Assembly: GCA_907165135.1 (NCBI GenBank)
Contig: OU015569.1
Location: forward strand, 12,152,001 to 12,216,000
DNA from: Oikopleura dioica
Lineage: Eukaryota; Animalia; Chordata
DNA: 64,000 bases
Direction of reading: 5' to 3'
Both the position numbers and the translations under genes were made by a program. Under the pieces are notes generated by a model. It was not told where the DNA came from. It saw only the letters and a list, made by a program, of their open reading frames with translations, and searched no databases. Below are positions 1 through 64,000 of the stretch, one piece after another (position 1 is the first letter of the stretch; each line of letters starts with the position of its first letter).

Positions 1-21
1 ATGATTTGCTGAATATAAAAA

Positions 22-396
22 GTGAATGAATCCATTTTAAAAGAAAAAGAATTCACATTCTGCCGCGACTGCAAAATCCGCGAGTTGGAAGAAGAAACGA
101 TTTCGGAAGAGATGGAACAAAGTTTCAAGAGTTCCAGCGCGAATAAAAGCAAAAACTCGGGCTGGGGCGCTACTAGTGCCGACAAAAGCAGCTCGAAATC
201 GAGCTCTGGGTGGGGAAACAGCTCAACTCCGGTGAAGTCGAGCGGTTGGGGTGCTTCTTCCAGTCAGGCGCCGAAGACTTCGACGCCGAACGCGAAAAGC
301 AGTTCCCAAGCGGCTTCTTCTCAGTCCAAATCCGTCACGTGGGGAGGAGCGTCGAAAAGTAAAGAACCAGCACCACCAGGCTCGTTTTCGATCTGA
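22..396 (+). CDS. Exon (probably 5'-incomplete) encoding FCxxC followed by a Ser/Lys-rich low-complexity tail with four GW/WG motifs
   Basis: ORF 22-396 reads FTFCRDCK, then SGWGA, SSGWGN, SSGWGA, TWGG. It may splice on via a GC donor at 380 to the AG at 700-701. Confidence 0.5.
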   Translation: MNESILKEKEFTFCRDCKIRELEEETISEEMEQSFKSSSANKSKNSGWGATSADKSSSKSSSGWGNSSTPVKSSGWGASSSQAPKTSTPNAKSSSQAASSQSKSVTWGGASKSKEPAPPGSFSI

Positions 397-404
397 TTCA
401 GAAT

Positions 405-644
405 CTGGTCTCGAAAACCTGTGTAGAAAACCTGAGTCAGGTTTCGAGGACCTAAAATGAAAAGCCGCGTAGCGGCTTTTAAAACGAAGCCGCGAAGCGG
501 CTTCGCCATTATTAGAAATAAAATCAAAGAGATTGTATAGCGAAGCCGCTTCGCGGCTTCGTTTTTTAAAAAGCCGCTACGCGGCTTTTCATTTTAGGTC
601 CTCGAAACCTGACTCAGGTTTTTTACACAGGTTGCCGAGCCCAG
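405..644. mobile_element. MITE family 1 (CTGGGCTCGGCAACCTGTGTAGAAAACCTGAGTCAGG terminal inverted repeats), full palindromic copy
   Basis: Near-perfect 240-bp foldback; ttcagaat is duplicated at 397-404 and 646-653. Confidence 0.9.
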
Positions 645-720
645 GTTCAGAATGCTGTTAAAATTATTTTCATTCTTCAAAAATTGAAAAATCAAAACCA
701 GTGGCCGGCTACGGCAGTAA

Positions 721-1306
721 ACAAGGAAGTGGCAGTCAACAAGCGACGGCGAAAAAGATCTGATTGGAAAAACACCGACTGGAACTGCCGTCCCCTTCGC
801 CGGAAAAAACGAAAAAGGATTTTCCTCGAAGATCAAGAAATTCGCCAACGTGGTCGATTTGTCGAACGGGGAGTCGAAGGCGCTGCGGCCGGAAGACGTC
901 AAAGACGGACTCTACTATTTCCAGTGGCAGTTCTCGCCCGTCACCAGTCGATTTAAAAGAGACGTGATCTTCAGCCAGCGGCACCAGTTCTTCGGAATGC
1001 AGTTTTGGATGAAGTGCGAGCTCGACGGGCAGCTCAAGATCTCGCTCTCGAAGGGAGCCGCCATCAAGTGGCAGTACAAGGTCATTCAGGACGCGCAGCA
1101 GAGCGTCTCTGGAGAACACAAGGGAAACTTTTACAGCTGGAAGAAGGTGCTCTGCCAGAACAACTGCGCACTAGGTAAAAAATGCGAATTTACGATGATT
1201 TTTATCCATCTCTCTTTCAGATTCGCAGAAAGTGTATATCGACCGCGACGCAGAACTGATAGAAGTGCAGCTAGTAGTGACGCATTATCGCCCCGAGCTC
1301 GCTTAG
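721..1306 (+). CDS. MATH/TRAF-C-like domain protein (exons ~721-1174 and 1221-1306; 5' end unresolved)
   Basis: YYFQWQFSPVTSRFKRDVIFSQRHQFFGMQFWMKC...KISL resembles the MATH pattern FxW...SxxF..G..W. A 46-nt GT-AG intron at 1175-1220 restores the frame to ...DAELIEVQLVVTHYRPELA*. Confidence 0.55.
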
Positions 1307-2891
1307 TTACAGTAATACCCTGCTTTTCCTTCTCTCCTGTTTCCCTCTTTGCCACTCCAGCAGTTACTGTCTCAATAAACTTATTCTTCCATTCGAAACC
1401 GATTTCGTTTTTTTAAATGAAGAAAACAGTTTGTTTTTATTTATTTTTTTTTTACAGAATAGGTCATGTTTTATTCTCATGCATTTCGATAAGCAAAGGA
1501 GCTATCTCTTCGCCGCTATAATTTATATAAATCGATCACGTGTTTTGAATAAAAGAATGATTGTTTTTTTTCAGTCATCGAGTTCTAGTCAGAGTAATTG
1601 AATAAGCTTGCGGCAGAATATACCATTTTTCAGTTTCCATGTTGAATTCTTCGTTCACTAACTCAACGAACTCGTTGTTGTCTCCATAAAAAACAAAGTC
1701 GTTGTAGCTGTTGTAGCAGTTTTCCATCATTTCGTAAACGGCGTAGAATTCTCTTGAAACTGGAATTCTGATTTGAGAGCCGGAATGGTCGATGAGCGTG
1801 TTTTGGAGAATGAATTCGGAGTTTTCGATTCGGTCCAGCACCATTTGGTGGAAAATCATTGATCGGTCGGGATTTAGATATGCGCCGGTGACGGTTAGGG
1901 GACGGGAGAAGACGAAGTTGCCATGGAGGAGGACTTAATTTAATTTTTATTTGATTTTTAGTTTTGAATTTTTACCTTGCTCGAAATCGAAATTGGCAGT
2001 TATCGAGTGCTCTGTTCTGGTCATACGTGGTCAATCTTCGGGGTAGGGATCCCGAAGAATAGACGATTTTAAATACGCTCAATCTTCGGGGTAAAATCCC
2101 GAAGAGCGACCGATAGAAAATGCGGCCAATCTTCGGGGTCTCGAAAATCCGGAGACGAAGAATAACCGATGAACATTGTGGTGAATCTTCGGGGTCAAAA
2201 AAAACTTTGAAGATGAAAACTATCAAACAAATAGAAATCCGATGCTATTAATTTCAATAAATTTATGAATGAATAATAATTTTATGAATATTATTTTATA
2301 AAAGTGGCCGATATTTCCGACCAAAATTGAGAGATTTCCGAGAAAAAAATTCGTCCTAAAGATTGAAAGCCAATTAAAAACTCTCTTATTGAAAGTTTTT
2401 AACAGTAAACTATAGTAAACTATTTTAAAGTAGAAAATTATCAAATCTGATTGTCCCTTACCTCGGGGCTCCGCCCCTCGGTCCTAAGATGCCGGGGTCT
2501 AGTCTAGGGTTACTTAGGGTTAACCCTAGCCTATCCCCCTCGGGTAATTTGTTCCGTCATTTTTGAAGGTGCCCCCTAACCCTAACCTTAATTTTAGCAA
2601 ATACTATGATTTTAATTTTTTAATCGGAAAAAAGTCTTTCGGGAGCATGGAAGAAATTTGAAGGATACTCTAAGATACTTTTAAGCTGAGAACATTCGTA
2701 GGTTATCGACTTGGAAAGAGCGTTCTTCTGGTGAAGGAGAATCTCTCTGTCGCCTTCAATTATTATCAGTTAGTCCATATTATTACGGACGATTTTCTTG
2801 ATTTCAATAATAATTATTTCTTCCATTTTTTCATTTAAAAGAATGAATAGAATAGACGAAGTTTTCTGTTTTTGAAAGAAATCGTGCTGAT

Positions 2892-3308
2892 CAGAGTTGG
2901 TTAACCCCGGAACGCATGGCCATTTTTGCCAATTTCTGACCACTATTTAACCCAATATTGTCGCGATTTGGGCATAGAGAGAATAAAAATCCGGGTTTAT
3001 ATATTATAACCGGACTCTAAGCTACAAAAATATAACTTGAGCGTGATCATATTATCTGCGTATATCAAATATAATATGGGTTTTTTGATGAGCAAAATCG
3101 TATTACCCAAAAATGGGTCGTATATGCGTTCCGGCGTTAAAAAGTATACTTCACCCGCCCTTCAAAATGATTCATTTTAAATGAAGTATACTTCCGAGCC
3201 ATTTCGTACTTCAAATTGAAGTACGAAGCGCATTCTGCGCTTCGAGAATGAAGGGCGCCCTGCAGATTTTTGAAGCGCAGGGTGAATTATACTTTTTTAC
3301 CAACTCTG
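2892..3308. mobile_element. hAT-type MITE nested in the 2019-3526 element
   Basis: CAGAGTTGG...CCAACTCTG termini with a ~28-bp TIR once the inner insert is removed; 8-bp TSD gtgctgat at 2884-2891 and 3309-3316. Confidence 0.85.
2905..3136. mobile_element. piggyBac-type MITE nested in the left TIR of the hAT MITE
   Basis: TTAA on both sides (2901-2904, 3137-3140); TIR ccccggaacgcat versus cgccggaacgcat. Confidence 0.8.
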
Positions 3309-4700
3309 GTGCTGATAGCAACATTCATAAGGCGGGCGGATGATAGGAATTTCGATAACGCGGCAGCGAAATTTAGCACTCGCCGATCTCAAAAACACTC
3401 ATTTGACCCCGAAGAATAACCGCATTATATATTGGTAGCTCTTCGGGATCGTACCCCGAAGATTGAGCGTATTTAAAATCGACTATTCTTCGGGATCCCT
3501 ACCCCGAAGATTGACCGCATATGTCGTCTGTTCTTTCTTGTATAATTTTCCATCCACTATCATTTAAATATGTTCTGAACTTCAATCTTCTTAGAAGCAA
3601 TTCAATTTCGTTGTTTTGAAATTCTTGTTCTTCAAATTTCGGATTGAGGTTGAAGCCAGCCAAACTCCGCGGGTAAATCACCATTGTCAGATTTGTGAAG
3701 ATTTTTTCCAGAGTAAAATATCTTTTCATTTTCCAATCTTCGAATTTCAAATCATTTTCGAGTGCCCATCTCAAAAGCACCGAAACAGAAATGGGCACAC
3801 AGAGATCGCTTCCTTTTTGGTTTAAAACATTCTTTGTCACGTTTTTGAAGTCGAAATTGATCTGTTTCGTCAGTTTTTGTTTCAGACTGGCCATTGCAGT
3901 TGATTTCGTTAAATTCGGATCGTCTAAGCAAAAATCAGAAGACGCGTTTTCAAGAGAAATGATTTTTGACAAGCTTTGGATATCTTCGGTTGAGGGAGCG
4001 ATGCAAGTCTAAGAAAGGTTATTTTCTTTTAAAAAAAGTAAAGACTTACCTCAAGTTCTTTTTTGATGAATTCTCTTTCTTTTTCTTCGATTGGTTTGAA
4101 TAAAAGAGTCCAGGCCGTCTTCCACTCGCAAAGAATAAAAATATGAGTTTCAGATTGACACCATCCGTACATTCCGCCTATCTGCGGGCCATAAGAAAAG
4201 GCAGGAGACCCAGCATCTACGAAAAAAGATAAAACACGCGCATTTTTCATCAAGCTCAAAACTTACATAAACAGCTACTTTCTCTAAATCTGCTTCCTCT
4301 CCTCGCGTATCCCATCTCCCGATAACTCTTTCGTCCAGTCGATTCCTTAATAATGCTGAAATCAATCCATTTGGCTTCTCCATTTTTCAGAAGCACATTT
4401 TCCGGCTTCGTATCGCAATGAATAATTCCAATATTCTCTAAATACTCTCTTCCCTCTTCAACGCCAACCGCAATTTTCTTCCTTTCGTCCAAATTCAACT
4501 CATTACTCTTCAATTTGCTTCTCAAATCCGCGTCGCATTTCTCCATAATCGTGATCCAGCCAACACAGTCTTCTTTTTCCAAATCGCTGCTCAAAAACAC
4601 TTCGATGTTGCAGAAATTTTTGATCACATTTTTGTGAAAAGGAATTACTCGGGCATCGTCTCTTTCTTTGTTTTGGGCGATTTCGTATTCTTAAAAAATA

Positions 4701-5015
4701 CAGACAAAACGGACAATTCCGGAAGTTTTTTTTTCGGGAAAAAGCGCCAAATCTCCGGAATTGTCCGAACTCGACTGGCATTTTTTTTTTGCGTCAGAAG
4801 TGCCTTTTTTAAGGGTGTCAACCAGAAAATGGGCTTTTTTGACCCTTCTCTGATTTCTTTTTTCCTTTTTATTTGAAAAAGGTGGCCCTATATAGAGAAT
4901 AGGCCTCTCAGTTGAATTTTTTGTCTTAACTTTCCGGAATTGTGCGCTTGCAAAATTTTTCCAATTTCCCTCAAATCTCCGGAATTGCCCGTTCCGGAAT
5001 TGCCCGTTTTGTCTG
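4701..5015. mobile_element. Tc1/mariner-type MITE in a kinase copy A intron
   Basis: TA TSD; TIR cagacaaaacggacaattccggaa / ttccggaattgcccgttttgtctg. The homologous intron in copy B is only ~40 nt. Confidence 0.8.
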
Positions 5016-5945
5016 TAATAAAACAGATAAAAAAAAAATAAAAAAATAACAATTACCTTCCGAAAGATGAATTTCAAAGCCCAATTCTTCATTCCCCACA
5101 AACAACGCCGAGTCAAAAGCCTGCACCCGAACCGCCATTTCCAAACCTTCGAATTTTTCTTTCAAAACAATTGCTTCTCCTCCAGCTGAAATCAATTCAA
5201 AAGATTCATCGAGAATCCATTCTCCGGTTTCTTCTTTTAATTCCGAACGTTGAATTTTTCGTCCTTCGAAGCCTGGATTTTTCAAAAGAATCATTTTTTG
5301 AAATGAACTTATTGCCCGTTCTTCCTGTACTTTGCGTCCAGAAAACGGGACAGTTCCAGACAGCTTTCCTTCTCCATGTTCGAAAATGACCTCCTCCCAT
5401 ACAGCACACTCATCATCTTCAAACTCCATTCTGTCCATCGACAAAATCAACCTGTCCAAATCATTTCTGCTCGTTTTTCTCTTCAATTTCTTTTGAAACT
5501 TTTCCAGCCATTTCTCAACAGCTTCTCTTGTCAGTTCTTTTGGATGCGTCAATTCGTTTTCCAACTCATAAGACTCATTAGATTCTTGACTTGTCTCGTT
5601 CATTTTCTCTTCAACAGAAGCCTCTTGCAAACCTGCCGTCTTTTGGCCGGAATCGCCGCCGATTCGATCAAGAACAATGGGAATTCCTTCGCCTCCCAGA
5701 AGCTCGACCAAAGAACAGATTCTCTTGTTCAATTCGATTGCCCGATCCATCAGCTGTTTCTAATGATTTCTCGAAAGAAATAATAATCAACAAGAAAAGA
5801 AGTTTATTTTTGAAATGATGCTCGCTTCGCCGGTTTTAAGACCAGATCATAAAACTCTTCTGATTCCGCTTTTTGGGTTCGTTTTTACGATCTTACCGAC
5901 GAGCATAAGCGCGCTGATTATTGCCCCTCTTCCTTGTTGTCAAAT

Positions 5946-6100
5946 CTGAGTCAGGGTCTGAAAAGTTTTAAATAAGATTGAATGATTATTTGGCGAAGCC
6001 GCTTTGCGGCTTCGTTTTTTAAAGAAGCCGCTACACGGCTTTTCATAATAGATTTTTTCAGACCCTGATTCAGGTTTTCTACCCAGGTTGCCGAGGCTAG
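5946..6100. mobile_element. MITE family 1, partial copy
   Basis: ctgagtcagggtctgaaa ... gaccctgattcaggttttctacccaggttgccgag. Confidence 0.8.
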
Positions 6101-6171
6101 ATGAGGGGACTTACTGTCTTACTGACGAGCATTTTGAAGTTAGGGCAAGGGTCATTATTCTCTTTATTTAA

Positions 6172-6849
6172 GGAGGTGTGGGCGGTTTTCGTGAAATTGA
6201 CCATTTTCAAACAGCACTCAGGCTCAGATGGGTAAGAAAATTTTTAAAAACTCTTCTTCTACTTATAGATTTGACCGTAAACTAGAGTTGAAATTTTTTT
6301 CAGAAAAAATGCTTAAGGGATTTTGGCCATACAGAGCTCACTTTCAAGTCATGTCCGTGAAAATCATCATTTTGCGTCATTTTTGAACGCGATTTTTCTT
6401 ATGAAAATATTTTTATTTTTTAAAACTAAGACAATAAAAGGAAACTTCCATTGCTGTTCTAGGGGTGAATTGAAGGAATTTAATATTTCTCAAAAAATGC
6501 TTATTGTAAGCTTGCGATTGAAAGTTGGGTCTAAAACGTCCAAAAATTGTCATTCGAAATACAGTTAGCTCGTAATACAGTAAAATAACGCAGTCCGTGT
6601 TATTATCAAAAATACTTAACAAGAAGTAAACTTTCCAAAAATATAAAAATAATTCAATTTTTAAGACATTGAAAAATATAATTTTGCAAGTTTTCATGAA
6701 AACGCCAACTTTCAATGCCATTTTTTACTATCTTTCTCTATCGATGAGAAAAAACATAGGGACCTTTTTTGTTGCTCTTGACCTGAGCTATCTAAAAATG
6801 GAAAGAAAATTTGAAAATTCGAATTTTCGCCAAACCGCCCCGTACCTCC
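6172..6849. mobile_element. Kolobok-like non-autonomous element in the divergent intergenic region
   Basis: TTAA TSD; GGAGGT...ACCTCC imperfect TIR of ~28 bp. Removal restores colinearity with the copy B intergenic region near 13775-13805. Confidence 0.75.
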
Positions 6850-7073
6850 TTAAATTATATTTAATAAAAACCAATGCAACAAACACATAAATATTTCGAC
6901 GAAAATCTTAAAATTCGCAGCTGCAAGTTCAAATAGCCAAAATCGCAAAGGGTGAAAACTTGGCAGAGGATTTGCCTTTTTCGCCGGTCAATATTTGACT
7001 CTGGAAAGGGTCCCATTTTTTGGGGTCCCACTCATCCAAGTCGAGCAAAAGCAAGAAGAGAAAAACAAGGAAG

Positions 7074-10000
7074 ATGAAATTTTTAGCTTTTTTAGTTTTC
7101 TGCGTTCTGGCGCAATTTGAAGACAAGAATAGAGACGCTTGCAATGAAATTGGTACAAAAACATCTTTCAAGGGAAAATTTCGAATTTCAAATTTCAATT
7201 TAGATTGCAACTACTTCCAGGATCCGTTTTCCTGGCCTTCTTGCTTTGTCAGAGGAGATGTGGCTGTTGATCTGTCTCTTCATCCCTGCAGGTTCTAGAG
7301 GCTTTTTAAGGAGGATTTTTGATTTATATTTTCGTTAATCTTAATAGGCTTAGGGTTTGAGACAACGAAGAAGCTAGAATAATTTTATCGACAAATCATC
7401 GTTATATTAAAATTCCTTACTCTTCCGCTCCCCTCGATCTTATGGTGTTTCGATTTTCAAATATTCGGGCAAACAGTTTTCGAAAAAACAACAGCTCTGT
7501 GTGTAAGTCACGGCTATCCTCGGCGCGACTTCGAACGCTTCGAACATAAAATAGCTCTAGAATTTTATTTTAACTTGAAGCCGCGAGGTTCTAGAGCTAA
7601 AACTTGAAGGACAGTAAATTATGTCATTCATAAATCCGAATGGGAATATTAAATTAAAGCTTATACTCTTAATTTAATTATTTAACTTCATTTAAATTGA
7701 TCAGGCGGCTACCTGAACCGGCTGGACCAAATTCAAAACTTCACGATCGACCTGAGCCACCGCGTTCGCGACCTGGAGGTGCGTCAAACGACGAACCCGC
7801 GCGAGTTCCTGCGCCAAATGGCGATCCTCTTCACCGACAGAATCGACGTCATGAAAAGCGACATGCTCGAGCAGCTGCAGAAGATCACGAAGCACGAAGA
7901 GCGTCTGGCCGAGTTTTACGGCGAACTGAGGCAGCACAGCAGCAGCGTCAGCACCAACGGCGCCAACATCGAATTCAACCAGAAAATGATCGAACAGCTG
8001 CGCCAGAAAATCGAGAAACTCGTTGACCAGAATTCTGAGCAGAATGTTTCAGAGTAAGGCTTTACGATTAAGGCTTCCTAGAAGAAATTTTTTGGGCTTG
8101 GCAACTTGCGAAGAAAGCCTGAGTCAGGGTCTGAATGATCTGATGATAAAAGCCGCGCAGCGCCTTTTAAAAACAAAAACGAACGACGCTGAGGAGCGAG
8201 CTCATGCGCCAGATTGCCGAAGCGATCGAGGTTTTCGAACGCGACTTGCAAAGGAACAGATTTTCAATCAGCCATTTAGTCATTCAGAGCAGTTCTAGAG
8301 CTATTCTAGAGCTGCATCTATGGAAAATCTGGTAACAGAACCTCGGAAATGATCAGAGACACAATCATCAAGAACGACGTTTCTCACCGAGTGGAGAAAT
8401 TAGAGAAGAACCAAGTCTACATCCTAGACACCGGGACTCATCTTCTCGCCAGAGCTAATCATCAACTTGATCAATTAATTAAAAATACTTTGAGGCAGGC
8501 AATTTCAAATGCCAATCCTTTTTGCAGAAAAGTCTCATTTTGTCCCCCTTTTCTTCCCAGGCTCAGAGTGGTTAAACTTGATCTTGAATTTCTTAATCCT
8601 AAATTTTAATTGCCCGACTTGACAAATGCCCGTGAATCGCCCTAATTAGTAGCTTCTGATGAGTCCCCTTCAGACCAGATCCAGGAAATTTCGCTCAAGC
8701 AGAATTTCGGCGACTTTCCAAAGCGAAAAACGAACTCGACGACGCTGAAGAAACTGCCGGATTTTGAAGAGCAGCTTTTGAAAACGGAAAAGTCGGAAAA
8801 CGGAAAAAGTTGCGAGTGCGATATTCCTCCGGCAATCGGCCAGGCGATTATTCAGCAGCAGTTGAGAATGGATCTCGTTCTTTCGGAGAAATCGACCATG
8901 GCCTTGGAATTGAAGTCGCGAAAGGAAGAAAATGAGTTTTTGGCGATCGAAGTTCAGAAATTAAAAGACGAGAGACAGCAGATTTTGAGCGTCGTTTCTG
9001 AATACCAGCACGAAGTCAAGGTAAGATATGGGCTCGGTAATCAAAGTGGAAAACCTGTGTCAGGGTCTGAATCCCTTTATTAAAGATCTTTCAAAGCCGC
9101 GACGAAGCTCTGATCCAAGAGCACGAAAAACGCCTCAACGCCCAGGCCGAGTCGATTTCCAGCACCGCAGCAGTGGCGCACTTTACGAAGCATCGGGGTG
9201 CGCGTCAGTTAAGGCGTTTTTGCCATTTGCGTCCTTTAAGGCGTTGCGTCAGTTAAGGCACTTGCGTCGCTGAAAAATGACTAGTGGAATTCTGATATCA
9301 ACTAGGGTCTGCTAGATTTCTTGATAAAATATTACTTTACCAATTCCTAGGGTAAGTGCCAGAGTTAATATTTTCTCAAGAAAATCTTTTTATATTCAGT
9401 TATAAGCTGAACCGCTGGTTTATGATTGAATTTGAAGTTTTTCGTGATAGAATAAATTTATTATTTGTAAAAATAAAGGTTCGACACTAAAATTTTAGTT
9501 AATTTTCTCAGATCGTTTTCAATACGTATCGTATTTAAATTATTTTGAATACGCTGTTAAATTTGAGATTGAAATGAGAATTTCAAGGATAGTTACAATC
9601 GAGGTAATTTAGCAGACCCTAGTTGATATCAGAATTCCACTAGTCATTTTTCAGCGCCTTAACTGACGCAAGTGCCTTAACTGACGCAATGCCTTAAAGG
9701 ACGCAAATGGCAAAAACGCCTTAACTGACGCGCACCCGAAGCATCGCTTACAAAGTAAGTGAAGCTCTTTCCGAGTTCAAAAATGCTCAAAGAAATTGAT
9801 TAAAGACGCGCGATTCCGTTGCGCCGGCCACGGGAAAAAGAAAGGAAGCTTCTGCTTCAACTTGAGCAAGGACAAGCGCTCGTGGGAGGCGGCCGAGCAG
9901 AGATGTAACAGACAGGGCGGATCTTTGGCGGTGATCAAGGACGAGGACACGATGTTGTATATTACGAATTTGATTAGAGGCAGCTCTTATGTAAGTCAAG

Positions 10001-10501
10001 CAAGATGGCAATTATCTTCGAATTGACTGAAATTCCAGTCGACAACCATAGCTAAAACCTGAGTAAGGGTTCGAAAATGCTCAACAGAGAGCCGCGTAGC
10101 GGCTTTAACAAAAACGAAGCCGCAAATCGGCTTCGATAGTTTTAGAAAATTAATTCAAATGGTTACTTGGCGAAGCTTTCTGTTGAGCAGCTTAAAACTC
10201 TGACCCAGGTTTTTAACAGCACTGATTGAAATAACTGTTCAGGACACTTCCTACTGGGTTGGATTGTCGCTGGACAAAGAGAGCGACCGCCTCAGCTGGG
10301 TAGACAACACGACCGTCACTGAGAGCTCTTTCCAAAACTGGTACGGAGAAATCCGCCCGACAGTAAGTTCTACCACTCATTCCCTTCTTTCAACGATTCT
10401 AGCGCTCAGAGCGGTGCATTCAGTCCGCGGGCCTGCAGTTCGGCTACAAATGGTACCCCTCAAAATGCGACCGCGAGTTCCGCTACATTTGCCAAGTCTA
10501 A
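7074..10501 (+). CDS. Secreted protein: signal peptide, Cys-rich N-terminus, long coiled coil, C-terminal C-type lectin-like domain
   Basis: MKFLAFLVFCVLA...; coiled-coil exons 7705-8053, ~8312-9020 and 9086-9194. CTLD exons 9806-9990, 10243-10362 and 10402-10501 give FCF..SWEAAEQRC..QGGSLA, YWVGL, NW, C..KW....C....YIC. No EPN/WND motif. Middle exon joins are uncertain. Confidence 0.7.
9196..9737. mobile_element. Mutator/foldback-like MITE inserted in a lectin exon
   Basis: 9-bp TSD gaagcatcg (9187-9195, 9738-9746); GGG...CCC termini; TIRs of ~120 bp. Confidence 0.85.
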
Positions 10502-10704
10502 TCCCCTTTTTGTAAATGTGCTTCTTTCACTTGTCCTACCACCTGCCGCAATCTCTTCAAACTGTACATCGATAATAAAACAAAGAGCAAAATAGCTGTT
10601 TCCGTTCTGGTTGGTTTCTGAACAGGAGCTATTTCTTCGCCGCTCTAGTAATAGTCGACTGCAAAACTAAAAAAATGAAAATAATTTTCGCAATTTTTAT
10701 TTTT

Positions 10705-13550
10705 TTACAGTCTTCGAGTTTTAGTCAGAGTAATTGAATAAGCTTGCGGCAGAAGATACCATTTTTCTGTTTCCATGTTGAATTTTTCGTTCACTAACTC
10801 AAGAAACTCGTTGTTGTCTCCATAAAAAACAAAGTCGTTGTAGCTGTTGTAGCAGTCTTTCATCATTTCTTCATTGGCGTAGAATTCTCTGGAAACAGGA
10901 ATTCTGATTTGAGAGCCAGAATGGGCGATGAGAGTGTTTTGGAGAATGAATTCGGAGTTTTCGATTCGGTCCAGCACCATTTGGTGGAAAAGAATTGAAG
11001 AGTCGGGATTTAGATAGGCGCCGGTGACGGTTAGAGGACGGGAGAAGACGAAGTTGCCATGGAGGAGGACTGAATTTAAGTTTTATTTGATCTTTACCTT
11101 CGAGTTCATAGCCTTGCTCAAAATCAAAATTGGCATTTATCAAGTCGTCGCTTGTGCTTTCTTGTGTTATAATTAGCCATCCACTTGGGTTCAAATAAGT
11201 CCTGAACTTGAATCTTCTGAGAAGCATTTCAATTTCGTTGCTTTGAAATTGTTGTTCTTCGAATTTCGGATTGAGATTGAAGCCAGCCAAACTCCGCGGA
11301 TAAATCAGCATTGTCAGTTTTGTGAAGATTTTTTCCAGATTAAAAAATTCTTCCATTTCCCAATCTCCAATTTTCAAATCATTTTTGAGTGCCCATCTCA
11401 AAAGCACCGAAACAGAAATGGGTACACAAAGATCGCTTTCTTTTTGGTTTAAGGGATCACCCCCCGATTTTCCCAACTTTGACCCCTATCTACTTTTTAC
11501 TCGTCTTGCGTGTGGGCCTGTATAGGGGCTCAAATTGAAGCCCGTTTCTTGACGAGCAAATGCATGCATGATAAGCCCCTAGTTATAAGATTTACTTATG
11601 CATTAGAGGCTGTCAAAGTGACTTAGGTTGCCAAAAACGGCCATTTTCGGTCATTTTCAAGTTGTATCTACTTTTTTTTGGGCTTATGTAGTTCCAAAAT
11701 TTCTTCAGTTTTATAACGTCTAGACCCTCGGCTACATTTGCATGCATGATCATGATGATTGAAAAAGTAGAAAATTTTTTTCTTATTATAAAACTTTCAG
11801 CCGTCATTTTAGCGATTTTTTGGAGTCTTTCTGCTCTCTAGCGCCACCAAGAGATGAATTTCTTTCTCGAAAACTGTTTATTTCTTGATAAGGGCGTTAT
11901 ATGCTTTCAAATAAGCCCCTATTCGCCTCGTTATGAAGACATTCAAATTTTGAAAAAATCGAAAATTTCTGCTAAGTATAGAGTGTAATGCAACTTCAAC
12001 GCGCTCTCACGAGAAATCACGTGATCTAAGGGCCTTGACATAATGGTAAAAAATGACCCTCAGATCATGGAGAATTTAAATATGCACCGCTCGATACTTT
12101 TTGGGAAAATTTTTCGGATCGGGGGGGGATCCCTTAAAACATTCTTCGTCACATTTTTGAAGTCGAAATTGATCTGTTTTGTCAGTTTTTGTTTCAGACT
12201 GGCCATTGCAGTTGATTTCGTCAAATTCGGATCGTCTAAGCAAAAATCAGAAGACGCGTTTTCAAGAGAAATGATTTTTGACAAGTTTTGGATTTCTGAG
12301 ATTGATGGTCTTTCGTTTGAGAGCCAGCCAGCATTGCAAGTCTAAGAAAGGTTATTTTCTTAAATAAAAAGTAAAGACTAACCTCAAGTTCTTGTTTGAT
12401 GATTTCTCTTTCTTCTTCTTCGATTGGTTTGAATAAAAGAGTCCAGGCCGTCTTCCACTCGCAAAGAATCAAAATATGAGGAGAAGATCCAAGCCCTCCG
12501 AAGTATTCGCCTATCTGCCCGCCAGTAGAAAAAGCAGGAGACCCCGCATCTACGAAAAAAAAGAGATAAAACACGAGCATTTTTCAACAAGCTCAAAACT
12601 TACATAAACAGTAGGTATTTCTAAATCTGCTTCCTCTCCTCGCGTAACCCATCTCCCGATAACTCTCTCGTCCAGTTAATTCGCAAATAATGCTGAAATC
12701 GATCCATTTTGCTTCTCTATTTTTCAGAAGGACATTTTCCGGCTTCTCATCGTAATGCCAAATTCCAATATTCCCCAAATACTCGTATCCCTCTTGTACG
12801 CCAATCGCAATTTTCTTCCTTTCGTCCAAATTCAACTCATTATTCTTCAATTTGCATCTCAAATCCGCGTCGCATTTCTCCATAATCGTGATCCAGCCAA
12901 CACAGTCTTCTTTTTTAAAGTCGCTGCTCAAAAACACTTCGATGTTGCAGAAATTCTTGATCACGTTTTTGTGAAAAGGAATCACCCGGGCATTGCCTTT
13001 TTTCTTGTTTTGGGCGATTTCGTATTCTAAAAAAAAAAATAAAAAAATATAAGAAATTAAAATTACCTTTCGAAAGATGAATTTCAAAGGCAAATTCTTC
13101 ATTCTCCGCAAACAGCGCCGGATCAAACGCCTGCACCCGAACGGCCACTTCCAATTCTCCGAATTTTTCTTTCAAAACAATCGCTTCTCCTCCAGCTGAA
13201 ATCGATTCCAAAGAGTCATCTAGAATCCATTCTCCGATTTCTTCTTTTAATTCCGAACGTTGAATTTTTCGTCCTTCGAAGCCTGGATTTATCGAAAGAA
13301 TCATTTTTTGAAATGAAGTTATTTCCCATTCTTCCTCATATCTTCCAGACAGCTTTCCTTTTCCATGTTCGAAAATTACCTCCTCCCATCGACCACAACG
13401 ATCATTTTCAAACTGCATTCTGTCCATCGACAAAATCAACCTGTCCAAATCATTTCTGCTCGTTTTTCTCTTCAATTTCTTTTTAAAATCTTCCAGCCAT
13501 TTCTCAACAACTTCTCCTGTCAGTTCTTCTGGATGCGTTGAAATTTTCAT
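10705..13550 (-). pseudogene. Divergent kinase fused to a papain-like domain, copy B; interrupted by a TTAA element
   Basis: Paralogous exon by exon to copy A (HYDEKPEN, DFS, NQKESDLC, FHQMVL...QNT). The insertion 11453-12133 splits KNVL|NQK. Confidence 0.75.
11453..12133. mobile_element. Kolobok-like non-autonomous element
   Basis: TTAA TSD (11449-11452, 12134-12137); 16-bp TIR gggatc(a/c)ccccccgat. The site is empty in copy A. Confidence 0.85.
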
Positions 13551-13996
13551 TTTGTATAAAAAGCGATAACCAAAATTCGGAAAGAGTGATTTCAAAATGT
13601 TTTTCAATCGCGGAAGATCGTAAGCTAGCGAGAGACCGCACTTTTGACTCTGAGTTTACGACTTCTTTTTATTATCACAATTCAAAGTAGGGAACAATAG
13701 TCTATAGACAATAATGTGGAATTTAATCAATTTGAAGACATTTGGCTTTCAATTTTTTAAAATATTAATTGTCTTTATTTAGATTCTAATTTATAAGAAC
13801 CAATGCAACAGACACATAAATATTTTGACATTAAATTCGCAGTTGCAAGTTCAAATAGCTAAAATCGCAAAGGGTGAAAACTTGGCAGAGGATTTGCCTT
13901 TTTTCGCCGGTCAATATTTGACTCTGGAAAGGGTCCCAGTTTTTAGGGTCCCACTCATCCAAGTCGAGCAAAAGCAAGAAGAGAAAAAGAAAGAAG

Positions 13997-14722
13997 ATGA
14001 AATTTTTATTCTTTTTAGTTTCCTGCTTTCTAGCGCAATTTGAAGACCAAAATAGAGACGCTTGCAATGAAATTGGTACGAAATTTTTCACGGGAAATAT
14101 GAGGGTCTCAATTTTCAAATTTAGATTGCAACTACTTCCAGGATCCGTTTTCTTGGCCTTCTTGCTTTGTGAGAGGAGATGTGGCTGTAGATCTGTCCCT
14201 TCATCCCTGCAGGTTCTAGAGTCTTCCTTGCTGGGCTCGGCAACCTGAGTAGAAAACCTGAGTCAGCTTCTGAAAGAGCAAAGATGAAAAGCCGCGTATT
14301 TTTGCTCTTTCAGACCCTGACTCAGGTTTTCTACTCAGGTTGCCGAGCCCAGCTTCCTTGTACTAGTCGATTTGGAGCGTTTTTGTAGGTTACTCCTCGC
14401 TGATTGCAAAAAAGAGCCGTTCTACGCCGGAAAGTGCAGAAAAGAAGAATACGGCGATCAAATTATAATTTCCGTCGAATCCGAATACGGGTAAGTTTTT
14501 GCTCCAAAAGAAGAGGATAATTTGATATTTAGGCTTTGCGAGCCGAGTTACTGTAGCAGAATCGGCGTTTGCTTTTACGAGTACTTTGACACTTCCGTTT
14601 GGAAATGCATGTAAGTCTCTTTCAAGAAATTAAGTTTTGTTAATTAATTTTCAAGCTGCCCGACTGGCTACCACGGAGAACACTGCCAACACAAGTACGT
14701 CGCCCGATACCGCAATGGATAA
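13997..14722 (+). CDS. Small secreted protein with a C-terminal EGF-like domain (5 exons)
   Basis: Exons 13997-14075, 14125-14212, 14389-14490, 14533-14610 and 14656-14722 join in frame via GT-AG. They end in CEPSYCSRIGVCFYEYFDTSVWKCICPTGYHGEHC, a six-Cys EGF pattern. Confidence 0.8.
14231..14352. mobile_element. MITE family 1, short intact copy in an intron
   Basis: Near-perfect TIRs; 8-bp TSD cttccttg at 14223-14230 and 14353-14360. Confidence 0.9.
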
Positions 14723-14825
14723 TGGAAATCGACACTTTTTTTGTTTGAAAGACAGCTTGTATTTCTCGAACAAAAAGTGACTTTCACAATAAAAAATGAA
14801 AAAAAAATCAAACTTCCATGTAAAT

Positions 14826-15860
14826 GTTTGGGCTCGAAAACCTGGGTAGAAAACCTGAGTCAGGGCCTAAGGTCCTAAACTGGCTTTAAGGAAAAGCGGT
14901 GTGGAAGACCCTGACTCAGGCTTTAAACACAGGCTTGCGGCTGGGCACGGCAGCCTGTCTTCAAAACCTGAGTCAGGTTTTGAATACCTCAAATAAAAAG
15001 CCGCGTAGCGGCTATTTTAAAAACGAATCCTTTTGCGGCTACGTTTTTTAAAAAGCCGCAACGCGGCTTCTCATTTTAGTTCTTCAAAACCTGACTCAGG
15101 TATCCACACAGGTTGCCGAGCCCAGGTTCGCAGACCCCAACTTGTTTCATTGAAAAGAAATCGATTTAAACTTAAATTTGGGAAATTTTATTACAGGTAT
15201 TTATATAAAAATTAAAAAAAAAAGGAAATTGGTAACTGTACATTTTTATGAGGGTCGTTCGGTCTTGACATGAGGTTTGGCTGAAACGTCTTAATTCTCC
15301 AAAGCTTCGTTCACCGCGAAGAGACCCAAATTGTACATCCAGCGCTGCATACTTTGCATTAACTCGAAAGCGTTTACGTACACTTCTCCTGAAAACAAAT
15401 CCAGTCAGAAAAGAAACAACAACTTTGAGCTTTATCAAATGAGCTATCTTTCAAAAGCAAAAATTAATAGTCTTCAGAAGAGCTTTGATATAAAAGAGTT
15501 TTCAGGAACCTGTGTAGAAAACCTGAGTCAGGTTTTGAAAGATTTTTATGAAAAGCCGCGTAGCGGCTTTTTAAAAACGAAGCCGCAAAGCGCATTCGCC
15601 AAAATTACTATTTCAATCATTTTTTAATTCTGACCACACTGTGTAGAAAACCTGAGTCAGGTTCTGAAAAAGCTGAAATGAAAAGCCGCGGAGCGCTTTT
15701 AAAACGAAGCCGCAAAGCGGCTTCGCTAGAGTATAAAAAAGGTTTTAATTATAATTTAGCGAATCCGCTTCGCGGCTTCGTTTTAAAAGCCGCTCCGCGG
15801 CTTTTCATTTAATCTCTCAAGGTCTGACTCAGGTTTTCTACACAGGTTTGCGAGCCTAGA
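14826..15860. mobile_element. Cluster of about four MITE family 1 copies
   Basis: Repeated aaaacctgagtcagg / cctgactcaggtttt arms with aagccgc..gcggctt hairpins. Confidence 0.85.
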
Positions 15861-15876
15861 TTCTGAGCTACAGGGC

Positions 15877-17275
15877 CTAGCTACTTAAAAAATCTAGATT
15901 ACCTTCGTTCATTATGCTGCGCAGAGCTTCATTGTCGAGAGAATTGATTGCTTCAAGATCTTTAGAGAGATTGGCGAGTGGATTGTCCAACAACATCGGC
16001 GCCGGGGATGATTTTTCGTGATCTTCTTTCGTCGATTTTTCTTTGTTCGAGTAGCGACAAGTTTTGGGGAAGCGATTCGACCATTGGCAGGCGCCCTTGT
16101 TGTGGCAGAAACATCTGTTGGACCTGGAGTTTTCGCCGCAAGTGATGTTGCAACGGACTCGGTTCTTTGTCGCGTTGCATTCCCACTCGGCATTGTCGGG
16201 GAAGCGAGGGCAGGAGGCGAATTGGGGGAAGACGTTGATGAAATCGGAATTCGCAAATTGGGATCTCGGGGAATCAGCTGAGAAAAGCTCTGGTTTTTCG
16301 GGAAGTGGGACTTCTATGATTTCGTACTCTTCCTCCTCCAATTCTTCTTCTTCTTCTTCCTCTTCTTCTTCATCATCGTAATTCGGAAGGGATGGAATAT
16401 TCATGTCGATATCCATGTGCATGTACTTCAAGTATTCAATCGTCGACTTGGGTTTCTCCGTCGTCGTTGCTTCCTCCGTCGTTGTTGCCTCTGTCGTTGT
16501 TGTGCTTGTCGTTGTTGTCGATGTTGTTGTAGAAGTTGTGGTAGAAGTTGTTGTGGTGGTGGTGGTTGTTGTTTTTTTCGTGGTGGTTTTCGGAGGACCT
16601 ACTCTTGGCGGCCTCCAGCCCGAGTTCCACCTTCCTACTACCGGAAGTGCCGCTTCGCACTCGTCGTTGAGATCCGTGTCCCAGGAACAGCCAACGTACA
16701 AGCTCACGAACCCAAGCTCGCGGTAACACTTGCACATTCTCGTCCCCCTTCTCTTCTGTTTTTGCATTTTAGCTTGCAAATCGCTTCGTTTCCGACGCCG
16801 TTTTCGCACTCCCACTGGCCGCATTCTTTCTTGTTTTTGCAGATGAAAGTTTTTCTTCTTCGCAAACATCTTCCTGAAATAATTTATTCAGAAAAATTTC
16901 TTTTTCAAATAATATTTTTATTATTAATAAAATTTTAAAATTTGATTTTTAATAAAAAATTATTCACGAATATGAAAATTTTATTAAAAATCTTTTACTA
17001 TTTTAAAAATTATTTATTCTAGTTTTTTGATAATTTATTACCGCTGGTTTTTCCTCCATCGTAAAAATTCCAGATTGAGCATTATTTTTGGCGATGTTGA
17101 TTTTGAAATGACATCTGGATTTTCTGCGATTTTCGGCTTCGGAATCTCTGTGAGGACTTTCTGCTCTTCTGGCGTTTGTCTGGTGATGTGCGAAGCGTGT
17201 CCTAGAATTTTTTCTCTAGAAACGAAGCTAGAAGTGACTTTTACCGGACAATAAAAGGCCGACGAACGTTTTCAT
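15877..17275 (-). CDS. Probably secreted mucin-like protein: basic region, Cys module, poly-Thr, poly-Glu, second Cys module
   Basis: Exons 17275-17245 (MKTFVGLLLSG), ~17200-17040 and 16873-15877 join in frame. Contains CPRFPDNAEWECN...CNITC...CFC...CQW. Confidence 0.65.
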
Positions 17276-17579
17276 CTTTTTCGCAATTCTCTCTCTTTTT
17301 TACAATGTATAGCCTAATCTTGGATGAAAGGGCTTTATAGCGGAGCTCTTTGGCGCCGCCTGAAAAATCGCGAAAGCGAAAACAGCGCCCGTCGCCAGCG
17401 CGGACCCTTGACGCTATCATTTATTCACTTTCGCCGCCAACGAACACTAAACAAGCTTTATTTACACTCGCTGAAAAGGATGTTTCTATATCCGAATACT
17501 ATTTTCCACTAAATTAAATAATCGAATAAGTCGTTGAATACAACAATTGTTTTTGGAACAGTTCTGCTTTGAGCTAGAG

Positions 17580-17920
17580 CAGCTTTTGACGGAAAAGGTT
17601 TCTTTTCGAAAAGTTTTAACTGAGCTGAGCTATAAAAGCTCAGATCGAAATTGAGCTGAGCTGAGCTAGGAGCTTCGTAGAAATTGGTGAACTAAGCTGG
17701 CATCTTTTAGAACTGAGCTTATTGAACTGATTTCGATTTAAATCTTGGTCAGCATATTGAGCAGAGTTTCGACTAAAAGCTGAGCTGAGCTACATATTTT
17801 CCAAAAATTACTGAGCTGAGCCAGAGTTGCAAATTTTGTGAGCTGAGCTATCCGAGCTCTACCTCAGCTCAGCAATTTTGAGGTGACGGTCAGCTCAGCT
17901 CAATTTTTGAAAAAAATTCG
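17580..17920. repeat. (CTGAG/CTCAG)n-rich degenerate MITE
   Basis: Dense gagct pentamers plus the cagagttgcaaatttt terminus shared with 25030-25254. Confidence 0.7.
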
Positions 17921-17944
17921 TATGTTATTTTAAAAGCTATTCGA

Positions 17945-18220
17945 ATTTTTTCTGAAGAACTTTATTTCCTACCAAGCTAATGATTGTCACCCTTCTCAAT
18001 ACTGGTGAATAGGCTTTTCAGAATAGCTGATAATCTGGCATCTTCCGAATTTCTAATAAGAATTTATAATATTATAATAATACAATATTATAAATTGTTA
18101 TAATAATAAAATTCGGAAGATGCCAGATTATCAACTATTCTGAATAGCCTATTCTCTAGTATTGAGAAGGATGAAAATCATTATCTGGGTAGGAAATAAA
18201 GTTCTTTCGAAAAATTATTC
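17945..18220. mobile_element. AT-rich foldback element
   Basis: Inverted arms such as aagaactttatttcctacc / ggtaggaaataaagttctt and atctggcatcttccgaattt / aaattcggaagatgccagat. Confidence 0.75.
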
Positions 18221-18662
18221 AATCAACAGTTGATCATTCAAATTTGCGGTTTATCATTAATGCAATTTCAATTAATTCGATTGAAATGCTCTATTTGAAA
18301 TAATATTATTATCAAACCGCTTTTTCGCGAACACAAAATTAATTCACCTATGGATAGACGTTCTTTAGACATATTTATGGTGCTTTATTCCCTACGAAAC
18401 TCTTGCTTAAACGCCAAACACATCGTTCGCTTGATATTTTGGAGAAATTTGTTTCTTGTAAAAATAAAGCGGGACATGGAAAAAGGGTCTTTTATTGAAT
18501 GTAGTCGACTAGTTAGCTTGTCTTATCGTCGTGTTTCGAGAGAGGAGACTTCAAGTTGTGTTTGTCTCGTTCGTGTACAGCTCCGCTTGAAATTTGGGAT
18601 AGCTATTTTTATCGAGGGCGATTGGACAGTTTTTAGCGGAGGAGCGACTGTTTCCGAGGGGA

Positions 18663-18809
18663 GGTGTCTGGAACCGACAAAAGATTTCGACAAATTTTGC
18701 GTGGAAATTTTCAACCAATCAGAAGCCTGGATTTGGCGAACCGGCCAATCAGCAGCCGAGTAGCCGCCTACGCAAAATTTGTCGAAATTTTTTGTCGGTT
18801 CCGGACACC
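18663..18809. mobile_element. MITE family 2 (~150 bp); further copies at ~21620-21754, ~25896-26040, ~29829-29977, ~39750-39897 and degenerate at ~37860-38170
   Basis: ggtgtctggaaccgacaaaa..ttcgacaaattttgcgtg TIR with internal CCAATCAG boxes. Confidence 0.85.
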
Positions 18810-19266
18810 ATCCCGTTTCCGAGCGACAAAATTTGCGTGGAACTGGTTTCAAGAAGCGACACTTTCTGAGCGACAAATCTGAGCGACAAAAAATTACGCC
18901 AATCAAAAACCTGTATTCGTCGTACCAGCCAATCAACTGGCGGTATTTTTGGTAAGATTTTGTCGCTCAGAAATTGTCGCGTCGTGAACCCTTTTCATTT
19001 TTGTCGCTTTTCGTCGCTTTCCCTGTATTTGGCCAATAAGCGATTGAAAAGCGGCCAACGCAAATTCGGTCGCTCTGAAATTGTCTTGTAGGCTTATTTT
19101 TATAATTTTAATCTTTTAAGGAAAATAAGTATCGTGAAGATAAGGGTGTCACCGTGCAATGACTAAATTGCAATCTTTTTGACAAAATTCAGAAAGAGAC
19201 GGGTTATTATTTAGTTATCCCACGACAGGTTTGAGGTTTGGTCTTCGTCTTCGGTTAAAACTTGAA

Positions 19267-22200
19267 TTAAGGACTTTTCTTTTCGCTGAGTTCAACTGTA
19301 CCTATTGCGCGCACGTCCAAGCAAGCCTGGTGATTAGTTTTGGCGAAGCTTCTTTGTTTCTTCATATTCTCCAAATATCGCCTCGTGCTGCTCGAAATCA
19401 GCTGGAGCGAAATTAAGTTGAAATTCAAAATGATTATTTTTACTTACTTTGAATCGCGTTTGAAACTCGGAGGCGAAGAAAGAGTAGAAAAGAGGGTTGA
19501 TAGCTGAAAAAAGGAAAAAACAACTGTTTGGGTAGGTAACTTAGCAACCTGTGTTGAAAACCTGAGTCAGGGTTTGAAATATCTTTCATGAAAAGCCGCG
19601 CAGCAGCTTTTCTTAAAGAAAGCCGCAACGCGGCTTTGCCAGAATTTAAGGGTATAGTCATCAATCGGCCAAATCGACGACTAAACCCTTACTGTAGCTT
19701 ACTGTACCTGGCAGGAGCCAGATGAGAGCATCAACAGTCGTTTTAAAGCGATCGCAGTGGCTTCGAGATAGGCGAATATTCCAAACGCGCATGATGTGAT
19801 AAATCTAACGAAAAGGACATTCCGAGGACTAGAACTTTTTCTTATCCGAATTACATGAAAGGGGGTGTAGCAAACAACGAGGCCCAGCATCAAGCTTGAA
19901 ATCATGTAAACAGATCTCCGGTTGATTCCCCTGAAAAGCAAACATAAATTAATCAATCTTTCAAAGCGCTAGAATCCGTCGAAGCTGGTTAATTATTTTC
20001 TGGAGTGGACCAACTTGCCTGTTTGTATTGCCGACAAAGTTTGTCTTCGAATGACCGACGAGTTTCTTCTGAAACGGCAAAAATGAAGTTGATCAATCAA
20101 TTTTTCATTTTCATGGGTTTTGATTAGTAAATACCTTTCAAAAGGGCTCAAGAGAAAGAAACTGAAATTTCTTGCTCTTTTTCTCATATAATGAGCGTAG
20201 AGACACCCTTATTTTTTCTCAGAATCAAGAACCTGACATTTAAACCTGTGTAAATACCTGAGTCAGAAAGTTTGAAAGCTTAGTCCTGATTCTGGGAAGA
20301 AAAAATAAGGGTGTCTCCATGATAATGAAATATTATGAAATATTAACAAAGAGACACCCTTATTTCTTATACTCAGAATCAAGGATGACATTTAAACCTG
20401 TGTAAAAACCTGATTCAGAGAGTTTTAAGCTAAGTCATGATTCTGGGAAGAAAAATTAGGGTGTCTCTATGTTAATATCATAATATTTTATTAGCATAGA
20501 GACACCCTAATTTTCTCTTCCCACAATCAAGGATGACATTAAAGCCTGTGTAAAAACCTGAGTCAGAGAGTTTAAAAGCTTAGTCTTGATTCTGGGAAGA
20601 AAAATAAGGGTGTCTCTATCTTATTAACATATTTCATTAACATAGAGACACCCTTATTTTTCTTTCCTAGAATCATGACTTAGCTTTTGAACTCTCTGAC
20701 TCAGGTTTTTACACAGGTTTAAATTTGAGGTTCTTGATTCTGAGAATGAAAAATAAGGGTGTATCTTTTCTTTTTCTCAAGAATCTGGAGCGCCCTAATC
20801 CTGCGATTTGACGATCTTGCAGAGGAGGGAGCCGTAGCTCAGCAAAAAGCAGACAATTGGCAAGAAATAGCCGAAAACGAAGAGACAGATGATGAAATCT
20901 ACTTTTCGGTTACTTTGCCCCTCTGTTACTGCCAGTCGCAGTCTGTTACTGTAGCTCGAACCGAATGTCTGAATAGGGCTGGGTGCTTTTGCATCCGCAC
21001 TCGTGGAAATCCGATGATCCGATGTTAAGGTCGTTCAATGAAGAAGAATCGTCGCTAAAATGAATTTTTAAAAACGATCGACTTCAATTTTTGTCAACTT
21101 GAAATTCGAAGAAGAGTCGTTTTTGATCGGCTTGCACTCCATTTTGCCAGTTTTGCTCCAGTCTGAAAAGTTCAATTTTTTTAAGTTGAAGACTTTGGTG
21201 TAAACTTTATGTGCCTGTTTTATGCAAACAAGTGCACACTTTTACATCACGTTTACAATTCCTTTATCAGCTACTTGTCTAACCAGGCTTTAGTCTTTAT
21301 CACTTCTGAATTTAGCGGCAGACTGCACGTTTTCAGAAATAGCCCACTTCCCACGTTTTTTATCAACGTATCCGAAAAGGATGCAGATCGGAGAGCACGT
21401 GACCCTGACTGTTCAACCCGTTGTTTGACAACTAAAGGATTGGTGATAAGGAGGCTGAGTTGGAAAAGAAAGAATTACTTTTTGGTCTTCACCATTTTCA
21501 ATTTGCGACAAAATTTGAGTAGGTAGCTATCCGAAGCTGCTGATTCGCTGGTAAGCCAAATATAGGCCTCTTATTGGCTGAAATTTCATGCCAGCCAATG
21601 AGGGGCCAAGTAGCGGGCTGGCGCCAGGAACCGACAAAAAATTTCGACAAATTTTGCGTGGGCGGCTACTCGGCTGCTTCCTCCGAATCCGGGCTTCTGA
21701 TTGGTTGAAAAATTCCATGCAAAATTTGTCGAATTTTTGTCGATTCCAGACACCTCCCTCAAGTAGCTGACCACGCAAATGATGTCGCTCAGAGATTGTC
21801 ACCTCTGAACTAGGCTCGGCAGCCTGTGCATTTAAACTTTGTCAGGGCCCTGACTCAGGTTTTAAACACAGGCTGCCGAGCCCAGTTTCCGACACAAACA
21901 AGAAAAGACTTCTATCTTACTTATTTATCTTCGTAAATTGAATATTAAGTAGAGTATTGTCTCGCTTGTAAACAGCATTCGCAATTTGAGTGTTAGATAA
22001 TTGAATCGACTCCAACAAGAAGGTTGTAGCTTGAACACGAAACAAATCTTCTTGTTTTTAATTTCAACTCGTCAATTAGAAGAAAGTCCCAGAACTCGAA
22101 AAATTAACAGATCTGGAATCGATGTCCGGCCGCGGAAAAAAACATCCTTGGGAAAAACACGACTTTTTTGGAGAAAGTTATTTTTACTTCAATCAGCGAA

Positions 22201-25200
22201 AAAAGCCCGTCTGTTGTCTTGAAGTGCTCCATCCGGTTTGCTTCCTGATCCTTTTCAGCATTAAATTAAGGATGGGGGCGCTTCAAAATCCGGCAAAAAT
22301 CGACACTAAAAACGTTGCAAAAACGGATTATATCGCGATGACACCCTTATTTTATTTTTGTCATTTTACATTTTCAACCTTTATGAATCTCATCGAATTT
22401 CGATTTTAAGAAAGGGACACCCTTATTTTCCCTAAATTTCATAAATACCAATGTAGCACTGGGAAGAAGTGATCGTTCCATTCGCAACAGTTTGCTTGAA
22501 AATCGTTCTTCGGAAGACAGGAATAATCGCAACGACCGAGAGCAACCACGTGAGGGAGCACAGCAAAACGACAAACTTGGGATCCTTGCGCAGCTGCTTG
22601 AGCTTTTTGGCACTAAATTGTGGCTAACCACGGCGAGATATCTGTCCACAGCCATCAACGTTGTTGTCCCTTTTTTGGATTTGAAAATTCGACGCTTTCA
22701 ACGGTAATGATCCTCTCGGTTATCTGGAGCGATTTCCCTAACCGCCTTTCTACCGGTAATTTACGAATAAGACGCACCGTTCGCAGTTGCTGCTTACGTC
22801 AGATCTTATTATTGATTTATCAGCACAAAATTTAATATTTTCTTTTCTAGCAAAAATTTCCAATAAAGACATAAAAATCTTTTTATAGAAGGGTCGAACA
22901 ATGACGAATCTTTTCATCCATCCATCTGACGACGTGATTGGTTGAGGGCAAAAGAAATACACAATGTTTTCAGCTCGACCAATCACGTTGTCCAATGAAT
23001 GGATGGAAAGTTCACCCCTTCTAAAGGAAAGATTTTTTATGTCTTTTTGGAACGGATAGCCCACGTTTTTTCTTTTAGGAAATCTGTTTGATCCTCTGCC
23101 AAGATCATCTTACAACTTTGCTCCCGAAAAGTGATAAGAGCGCGTAAGGGATGATCCTTAGATTCTTAAGTTTCTCTTTTCAAAGCCGAACAGTCCTAGC
23201 ATCACGAACAAGTGAACATTCTTCACCGCCAAGTCCGTGTGGCAAAGCTGGCCTGGGCTCGGCAACCTGTGTAGAAAACCTGACTCAGGGTCCTGAAAAA
23301 GCTTAAATAAAACTTATATTATATAAGGCCAAAAGCCGCTTTTTCAAGAACAAAGCCGCAAAGCGCAGGGGTCAGAAATCTGTGCAGTAAACCTGAGTCA
23401 GAGTCTGAAAGAGCTTAAATGAAAAGCCGCGTAGCGGCTTTTCTAAAACGAAGCCGCAAAGCGGCTTCGCTAGAATTTTCAATGTATTTAAACGGTACCA
23501 TTTTCGAAGCCGCTCTGCGGCTTCGTTTTAAAAGCCGCTACGCGACTTTTATTTGAGCTCTTTCAAACCCTGACTCAGGTTTTCTTCACAGGTTGACAAG
23601 CCTAGGGAAAGCGGCTTTTCCATAATTCGGCGTATCAATTTCGGACCCTGACTCAGGTTTTCTACACAGGTTTTCGAGCCCAGACGCTGGCTGCCGAAGA
23701 TAAAGGTGTTCTTGATTTCTTGATGAATCTTTTTCTTTTCTAGCGCCGAAGCCGGAATCAATCCAGAAGAGATTAGATTCACCCTTTCCTTGTAGTGCCG
23801 AGCGATAGTGAGTGGCTTTCTCGTGTGTTTTAGTTTACCAAGTATGAAGCGATTTAATCGACCTCAAAATTGACTAAATTGACAAGTGCCCCTTCCCCGA
23901 TAAAAAAAGTACAGCCCTTATCCCTCTCCACGCTCACTTGTTTCACCAACTGCACTTTTTAATCGCCGCTTCTTATCAGTTTTGAGAGAAACTCGGCGAG
24001 GAGGAGCGGCTCCTTCTTTCATCGATAAAACTCGCAAATGTATTTTTGCTTGATTGATATTTTTGTTTCGAAACTTGCTACTTGTAGCCTCACGTTTTGC
24101 AAAATTTAAGTTTCGCTATAATTTAATCGGCCCTTTCGGGAGCTCTAATTGGCTCTGATAAGCGAGTTATATCACGCACGATTAAAGCCGCCGAGGAAAC
24201 CACGTTTCCCTTGTTTCATCCTTAGAGTACTGGTTCAACCTGGGTCGTTTTCGCCATTATTAGCTCAGCTCAGCTGAGTTGAGCTGACCTGAGTAAAAAT
24301 TTCTCTGAGCTGACCTGGCCTATTTCGGAGGTTACTGAGCTGAGCTGAACTGAGCTGGCCCTTTTCAGAAGTCATTGAGCGGAGCTGAGCTGAGCGGACC
24401 CTTATTAGAGATGAGCTGAGCTGGTTGAGCTGAGCTAAGCTGTTTTTAGTAGTAAAATTGTGTTAAAATCGTTGAGCTGAGCTGAGCTAAGTGAAAATTG
24501 TCTGAGCTGAGCTGAGCAGATCATTTTCAAAAATCACTGACCTGAGCTGAGCGACTGCTCAACTCACTCAGCTCAGCAAATTTGCAACTCTGGCTCAGCT
24601 CAGTTTCAGAATGAGGCGAGTTCAGCTCAGCTCAATAATTATTGAAAGAAAATCAGCTCAGTTCCAGAGCTCTTTTTGCCGTTACCTGAGCTGCAAATCG
24701 CGTTGCATGCGGTTGAGCTGTTCTTCAATCTCGAATTTCTGATCTTCGAGAGTTTCTCTATCTTTTGGTTTAGAACGAAAAGGGGAAGTTGTTCCCGCGA
24801 TCGATCGGTTTTTGATTGCGTAAAAAGTCACTGGAAAATCTATCATCTTATAATTCTTGCAATAAAAAGTGAAGGAGTCAGGATTTAAAAAATTCCAAAA
24901 AGCCGCGTAGCGGCTTCGTTTTGTGATAGCCGCTACGCGGCTTTTTATCAAAACTATTTCAATTCCTGACTCAGGTTTTCTACATAGGCTGCCGAGCCCA
25001 GCTCTTTTTCAATGTAGCTCAGCTCAGCTCAGAGTTGCAAATTTTGTGAGCAAGCTGTGCTGAGCTGCAGCTCAGCTTCTTAATTTTGAGGTGAGGGTCA
25101 GCCCAGCTCAGTTTTTTGAAAATAAACCAGCTCAGCTAAGCTTAGCTCAGCTCAGCTCAGTGGTTTTTGAATGAGGCCAGCTCAGCTCAGCTAGATTTCG

Positions 25201-26583
25201 ACCTCAGCTCAGCTAGCTCAGCTCAGAAAAATTTTTCAAAAATTTGCAACTCTGGTTCAGTTTAGCTCAGCTCGATATCGACCTAAGCTTAGCTATCCTA
25301 GCCCAGCCAGAATTCTAAAAGCCCGCACTTCTGAGTAAATGATAAAACACATTCCAGGTGAAGAAGCATGAAGATGTCCGCCGCAGCCATGTTCAAAATG
25401 TAGCCAAAAGAGGGATTCATTTTCTAAATAAAAAATCGCCCGAGAATTCAAGCCGAAAGAACGTACCCTTCTCAAAGTGCCCATAAAGACGACAATAACG
25501 ACCAAATTAGCGACCAGTCCAAAAACTCCCAAAACGCCAAAGTAGCAAATCGCAAACCATGACTCGACGGGCACTAGAAAAAAGTAAAAAAATGATTTCA
25601 AAGTTCATTACCGTAACTTGTGATGCTGCTTTCAAAGCTCCCTTTAGCAAGTTTTTTTAGCTGAACACGTGATTCACGTTTTGCGCTAAATGATTTATGC
25701 AGCGCTTTTTCTCACGGCCATTACAGTAATGTCGCTTTACTTTATATGATGCGCATATTTGTTAAATAAATCCTTCTTAGAAAAACTTTTCCTTCAGTAA
25801 GGTACTTCTGTATTTCGGAAATATTGACCTGAAAATACAATGACGGATTCAAAATAAGGGGACCCCTAATTTTACAAAAGAGTGGGCATTTTGGGGTGGC
25901 GTCTGGAACCGACAAAAAAATTCGACAAATTTTGCGTGGGCGGCTTCTCGGCTGCTGATTGGCCGGTTGGCCGAGTTCAGGCTTCTGATTGGTTGACAAT
26001 TTCCACGCAAAATTTGTCGAATTTTTTTCCTGACGCCACCCAAAAAATACCCACTCTTTTGTAAAATATGGGGGTCCCCTTATTTTGAATCCGTTTAAAT
26101 TAGGACTTTTTGTTAATTAGTTTCTCGGATAAAATTTTACCTGAGAATTATTGCTTTCCATCAATCCAAAATATAGTACAACTTCTTTTCGTTTCAAAAT
26201 TAGCTCGATATTTTCATAGTTTTGAAATCAAAAATTACAGAAAAATATTCTCAATAATAAACAAAAACGAACGAAAAACGAGGATTTGCTGTCAGGAAAG
26301 GGAGGAGCTTTTGCTCAGCAGCGATTTTGTGGCAGCTATTACCAGCTGTCGGCATTAAAAGACAAGATACAGATTCGTCGTAAAATCAGAATCCAGCCGC
26401 TGCTGTCACATTTACAGGTCATTTACAGTCATTTAGACAAGTCAGAGGTGCAGCAGGGACGCTCGGCTGACAGTTAATCATTTTCATTCCTACAGTAAGT
26501 TACTGTAGCAATTTTTCTAAACGAAAAATGGGTATTGGACTGTTCCTCCAAGCTTGCAGCTGACTTGCATTGAAAAGATCCAT
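19267..26583 (-). CDS. Class A (rhodopsin-like) GPCR, peptide-receptor-like; apparent 1-bp frameshift near 22616
   Basis: TM1 GVLGVFGLVANLVVIVVF (25460-25580); TM2 YILNMAAADIF (~25330-25430); TM3 LMAVDRYL (~22650); TM4 LTWLLS; TM5 FVFGYFLP..Y (~20850); TM6 CYTPFH; TM7 AINPLFY (19504-19448); C-tail to the stop at 19267. Start codon uncertain. Confidence 0.8.
20197..20766. repeat. Array of four ~123-bp TIR-bounded units separated by ~25-bp AT spacers; the last unit is inverted
   Basis: Each unit is agagacacccttatttt ... cctgtgtaaaaacctgagtcag ... aaaataagggtgtctct. Confidence 0.85.
23252..23682. mobile_element. Nested or adjacent MITE family 1 copies
   Basis: Family TIRs at 23252, 23390, 23570 and 23646. 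Confidence 0.8.
24263..25295. repeat. Two CTCAG-repeat elements (24263-24665, 25014-25295); an hAT-like CAGAG-ended unit at 25030-25254
   Basis: cagagttgcaaattt ... aaatttgcaactctg TIR; flanks gctcagct / gttcagtt (6/8 match). Confidence 0.7.
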
Positions 26584-27187
26584 CGTTAAAAATTCAAGAA
26601 AAAAATTCTCTCTGAAGACGAGGCCGAATGATGATGATTCGGAAGAATTAAGGACGCAGTTAATCCGCAAAAGAGTTGTTGTTTCAAAAAGCGCGGTATT
26701 TGTCATCGTCATTTTTGACCCTCTAAAACGGTCTAAATTACTGTCATTTGCCTCCTTTGCAAGTTGTTTTTGGAGCAGCTAACTTGTAACAATCATTGCT
26801 AAAACGCTGGTTAGGGTTCTGAAAGAGCTTTGATGAAAGCCGCGTAGCGGCTTTTTCAGATACGAAGCCGCAAATGTAAATAATTATTTCAATCTATTAC
26901 TATCTTCTGGCGAAGCCGCTTTGCGGCTTCGTTTCTGAAAAGCCGCTACGCGGCTTTCATCAAAGCTCTTTCAGAACCCTGACTCAGGTTTTCTCCTCAG
27001 ATTACTAAGTCCTGGAAAACCCTTGGGGTCCCCTTAATTTACTGTTACAGTAAGCGGTAGAAAATAAAGCAAGCCAACTGGGCGCACTCGCCCGGGGCCA
27101 GGGCACTCTCTTATCGTTTTTTGGCTGTGATGAGATTTCGAGTTGATTTTTGAACGTCCTTTTTTCTGAAAAGAGAAACTTTCTGAA

Positions 27188-29774
27188 ATGAAATTAGTCG
27201 AAAGAGCGCGGCTAATTTCAGCTGTCGTTTTGTTGGTGGCGCATGGGATGATTATTGTGGACAAGTTCTCTCCTGGATCCTCTGGTGAGTTTCCTCTTAA
27301 AAGAGGAATTAACGATTCATCCCTTTTTCTTTCGAACTTTTGCTGAATTAAGCGTGGATGGATTACTTGGAAATAGCGAGTGGATTTCGCTTTGGGAAAC
27401 GGGCTTCAGAGCAAATTGAAATTAAAATGATAAAAGAGCTGATTTCAGAAAATAATTTGATTTGATTCCAAACATTAAGTTTTCAGGAAAACATTTTTGA
27501 AGCTTATTAAGTACCGATGTAATTGCCACCGTCTATCCGGTCCTAGATTTGAGTGCACAAAGCTTTCCAAAGTAAGTACCCCTAATTCGCGCTCTTCGGA
27601 GCTATTATGATTACTTTTCTTTGAAAATCTTTTGCTTGAACTAATTTCATAGCTCTGAAAACTATGAGCACAAATATGAGCTCAAATTGAGCCCGCTGAA
27701 ATTGAGCTTAGCTCAGAAAAACCGGCTCAAACTGAGATGCATAAAAATCTCTTCGCCCTGAGCTTAGTCCGCTTAGATTGAGCGAAGCTGAGCTGAGTTA
27801 TGTTGAATTTTCCGAAGCTTAGCTAAGCTAAGTTTTGAGCTGACTGAGCTCAGCTTTGAAAAATTACACCCAGCTCAGCTCTTTACAATCTGAGGGGCTG
27901 GGCTCGGCAACCTGTGTGGAAAACCTGAGTCAGGATTTGAAGACCTAAAATAAAAAGCCGCGTAGCGGTTTTCTAAAAACGAAGCCGCAAAGCGGCTTCG
28001 CATTACAATCACTTTGATTTTATTTCAAATAATGGCGAAGCCGCTTCGCGGCTTCCTTTTAAAAGCCGCTAAGCGGCTTTTCATTTTAGGTCTTCAAATC
28101 CTGACTCAGGTTTTCCACACAGGTTGCTGAGGCGGCTCAGCTCAGCGCGAAGAAAATTTCATTTACGCATCTCAGTCTGAGCCCGATGAATCTGAGCTCA
28201 GCTCAATTCGAGCGGGCTCAACAAGCTCAGCTCATATAAATTTTCTTTTCCGCAGCTGAGCTCAAAAAATTCATAAAAATTTCATAAATTTCAGAGCCCG
28301 AGCAACTTCGCTTTGAACGATCTTCCATTCTTCTCCGTCCAGCTAGGATCGCTTTTGGCTTTTTGCTTTGAACTTCTTTTCGTCTTCTGTAAGTTTCCGA
28401 AAAATCCGGTTTTGCAAGATTTTAGATGAATTGCTGACGCTGAAGAAGAAACGGCAAAGCAGCCAAGCCATCTACGGACAAATAATCTTAGGTCAAGCTT
28501 GATTTTAAATTTTTAAATTCAACTAAGCCAGGAAACTGTAGCTCGGATTAAACGTTACGCAGAAATATTTTCAAAAATTTAAAAGCTCCATTAAAGCCCT
28601 CGCATTTTCATTTGGTAAGTCGGCTGTTGATTTCGACAATCTTTTTTCCGAAAATTATCAAAGTGATACCCTTATTATATTCTTCTATCTGGGCTCGGCA
28701 ACCCGTGTAGAAAGCCTGAGTCAGGGTTTGAAAGATCGTTAATGAAAAGCCGCGCAGCGGGTTTTTAAAAACGATTTTTCAGACCCTGACTCAGGTTTTC
28801 TACACAGGTTGTGTAGAATCTTTTCTTCAAAAATTATAAAAGTGATACCCTTATCACATTTTTCTACCTTGGCTCGGCAACCTGTGTAGAAAGCCTGAGT
28901 CAGGGTCGGTTTCAACTTGACTGAAAAGCGCGCAGCGGCTTTTTTAAAAACGAATTTCTTTCAGACCCTGACTCAGGTTTGCTACACGGGTTGCCGAGCC
29001 CAGATAGAAAAATGTAATAAGGGTATCACTTCTATAATTTTTGAAGAAAAGATTCGACACAACCTGTCTAGAAAACCTGAGTCAGGGTCTGAAATAAATT
29101 CGTTTTTAAAAAGCCGCATTAAAAATCTTTCAGACCCTGACTCAGGATTTCAACACAGGTTGCCGAGTCCAGATGTCTACAAAATTGTTATTTTTTCAGC
29201 TTTGTACTCGATCGTGGTGTTTCCTTTGGCGTACGAGTCGGTGATGACAGCGAATTTCAACGGATCTCCTGGCAAAAAGGCTCTCAATTCTTGTTAATAA
29301 GATAATGCTCGCCAAGATAGAGTGTGTTTTAGAAACAGTAGATTGTGGCTTTTGATAGAGTCTGGCGATAAAGCCACTGTATACGAGAAAACGTGTGGAT
29401 GGAGCCTTTTTTCCGTGCTTTGCGGAATAAGAACTTAAATTCATTTAATTTCTTAAAAAGCGAAAATGTGACGTCAGCCTTTTTTTAAGAATTCGAATTC
29501 TAATTTGATCAAAGCAGCAGCCTGGATCAACGTTTTCCAACTTTTTCGAACTCTCGTTCAAAATTCGTTCAATTTTGAGAGCTGCGAAAGCGCCTGTCTG
29601 CTTGACAGAGGTTTCTACTTTTCACTGAGTCACGTGGTTCTGCTCTTTGCTATTTCGCTGACGACTGCGGTGAATTACTGTCGCCAAAGGTGAGTTTTCT
29701 TTTAGCCCTGGATTTTATTGCTCGTTTTTAGGTCTGCGAAGAACACGGTGGACTCTGCTATGGGATATGTTTGA
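27188..29774 (+). CDS. Orphan multipass membrane protein
   Basis: Hydrophobic exons MKLVERARLISAVVLLVAHG, DRFWLFALNFFFVFYELL, ALYSIVVFPLAY, AAWINVFQLF...FSLSHVVLLFAISL, then SAKNTVDSAMGYV*. Several GT-AG joins; some are unresolved. Confidence 0.55.
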
Positions 29775-30146
29775 AATCAAAGATCCAATAAAATTTTACT
29801 TTCCGAGATGACACCCTTATTTTTGGGGATGTGTCAGGAACCGACAAAAAAATTCGACAAATTTTGCGTGGAAATTTTAACCAATCAGAAGCCTAGATTG
29901 GGCTCATCGGCCAATCAGCAGCCGAGTAGCCGCCCACGCAAAATTTGTCGAAATTTTTTGTCGGTTCCTGACGCCACCCTTATTCGGAGGAACTGTGAAT
30001 GGCGTACTTTCATATCGCTAAAAAGTGGTTTCAAGATATCGCTAATTGAAGTGGTCAATTCAATATGCTTCTAAAAACGCGCTTTTTAAATAAGAGTTTT
30101 GAAGAATAAAAAAAAAAGACTTTTTCAAAGAAGACAATCGACATTT

Positions 30147-33100
30147 TTATTGACACAAATAGTCGCCAAGGAAAACCGCCAAAATGCGCAAAATATTGTT
30201 GCAAACGTCTTGGTCCAGCACCGCTTGGCGTTGATCAGAAGAGACGATGTTGTCGTCCAGCAGTCTCATCGTCGCGACTAAAGCTAAAATCAAAAAGCTG
30301 AAGTGAGCAGTTGCTCTGTTTCCACCGTTTTCGCTTTGGAAAGGTGTGCTTTCAGTCCACAGTCCAGAATAAGCGTGAACTTCCTTGTTGAAATAGCTGG
30401 AATCGTGATTCACCAGCAGATTTTTCCTTTCAAACTGGCTCAACAAGACTTGAAATCTTGGCTCGGCAATCTGTGTTGAAAAATTTTCACCTGAGTCAGG
30501 GTCTGTAAGATACTTTTAAAAAACGAAGTCGGAAAGTCAGAATTAATGCCAGAGCGAAAAAATGGAAGTTCTGAATCAGGATTTTGATTGGCTGGTAGGG
30601 CAAATACAGCAATCTTATTGGCCATCAAAAAATGGACTTCCATTTTTTGGTTTGCGCCAGAATTCAGGTAGTTTTGCGAAGCCGCGTTTGATTAAAAATA
30701 TTTCAGACCCTGACTCAGGTTTTCTACACAGGCTGCCGAGCTAAGCTTGAAATAAAAAAAAATATTGGCCTCAGAATGATTATTCGAAAATCGAATTTTG
30801 GTACATTTTTCCAGCTGGGCTCGGCAACCCGTTTAGAAAACCTGAGTCAGGGTCTGACTCAAGAAAGATCTTTAATGAAATGCCGCGCAGCGGCTTCGGC
30901 ATAATTTTATTTTAAACCCTGACTCAGGTTTTCTACTTAGGTGACCGAGCTAAGCTTGAAATAAAAAATAAGAAAATCGAATTTTTGTCGACTGGAGCTC
31001 TTAATCCACGGCAGGAAAAAGGAAATTCCCCGCCTTGAATCATTTTTTAGAACATGTGTTCCTCGTTTTTTCTTTGTTTTTTCTTTGTCTTTTGGCGAGA
31101 AATCCCTGTAGACCGCGATTTCCCTGCTTGAACGGGCGACCTTGCGGATGTAGAAGTAGCGCCAAGGAAAGTGCTCAATATTCCAGAGGAGAAGTCGAGC
31201 TCGCCTTAAAAATGAATGGCGCTTGTTCAAAGTGCCCAAAATTGAACGGCCCCTTTTTTCAATATTCATCGGCGACAATTCTCGCTTCTTGTTTCGAGCC
31301 CGATTCCTTGAGTCGCTTCTCCACAGCTCTGAAATGACTTTTTACAAGTGTAACTTTCACTCTCTTTAATTTCAAATAGGCGAATTTTGAATAGCAGCTC
31401 TAACGAGTCAACTGTAGCTGCTGAATTAATAACAGGGCTTCTACTCAAATAGGCATAAACAAAAAGCCGCATAGCGGCTTTTTCTTGAACAAAGCCGCAA
31501 AGCTTCAAAATTATTTTTTGATAGCGGCTTTTTTTTAATTAAAGCCGCAAATTTGAAAAATAATTTTGAAGCCGCTTTGCGGCTTCGTTCTAGAAAAAGC
31601 CGCTACGCGGCTTCTCATTTTGGCTGTGCAGAACCCTACTCAGGTTTTCTGCACAGGTCCAGACTGGGCTCGGCAACGTGTGTCGAAAACCTGAGTCAGG
31701 GTCCGAAAGAACTGAAATGAAAAGCCGCGTAGCTTATATTACCATAACAATCTATCAAAAATTTTATTTCAGTTCTCTCGGACCCTGACTAAGACTTTCT
31801 ACACAGGTTGCTGAGCCCAGGATCAAGATAAATAAAGCACGCAGTCAGCAGTTGCAGAAGTGATTTTCTAGCGGCAGTGACAGTGGCCTTGAGCTGCGTT
31901 CAACGCGATAGCGGATGATAGCAGCGCCTAATACTTCCTGATTAGCCTAATTACGGCCACTCGACTATTCATCAAGATAGCGCCGAGAAAATAAATAAGA
32001 AAACGTCAAGTAACTAAGAACTTGTCTAACAAGAAAATTTCACCTTATCTGAAACTTTTTTTCTTGTTGAAAAATTCGTATATTCGAATTGAAGTCATTT
32101 CCTGATATGGTCGAATTCGACTTTTGTAGTCTCACTCGTCGCGAATATTTTCGGGTTGCTTCTACCTAGCACATTCAGATCCAGCAAAAAGTGAACATCT
32201 AAAGAACAGACCTCAAAAGGAAAAATTCGAAGGAAAAAAGCCAGACCTTGCAGTTTGCCCTGTTTCTTGAGCGACTCGACAAATTGCTCCGATCCGTTGA
32301 TTTCGTCCAGCGAGTCGGTGAAAATGACTTCGAGGGTTAATTCTGGATTCACTTCCTTCAACAGGTTTATTTAAAGTAAAAAGGGGGAGGGGTTCTTTAA
32401 CCTCAAGGTAACCGGTTTTAAGGGTACTACCGTCGATTTCCCCAATGACCGTCAAGTTAGGGAAATCGAAGGTAGTACCCTTAAGAATGTCAAATCAGTT
32501 AAATAAATGGACTAAACAATTTTTGGATTACCAATAAGATTGCTGTATTTGGCCTACCGACCAATCAAAACCCTTTCCGTAAAAATCTGTTCCAAAAATT
32601 GGTTCTACCCAAAAACTTCCCCAAGGGCAAGAACCAAAAAATGGAAGTGATTTTTAGATCAGGGTTTTGATTGGCCGGGAGGCTAAATACAGCAATCTTA
32701 TTGGTTACCCAAAATTGTATTTCCATAAATTGGTTTATTCCTTTTTATGTGGGAAAATATCGTTTGAGATTGATGTTTGTTTTGGGAAAAACCTGGCCTT
32801 TGCTTTGCATAGCAGCTCATCCATCACTTTTAGCGTCGGGAATCGGGGTTAATTCCTTTATTATTTTTCATTTTTTCAAATTAATGGCTTCTTTATTTTT
32901 ACTGATTTTAACCCCCTGCGTATAAAATAATCGCTGAATCGCCAGTTCCTAATTTTTCAAAGCATTTTAAATTGAACGCGCTTATTTTTGGCGGAAATTA
33001 AATTGGCTGTTTCGATTCTTTTGGAACTGTTTCTTTCGGAACCACAGCTTCGACTTCTTCTGCTGACGGAGTTTTGCTTGTTCTTTGATAGTTGCGCACG

Positions 33101-34990
33101 ACCACAAGGAGCTTGGTCCTCAATTTTAAATAGTTAAATATTTAAAATTGAGCTTCTTTCTTTTTCTAAAGCGAAACTTACGGGTTGGAGGCATCCAGCG
33201 TCGCGATGATGTTTTTCACTTTTGGGGTGTTGTTCTATTTATTGATGGTTGAAATGCTGAGATTGGACCTTTCTGACCTGGTCGAAGATCACGTGATCGC
33301 AAAGGGTCCAGTTTGACTGAAGACTAGCGATTTTTTCTTTGATGAAATCATCCGTCGCTTTTCGATCTTTTTTCGACGTTCAAAAAAATATTATGGCCTG
33401 GGCTCGGCAACCTGTGGACAAAACCTGAGTCAGGGTTTGAATGATCGTATTTCAGAGTCTGAACCCTGACTCAGGTTTTCTTCACAGGTTGAAAACCCAA
33501 AAACCTTCATTCTCAATTATGATGAGCAGTTTTTTTTTCTGAGCAGCTTTCCTGAGCGTTTGCAAAAAATCTCGACAAGATAGTCCGCCCAGAACTCTTT
33601 AATGTCAATTAAGTCGCACAACTGGCCGAGACATGGCTCGCATCTGTGGATCGGCTTCGGCCCCGCTCGTCTGTGAACTTTGTCGACAGAATCGGTCGCC
33701 CAGTTCTTCGCAATAAATCTCTGCATGTTGTTTTCTCCTCGACACATTTCTGCGACTTTTTCAATGAGTTAATCCTTTTCCTTTTGCTATCAAAACAATC
33801 AATTGCCAATTTTTGTTTTATTTCAATAAGGAAAAAAATGTTGATGAAAATGGCTTTCTGAGCTGAGCCAGCGGAGTTCTTGGCTCAGTTCAATTTTTGA
33901 CCTAGACTCAGCTAGCTCAGCTCAGCTCATTCAAGAAAAAAAGGCTCAGCTCAATTCTGGGCTTTAGAACCTGAGTCAGCGTCTTCAAAATTCTCAAATG
34001 AAAAGCTGCGTCAAAAACTGACTCATGCTTTTTACACAGGTTGCCAAGATCAGGCTCAGTTTCTACGACGGCTCAGCTCAGCAATTTTAAGGTTGAGCTC
34101 AGCTCAGCTCAGCTCAGCCAGCAAACTCATCTCGGCTTGACTCTTTCTGCTCAGCCAGCCAGCCAGCCAGCCAGCCAGCTCAGCTACGCTCAGCCAGCCA
34201 GCTCAGCTCGGCTTGACTCATCTCTGCTCAGCTCAGCCAGCCAGCTCAGCTCGGCTTGGCTCATCTCTGCTCAGCTCAGCCAGGCAGCTCAGCTCAGCCA
34301 GCCAGCTCAGCTAAGCTCAGCCAGCCAGCCAGCTCAGCTCAGCTCAGCTCAGCTCATCTCTGCTCAGCTCAGCCAGCTCAGCTCGGCTTGCCTCATCTCT
34401 GCTCAGCTCAGCCAGCCAGCTCAGCTCAGCTCAGCTCAGTTCAGCTCAGCTCAGCTCAGCTCAGCTCGGCTTGGCTCATCTCTGCCGATCTCAGCTCAGC
34501 TCAGCTACAGGTTGCTCTGCTCAGCTCATCTTATATTCTAAAAACTGAGTATTTTAATAGTACTATTCTGAGAAAATAGAAATGTATCGTAGCATGTATG
34601 CTGAATGTTCGCGCATTGAACTGGGCCGAAATGCAAGATTGATAAACGCTGTGAATTTTAATTTCAATTTTCACCTTCCATTTATCATTCAGGACTTGAA
34701 GGACAAAAGCAAGCGGAAAGACCACTTCCCTAAAAATAAAACAAAAAGAAAAAAAAAACGGAAAATTGAAAAATCCAATTTTTTATAAGAAAAAAGAGAC
34801 TTCCACCCTGTTTTCTTCAAAAAGACGAAGAAAATTCTTGAAGAGAGAGATAAGAACTTGTAAGTAAAGAAGAAAAAAGTGCAGTAGCTGGAAGAGATAA
34901 TAAACTCCTCTGTGGGACGGATTTTGGGCCTAAAATAAGACGATGCTCTGAGTACGGGCGAAATTCCGCTGCTCCGGAAAGCACAGCTTG
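30147..34990 (-). CDS. Glutaminyl-peptide cyclotransferase-like (M28 fold) protein with degenerate active site
   Basis: Colinear matches to QPCT as I recall it: DIKEFWADYLVEIFCKR, FIKEKIASLQSNWTL, KNIIATLD, LVVVRNYQ, LEVIFTDS...GSEQF, LLDLNVLG, VEKRL, and LDQDVCNNILRILAVFLGDYL*. 5' end uncertain. Confidence 0.75.
32422..32479. mobile_element. 58-bp TTAA-flanked palindromic mini-element (Kolobok-like ends)
   Basis: ttaa gggtactaccgtcgatttccc ... gggaaatcgaaggtagtaccc ttaa. Confidence 0.7.
32519..32718. mobile_element. Foldback MITE (related fragment at ~30560-30650)
   Basis: ccaataagattgctgtattt..ccaatcaaaaccc / gggttttgattgg..aaatacagcaatcttattgg. Confidence 0.75.
33860..34530. repeat. Expanded (CTCAG/GCCA)n array in an intron of the QPCT-like gene
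   Basis: Hundreds of bp of gctca/gcca tandem units. Confidence 0.9.
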
Positions 34991-35686
34991 TTAGCTTTTT
35001 TTTCTGACCGGGGAAAATTGCGATTATCTGGGAAGCCAAGAGTTAAATTTTTTTTTTCTTGAGACCGAGGCTAAATTTTGCTTTGAAAATATTTTTGAAC
35101 TGACTCAGCTGTGGACAAATTGAGCTAAGTTTTTTTTTATTTCGCAAACAAACTGAGCTGGGCTAAGCTAGCTGAGCCAGCTCAAACAAATATCGAACTA
35201 AGCTCAACTAGAGCCCCCTGGTCTCGACAACCTGAGTAGAAATCCTGAGTCAGGATCTGAAGTTCTTCTTTTCATTTCAGCGCCTTCAGACCCTGACTCA
35301 GGTTTTCTACTCAGGTTGCCGAGCCCAGTTCTCCCGATAACCTGAGTAGAAAATATGAGTCAGGATCTGAAGATCTAAAGCCGCGTTGGTTCTTTCAGAC
35401 CCTGACTCAGGTTTTCTACTCAGGATGCCATCTGTTGATTATTTCTTTTGCTCCAGTAGCTGCGCCTTTTTTTCAATGCAAGCGTGGTTCAATCGAATCG
35501 GGGATCTTGCTTATTTTTAAAATTCTTGATTATTGAATATTTTGCATAATGAATCTGGCTGCTCGGGGCAGGGTAATTGAGTGATTCCATTTTCAGCCGT
35601 CTGAAAAGTGACTTCTCAACTCCACAAATTGGCCGCTTAACCGAATCGCCAAAAGCGAAAAAGAAAGAAAGCAAAAATTAGAGAAA

Positions 35687-38600
35687 ATGCTCGACCTTCT
35701 CATTTTCGTCGCGCTGGAGGCCCCAAACGTCCAGAACTTTGAAAACAAAATGATAGGCCAGTTTTCTACAATTATTTTAATTTTCATAAGAGAATTCGAA
35801 AAAGGATTCGAAGAGGCTAGCGGCTTTCTTGCTAGGCTCAGCAACCTGTGTAGAAAACCTGAGTCAGGTTTTGAAAGAGCTTAAATCAAAAGCCGCAGAG
35901 CGGCTTTTCGAAAAACGAAGCGACAAAGCAATTTTTTCAAAAAACTATTTGCGGCTTTGCTTTTCAAAAAAGCCGCCACGCGGCTAGTTATTTTAACTCT
36001 TTCAAAACCTGACTCAGGTTTTTACTCAGTTGCGTAGGAAAACCTGATCTAGGAAAACCTGAGTCAGGTTATGATAGAGCTTAAATCGAAAGCCGCAGGG
36101 CGGCTTTTCAAAAAACGAAGCCGCAAAAAAAAAAATTAAAAATGATATTTGCGGCTTGTTTTTTCAAAAAGCAGCTGCGCGGCTATATTTAAGCTCTCTC
36201 AGAGACCTGACACAGGCTTTCTACACAGGTTGCTGAGCCTGTAAAATAACTAGCTATCTGGTTTGTTACTTTTTCATAAATTATAAAACGCGCTTTGAAG
36301 AAAAAGTATTGCGGCCGCCTCGGCGAATAAACGAGAGAAATTACTGTAAGTGACAGTACAAAACAGTAGAAAACTGGAAAAAGACTCGAATCTGACGCTG
36401 ACTCTGGCTCTTGGCGGCGCGTGCTTTGTCGTCGTTGTTGTTATCATAGGAAATGGTTGAGCCAGCGGAACTCCCAAAATTAACATAGTGACACCCTTAA
36501 TTTATTTTAATTTCAGAAAATTGCTTTTTCAATCAAATTTTCTTCTGAAATAAGATTTTAGACGCCCTTTTTGATCTATCGCGAATCGACCCTTGATTGC
36601 TTCTTTAGTCGTTATCTTAGTGATACCCTTATTTGAAAGACCGCGGAAAGTTAAAGTGATCAGACCCGAAAGTCGTCCTCGGGGCCCGTTAATTTGCAAG
36701 TATTTAAAAATGCATAATTCCATTATATTTTGTCGATGGCGGCGACTTATCTCGCTCAGCAGAGCTAATTTGGCCAAACAAGCTCAGAGAAATGGATTCT
36801 GCCAACCTGCTGACAAAGTGGTTAGAACTAAATCTTAATTAATAAGGCACAGTTACGGTAATGCTCTCCCAGTTCTTTTGCGTTCGCTTTTCGGCTTCTC
36901 AGTGGAAAAAAATGAGAGATAAATTGACATTTTAGCGCGTCAAAAATTGTTAATTTTTAATGTCTCCTCGTTCAGTATAGCAGTATGGAGCGATATGGAG
37001 CAAAAATGACCAATTTTTCGGCGAAAAAATCAACAAAATCGTAAACCTCTTACTAATATTAGCCATCAAGAATTATGATTTTTATTTTGATTCTTCGCTC
37101 AAATATAACATAGTGACACCCTTATTTATTTGTTCCTCTGAAAGCTGAAATTTCAAATTTGTAAGATTTTTTTTTGACTTCGATTCCAGTTCTGATGCCA
37201 AAAATAAGGGTATTCCTATGAAAAATCTCGATATCGACCTGTACACCCTTAATATCTAGAAAATAATTCAGGCTGAAATAACAATAGATAAAAGTAGCAC
37301 AGTTGAACCTTGTTCTGGTCTCGACAACCTGTGTAGCAAACCTGAGTCAGGATCTGGAAGATCTCCAATCGGCTTTTCATTGGATATCTTCCAGATCCTG
37401 ACTCAGGTTTTCTACACAGGTTGCCGAGCCCAGACCTTGTCAGGGAAAAGCACTAAAAACCTGGGCGGAGTACGGCAAACCAGGCTCAGCGCTTCTTTCT
37501 CAAACTTCGAATTTCGCCAATTCCGGGATGAAATTTCCACTTTTGCGGCGAAACTCAGGTAACCAAACTTTCAACAAGCGCTGGTTCAAAATCAATTCTA
37601 GCTGCAGCTTCGGTCTCGAGCAAGGAAGAAAACCGCAAGTTCCTGGAAGAGACGTTTGATATCCAGCAAGAAGAGGACGATCTGGAACAAGGAGCAGCAG
37701 TGGCGCAATTTGATAAAAGGAAAATTTGAGAGATTATTTTGTAATTCTTAAATTCTGTACAAGCTTTGATTTGGGGCTAAGATGAGATAACGCTATTCGA
37801 AAATTTTGTAGCTTACGTTGAAAATCAATTCGGCGGCAACGTGAATTTTTGCGATTTTTTGAAAAAAAGTTGTTAAAATTTCGACAAAATTTGCGAGGCG
37901 AAGCGACATATTGAAAGCGACAAATTGAAGTTTCGTCGCAAATTTTGGCGACCAATTTCAACCAATCAAAAGACGGTATTTGGGTATACCAGCCGGCAGG
38001 CAGCCAATCAGATGTCGACAAAAAAAACTACAGTTTTTTGTCGCCAAAAAATTAGCGACATAAATTTTCACGAATTTTTTTGTCGCAATTTTTTGTCGCA
38101 GTTTTTTTCGCTTTTTACCGCTTCTTTTTTATCAAATTTTTTATTTTTAAAATTTCCACGCAAAATTTGTCGCGATATTTTTCGCTTCTCGTCGCTTTTG
38201 CCAGTTAAATGCAGCGAAATATACAAATAATCAAATTTGAAACAGACCGTCGTCTGCGTGCTCGGAGCAAGAATGCGATTACGAGTCCGACGGCGACCAC
38301 GAACATCTGATCGCTCACATCGCGCGCAACAGGTGAACAGAAATAAAAACGCAGCGCTTTTAACGGAGATAAATAGTCGCATCTCCCAAGAGGCGCATTT
38401 TCGCAGAGGATTTTTTTCTTCACTTTTCAGTCGTTTTCTTCTTTCTTTGAAAAAGAATGTCGGCTTTTTTCGGAATTCATTCGCCCTCCGAAAGAGCCAA
38501 TTTTACGAAATGGTTCAGTACGACGCTGCAGAGATTTTCAACACTCGCCGCAGAAAAACCGACCGCTCGATTGAGCATTTCGCCGCGAAATGAAAGGTTT

Positions 38601-41600
38601 GTTTTTTCTTGTTGTTTTTTGAATTGAGGGGAAAATGAGCGCTAGAATGCTTTAAAAACACAAAAGGTTATTTTTTTAAAGATTGTTTTTCAACAACGTA
38701 TGATCGGCAACCTGTGTAGAAAACCTGAGTCAGGGTCCTGAAAGAGCTTCAAGAAATAACGCGGCTTTTATTGAAGCTCTTTCCCCTGACTCAGGTTGCC
38801 GAGTCTTGATTAAGTATTCTCAATACTTTTTGGTATTTTCACATAATTAAGGGTGTAGTCCTGGTTATTTCAAATTTGAAATTGGAGAGGAAAGAAAAGA
38901 TAAATAAGGGTTTCATCGCACAAAAATTGTCAGGATTCCTGACTCAGGAAAGAAAATGAAATCAATACAGTATTGAGTCAGGAATCCTGACATTTTTTGT
39001 GTAATGAAACCCTTATTTATCTTAAATTTCGTCCCCAATCGTAAATTGGAACTAACGACGAGTACACCCTTAATTTTGTGAAAATACCTTGTAAATTCAT
39101 TTTTTATCCAAACATCTACTGTTTTCTGCCGAGGTTTTGGGAACAGTAATTAAGGCAGGAAAAATGCATATTTCTGTACTTAAGAGGCCGCCAGTGGTAA
39201 ACTTCTTGGCGTCAATAATTGTCAATAATTCAAATGCGCTCTCTTCTCATTTGTGCAGCCCTTTCTATCTCTCCACATTGCTACATGTTGAAATCGATTT
39301 TTATCACGAAAACAATTTATTACTATTTCTGAATTAACTCTTCTTCAGAAAACACTCCCAAAAGAACAAAACAGAGGAGGAACAAGAGGAAGAAGAAGAA
39401 GCTTCCGAAGACGAGCAAAGTCTTCTCAAATCGACAAATAATCAAAATCAAGTACTTTTTATTTTTTTATAAATTAGAGGATTGAGAGAAGAGACATCAA
39501 TAATCGTCTCTTTTCTGAGTGACACCCTTATTTTATTTCACCAATCGAAAGTCAAAAGCTTACTGGAGTTTCTCTGAACGCTAGAATTTCAAATTTTAAC
39601 AGTTTTCTTCAGAAAAATTTCCCCAAAATCTGCCAATTTAGCAGATTCTAGCGCCAATTTTATAGAAAAACGTCCCGATTTCTTCACTGATTCATATTTT
39701 TTCTCAAGAGAAAAGAAAATGCTTTGTTTGAGCGAGAAAAATAAGGGATGGTGTCTGGAACCGACAAAAAATTTCGACAAATTTTGCGTGGGCGGCTACT
39801 CGGTTGCTGATTGGCCGGTTTGCCGAATCCAGGCTTCTGATTAGTTGAAAATTTCCACGTAAAATTTGTCGAAATATTTTTGTCGGTTCCAGTCACCTCC
39901 CCAAAAATAAGGGTGTCATTATGCTATTTTCATCATTTATATGCGGAATATAATATAATATAATATAATATAATATAATATAATATAATATAATATAATA
40001 TAACATAATATAATATAATATAATATAATATAATAGTGAAAATCGTATTTTCAATTGTTCTATTTATTGATTACAATCAACCTTTTTTATCAGGGAGTGA
40101 AGGAAGGACACGAGGGAGCCCGGAAAGAAGAGAATGTTCAAGAGCTAGGTATGAGAAGCAAAACGGGCTTGGTGCCAGATTTCTAAATTTTTTATCAGAA
40201 AGATCGCTCGAAGAAGATGTGCCAGAGCCGAACCCGGACTACCAGCCGGCCTACGATACAATAGGTACTTTTTGCTTTTTGAAAACAGTAATCAAACTCG
40301 CCAAAGAGAAGCCTTGGCCTTGGAATATTTCGGAGAATCAAGCAGAAAGCGGGGAAAAAAACGAAGTCAAGAGCAAAAACGACGTTTCTTCGGCGACCCT
40401 GCCAATGTCGAAGGAACCTGCCAACGCGACGCCTAAAAAGACATCAAGGAAAGAAGCGACAAATTCAAGCTTGAAATTTCGCAAAAGAGAATTAAAAAAT
40501 GAAGCTTGAAAAAAGGTTCAAAATCTGATTTCGCACTGCGGCTCGATCGACATTGGACTTGAATACAATCCGAGCAACAGGAGAATTACTGTCACGATTC
40601 TAGAGTGCAATGACTTGCCAAATCAAGACAGAGGAGTCGCGCCAATTATACAGGTCAGTTTCTCCTTTTCAAAAAATCGTTTGATTTAAACTTCAAGTCC
40701 TAACCCTAACCTTACTCTAACCCTAACCCTACCTTCAGGTCCGAATCGAAATGTTTCCCAGCAAAAGAAAGTACAAAACAAAAGTTCAACACGTGGACAA
40801 TCCAAAATTCAACGAATGCTTCAAAGTCTCCAGAATCCCGCCTGAGGATGTCGAACAAATGGGTTGCCGAATTAGGTAGGAAATATTCTTAAAATATATT
40901 TTCAACCCTTTTTTCTTCAGACTTTACGGAATTGGCAAAGTCCGAGATCGACTGGTTGGCGAAGCGTTGTTGCACTTTTCCGATGTGAATTTGCTTCAAC
41001 AAAAACAACTGACTGGTTTGTCCTTAAAAAATTGAGAGATGCCAAGAAGTGGCTAAGTCGAGTTCTGAAGAGCCCTAATGAAAAGCCGCGGAGAATTTAA
41101 AAAAGACTTTGCGACTTTTCATTTAAGCTCTTCAGAACCTGACTCAGGCTCTCTCCATAGGTTGCCGAGCCAAATATTCTCTTTTCAGTGACTTTGGAAA
41201 TGGAACCACGAGCTTCGGTAAACAGAAATGTCCTCGGCGGAGACGGAACCGCAGCTGGAAATACGACGGATTCTGGCTCAAGTTTGGCCAGTTTTACGTG
41301 GGTTTTATTTTTTAGCGGGTTTTTGTAATTTTGATTAGGCACGGGAGCCAGGCGGAACTGTTGTTTGGACTTTCTTATTCGCCACTTACAGGTTTGCTTG
41401 TACCATTGAGCAGTTATTGGATGAATTAAGGGCGTCTCTCGGTTGAGTTGTTGAAAGGATCGCACTTCCGAAACTTGACTTCTCAAAAAGCGCCGGATAC
41501 ATTTGTTACCCTCACACTTCTCGACGGAAACTGCAAGGTACGATCACTGTAACAACAATCGGCTACGTTTTTCCAGGAAGTAACGCGTTCGAAATCGACG

Positions 41601-41897
41601 ATTCGAAAAGCACAGCCCAATCCCGTTTACAAAGAGTCCTTCTTTTTCCAAGTGGCGCTTTCGCAGCTCTCTCAAATTACAGTCCTGATTTCCGTCTTTT
41701 CGAGAAAAGGTAGGTCTCTTTATTGAAAATGGATATTTACGATAATCGAAGGAATGGCGGGAAGAAAGAAGGAAATGATCGGATGGATCAGCTTAGGCGC
41801 CAATTCTAGCGCGCAGGACGAAGCCGACCACTGGGAAGAAATGCGACGCTCGCTCAACACTCAAGTCTGTCGATGGCACACTTTGATTGAAAGCTAG
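35687..41897 (+). CDS. SYT14: Synaptotagmin-14/16-like (N-terminal TM plus tandem C2 domains)
   Basis: C2A CGSIDIGLEY...RLYGIGKVRDRLVGE. C2B HGSQAELLFGLSY..GRLSVELLKGSHFRNL...QPNPVYKESFFFQVAL...KEMIGWISLGANSS...VCRWHTLIES*. TM LALGGACFVVVVVII near 36400. Start uncertain. Confidence 0.85.
39948..40035. repeat. (ATAAT)n microsatellite
   Basis: About 17 near-perfect pentamers. Confidence 0.95.
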
Positions 41898-42076
41898 AAC
41901 CGAAAATAAAAACAAATGACCCTTCGCTAACTTTGAATATTGAAAGCAAATAGAAATAAGAACATTTTTAAAATTACAAACAAATATATATTTATGGCAG
42001 ATAATACATTCAAAGCGATATGAACACTATCTTTCGATTGTACAGGGGTAACATAAGATGCTTTCTGATTTTTTGT

Positions 42077-45020
42077 CTAGCAATCGGGATCATCATCTTC
42101 GCAATCAGCTGCTGCGATTTGCCGGAGATTGTGCTCAAAAACAATGGCACTCATTCTGTAGTTATTGGTGACCATTGATCCTAAATCAGACCACACGCCG
42201 TCGTAATACATGAAGATCTTGTCATTGATGACTGAGTTGAAAGTACCGGTAGTTAATCCGTCAACATCTCCGCCGAAAGAAAACACTCGATCTCCGCCGA
42301 TTGTGGCGGAGGTCATGCCCTTCACTCCGACGATCAAGTCTGTTGTCGGGACGAAGCCGGTTTCGGAAGTGAATATCTCTGCAGACTTTGTGTAACTGTA
42401 ACCCCCAAAAGCAAGAAGACCGTCACGATAGCTTGCAATAGACGCATCTCTGCGGTTGGTAATACTTTTGTAAAGGGATGTTTCAACCTCGCTTCCATCG
42501 AATGTATCGCAGCGTCTGAAATTTGATAATTTTGAAAATTTCCCATTTTGGGAGTTCGAGAAGCAAATGTAAGCTCTTTCATCTCCATCTGCGTGGACAA
42601 GAGTTCGAACTTCCGGACCGTAGACTGCGCGTTGTGTCTTAAAGATAGTTAAATTTAAGTGAAGCCATAAATTTCCAATCAATACCTTGAGTTTAATCGG
42701 CAGTTCTTCCATCTCGCATCCATTTACGGAATAGATTGCATAGGGAGCCTTGTAACCTCCGAAAACGTAATATTGTCCATTGACCTTTCCAAGTTGCGCA
42801 GCATAGAGACGACCCATGTTTCCATCGTCCACTGGTGGCGGCGTACGGAAGTCGAGATGCACTTGAGTTCCATCGCTAAAATCATGTTTAGACTCATTCT
42901 TTTTAGATTAAACGCGAAATTTGGACTATATCTGTACCTGAAAAAAGTAGTAGCAATTCGTTCAAGCCATCCACCTTCGAGTCCATATGTATCATCGATT
43001 TGGGTGAAGGCGCCAGCAGAGTCGCTTGTTGTCTCAATGAGTCCACATTCGTCGGCCATGCTGAACGGAAAGAGAAGAGGTCGGGTCATATCTCTGGTGT
43101 CTCCGACGTCTCCAACGACTCGTCCTTTGCTCAGGCTCTCTCCGTCCCAGTCAAATCGTTGGATGTGGCCGCTCACTTCTCCGGAAGAGACGATTATGCT
43201 TGCAACATTTCCATGCGGCGTCGACGGAAACTTTTTGAAGGAAAAATTTTTGACGCGGTATTCTTGAGCTGCATTGTACCACGGATCGCCCACCCAGACG
43301 TTAAGAGATCGATCGATCTCAATATCGGCGGTGTTTTGATCGAATTCGGCAATGAGGACGCCGTCTTTGAAGAGTTTAGATGTTGTCTTCGTGCTATCAG
43401 TTTCGTGGGGACTTTGAGAGTATTTGAAGGTTGACCATCGTTGCATTTCAGAGTTGTCAATATCGCTTACCTAAATATCATATTTAAAATATGTTAAGTT
43501 CATTTTTTAAGTATCAAAACAAGATCATGTCTGAATTATTCGTATATTCCTACCATTTGCTTTGCGTAGAAGGTGGGGAGAATTGAAAGCGATTGCACTG
43601 CGTTCATCTGAATCTGATATTGCTTGCTCTTGCCTCTATTCAGCCACATTCCAAAGAACCGATCGCCAAATTCGCCCTCACGACCTCCCGTTCCCATTCG
43701 GAAGATTTGAAAGTATTGACCGTTGACAGCGGTGGCGTAGGGGAACCAAACGTCGACGGTCACTTCGAAGTTGATCGTTGGCTCTTCAACCGTGGCAATG
43801 AGATTGTCCTTGCTTGGGACAATTGGACAGCTATCGACGAATGTTTGGCAGTTGTCGAATCCGTCGCATGGGTCGTAGCATTGAGGACGCGCGGGCATCA
43901 CATGCCTCGGGCACGAATTCCAGACATGAATGGTTTCGTCGAATCTGCATGAAAAATCGACGGGGTCAGGGAATCCGCAAGGAACATCGTTCCATAAGAG
44001 ATCGCTGTTGCTGGCAGTTGCGACGCAGTTTTCATCTCCGCCGGCGTTATTGGGCTCACCTTTACGCCACTTGAAGAAAGTAGCCTCTTCGCCGGTTCTG
44101 GTCATCCACCCGCTGGCAAGTTTGCTGTCTCGTACGAGACCGATCATTTGCCTGGTTGAAACTTGCGAGTTGAATTCGTCCAGCTCCTTTTTGTCGTTGA
44201 AAAATGGAAGACTGCCGCCTGCCAAGTTGCAGTAGGCCTGAGCGTCCACGAACTCGGTCTCGCCGTAAGGAGCTTTTTTGAAGGTAAGGCACGTTTTCTC
44301 GTAGAGTTGGCCACTCTCGCAAGCTGCGTGGTACTTGTTGTTGCAATCTGTTGGGCCCTCGTTCGTACCGGCCATGCTTCCGGTTCCATTATTGATGAGT
44401 TTGTGCCACGAGTTCTGGTACCAGCACTCGCCTTCATTTGCTTTCCATGAGTCGAACCAGACGAATTTGTTGGTGAACTCGCTTCTCTTGATGCCCCATT
44501 GCTGGCCAGAGTTCTTCGGGTTGGCGAGCCACATGTCATTGGTAAAACAGTAGGCTCGAGCTTGATCGAAAGTCATCACGTCTTCGGAGAGGTGAAAGGC
44601 TACGTCTTGGTCGCGGTTGATTTTTCGCTTGGCGATCTTGAAGATGTCACTCAGAGCTTCCACTATCGAGTCGAATGTCGCTAGATCCTCGATGCAAGCG
44701 TATGACTGAATCCAACGATCAATAAGATCGGTGAAAACCGCGATGTTCGTGGCTGGACTCGCTCTTCTATCAAAAGAGCCTTCGTCAAAAGTGACCGGTT
44801 CATAGGTCGGGCTCGTGACGACGGAGTCACACTCGCCGCTGCTTTGATAGAAGTTGACGACCTCCCGGACACGATCGTATTTTTTGCTGAACTTTTGAGC
44901 CCCTTTCTTGTAAATTGTATCGCGAATTTGATGCGCGAAAATATCAGTCTCTCTCCAAAAGTCGAGGAAGTCGGCTTCGCCTGAGCCGACAAAAATTGCT
45001 AAAAGCGGTGAGGTTCTCAT
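42077..45020 (-). CDS. Secreted protein: two C-type lectin domains, ConA/LamG-like domain, Kelch-like propeller
   Basis: Signal peptide. CTLD2 has EPN and WND. ConA-like FEVTVDV..QIFRMG..LFKDG..VWVGDPWY segment. Repeated YVFGG / LAFGG / FSFGG Kelch motifs. Confidence 0.8.
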
Positions 45021-45379
45021 TTTCTCTCTTTTTTTCTAGTTCTCTGGCATTCAGTTCGCTAGAATGAGTACATTTTTCGTTTAGACGCTTCGTTAAATAG
45101 GGCGTTTGGCGCTTGTTGGTGATGTCATGTTTTTATCAAATTAATCAAGGCGGAGTTTTAATTCAAAACTTCCAACTTCCCAAAACAAGCTGGAATTATG
45201 GGCAAGACACGATGTCAAAATAATCCTCGCCACAATAGACGGTTCCATTCCTAGCCACCGTAATTAATTTGTTAGAAGGCCTGGCACAAAAATTTATTTT
45301 CGGAAAGATTAGAAGCAAAATCGTAAGAATCTGATGCAAAGAAATTTATTGAAAGAAAGTTGGATTGGGAGACGATGTC

Positions 45380-47785
45380 TTAGGTGTAGCAGATGAGAAT
45401 GGTCAGGTCGATTCCGTGGCTGATTTTCGAAGTTCCAATGAAGTTAAAGGCATAAGGATCGTCGCTAGAATTTCCGTCCAAAACCGAGGTGTCCTTTGGA
45501 AAGAGTTTCCATTCCTTCGATTTTGTTTTTCGAACCTTCTCGGCGTTGAAATCCCAAATTTTCATTCCACTGACTCCCTTTGAAAAGAAGAAATGGAGAT
45601 ACCAGCCAGCTGGTGGCGAGTTTTTAGGAAGCAGGACGTCTCGGTGGAACTTGAATTTGCCGGTGTTTGAGGGCCACTCGGACAGGTGGACCGAGCCAGA
45701 GACGGAATGGATGTTGTGTACGTGGTGGCAGCCTTCGAAGACCATGCTTGATGTTGTTGTGGTGGTCGTTGTGGTCGTGGTTGTCGTTGTAGTTGTCGTG
45801 GTGGTTGCCGTGGTTGTTGTTGTTGTCGCGGAAGTTGTTGATGTTGTTGTAGTACTTGTCGTTGTTGAAGTAGTAGTCGTAGTTGTTGTTGGTGATGTAG
45901 TTGTTATGGTTGTAGACGTGGTTGTAGTCTCCACCTCGATATCGAAAAACGGGTATCGGCAAGAATCATCTCTTGGAATGGTCAAATAGCTGACGATTCC
46001 TCCAATCGTTCCATCGCCATCCCAGTTTGCATCAAAAGAAATCGTCGTGCCGCTACTTTCCGGCACAGTAATTGCAATAACAAATTCGCCGACTTGAGTA
46101 AATTCGTAACTCGAAGAAAGTTGAACACTTGTGATGGGCTTGTCGAAAGCGACGAAGACTTCGACCGCGGTGGAGGGAACTTGGACGGCGAAGCCGTTTT
46201 CGATGATGGCAAAGCGCGAGTTGTCGTAGTTGATGATCGGACAGCCGGCGGAATCGACGCCAGAATCAGTTGTTGTCGTTGTTTGGGTACTCGTTGTTGT
46301 TGTTGTGGTTATTTTTGGTGGCGAAAAGATTTCACAATCTTCTGGAATCGATCTTTTGGCAAAAGACGCGACTGGAAAGACGACTTCTTCGCCCCAATTA
46401 ACGGTCAATTTCGTCCCTCCATCTTCGATATTTTTAAGATGGAGCACTCGATCACTCACGGAAACAAAATCCAAGTCCGTTGAGAATGTCAGTTCATTGA
46501 TTTCGTCGTCGAAAGTTAGAATTAGGTCGACGGCAGATGATGGGGCGGCAATAAAAACTCCATCAGGAAGCATTTTGACTTCTACATCGTTGTAAAATAA
46601 AACTGGGCATTCATCGATGGTGGTTACTGGCTCCGAAAATGTGGTCGTTGTCGTAGTCGTTGTAGAAGAGGTTGTTGTTGTGAGAACTTCTCGATCGAAA
46701 AACGGGTATTGGCAGTGACCAGGGCGAGTCGAGCTGATAAAACTAACAACTGCTCCGGTCGGTCCCCATTCTCCCCAAGTAGCATCAAATTCGAGTGTTG
46801 TGAAGCCATCTGTTTCAACGGAAAGGACGAAGTCGCCGATTAAAATGAAGGAGAAATCTGAAGAGAAAGCAACATCGCTAACAGGCTTGTCGAATGTGAT
46901 GAAGATTTCAACCGCATTAACTGGGACTTGGACGCTGAATGAGCCAGAATTTGCGTCGAGGGAAAATTGTGAGTCTCGGTATTGAATTGATGGGCAGCCG
47001 TTAGCGTCGACTCCCGGCTCAGTTGTTGTCGTTGTAGTTGTCGTCGTGGTTGATGTTGTCGTTGTTGTTGTCATAGCAGCAGTGGTAGTTGTAGTGGAAT
47101 AAGTTGTGAAAAATGGATAGTCGCAGGAATCTTCCCTCGCCCGTGTGAGATAGCTGACTACTGCCCCCATAGGCGAGTCCCAATCAGCTTGAAAGGTCAG
47201 CGGAGAACCGGAAAGACCACTAACGGCCAGAACGTAATCACCAACCAGCTCAAACGAGTCAGCATCGTCGGTAGAAAAGATCAATCCATCGATCGATTCG
47301 TCAAAAGTGATGAAAACTTCTTCGGCATTTTCGGGAAACTGCACTGCAAAGCCATCACTGTTGACACTGTACTGCCCGTTTTCGTAATGAACAGTCGGGC
47401 ATCCTTCTTCTTTTTCTTCGAAACAAGCGAGATCTGAGCCAGCAGCAGAGCTCGCTACGATTACTCCAGCGATGTTTGAGCCTTCTACTTCAAACATGAC
47501 CTGAGCTTGGTCCATTTCAAAAGGCTCGATGACCACCAAAGTTCCACTTCTATACTTGATGCTTCCTCCGAGAGCAGTGATCTCTGCGTGATCCATTTCT
47601 CGATCAAAGAACAAAAAAAGCTCTTTCGCTTTTCTCGGAACACTGACCATTCCCGTCCACTCATTGTTGCTCTCGTCGAGAATGGCAAAGGTTCCATCCG
47701 AATAGTCCAGGTCTTCTGGATAACAGGCGGTTTTCTGACCCGCTGCTAGGTAAATTAGTTGCAGCCAAATGAAGAATAGCCGCAT
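45380..47785 (-). CDS. Intronless 801-aa secreted protein with five Cys-bounded ~100-aa repeats, Thr-rich linkers and a C-terminal CBM-like domain
   Basis: Single ORF with a signal peptide; repeat motif CP...Y....F....FAVQVP..A.EVF..FD..;  poly-Thr spacers. Confidence 0.9.
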   Translation of the reverse strand: MRLFFIWLQLIYLAAGQKTACYPEDLDYSDGTFAILDESNNEWTGMVSVPRKAKELFLFFDREMDHAEITALGGSIKYRSGTLVVIEPFEMDQAQVMFEVEGSNIAGVIVASSAAGSDLACFEEKEEGCPTVHYENGQYSVNSDGFAVQFPENAEEVFITFDESIDGLIFSTDDADSFELVGDYVLAVSGLSGSPLTFQADWDSPMGAVVSYLTRAREDSCDYPFFTTYSTTTTTAAMTTTTTTSTTTTTTTTTTEPGVDANGCPSIQYRDSQFSLDANSGSFSVQVPVNAVEIFITFDKPVSDVAFSSDFSFILIGDFVLSVETDGFTTLEFDATWGEWGPTGAVVSFISSTRPGHCQYPFFDREVLTTTTSSTTTTTTTTFSEPVTTIDECPVLFYNDVEVKMLPDGVFIAAPSSAVDLILTFDDEINELTFSTDLDFVSVSDRVLHLKNIEDGGTKLTVNWGEEVVFPVASFAKRSIPEDCEIFSPPKITTTTTTSTQTTTTTDSGVDSAGCPIINYDNSRFAIIENGFAVQVPSTAVEVFVAFDKPITSVQLSSSYEFTQVGEFVIAITVPESSGTTISFDANWDGDGTIGGIVSYLTIPRDDSCRYPFFDIEVETTTTSTTITTTSPTTTTTTTSTTTSTTTTSTTSATTTTTTATTTTTTTTTTTTTTTTTTSSMVFEGCHHVHNIHSVSGSVHLSEWPSNTGKFKFHRDVLLPKNSPPAGWYLHFFFSKGVSGMKIWDFNAEKVRKTKSKEWKLFPKDTSVLDGNSSDDPYAFNFIGTSKISHGIDLTILICYT

Positions 47786-48173
47786 TTTTTCTCTTTTTTT
47801 TATTTGTTATGAGAGCGATCGGCGGCTTGACTAGAGAATTTATAGAGCTAAATCGATCGTAAAAAAGTGATTCAATAGCCAGGATGTACGCAAGTTGTCT
47901 TTATGGTGAACTTGGCGGCGATTTACTATTTGCGCACGGAGATTTTACTTGACGCAGATTATTAATGCCCCTTACCTGTGTAGAAAACCTGAGTCAGGTT
48001 CTGAAAGAGCGTAAAAAAAGAGATTTCAGTCTTTTTCTAACTACTGGTGAAGCCGCTTTGCGACTTCGTTTTTTAAAAAGCCGCTTTGCGGCTTCTATTT
48101 TACGTTATTCAGACCCTGACTCAGGCTTTTTACACAGGCTGCCGAGGACAAAGAAAGTAATTATTATTGTTTT

Positions 48174-49392
48174 TTATTGTTTCAAAGTCCAGAATTGCAA
48201 TTCGAAATTTTCCCAAAGCCAGGACAGTTGATTTACGTAGCCATCATATTCCGTGAATCGTCCGCAGCGCCAGCCCGCCCAGTTCCGGTCATTTTTGAAA
48301 ACGCTCATTCTCGTGTTGTCCCACTCGTGCTCCTCGCAAACGTCCACCTTGCCGACTTGGTACTTGCAGTCGTAGTAGTCGGCGCAGAACGGATAAATGT
48401 TCTCGATCGGCGAGAAGCCGAAGATTTTGTTTGGACCACAGTAGCTCAGCGAGTTCGTGTTGTAGTAGTAAAATCCGTTGTGTTCTTAAGAATCTTCAAT
48501 CAAGATATTTAAGACCCTGACTCAGGGCTTTCTGTAATACCCAGATTGACTGTACCTGTCGCCTTGGAAATCATAGAAGGACTGTTTTCAAACTCCTGTA
48601 GCTCGAGTAAAAATTTCTTGGCTCCAAAAATTCCAGCGTTGAACGAATCGGAGTTCCTTTCTTTACAACCAATGAACAGGTAATCCCCACCCATTTCCGG
48701 ATCCATATCTTCATCTGTTGGGCTGACTCCGAAGAGCTCTTGATAGTACGGCTCGTAGCCAAGATTTCTGACAAAATCGATTTGAAAAAGCTCTTTTGAA
48801 ATTTTTGTGAAAATGGCACAAAAAATCGAAATCGCTCCTTAATTTTTCCAGAGGAATATCTTGCTGGACCCCGGAAGGGAGCTTTTCCTCGCACCAGCCT
48901 CAAAGTACAGTTATTCTTACTGAAAGAGGCCTCTTGAGCTGGGCTCGGCAAAGTGCGTAGAAAACTTGAGTCAGGGTTTGAAAGGGCTAAAATGAAAAGC
49001 CGCAAAGGATTTATCCATTCCCGGCTTTTCATCAGAGATATTTCAGATCCTGACTCTGGTTTTTTACACAGGTTGCCAAGCCTAGCCCTTGAACTACTAG
49101 GTACCTTGACAGGGGCATCCAAACGGGCAGTTCTCTTCGCAAGGGCAGTTTTTTCCACAAGTTACTTCATTTCTTCTACATTGAGCCATGCATTCTTCAT
49201 TTTCGCAATCACTTTTTTCTCATTCAAAAATTTCGTTTTCATCAAAAAATCTTCAAAAAACCTGAAACGACTCCTGAGGCAATCAATTAACTCCAAAGCA
49301 CATTTTTCCAAGCACAATTTTCTATTTTCTTCCTCTGGACACTGAGCATTGCAAAAAGAAAAAGATGAAGCAAGTAGGAATAAACTCTTCAT
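48174..49392 (-). CDS. Secreted Cys-rich protein (CPC..NCP.GCPC motif) with a C-terminal globular domain
   Basis: MKSLFLLASSFSFCNAQC..C..C; NCPCEENCPFGCPC; final exon GFYYY...FGFSP...CAD..D...AGWRCG...FWTLKQ*. Confidence 0.7.
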
Positions 49393-49848
49393 CTTTCTTT
49401 TTTTGAAGAATTCGTAATTTTCGCAGAAGTTTTAAGAAGCATCCGGTTTTGATCCCATAGACTTCTTAAAATTCTTTGCTTGCATTTCTTTCTCAGAGAG
49501 AAACTGATTCATGGTTTACACAGGTTGCGCGGAGAACCTGAGTCAGGGTCGGAGAGATCTTCTGGGAGCCTGAGTAAAAAACCTGAGTCAGGCTTTGAAA
49601 GAGCTAAAATGAAAAGCCGCGTAGCGGCTTTTTTAAAAACTAGTTCAAAGAAATTTTAAACGGTTTACTTGTGATTCACAAGTTGTGAAGCCGCTTCGCG
49701 GCTTCTTTTTTAAAAAAGCCGCTACGCGGCTTTTCATTTTGGCTCTTCTAGAGCCTGACTCAGGTTTTCTACTCAGTTTGCCGAGCCAAGAAGATCTTTA
49801 TTGAAAAGCCGCTTAGCGGCTTTTTTCAAAAAGGGAGCCGCAAAGCCA

Positions 49849-50242
49849 CGAGTAGGCTTCACTTGGACAAGAGCTTCACTTGGACAGAGCTTCATTTGGA
49901 CAGAAGCTTCACTTGGACAAGATTTTTACGAATTTCAAAAACGACTATATATGAATAACGTAACTAATAAAATATTATTATGGCGAAATTTCATTAATAA
50001 TTAACACTATAAGATGTTTTTCTTTATCTAAAAAGTGAAAAATACCATTTTATCACCAATAAATTTATTTTATCAGATGTTTATGGAAGAAACTTGCAAA
50101 TTTTATAAAAAGCGTTACTTTCTTCCTAAGAATCGTACTTAAAATTCGTAAAGAGGACCTTTTAAAAATCTTGTCCAAGTGAAGCTTCTGTCCAAATGAA
50201 GCTCTGTCCAAGTGAAGCTCTTGTCCAAGTGAAGCCTACCCG
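49849..50242. mobile_element. MITE with four tandem ~18-bp subrepeats per TIR, nested in a MITE family 1 copy
   Basis: (gcttcacttggacaa)x4 and its inverse; 8-bp TSD caaagcca at 49841-49848 and 50243-50250. Confidence 0.85.
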
Positions 50243-51614
50243 CAAAGCCACTTTGCCAGAATTTATGAATTCATTGGAATTTCAAATTTGGAAAATAATT
50301 CTCATTTTTTTCTCCTTGAAGCGGATTAGCAGGTAAATCCGAGCATGGAAAAGTAGGATTGTTGTGTTCTTTACGCCGCGGCAGAGCGTCTTTTATGCTT
50401 GAAGCGGCTCAGCACAGTTTTAAAATATTCGAGCAGGATTGATCTTCAAGCACATGGGCACACAAAAGGATTTGAGGATGATGCCTCGTGGCGTCGGACT
50501 GGTGTCTGCCGCATCTGTTTAAGAGTGGCTATTCCCGGTTTCCGGATCCGGGCTGGAATCACAACCAGACACCGTCAACAACGCCGGGCGCCGACCTGCT
50601 GCCTCCTTCCGAGCCCCTATTAGCTCCTGGTATTCAAGAAATAAGGTTCATACTGTTTTAGATTTGTCTTTTTGAAATTATCATTTATTCATCCAGAAAT
50701 TCTAATACACCAGATCGTGGTTCGGCTACCTGTGTAGATAACCTGAGTCAGGGCCTGAAATAGCATAAATGAAAAGCCGCCGAGCGGCTTTTTCATAAAC
50801 TAAGCCGCGAAGCGGCTTCGCCAGAAATCAAAAAGAGATTGTGATGGTAATATTCGCGAAGCCGCTCCGCGGCTTTGTTTATAAAAAAGCCGCTAGGCGG
50901 CTTTTCCTTTAAGCTCTTTCAGGCTCTGACTCAGGTTATCTACAAGGGTTGCCGAACCCAACCCCAGATTTACGGATTTTGTATCTGGGCTCAGCAACCT
51001 GAGCAGCAATTCTGAGTCAGAGTATGAAAAATTTTATTTTGGACTCTGACTCAGACTCTTTCCACAGATCGCCGATAAATTATAAATTTGAAAGACAGCT
51101 GTTCTAAAAGAAGATTTAGATCGCAATGTTACTATTTTTCTGACGAAGTTCATTTCTTCAGGCACAGCGCCTTGGATCGCCTCGAGGCATTAGGGGTGTC
51201 TCGCGCGCCCTAAGTCGTCAGCCAGCCTGAGGAACCAAAAAGTAAATCCATCCAGAATCAGATCTAGAGCTCCTCGCACGCACTTCCCGACGCGCGAAGC
51301 TAGAATTAAAGAAAAAGAAAGAAACTTGCAAAAGCAAATCAGAAGAGAAAAAAACTGAGCGAAAGAAAAAAGAGAGAAAAAGGACAAAAGCATTTCCGAC
51401 GAAAAAAAAACAGTCTGTAAGTTTTCGAGTTTGGCGCCTTCTCGTCGACCTTGACGGGCTTCGGCTGGCGTCAGGTGGCTGGAGGAGCAGAAGTGCTTTT
51501 TCCCGAAAGTCTTGAGTTGAAATATTGTTGAGGGCGGCGGCGGCGGGTCAGATGCGCTTTCTTTCCAACCAAGAAAGAATCAAACTTTCTTGCTGAAAGT
51601 TGCCACGGACGCTT

Positions 51615-54600
51615 ATGAGAAACTCGACGCTGATCGCGAAAGCTCTCAATCTGCTCGTCGTTTTCTGCGTTTTCTCGAACTGCTTGGCGGTGTCGTCGGA
51701 AGACTCCCTTTCCATTCAGAGAACCAGCTCCTGCGAAGTAAGCACTTCCTTTTTCTAAAATCCAGATTTCTTTACGGGATTCCAAGGGACGCCGCTCAAA
51801 GAGATGTAGAAGAGTTCAGACGCCAGAGGACAAACTCACTTCTTCCACCGATGAAGCTCACATCGTTATAGGTAGGACAGAATTCAAACGTTGTGAAGAA
51901 AATCTGAGTCAGGGTCAGAAAGATCTCTAATGAAAAGCCGCGTAGCGGCTTTTTTGAAAAACGAAGCCGCAGAGCGGCTTCACAAATCAACTTTTTCAAT
52001 CAAATTTCAAATTCTGGCTCGTATTTTAAAATGCCGCTTTGCGGCTTTTCTTAAACGGTTTTTCTGGCCCTGACTCAGGTTTTCTTCACAGGTTGCCGAG
52101 CCGAGGGCTAGTGTTCTTGTTGATTTCAAAATTATAAAAATAGCAAGAAATAATTTTAAAAATTACTTTCTTACAAATTTTGTAATACAAAATCTTTAAA
52201 ATCGAAAATTCTATTTTGGCGAAAGTGAAAATAGCGAAAAGCGAAGAGTGTAGCCAGTGTTGGAAAACCCGCAACATTTCCCGCGGGCGCGGGCGGGCGC
52301 GGGGGCCGATTTCAAAATTTTCCGCGGGTGCGGGCGGGCGCGGGGGCAAATTCCAAAATTTCCTGCGGGTCCGGGCGGGCGCGGGGGCCAACTCAAAAAT
52401 TTCGTGCGGGTCCGGGCGGGCGCGGGCAGGGGCCCCGCAGATTTTCGCGCCCGCGGGCGCCCGGGGGGTGGAGGGCGCCCGTAACCCTCGCGTCCGCAAG
52501 CCCCGCGGGTTCAGAAATCAGCAAATAAAAAATAATTTTTGATAAAAACCATAATAGAGTTATAAACTAAGATAATTTGAATTTTTCAAACGATGGGTGT
52601 GGGTGGGGTTGGGGACAAAACTGAGATTGATCAACTTAGAGTTCCCAGCCATTGTCAAGCCCCTTAAATTCAAAATCATGGAACAGGGCTGAGACGGCCC
52701 GAAGGGCCGTCAAGCCCTTAAATTCAAAATCATGGAACAGGGCTGAGACGGCCCGAAGGGCCGTCAAGCCCCTTAAATTCAAAAATCATGGAACAGGGCT
52801 GAGACGGCCCGAAGGGCCGTCAAGCCCTTAAATTCAAAATCATGGAACAGGGCTGAGACGGCCCGAAGGGCCGTCAAGCCCTTAAATTCAAAAATCATGG
52901 AACAGGGCTGAGACGGCCCGAAGGGCCGTCAAGCCCTTAAATTCAAAAATCATGGAACAGGGCTGAGACGGCCCGAAGGGCCGTCAAGCCCTTAAATTCA
53001 AAAATCATGGAACAGGGCTGAGACGGCCCGAAGGGCCGTCAAGCCCTTAAATTCAAAATCATGGAACAGGGCTGAGACGGCCCGAAGGGCCGTCAAGCCC
53101 TTAAATTCAAAAATCATGGAACAGGGCTGAGACGGCCCGAAGGGCCGTCAAGCCCCTTAAATTAAAAATCATGGAACAGGGCTGAGACGGCCCGAAGGGC
53201 CGTCAAGCCCTTAAATTCAAAAATCATGGAACAGGGCTGAGACGGCCCGAAGGGCCGTCAAGCCCCTTAAATTCAAAATCATGGAACAGGGCTGAGACGG
53301 CCCGAAGGGCCGTCAAGCCCTTAAATTCAAAAATCATGGAACAGGGCTGAGACGGCCCGAAGGGCCGTCAAGCCCCTTAAATTCAAAAATCATGGAACAG
53401 GGCTGAGACGGCCCGAAGGGCCGTCAAGCCCCTTAAATTCAAAAATCATGGAACAGGGCTGAGACGGCCCGAAGGGCCGTCAAGCCCCTTAAATTCAAAA
53501 ATCATGGAACAGGGCTGAGACGGCCCGAAGGGCCGTCAAGCCCTTAAATTCAAAATCATGGAACAGGGCTGAGACGGCCCGAAGGGCCGTCAAGCCCCTT
53601 AAATTCAAAAATCATGGAACAGGGCTGAGACGGCCCGAAGGGCCGTCAAGCCCTTAAATTCAAAAATCATGGAACAGGGCTGAGACGGCCCGAAGGGCCG
53701 TCAAGCCCCTTAAATTCAAAAATCATGGAACAGGGCTGAGACGGCCCGAAGGGCCGTCAAGCCCCTTAAATTCAAAAATCATGGAACAGGGCTGAGACGG
53801 CCCGAAGGCGGAAAAAATCGCCATTTTCACGCTTAGTACTATTTATACCCATTTTTACGTGGGCAAAAATTTCGGGTTAAGATGTTTGTTAAGGGATAGT
53901 GTGATACATCAAAATGATTCTCAGAAAGCTGGGAATATATGGCACAAAAACTTTTTAACGCCCATTTTTCTCTTTTCTTCCATTTCTTCCATTTTGGTCA
54001 CTAGACTGGGATGGACACTAGGTTCATGTTCGAGTTTAGGTTTCGGGCTCTGTTTTGGTTTGGGTTAGGCTTTGGTTTCGGGCATTCTATTGATCAAACG
54101 ATGGCATTAAAATCCATGTGCCATACATGCCACAATTGTCGTCGGCGGGTGAAATTCCGGTTTGTCGTTGTAAGGTTAACATGCCATGAGACCTGTGATA
54201 AAGAGTTGAAAAAACAGGGGAATCCCTTGAATTCAAAAACCAAGGAGGGAGAAAAAGGGGGGAATCGGCCATTTGGCCGTCAAGCTCAATTTAAATTCAA
54301 GGCGAGGGAAGGGGGCCCCGGGCGGCTGAAAAAATTTGTACGGGCGCGGGCGGGCGCGGGGGCCAAATCAGAAATTTTTTGCGGTCGCGGGCGGGCGCGG
54401 GGGCCAGATCCGAAATTTTTTGCGGGTACGGGGGGCGCGGGCGCCCGCAACCCCCGCCCGCCGCCCCCGCGGGGTTCGCGGGCGGGTTTTTCCAACACTG
54501 AGTGTAGCTCTCACGTGAAGTTCGCTACCCGTTCGCACAGCATAAATCATTAATTCCTCTAAGACCGGCTGCTCGTGAAGAAAGAAAAATGCAAGGCGCA

Positions 54601-55484
54601 CTCTGTCAAGTTCGAAGTCTTCGCCGACGGCTGCAAATCGCGCACAATCACAAACAAGTACGTTTTTTTTGTTGAAATCAAGGAAGAAAATTTGAGTTTT
54701 CCTCGTTTTTTAGCTGATTTTTTGAGGTGAATTCTGATTTATTTACGTTTTCAGATATTGCTACGGGCAGTGCAACTCCTTCTTCATTCCGTCTTCTTCC
54801 GAGATCCAGCCGTTCGCCTCCTGCTCTTACTGTAAGCACGTAGTACTGTACCGAAGCGGGTCGTATGTGCACTACTAGCTAATCTTGAACTCTGGAAATC
54901 ATTTTCGCGCTGGGTTTCGGGGCGCGAAGGGCGCAGAACTCGCCCCGGGCTCGGGTGTTAATGCCCCGCGGCGCGCTCCTCTGAAGATAAAGGACTCTGC
55001 CGACATAGCTTCACGAGGTGGTAAATCTCGTCGAACACATCCCTCCCGCTCGGGGTGGCGCTTCAATAAAGCCAAAGTAGCGTAAATTACAGATTTTAAC
55101 GAGCTGTTAAGGCAAACCACATAAGACGACTTTTAAATATGTGACTCTCCACTGCAAAGACGATAATAGACGACGAAAGAAGATACGGAAAAAGGTAAAA
55201 AACGAACTTTATAAAGAAAAATTTTCAAAGAAGAATTATCATAGTGACACCCTTATTTTAATTAACAAAAAGAAAGAAGACCCTTTTTGGCCTACAGAGG
55301 AAAAAGTATTCCCCTAAAAACCTTTCTTAGATGAAAAATAAGGGAGTCACTATGTAAAATGAAAAATCAACACGCGATCCTGCTAGCTATCCCCTTAAAG
55401 ATCTTCTGAATTCAGGTCGAAATTGTACAGAAATGCAAATGCTTAGACGTTGATCTTACTTCAATCCTGCCGACACAGACTTGA
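51615..55484 (+). CDS. GREM: Gremlin/DAN-family cystine-knot BMP antagonist
   Basis: Signal peptide MRNSTLIAKALNLLVVFCVFS. Exons give CKAHSVKFEVFADGCKSRTITNKYCYGQCNSFFIP...SCSYCKP..VTLHC...VQKCKC, the DAN cystine-knot spacing. Confidence 0.85.
52255..54500. mobile_element. hAT non-autonomous element (2246 bp) in Gremlin intron 2
   Basis: CAGTGTTGGAAAA TIR; perfect 8-bp TSD agtgtagc; GC-rich subterminal repeats; no transposase. Confidence 0.92.
52657..53808. repeat. Tandem array of 21 units (54-56 bp) inside the hAT element
   Basis: Unit cccttaaattcaaaa(a)tcatggaacagggctgagacggcccgaagggccgtcaag; differences are almost only homopolymer length. Confidence 0.95.
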
Positions 55485-55821
55485 TCCTTTCCAAGTCCGA
55501 GAATATCAAAATGACGCTTTTCTTCACGAAACTGAACAGAACTTCTCAAATTAAAAAAAAATGTCTCTTTCATGTCTCATTTCGATATCATATCATATCC
55601 GTGTTCTGTGATTCCTAGAGTAGGAGGGCGTAGAATCCATCAAAGGGTTAGGGTTAGTCTGTTAGACCGATAGCGCCCGCCATCCATCCGAAACAACTTG
55701 TTTTCTTTTTTTTGTTAAAATTTCCTTTTACGGAAATATCTTAGTATCGCACCTGGAAAATATTTTTGGGCACCGGCTCCTTCTCTCATTTCTAATTTTT
55801 TTCAAAAAGAAGAGAGAGAGA

Positions 55822-56850
55822 ATGAGCAGCGACAATTCACTGGCACTAAATCTACAGGTACGGTTATTATTGTTAACAAAATCGACAAATAAGAGGTCTA
55901 TCTATAATAATTACTAGGGAGTGATTTGAAACCAAAAATAAGCTAAAATGGGTTTAAAATTTTTTCTTACTTGATGAATCATGGCGAAGCTGCGCTAGAA
56001 TTTAGACAAGGGTCTGTTCTTTCGATTAAAGAAGTTTTTAGCCGGAGTGCGATTATCGACTAGACGAGCTTTTACAAAAATCAGAGGACCTCAATGCAAA
56101 TTTGAATGATTTGCCTCGACTCAAGCGGAATTTCGGACAGGTTACTCTTTATCTCATAGATAATTTTAATGCTTATAAGACGCTCGACGCTGTAGAACGA
56201 CTTTACCAGAAAACTTACCAGAAAAACACCGTCGAGACTGCAGTCCAGACTGCCGTCAAGACCTCTGACTCTGCAACAAACACTGAGGCTTACGATGAAT
56301 CAGGAAAGGATAAACAAGTACTAAAGTTTATAGATAGTGAAATCAATCAAGCGTAATTCAAAATTTGGTAGAGCGCCTTGTCTTACACCTTCTCAACAAG
56401 ATCCATGCTTATAAGTTATAACCTTTGAAAAGATAACACCGTCTCTCCCGAAGAATCGAATTCAAAAAGAAATCGCTGCCTCTTCATCCTGTTCTTCCTC
56501 CTGTTCATCCTCCTGTTCTTCCCTGTTGTTCTGGCCTCAAATGAGAGTGGCAAGCAGCAGCGTTCTCTGGAGTGCGATAGCGTCAACATTGGCAAACAGC
56601 AGCGCCAACTACGCCAACTGCAGTTATTCGAAGCGCCAACGAGCCAACTCCCTGATGGCAATGGATTGACAGATCCTGGAATCGACTCTTCCCATGGCGA
56701 ATTCGGTAGAATAGCAATTATTCTTTTGAATTTTTGAAAATGTTTCTAGGACGAGATGGAGCAAGCGGAAGACATGGAGATTCAGACGCAGAGGGGGAGA
56801 AAGACATGCCCGGCCAACGCGGAATCGACTCTTGCCAAGGTGATTCTGTT
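55822..56850 (+). CDS. Putative small single-pass membrane protein
   Basis: Short exons with GT-AG ends; hydrophobic CLFILFFLLFILLFFPVVLA at ~56480-56540. Model tentative. Confidence 0.4.
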
Positions 56851-59167
56851 GGACTACTCGGCAGTGGTGCTCCAACTCTTCTCTCAAAAATTATTGCTAA
56901 TATTTTGAGAGGATATGAAATTGTAATGACACCGCTGTTATCGCTCCTTTCTTAGCTCTGCATCAAACCTGCAATTTATTTATTTTCACCTAGTCAAAAC
57001 AAAAACTTTGAAATAAAGAACGAAGATAACCACGAAAAAGTGACCTTTTCTTTTTTCGCATTTTGGATGTTCAAATTATTGTTTATTTATTTTGGAACAA
57101 AACAGCTTCATTTTCACGAAATAAGAGTCTTGATACAGTATTAAATTCTTTTGTAAATTATATTTTGGCCTTAGTAAAGTAATTTATACCTCTTTTACTT
57201 AACTAAAGTTTTGGAAATAAAGCGGAAAACTTTGAAATATATATATTTTTTTTTAATGAAAATGATGCTTTTGGATATTTTTTTTGTTGGCATGCAAAGA
57301 CTACAGCATTGCAGAAGAACTTTAAATAAAGAAAAAAATAATGAATAAAAAGTATATTTTTTGGTAGGTAGAATCGAAATCAAGGATATAAAGAAGAAAA
57401 AATGAATATATAAGTTGGATGAGTTTAGTAGTAGTGAGTTTTGAACAGGGAGTACTAGCTTCATAGATGAATCAGAAAAAAAGAAGAACAGTACATAAAA
57501 AGAGGGTGGATAGAGCAATGTAAGACTGGATACACGGGTACATTTAGAAATTGGAGAAAGAGGGAAAGAGTGCCTCTAACTGTAGAGCAGAAAGGAGGAT
57601 GATCGAAAGCGTTGAAAAACCGCGTCTTGTTGCGTCAAGGCTATCATTTTATTACCATCAACACTCATTGCAAATTTATTTCATTTTTACAAAGGGGATT
57701 AAAGAAAAAAAGAACTATGTACATTTGAAAAGGGTCTTTCTTGATTGATGGTGTTTTTTTTGATGATGATGGTCTATCTGAAAAAATATACAACACGACT
57801 AGCTCATGAGAAGCTCTCTGGCGCTGTTCTTTTCTTTCGAGAGGAAGTTCTCTTCACAAGCGTAGTTTAAGTAGGGCCCGCTCATCGGGGATAATTCAAT
57901 ATACAATATGGGTACTATGTAAAACAGGCATAATAACAGGGACACACACAAGACATCTTTAGATTTATATATATAAACGCGAAATATGATCGTGCGAACT
58001 TTAAGTTATGATCATTCCTCTTTTTTGTGCACATGCGCCGGGCAATTGATTCGATTCGATAGCTACAGAATCCTCTTTGGATAACGAATGCTTTCCATCC
58101 TTTCCGCTGATTGGTTGACCGACTGATCAGCAGACAGGATGGAAATCATGCGTTATCCAAAGACGCTTCTGTAGAGGTTTACTTTCTCTTAGTCTCCTGG
58201 CGCATCTGGTGTCCTCGGAAATACAGTAAGAGAAGGAGTAAAATTATAATAAATGACGAATTAACGCTAAGGCTAAAACGAGAACAATAAATATTTTTGG
58301 TTAGGGATCACGATTGACCCTTAGTTTTGTGGTTTTTTTTGAATTTTTTTAATTCTGGGTTATATAGATCGCTTCGAATAAGCTTGGAGAATATTCGATT
58401 AATTATAGAAAGCAACAAAACATCGATTCCCGGATTCTGGGAATTGGTGGAAAGAGGGTAACGGTAAGGTTAGAAACGCTTACAGTTAGAAAGAGGGAGT
58501 GGAGCAAACAGACGAGCTGCTGCTGAAGGAAAGGTCAGTAGAAGTGGACTTGTGAAAAATCCAGAATGACGGTTACTGAGATGTGTAAGTGCGTCTTACT
58601 GAAGCAAATACGGATTGTGCCTCGGATTGAGCGGATTGTAGTAGAATCCGCCAGCGGAAGGCGAAGCTGCGGCCAACGCGTACGCACTCGATAGCGAGTT
58701 CCCTCCCGATCTGCTAGATCCATATTGCGGCTAAAAATCACCAAGTTAGTTTTAGGAATTCTGAAAGACTGTGGTTCTGAGCCTGTTCTGAAAACAGTTG
58801 CTACTGTAAGAAGACTTACGATAAGTGGCAAGCCATGCGGAAGAAGACCAGCAGGAAAGGCGGAGTTATAGGCGGCAGCGGACTGCTTTTAGTGGGATTC
58901 GAAAAAGCGAAAATGAAAAATGTCAATGTCTCATGCAATTGTAGATTGGATTATGGGTTGTTAGTGGCGGAGAAATTCGCAAAGAAAGGGTTAGTCGCAA
59001 CCGGGTTAGCTTCATTTCCAGTCGGGGTTAAAAGAACACGGGCGTCTGGCCATACGCCGGGTTGAGCTGGATGACCGAGGTCATGTGCGCCTGCTGCGGG
59101 TTAATAGCAGAACCGTTGGTCGGGTTAGGGTTAGCGCGAAAGACCTGTCGTCCTCCTTGAGTGTTAA

Positions 59168-64000
<4,833 letters not shown>

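What the first reader, a model, noticed from the sequence alone, without database searches (positions are those of the whole stretch)
1575..5750. Kinase fused to a cryptic papain-like cysteine protease (two paralogues)
Seen: after splicing and removing the transposon, the C-terminal domain has Q-x5-C (NQKGSDLC; copy B NQKESDLC), then RPLTVTG, then H-x15-N (FHQMVLDRIENSEFILQN). The Cys-His distance is 131 residues in copy A. Established: papain has Gln19, Cys25, His159 and Asn175 (distances 6, 134, 16) and a PVSV strand before His. All four residues are conserved in both paralogues. The N-terminal kinase keeps HxDxKPEN and the DFx Asp but has the beta3 Lys replaced by Arg (AVR). Inference: an intracellular kinase-protease fusion, possibly a lineage-specific defence, signalling or cell-death switch. 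I know of no named animal family with this architecture, but I could not search.
Basis: partly seen in the sequence, partly recalled or inferred. Interest (0 to 1): 0.8.

Follow-up and report, generated by a model that had tools for sequence, protein, structure and literature searches.

The report
Two transposon-broken kinase-protease fusion genes
These are two neighbouring copies of an unstudied gene family of the tunicate Oikopleura dioica that joins an unusual protein kinase to a very divergent papain-type cysteine protease, but in this genome each copy has a transposon inside the protease-coding exon and is probably a dead allele.

Summary
The C-terminal domain has no Pfam or PDB sequence match. 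A confident AlphaFold model of an intact paralogue, however, gives only papain-fold (clan CA) peptidases as its 50 best structural matches (Z up to 10.3). Cys starts the central helix, and His and Asn sit on the following beta-hairpin. In the relatives I fetched, Gln (170/174), Cys (170/173) and His (43/47) are almost invariant; Asn is less so (35/46). The kinase part has a true protein-kinase fold, but the beta3 Lys is Arg in every family member examined.

The genome is Oikopleura dioica. At least 27 GenBank proteins belong to the family, and all are annotated only as kinases.

Both copies here are interrupted in the protease exon by private transposons: 1.5 kb in A and 0.68 kb in B. As they stand, they encode truncated proteins. 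RNA reads showed expressed paralogues but none from copy A. Function is untested.

This scan had already found the family on other DNA of the same genome. A papain-like domain fused to a kinase also has a published precedent (EDR1). Verdict: observation confirmed, interpretation partly supported, moderate interest.

The parts
5057..5750 (-). Copy A exon 1: N-terminal helical region plus kinase N-lobe (glycine loop SAGGEAIV, beta3 AVRV). It ends in phase 1 before a GT donor. Codons 1-67 (5750-5550) are A-specific.
4690..5056 (-). Copy A intron 1 (GT-AG, 367 nt). It holds an A-specific 309-nt insert (4710-5018) rich in CAATTCCGGA-type repeats.
4267..4689 (-). Copy A exon 2: kinase core with HCDTKPEN and IDFS. 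It matches Pfam Pkinase at 40.2 bits (cut-off 31.7).
4050..4216 (-). Copy A exon 3: end of the kinase (GSPAFSYGPQ, CEWKTAW helix).
3520..4008 (-). Copy A exon 4, 5' part: conserved linker (LDDPNLTKS, NVTKN) and the helical half of the papain-fold domain, with Gln (3819-3817) and Cys (3801-3799).
2019..3519 (.). Insertion private to copy A, about 1.5 kb. It is a non-autonomous DNA transposon with 119-nt terminal inverted repeats (2022-2140 and 3405-3523) and subterminal GGTCAATCTTCGGGGTA repeats. It is flanked by the imperfect direct repeat AGAACAGACGACATA (3534-3520) / AGAACAGAGCACTCGATA (2018-2001). Reading into it gives ...DDICGQSSG and then a stop at 3501-3499.
1976..2018 (-). Copy A exon 4, 3' part (..ITANFDFEQ plus the first base of a Val codon). 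It is in frame with the 5' part once the insertion and one repeat copy are removed.
1575..1933 (-). Copy A exon 5, after a 42-nt GT-AG intron (1975-1934): beta-barrel half of the papain-fold domain with RPLTVTG, His (1850-1848) and Asn (1802-1800). Stop codon at 1577-1575.
12383..13550 (-). Copy B exons 1-3 (13550-13067, 13026-12604, 12549-12383): kinase with AVRV, HYDEKPEN and IDFS.
12135..12341 (-). Copy B exon 4, 5' part: linker up to ..KNVL.
11453..12134 (.). Insertion private to copy B: a 682-bp miniature transposon with GGGATC(C/A)CCCCCCGAT terminal inverted repeats and a TTAA target duplication. It lies directly before the NQKESDLC codons. Reading into it reaches a stop at about 12062-12060.
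10705..11452 (-). Copy B rest of exon 4 (11452-11113: NQKESDLC and the helical half), GC-AG intron (11112-11070) and exon 5 (11069-10705: RPLTVTG, His, Asn, stop).

Best explanation
A and B are tandem paralogues, 86-91% identical in DNA. They belong to a large family, known so far only from Oikopleura dioica and marine metagenome fragments.

The family protein has four parts in one chain:
1. A helical N-terminal region.
2. A compact, atypical eukaryotic protein-kinase domain. Its beta3 Lys is Arg in every family member examined and it is a non-RD kinase. The catalytic Asp, Lys and Asn and the DF(G/S) Asp are kept.
3. A conserved but probably flexible linker.
4. A roughly 230-residue papain-fold (clan CA) cysteine-peptidase domain, too divergent for any sequence model.

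Inferred: in intact paralogues the peptidase domain is catalytically competent. Cys on the helix N-terminus acts as nucleophile, His on the beta-hairpin as base, and Gln forms the oxyanion hole. The kinase-like domain more likely regulates, targets or senses than acts as a standard kinase.

Shown: each copy in this assembly carries its own DNA-transposon insertion inside the peptidase-coding exon. A would therefore end after the Cys-bearing half, without His and Asn. B would end before Gln and Cys. Apart from the insertions both reading frames are open, so these are most likely young null alleles in a birth-and-death family.
For: Organism and family:
- 27 'unnamed protein product [Oikopleura dioica]' proteins match at E 1e-59 or better.
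- 73 exon-sized metagenome fragments match.
- Only 95 hits at E<=1e-3 were found among 1.84 billion representatives.

Fold:
- The model of intact paralogue P0186:395-697 has mean pLDDT 76, with the core (residues 77-303) mostly above 90.
- All 50 best rows of the exhaustive structural search are clan CA peptidases: xylellain Z 10.3 over 159 residues, Der p 1 10.0, cathepsin B 9.7, C39 domain of PCAT1 9.6.
- Foldseek and the ESM Atlas give the same clan.
- Cys81 opens helix 81-96, His214 lies in strand 211-222 and Asn230 follows strand 225-229.

Conservation: Gln 170/174, Cys 170/173, His 43/47, Asn 35/46.

Kinase:
- Pfam Pkinase matches above its cut-off.
- The model has pLDDT 81 and hits CAMK-type kinases at probability 1.00.
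- DAPK1 is the nearest PDB sequence, E 4e-7.
- The R-for-K change is present in all 15 full-length family members aligned and in both copies.

Insertions:
- Inverted repeats are present.
- Each insertion is absent from the other copy.
- The frame is restored on removal.

Selection between A and B: dN/dS is about 0.3-0.45 in the protease exons and about 1 or more in kinase exons 1 and 3.
Against: - No enzymatic evidence of any kind exists.
- The model's coordinates could not be read, so Cys-His geometry is unmeasured.
- Z of about 10 is only moderately above the background of 7-8 that the tool quotes.
- Asn is replaced in a quarter of members, and a few members have Ser for Cys.
- The RNA runs may come from another O. 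dioica lineage. Most laid reads were only 90-95% alike, so the absence of copy A reads is weak evidence.
- The insertions could be polymorphic or removed from the RNA.
Confidence: 0.75

Rival explanations
1. The two genes are functional here. The insertions are either removed from the pre-mRNA as new introns (Oikopleura tolerates G*-AG introns), or they are alleles of the sequenced individual that segregate alongside intact alleles.
For: Both reading frames are otherwise intact. In A, a GT inside the transposon end (3515-3514) and an AG at 2013-2012 would splice in frame. In B, a GG donor at the TTAA and the AG at 11443-11442 would splice in frame (read). Earlier notes of this scan describe similar TTAA elements in exons of other genes (unchecked).
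Against: No read joins across either insertion, and no read lies fully on copy A in three bulk runs and one single-cell RNA run. For B no scarless splice is possible, because the element is followed by TTAA-A and not by AG. The only in-frame option deletes the oxyanion Gln.
Confidence: 0.15
2. The papain-fold domain is an isopeptidase for ubiquitin or a ubiquitin-like modifier, rather than a general endopeptidase. This would make the protein a kinase-deubiquitinase signalling module. This reading refines the best explanation rather than excluding it.
For: A and B have no signal peptide, no propeptide match and no conserved cysteine pairs. Structural matches include UfSP1/2, ZUFSP, ATG4, coronavirus PLpro and viral tegument-like deubiquitinases.
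Against: These matches score lower (Z 6-7.7) than C1 and C39 peptidases (Z 9-10.3). No ubiquitin-binding element was identified in A or B.
Confidence: 0.25
3. The domain is a catalytically dead papain-fold module used only for binding, and the family consists of pseudoenzyme pairs (pseudokinase plus pseudoprotease).
For: The kinase has Arg instead of the beta3 Lys in every member examined. Some members have Ser for Cys or lack Asn.
Against: Near-invariance of Gln, Cys and His across about 170 sequences at 20-80% identity is what purifying selection on a catalytic site would produce.
Confidence: 0.1
4. The papain-like motif spacing is a coincidence, and the C-terminal region has another fold or none.
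For: No Pfam hit and no PDB sequence hit even at E<=10.
Against: Three independent structural searches return clan CA only, covering residues 72-303 of the model. Distant relatives carry the classic H..(Y/F)x(F/V)KNS signature.
Confidence: 0.02

Closest known systems
Papain family C1 peptidases (xylellain, Der p 1, cathepsin B, caricain)
   Same: Best structural matches (Z 9.2-10.3, 150-167 aligned residues). Same order Gln-Cys-His-Asn, with spacings 6 / 130-133 / 16 against papain's 6 / 134 / 16. Cys lies on the helix N-terminus, and His and Asn on a beta-hairpin.
   Different: No sequence-level match to PF00112 or PF03051. No signal peptide, propeptide match or disulfide pattern. No Trp after the Asn. 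Fused behind a kinase.
C39 bacteriocin-processing peptidase domains (PCAT1, ComA)
   Same: Equally good structural matches (Z 9.0-9.6, rmsd about 3 A). They are a compact cytosolic clan CA domain that works as one module of a larger multidomain protein.
   Different: Bacterial, fused to ABC transporters, about 130 residues. No Pfam C39 or C39_2 hit here.
EDR1/CTR1-type proteins (Pfam EDR1, PF14381, fused to a Raf-like kinase)
   Same: The published case of a papain-like-fold domain joined to a protein kinase in one chain (PMC10318531).
   Different: In EDR1 the transglutaminase-like domain lies on the N-terminal side of the kinase (from my own knowledge of EDR1/CTR1). It is found in plants and protists and is related to C71/C93. 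No PF14381 hit here, the domain order is reversed, and the kinase is CAMK/DAPK-like rather than Raf-like.
Death-associated protein kinases and other CAMK-group kinases
   Same: Nearest kinases by sequence (E 4e-7) and by fold (probability 1.00). They share the non-RD HFD-type catalytic loop.
   Different: Beta3 Lys is Arg. The C-lobe is short, with little after the helix-F equivalent in the model. DFG is DFS in copies A and B.

Membership tests
Clan CA (papain-fold) cysteine peptidases | Two-lobed fold: a helical lobe with the nucleophile Cys at a helix N-terminus, and a beta-barrel lobe carrying His | tested here: met
   Model of paralogue P0186:395-697. Cys81 starts helix 81-96 and His214 lies in strand 211-222. 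The top 50 structural matches are all clan CA, with Z up to 10.3. This was tested on a paralogue, not on the joined A or B sequence.
Clan CA (papain-fold) cysteine peptidases | Catalytic residues in the order Gln, Cys, His, Asn/Asp, conserved in the family | tested here: met
   All four are present in A and B. Family census: Gln 170/174, Cys 170/173, His 43/47, Asn 35/46.
Clan CA (papain-fold) cysteine peptidases | Cys and His side chains within ion-pair distance | not testable with these tools
Clan CA (papain-fold) cysteine peptidases | Cys-dependent peptidase or isopeptidase activity | not testable with these tools
   Needs an enzyme assay or an activity-based probe.
Peptidase family C1 (Pfam PF00112 / PF03051) | Match to the family's sequence model above its gathering score | tested here: not met
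   No hit for the A or B exons. Among 42 domain sequences, 2 distant ones hit PF03051 at 13-15 bits against a cut-off of 22. The profile against PDB sequences gave nothing at E<=10.
Peptidase family C39 (PF03412 / PF13529) | Match to the family's sequence model | tested here: not met
   No hit. The resemblance is structural only.
EDR1 domain (PF14381) kinase fusions | Match to PF14381, with the papain-like domain N-terminal to the kinase | tested here: not met
   No PF14381 hit. Here the domain is C-terminal to the kinase.
Eukaryotic protein kinases (PF00069) | Match to the Pkinase model, and a kinase fold | tested here: met
   Exon 2 of A scores 40.2 bits against a cut-off of 31.7. The paralogue model hits kinases at probability 1.00.
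Eukaryotic protein kinases (PF00069) | Catalytic residues: beta3 Lys, HRD Asp, catalytic-loop Asn, DFG Asp | tested here: inconclusive
   The Asp, Lys and Asn of HxDxKxxN and the Asp of DF(S/G) are present. The beta3 Lys is Arg in A, B and all 15 full-length relatives aligned. Activity therefore cannot be predicted.

The most novel reading that the evidence does not exclude
The family is a lineage-specific, fast-turning-over set of single-chain 'kinase-sensor plus cysteine-protease-executioner' switches used in innate defence or cell death in a chordate. The conserved linker (LDDPNLTKS) would serve as an autoinhibitory or autocleavage segment. It would also define a new clan CA peptidase family.
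Probability: 0.12. Interest if true: 0.8.

Novelty: new variant of a known kind. Interest (0 to 1): 0.45.

Why it matters
The family has dozens of members in a model chordate and all are annotated only as 'protein kinase domain-containing'. It hides a cysteine-peptidase domain that no sequence model recognises. That is a gap in peptidase classification (MEROPS/Pfam).

Placing a kinase-like module and a protease in one chain suggests a self-contained signalling or defence switch, and this can be tested directly.

The two copies in this window add a view of the family's turnover. After a recent duplication, each copy was hit by a different transposon in the same exon.

These two loci are not the best entry points for experiments. 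Intact paralogues are.

Tried and rejected
1. Sequence routes to papain all failed:
   - Pfam on every exon and on 42 domain sequences.
   - A profile against all PDB sequences at E<=10.
   - ESM-Atlas features, which gave only a weak hint: one viral cluster with 11% Peptidase_C1.
2. Foldseek against the PDB gave no hit at E<=0.001. The fold call therefore rests on the exhaustive aligner and on the agreement between lists.
3. RNA: every laid read fitted only partly, on poly-A/T runs or on the most conserved kinase motifs. Their loose ends translate to paralogue sequences such as ELFQIDDEN and TNVRNELKN.
4. My first exon 2 acceptor (4649-4648) was replaced by 4691-4690 after the family alignment.
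5. I first took the insertion in A to cause a frameshift. This was resolved when the flanking imperfect direct repeat was recognised.
6. A regex census of the Gln/Cys site failed and was redone with an HMM alignment.
7. The short E4c segment in the dN/dS script was mis-registered and should be ignored.
8. I first assumed the genome was a nematode's, because of the tiny introns. The protein hits showed it is Oikopleura.
9. No other copies of either transposon lie in the window, so their copy number in the genome was not established.
Full report
**What is there**

The region holds a five-exon gene on the minus strand (copy A, 5750-1575). A paralogue lies 9 kb away (copy B, 13550-10705). Introns are tiny (41-50 nt), apart from intron 1 of A. 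I first took the genome for a nematode's. Protein searches show it is the tunicate Oikopleura dioica: 27 GenBank 'unnamed protein product [Oikopleura dioica]' entries match at E 1e-59 or better. UniRef names them only 'Protein kinase domain-containing protein'.

**Checking the observation**

- NQKGSDLC in A and NQKESDLC in B.
- RPLTVTG.
- FHQMVLDRIENSEFILQN.
- AVRV, H(C/Y)D(T/E)KPEN and IDFS.

The Cys-to-His distance in A is 130 or 131 residues, depending on how the insertion is removed. Papain has 134.

The family alignment corrected two splice sites. Exon 2 begins at 4689 in A and 13026 in B, which adds YEIAQNK... The last intron of B is a 43-nt GC-AG intron; the alternative GT would give an impossible 28-nt intron.

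**Both copies are broken**

Copy A:
- It carries a roughly 1.5-kb element with 119-nt terminal inverted repeats at 90% complementarity. The element also has subterminal GGTCAATCTTCGGGGTA repeats.
- The element sits in the loop between the two lobes of the protease domain.
- It is flanked by an imperfect 15/18-nt direct repeat. Keeping either copy of that repeat restores the frame.
- Read as it stands, A ends ...DDICGQSSG-stop. It keeps Gln and Cys but loses His and Asn.

Copy B:
- It carries a 682-bp TTAA-flanked miniature element directly before the NQKESDLC codons.
- The open frame stops about 24 codons into the element, before any catalytic residue.

Each insertion is absent from the other copy. 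The copies are otherwise 86-91% identical in DNA, so both insertions postdate the duplication.

Both frames are otherwise open. Between A and B, dN/dS is about 0.3-0.45 in the protease exons and about 1 or more in kinase exons 1 and 3. The overall value is 0.64, based on small counts.

**RNA**

I laid three bulk oligo-dT runs and one single-cell run carrying the same species label on 1400-5900. No read lay fully on copy A and no joint crossed the insertion.

The partial reads sit on poly-A/T runs and on the most conserved kinase motif. Their overhangs translate to paralogue sequences such as ELFQIDDEN, NIRTELKNE and TNVRNELKN. The family is therefore transcribed, but copy A was not detected.

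Most laid reads were only 90-95% alike. The runs may come from another O. dioica lineage, so this negative result is weak.

**The C-terminal domain**

Sequence methods see nothing:
- No Pfam family for the exons or for 42 domain sequences.
- No PDB sequence at E<=10 for the family profile.

A profile of the Cys-bearing exon found only 95 proteins at E<=1e-3 among 1.84 billion representatives. These are Oikopleura proteins and marine metagenome fragments.

I therefore folded an intact natural paralogue (P0186:395-697) with a 42-row alignment that included the window's exons. Mean pLDDT was 76, with the core at residues 77-303 mostly above 90.

Structural searches on this model:
- The exhaustive structural search returned only clan CA peptidases in its 50 best rows: xylellain Z 10.3, Der p 1 10.0, cathepsin B 9.7, PCAT1 C39 domain 9.6, then staphopain, UfSP, ATG4, ZUFSP and PLpro. 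They cover residues 72-303.
- Foldseek was weak, but nearly all of its best-ranked matches belong to the same clan.
- The ESM Atlas gave C39, C10 and C1 clusters.

Cys81 opens the central helix. His214 and Asn230 lie on the next beta-hairpin.

Distant relatives carry the textbook H..(Y/F)x(F/V)KNS signature, and two give sub-threshold hits to Peptidase_C1_2 at the Cys.

Census over all fetched sequences: Gln 170/174, Cys 170/173, His 43/47, Asn 35/46. I conclude that this is a papain fold, probably active in intact members, and not assignable to any existing family.

**The kinase**

- Pfam Pkinase matches above its cut-off.
- The model of P0186:1-400 has pLDDT 81 and pTM 0.80. It matches CAMK-type kinases (CDPK, DCLK1, DAPK) at probability 1.00.
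- DAPK1 is the nearest solved sequence, E 4e-7.
- The beta3 Lys is Arg in A, B and all 15 full-length relatives aligned. The catalytic loop is non-RD. Most relatives keep DFG, but A and B have DFS.
- In the model the C-lobe is short after the helix-F equivalent.
- Whether it phosphorylates anything cannot be told from sequence.

**Mechanism (inferred)**

In intact paralogues a cytosolic clan CA peptidase or isopeptidase is tethered to a kinase-like regulatory or sensing module. The tether is a conserved but flexibly modelled linker with invariant D, N and T in LDDPNLTKS. This linker could be an autoinhibitory or cleavage segment.

Several features fit birth-and-death evolution, as seen in defence or conflict genes:
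- lineage restriction;
- many paralogues;
- tandem duplication;
- fast-evolving kinase exons;
- frequent breakage.

This is a guess.

**Comparison with what is known**

I found no paper on Oikopleura that describes this family. A survey of papain-like proteins notes that EDR1 (PF14381) domains are often fused to kinases (PMC10318531). The general architecture therefore has a precedent. Here the domain order, the kinase type and the peptidase lineage all differ, and PF14381 does not match.

**Earlier notes of this scan**

This family has already been reported on several other pieces of the same genome, with the same conclusion. I reproduced the fold, the family range and the lack of literature independently. 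What this locus adds is the pair of private transposon hits.

I did not build, search or fold the joined (spliced, insertion-free) proteins of A and B.

Noticed in passing
window 6850-7304 and 13779-14225 (+ strand): Each kinase-protease copy is paired head-to-head with a duplicated gene. Its first exon encodes a signal-peptide-like start (MKFL(A/F)FLV..AQFED(K/Q)NRDACNEIGTK), and the DNA is 89% identical between the two. The duplication unit therefore includes a divergently transcribed, probably secreted partner.
   Followed up: partly
window 398-651, 5964-6102, 8093-8177, 10054-10159, 14231-15866, 19544-19641: A repeat of roughly 100-230 bp occurs in both orientations many times around the two genes, at 77-93% identity. 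It is probably another miniature transposon family.
   Followed up: no
window 4710-5018: Intron 1 of copy A holds a 309-nt insert, absent from copy B, that is rich in GGCAATTCCGGA-type repeats.
   Followed up: no
L001:1395-3455 (protein P0140, ENA metagenome contig): An intronless 686-residue metagenomic relative has the order protease-like, kinase, protease-like. The N-terminal protease-like copy has Thr for His and His for Asn, while the C-terminal copy is intact. A separate kinase gene lies just upstream. The organism is unknown.
   Followed up: partly
window 3936-3901 and 3846-3826 (linker of copy A); same in B: Two invariant N-x-T-K motifs (PNLTKS and NVTKN) lie in the poorly modelled linker before the catalytic Gln. 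They could be a repeated recognition motif or glycosylation sequons. Some Norwegian-strain paralogues start with a hydrophobic helix (MLEFSILAILATCIAGMI), so a cytosolic location is not proven for the whole family.
   Followed up: no
proteins P0076 and P0092: Two family members have Ser in place of the catalytic Cys (..SNLSVPIS..). They may be inactive or serine-type variants.
   Followed up: no
window 63228-63674 (- strand): An unrelated protein-kinase exon, about 30% identical to exon 2 of copy A.
   Followed up: no
window 15877-16869 (- strand): A 330-codon open frame with a long Thr/Ser-rich, mucin-like run and an acidic Glu run.
   Followed up: no
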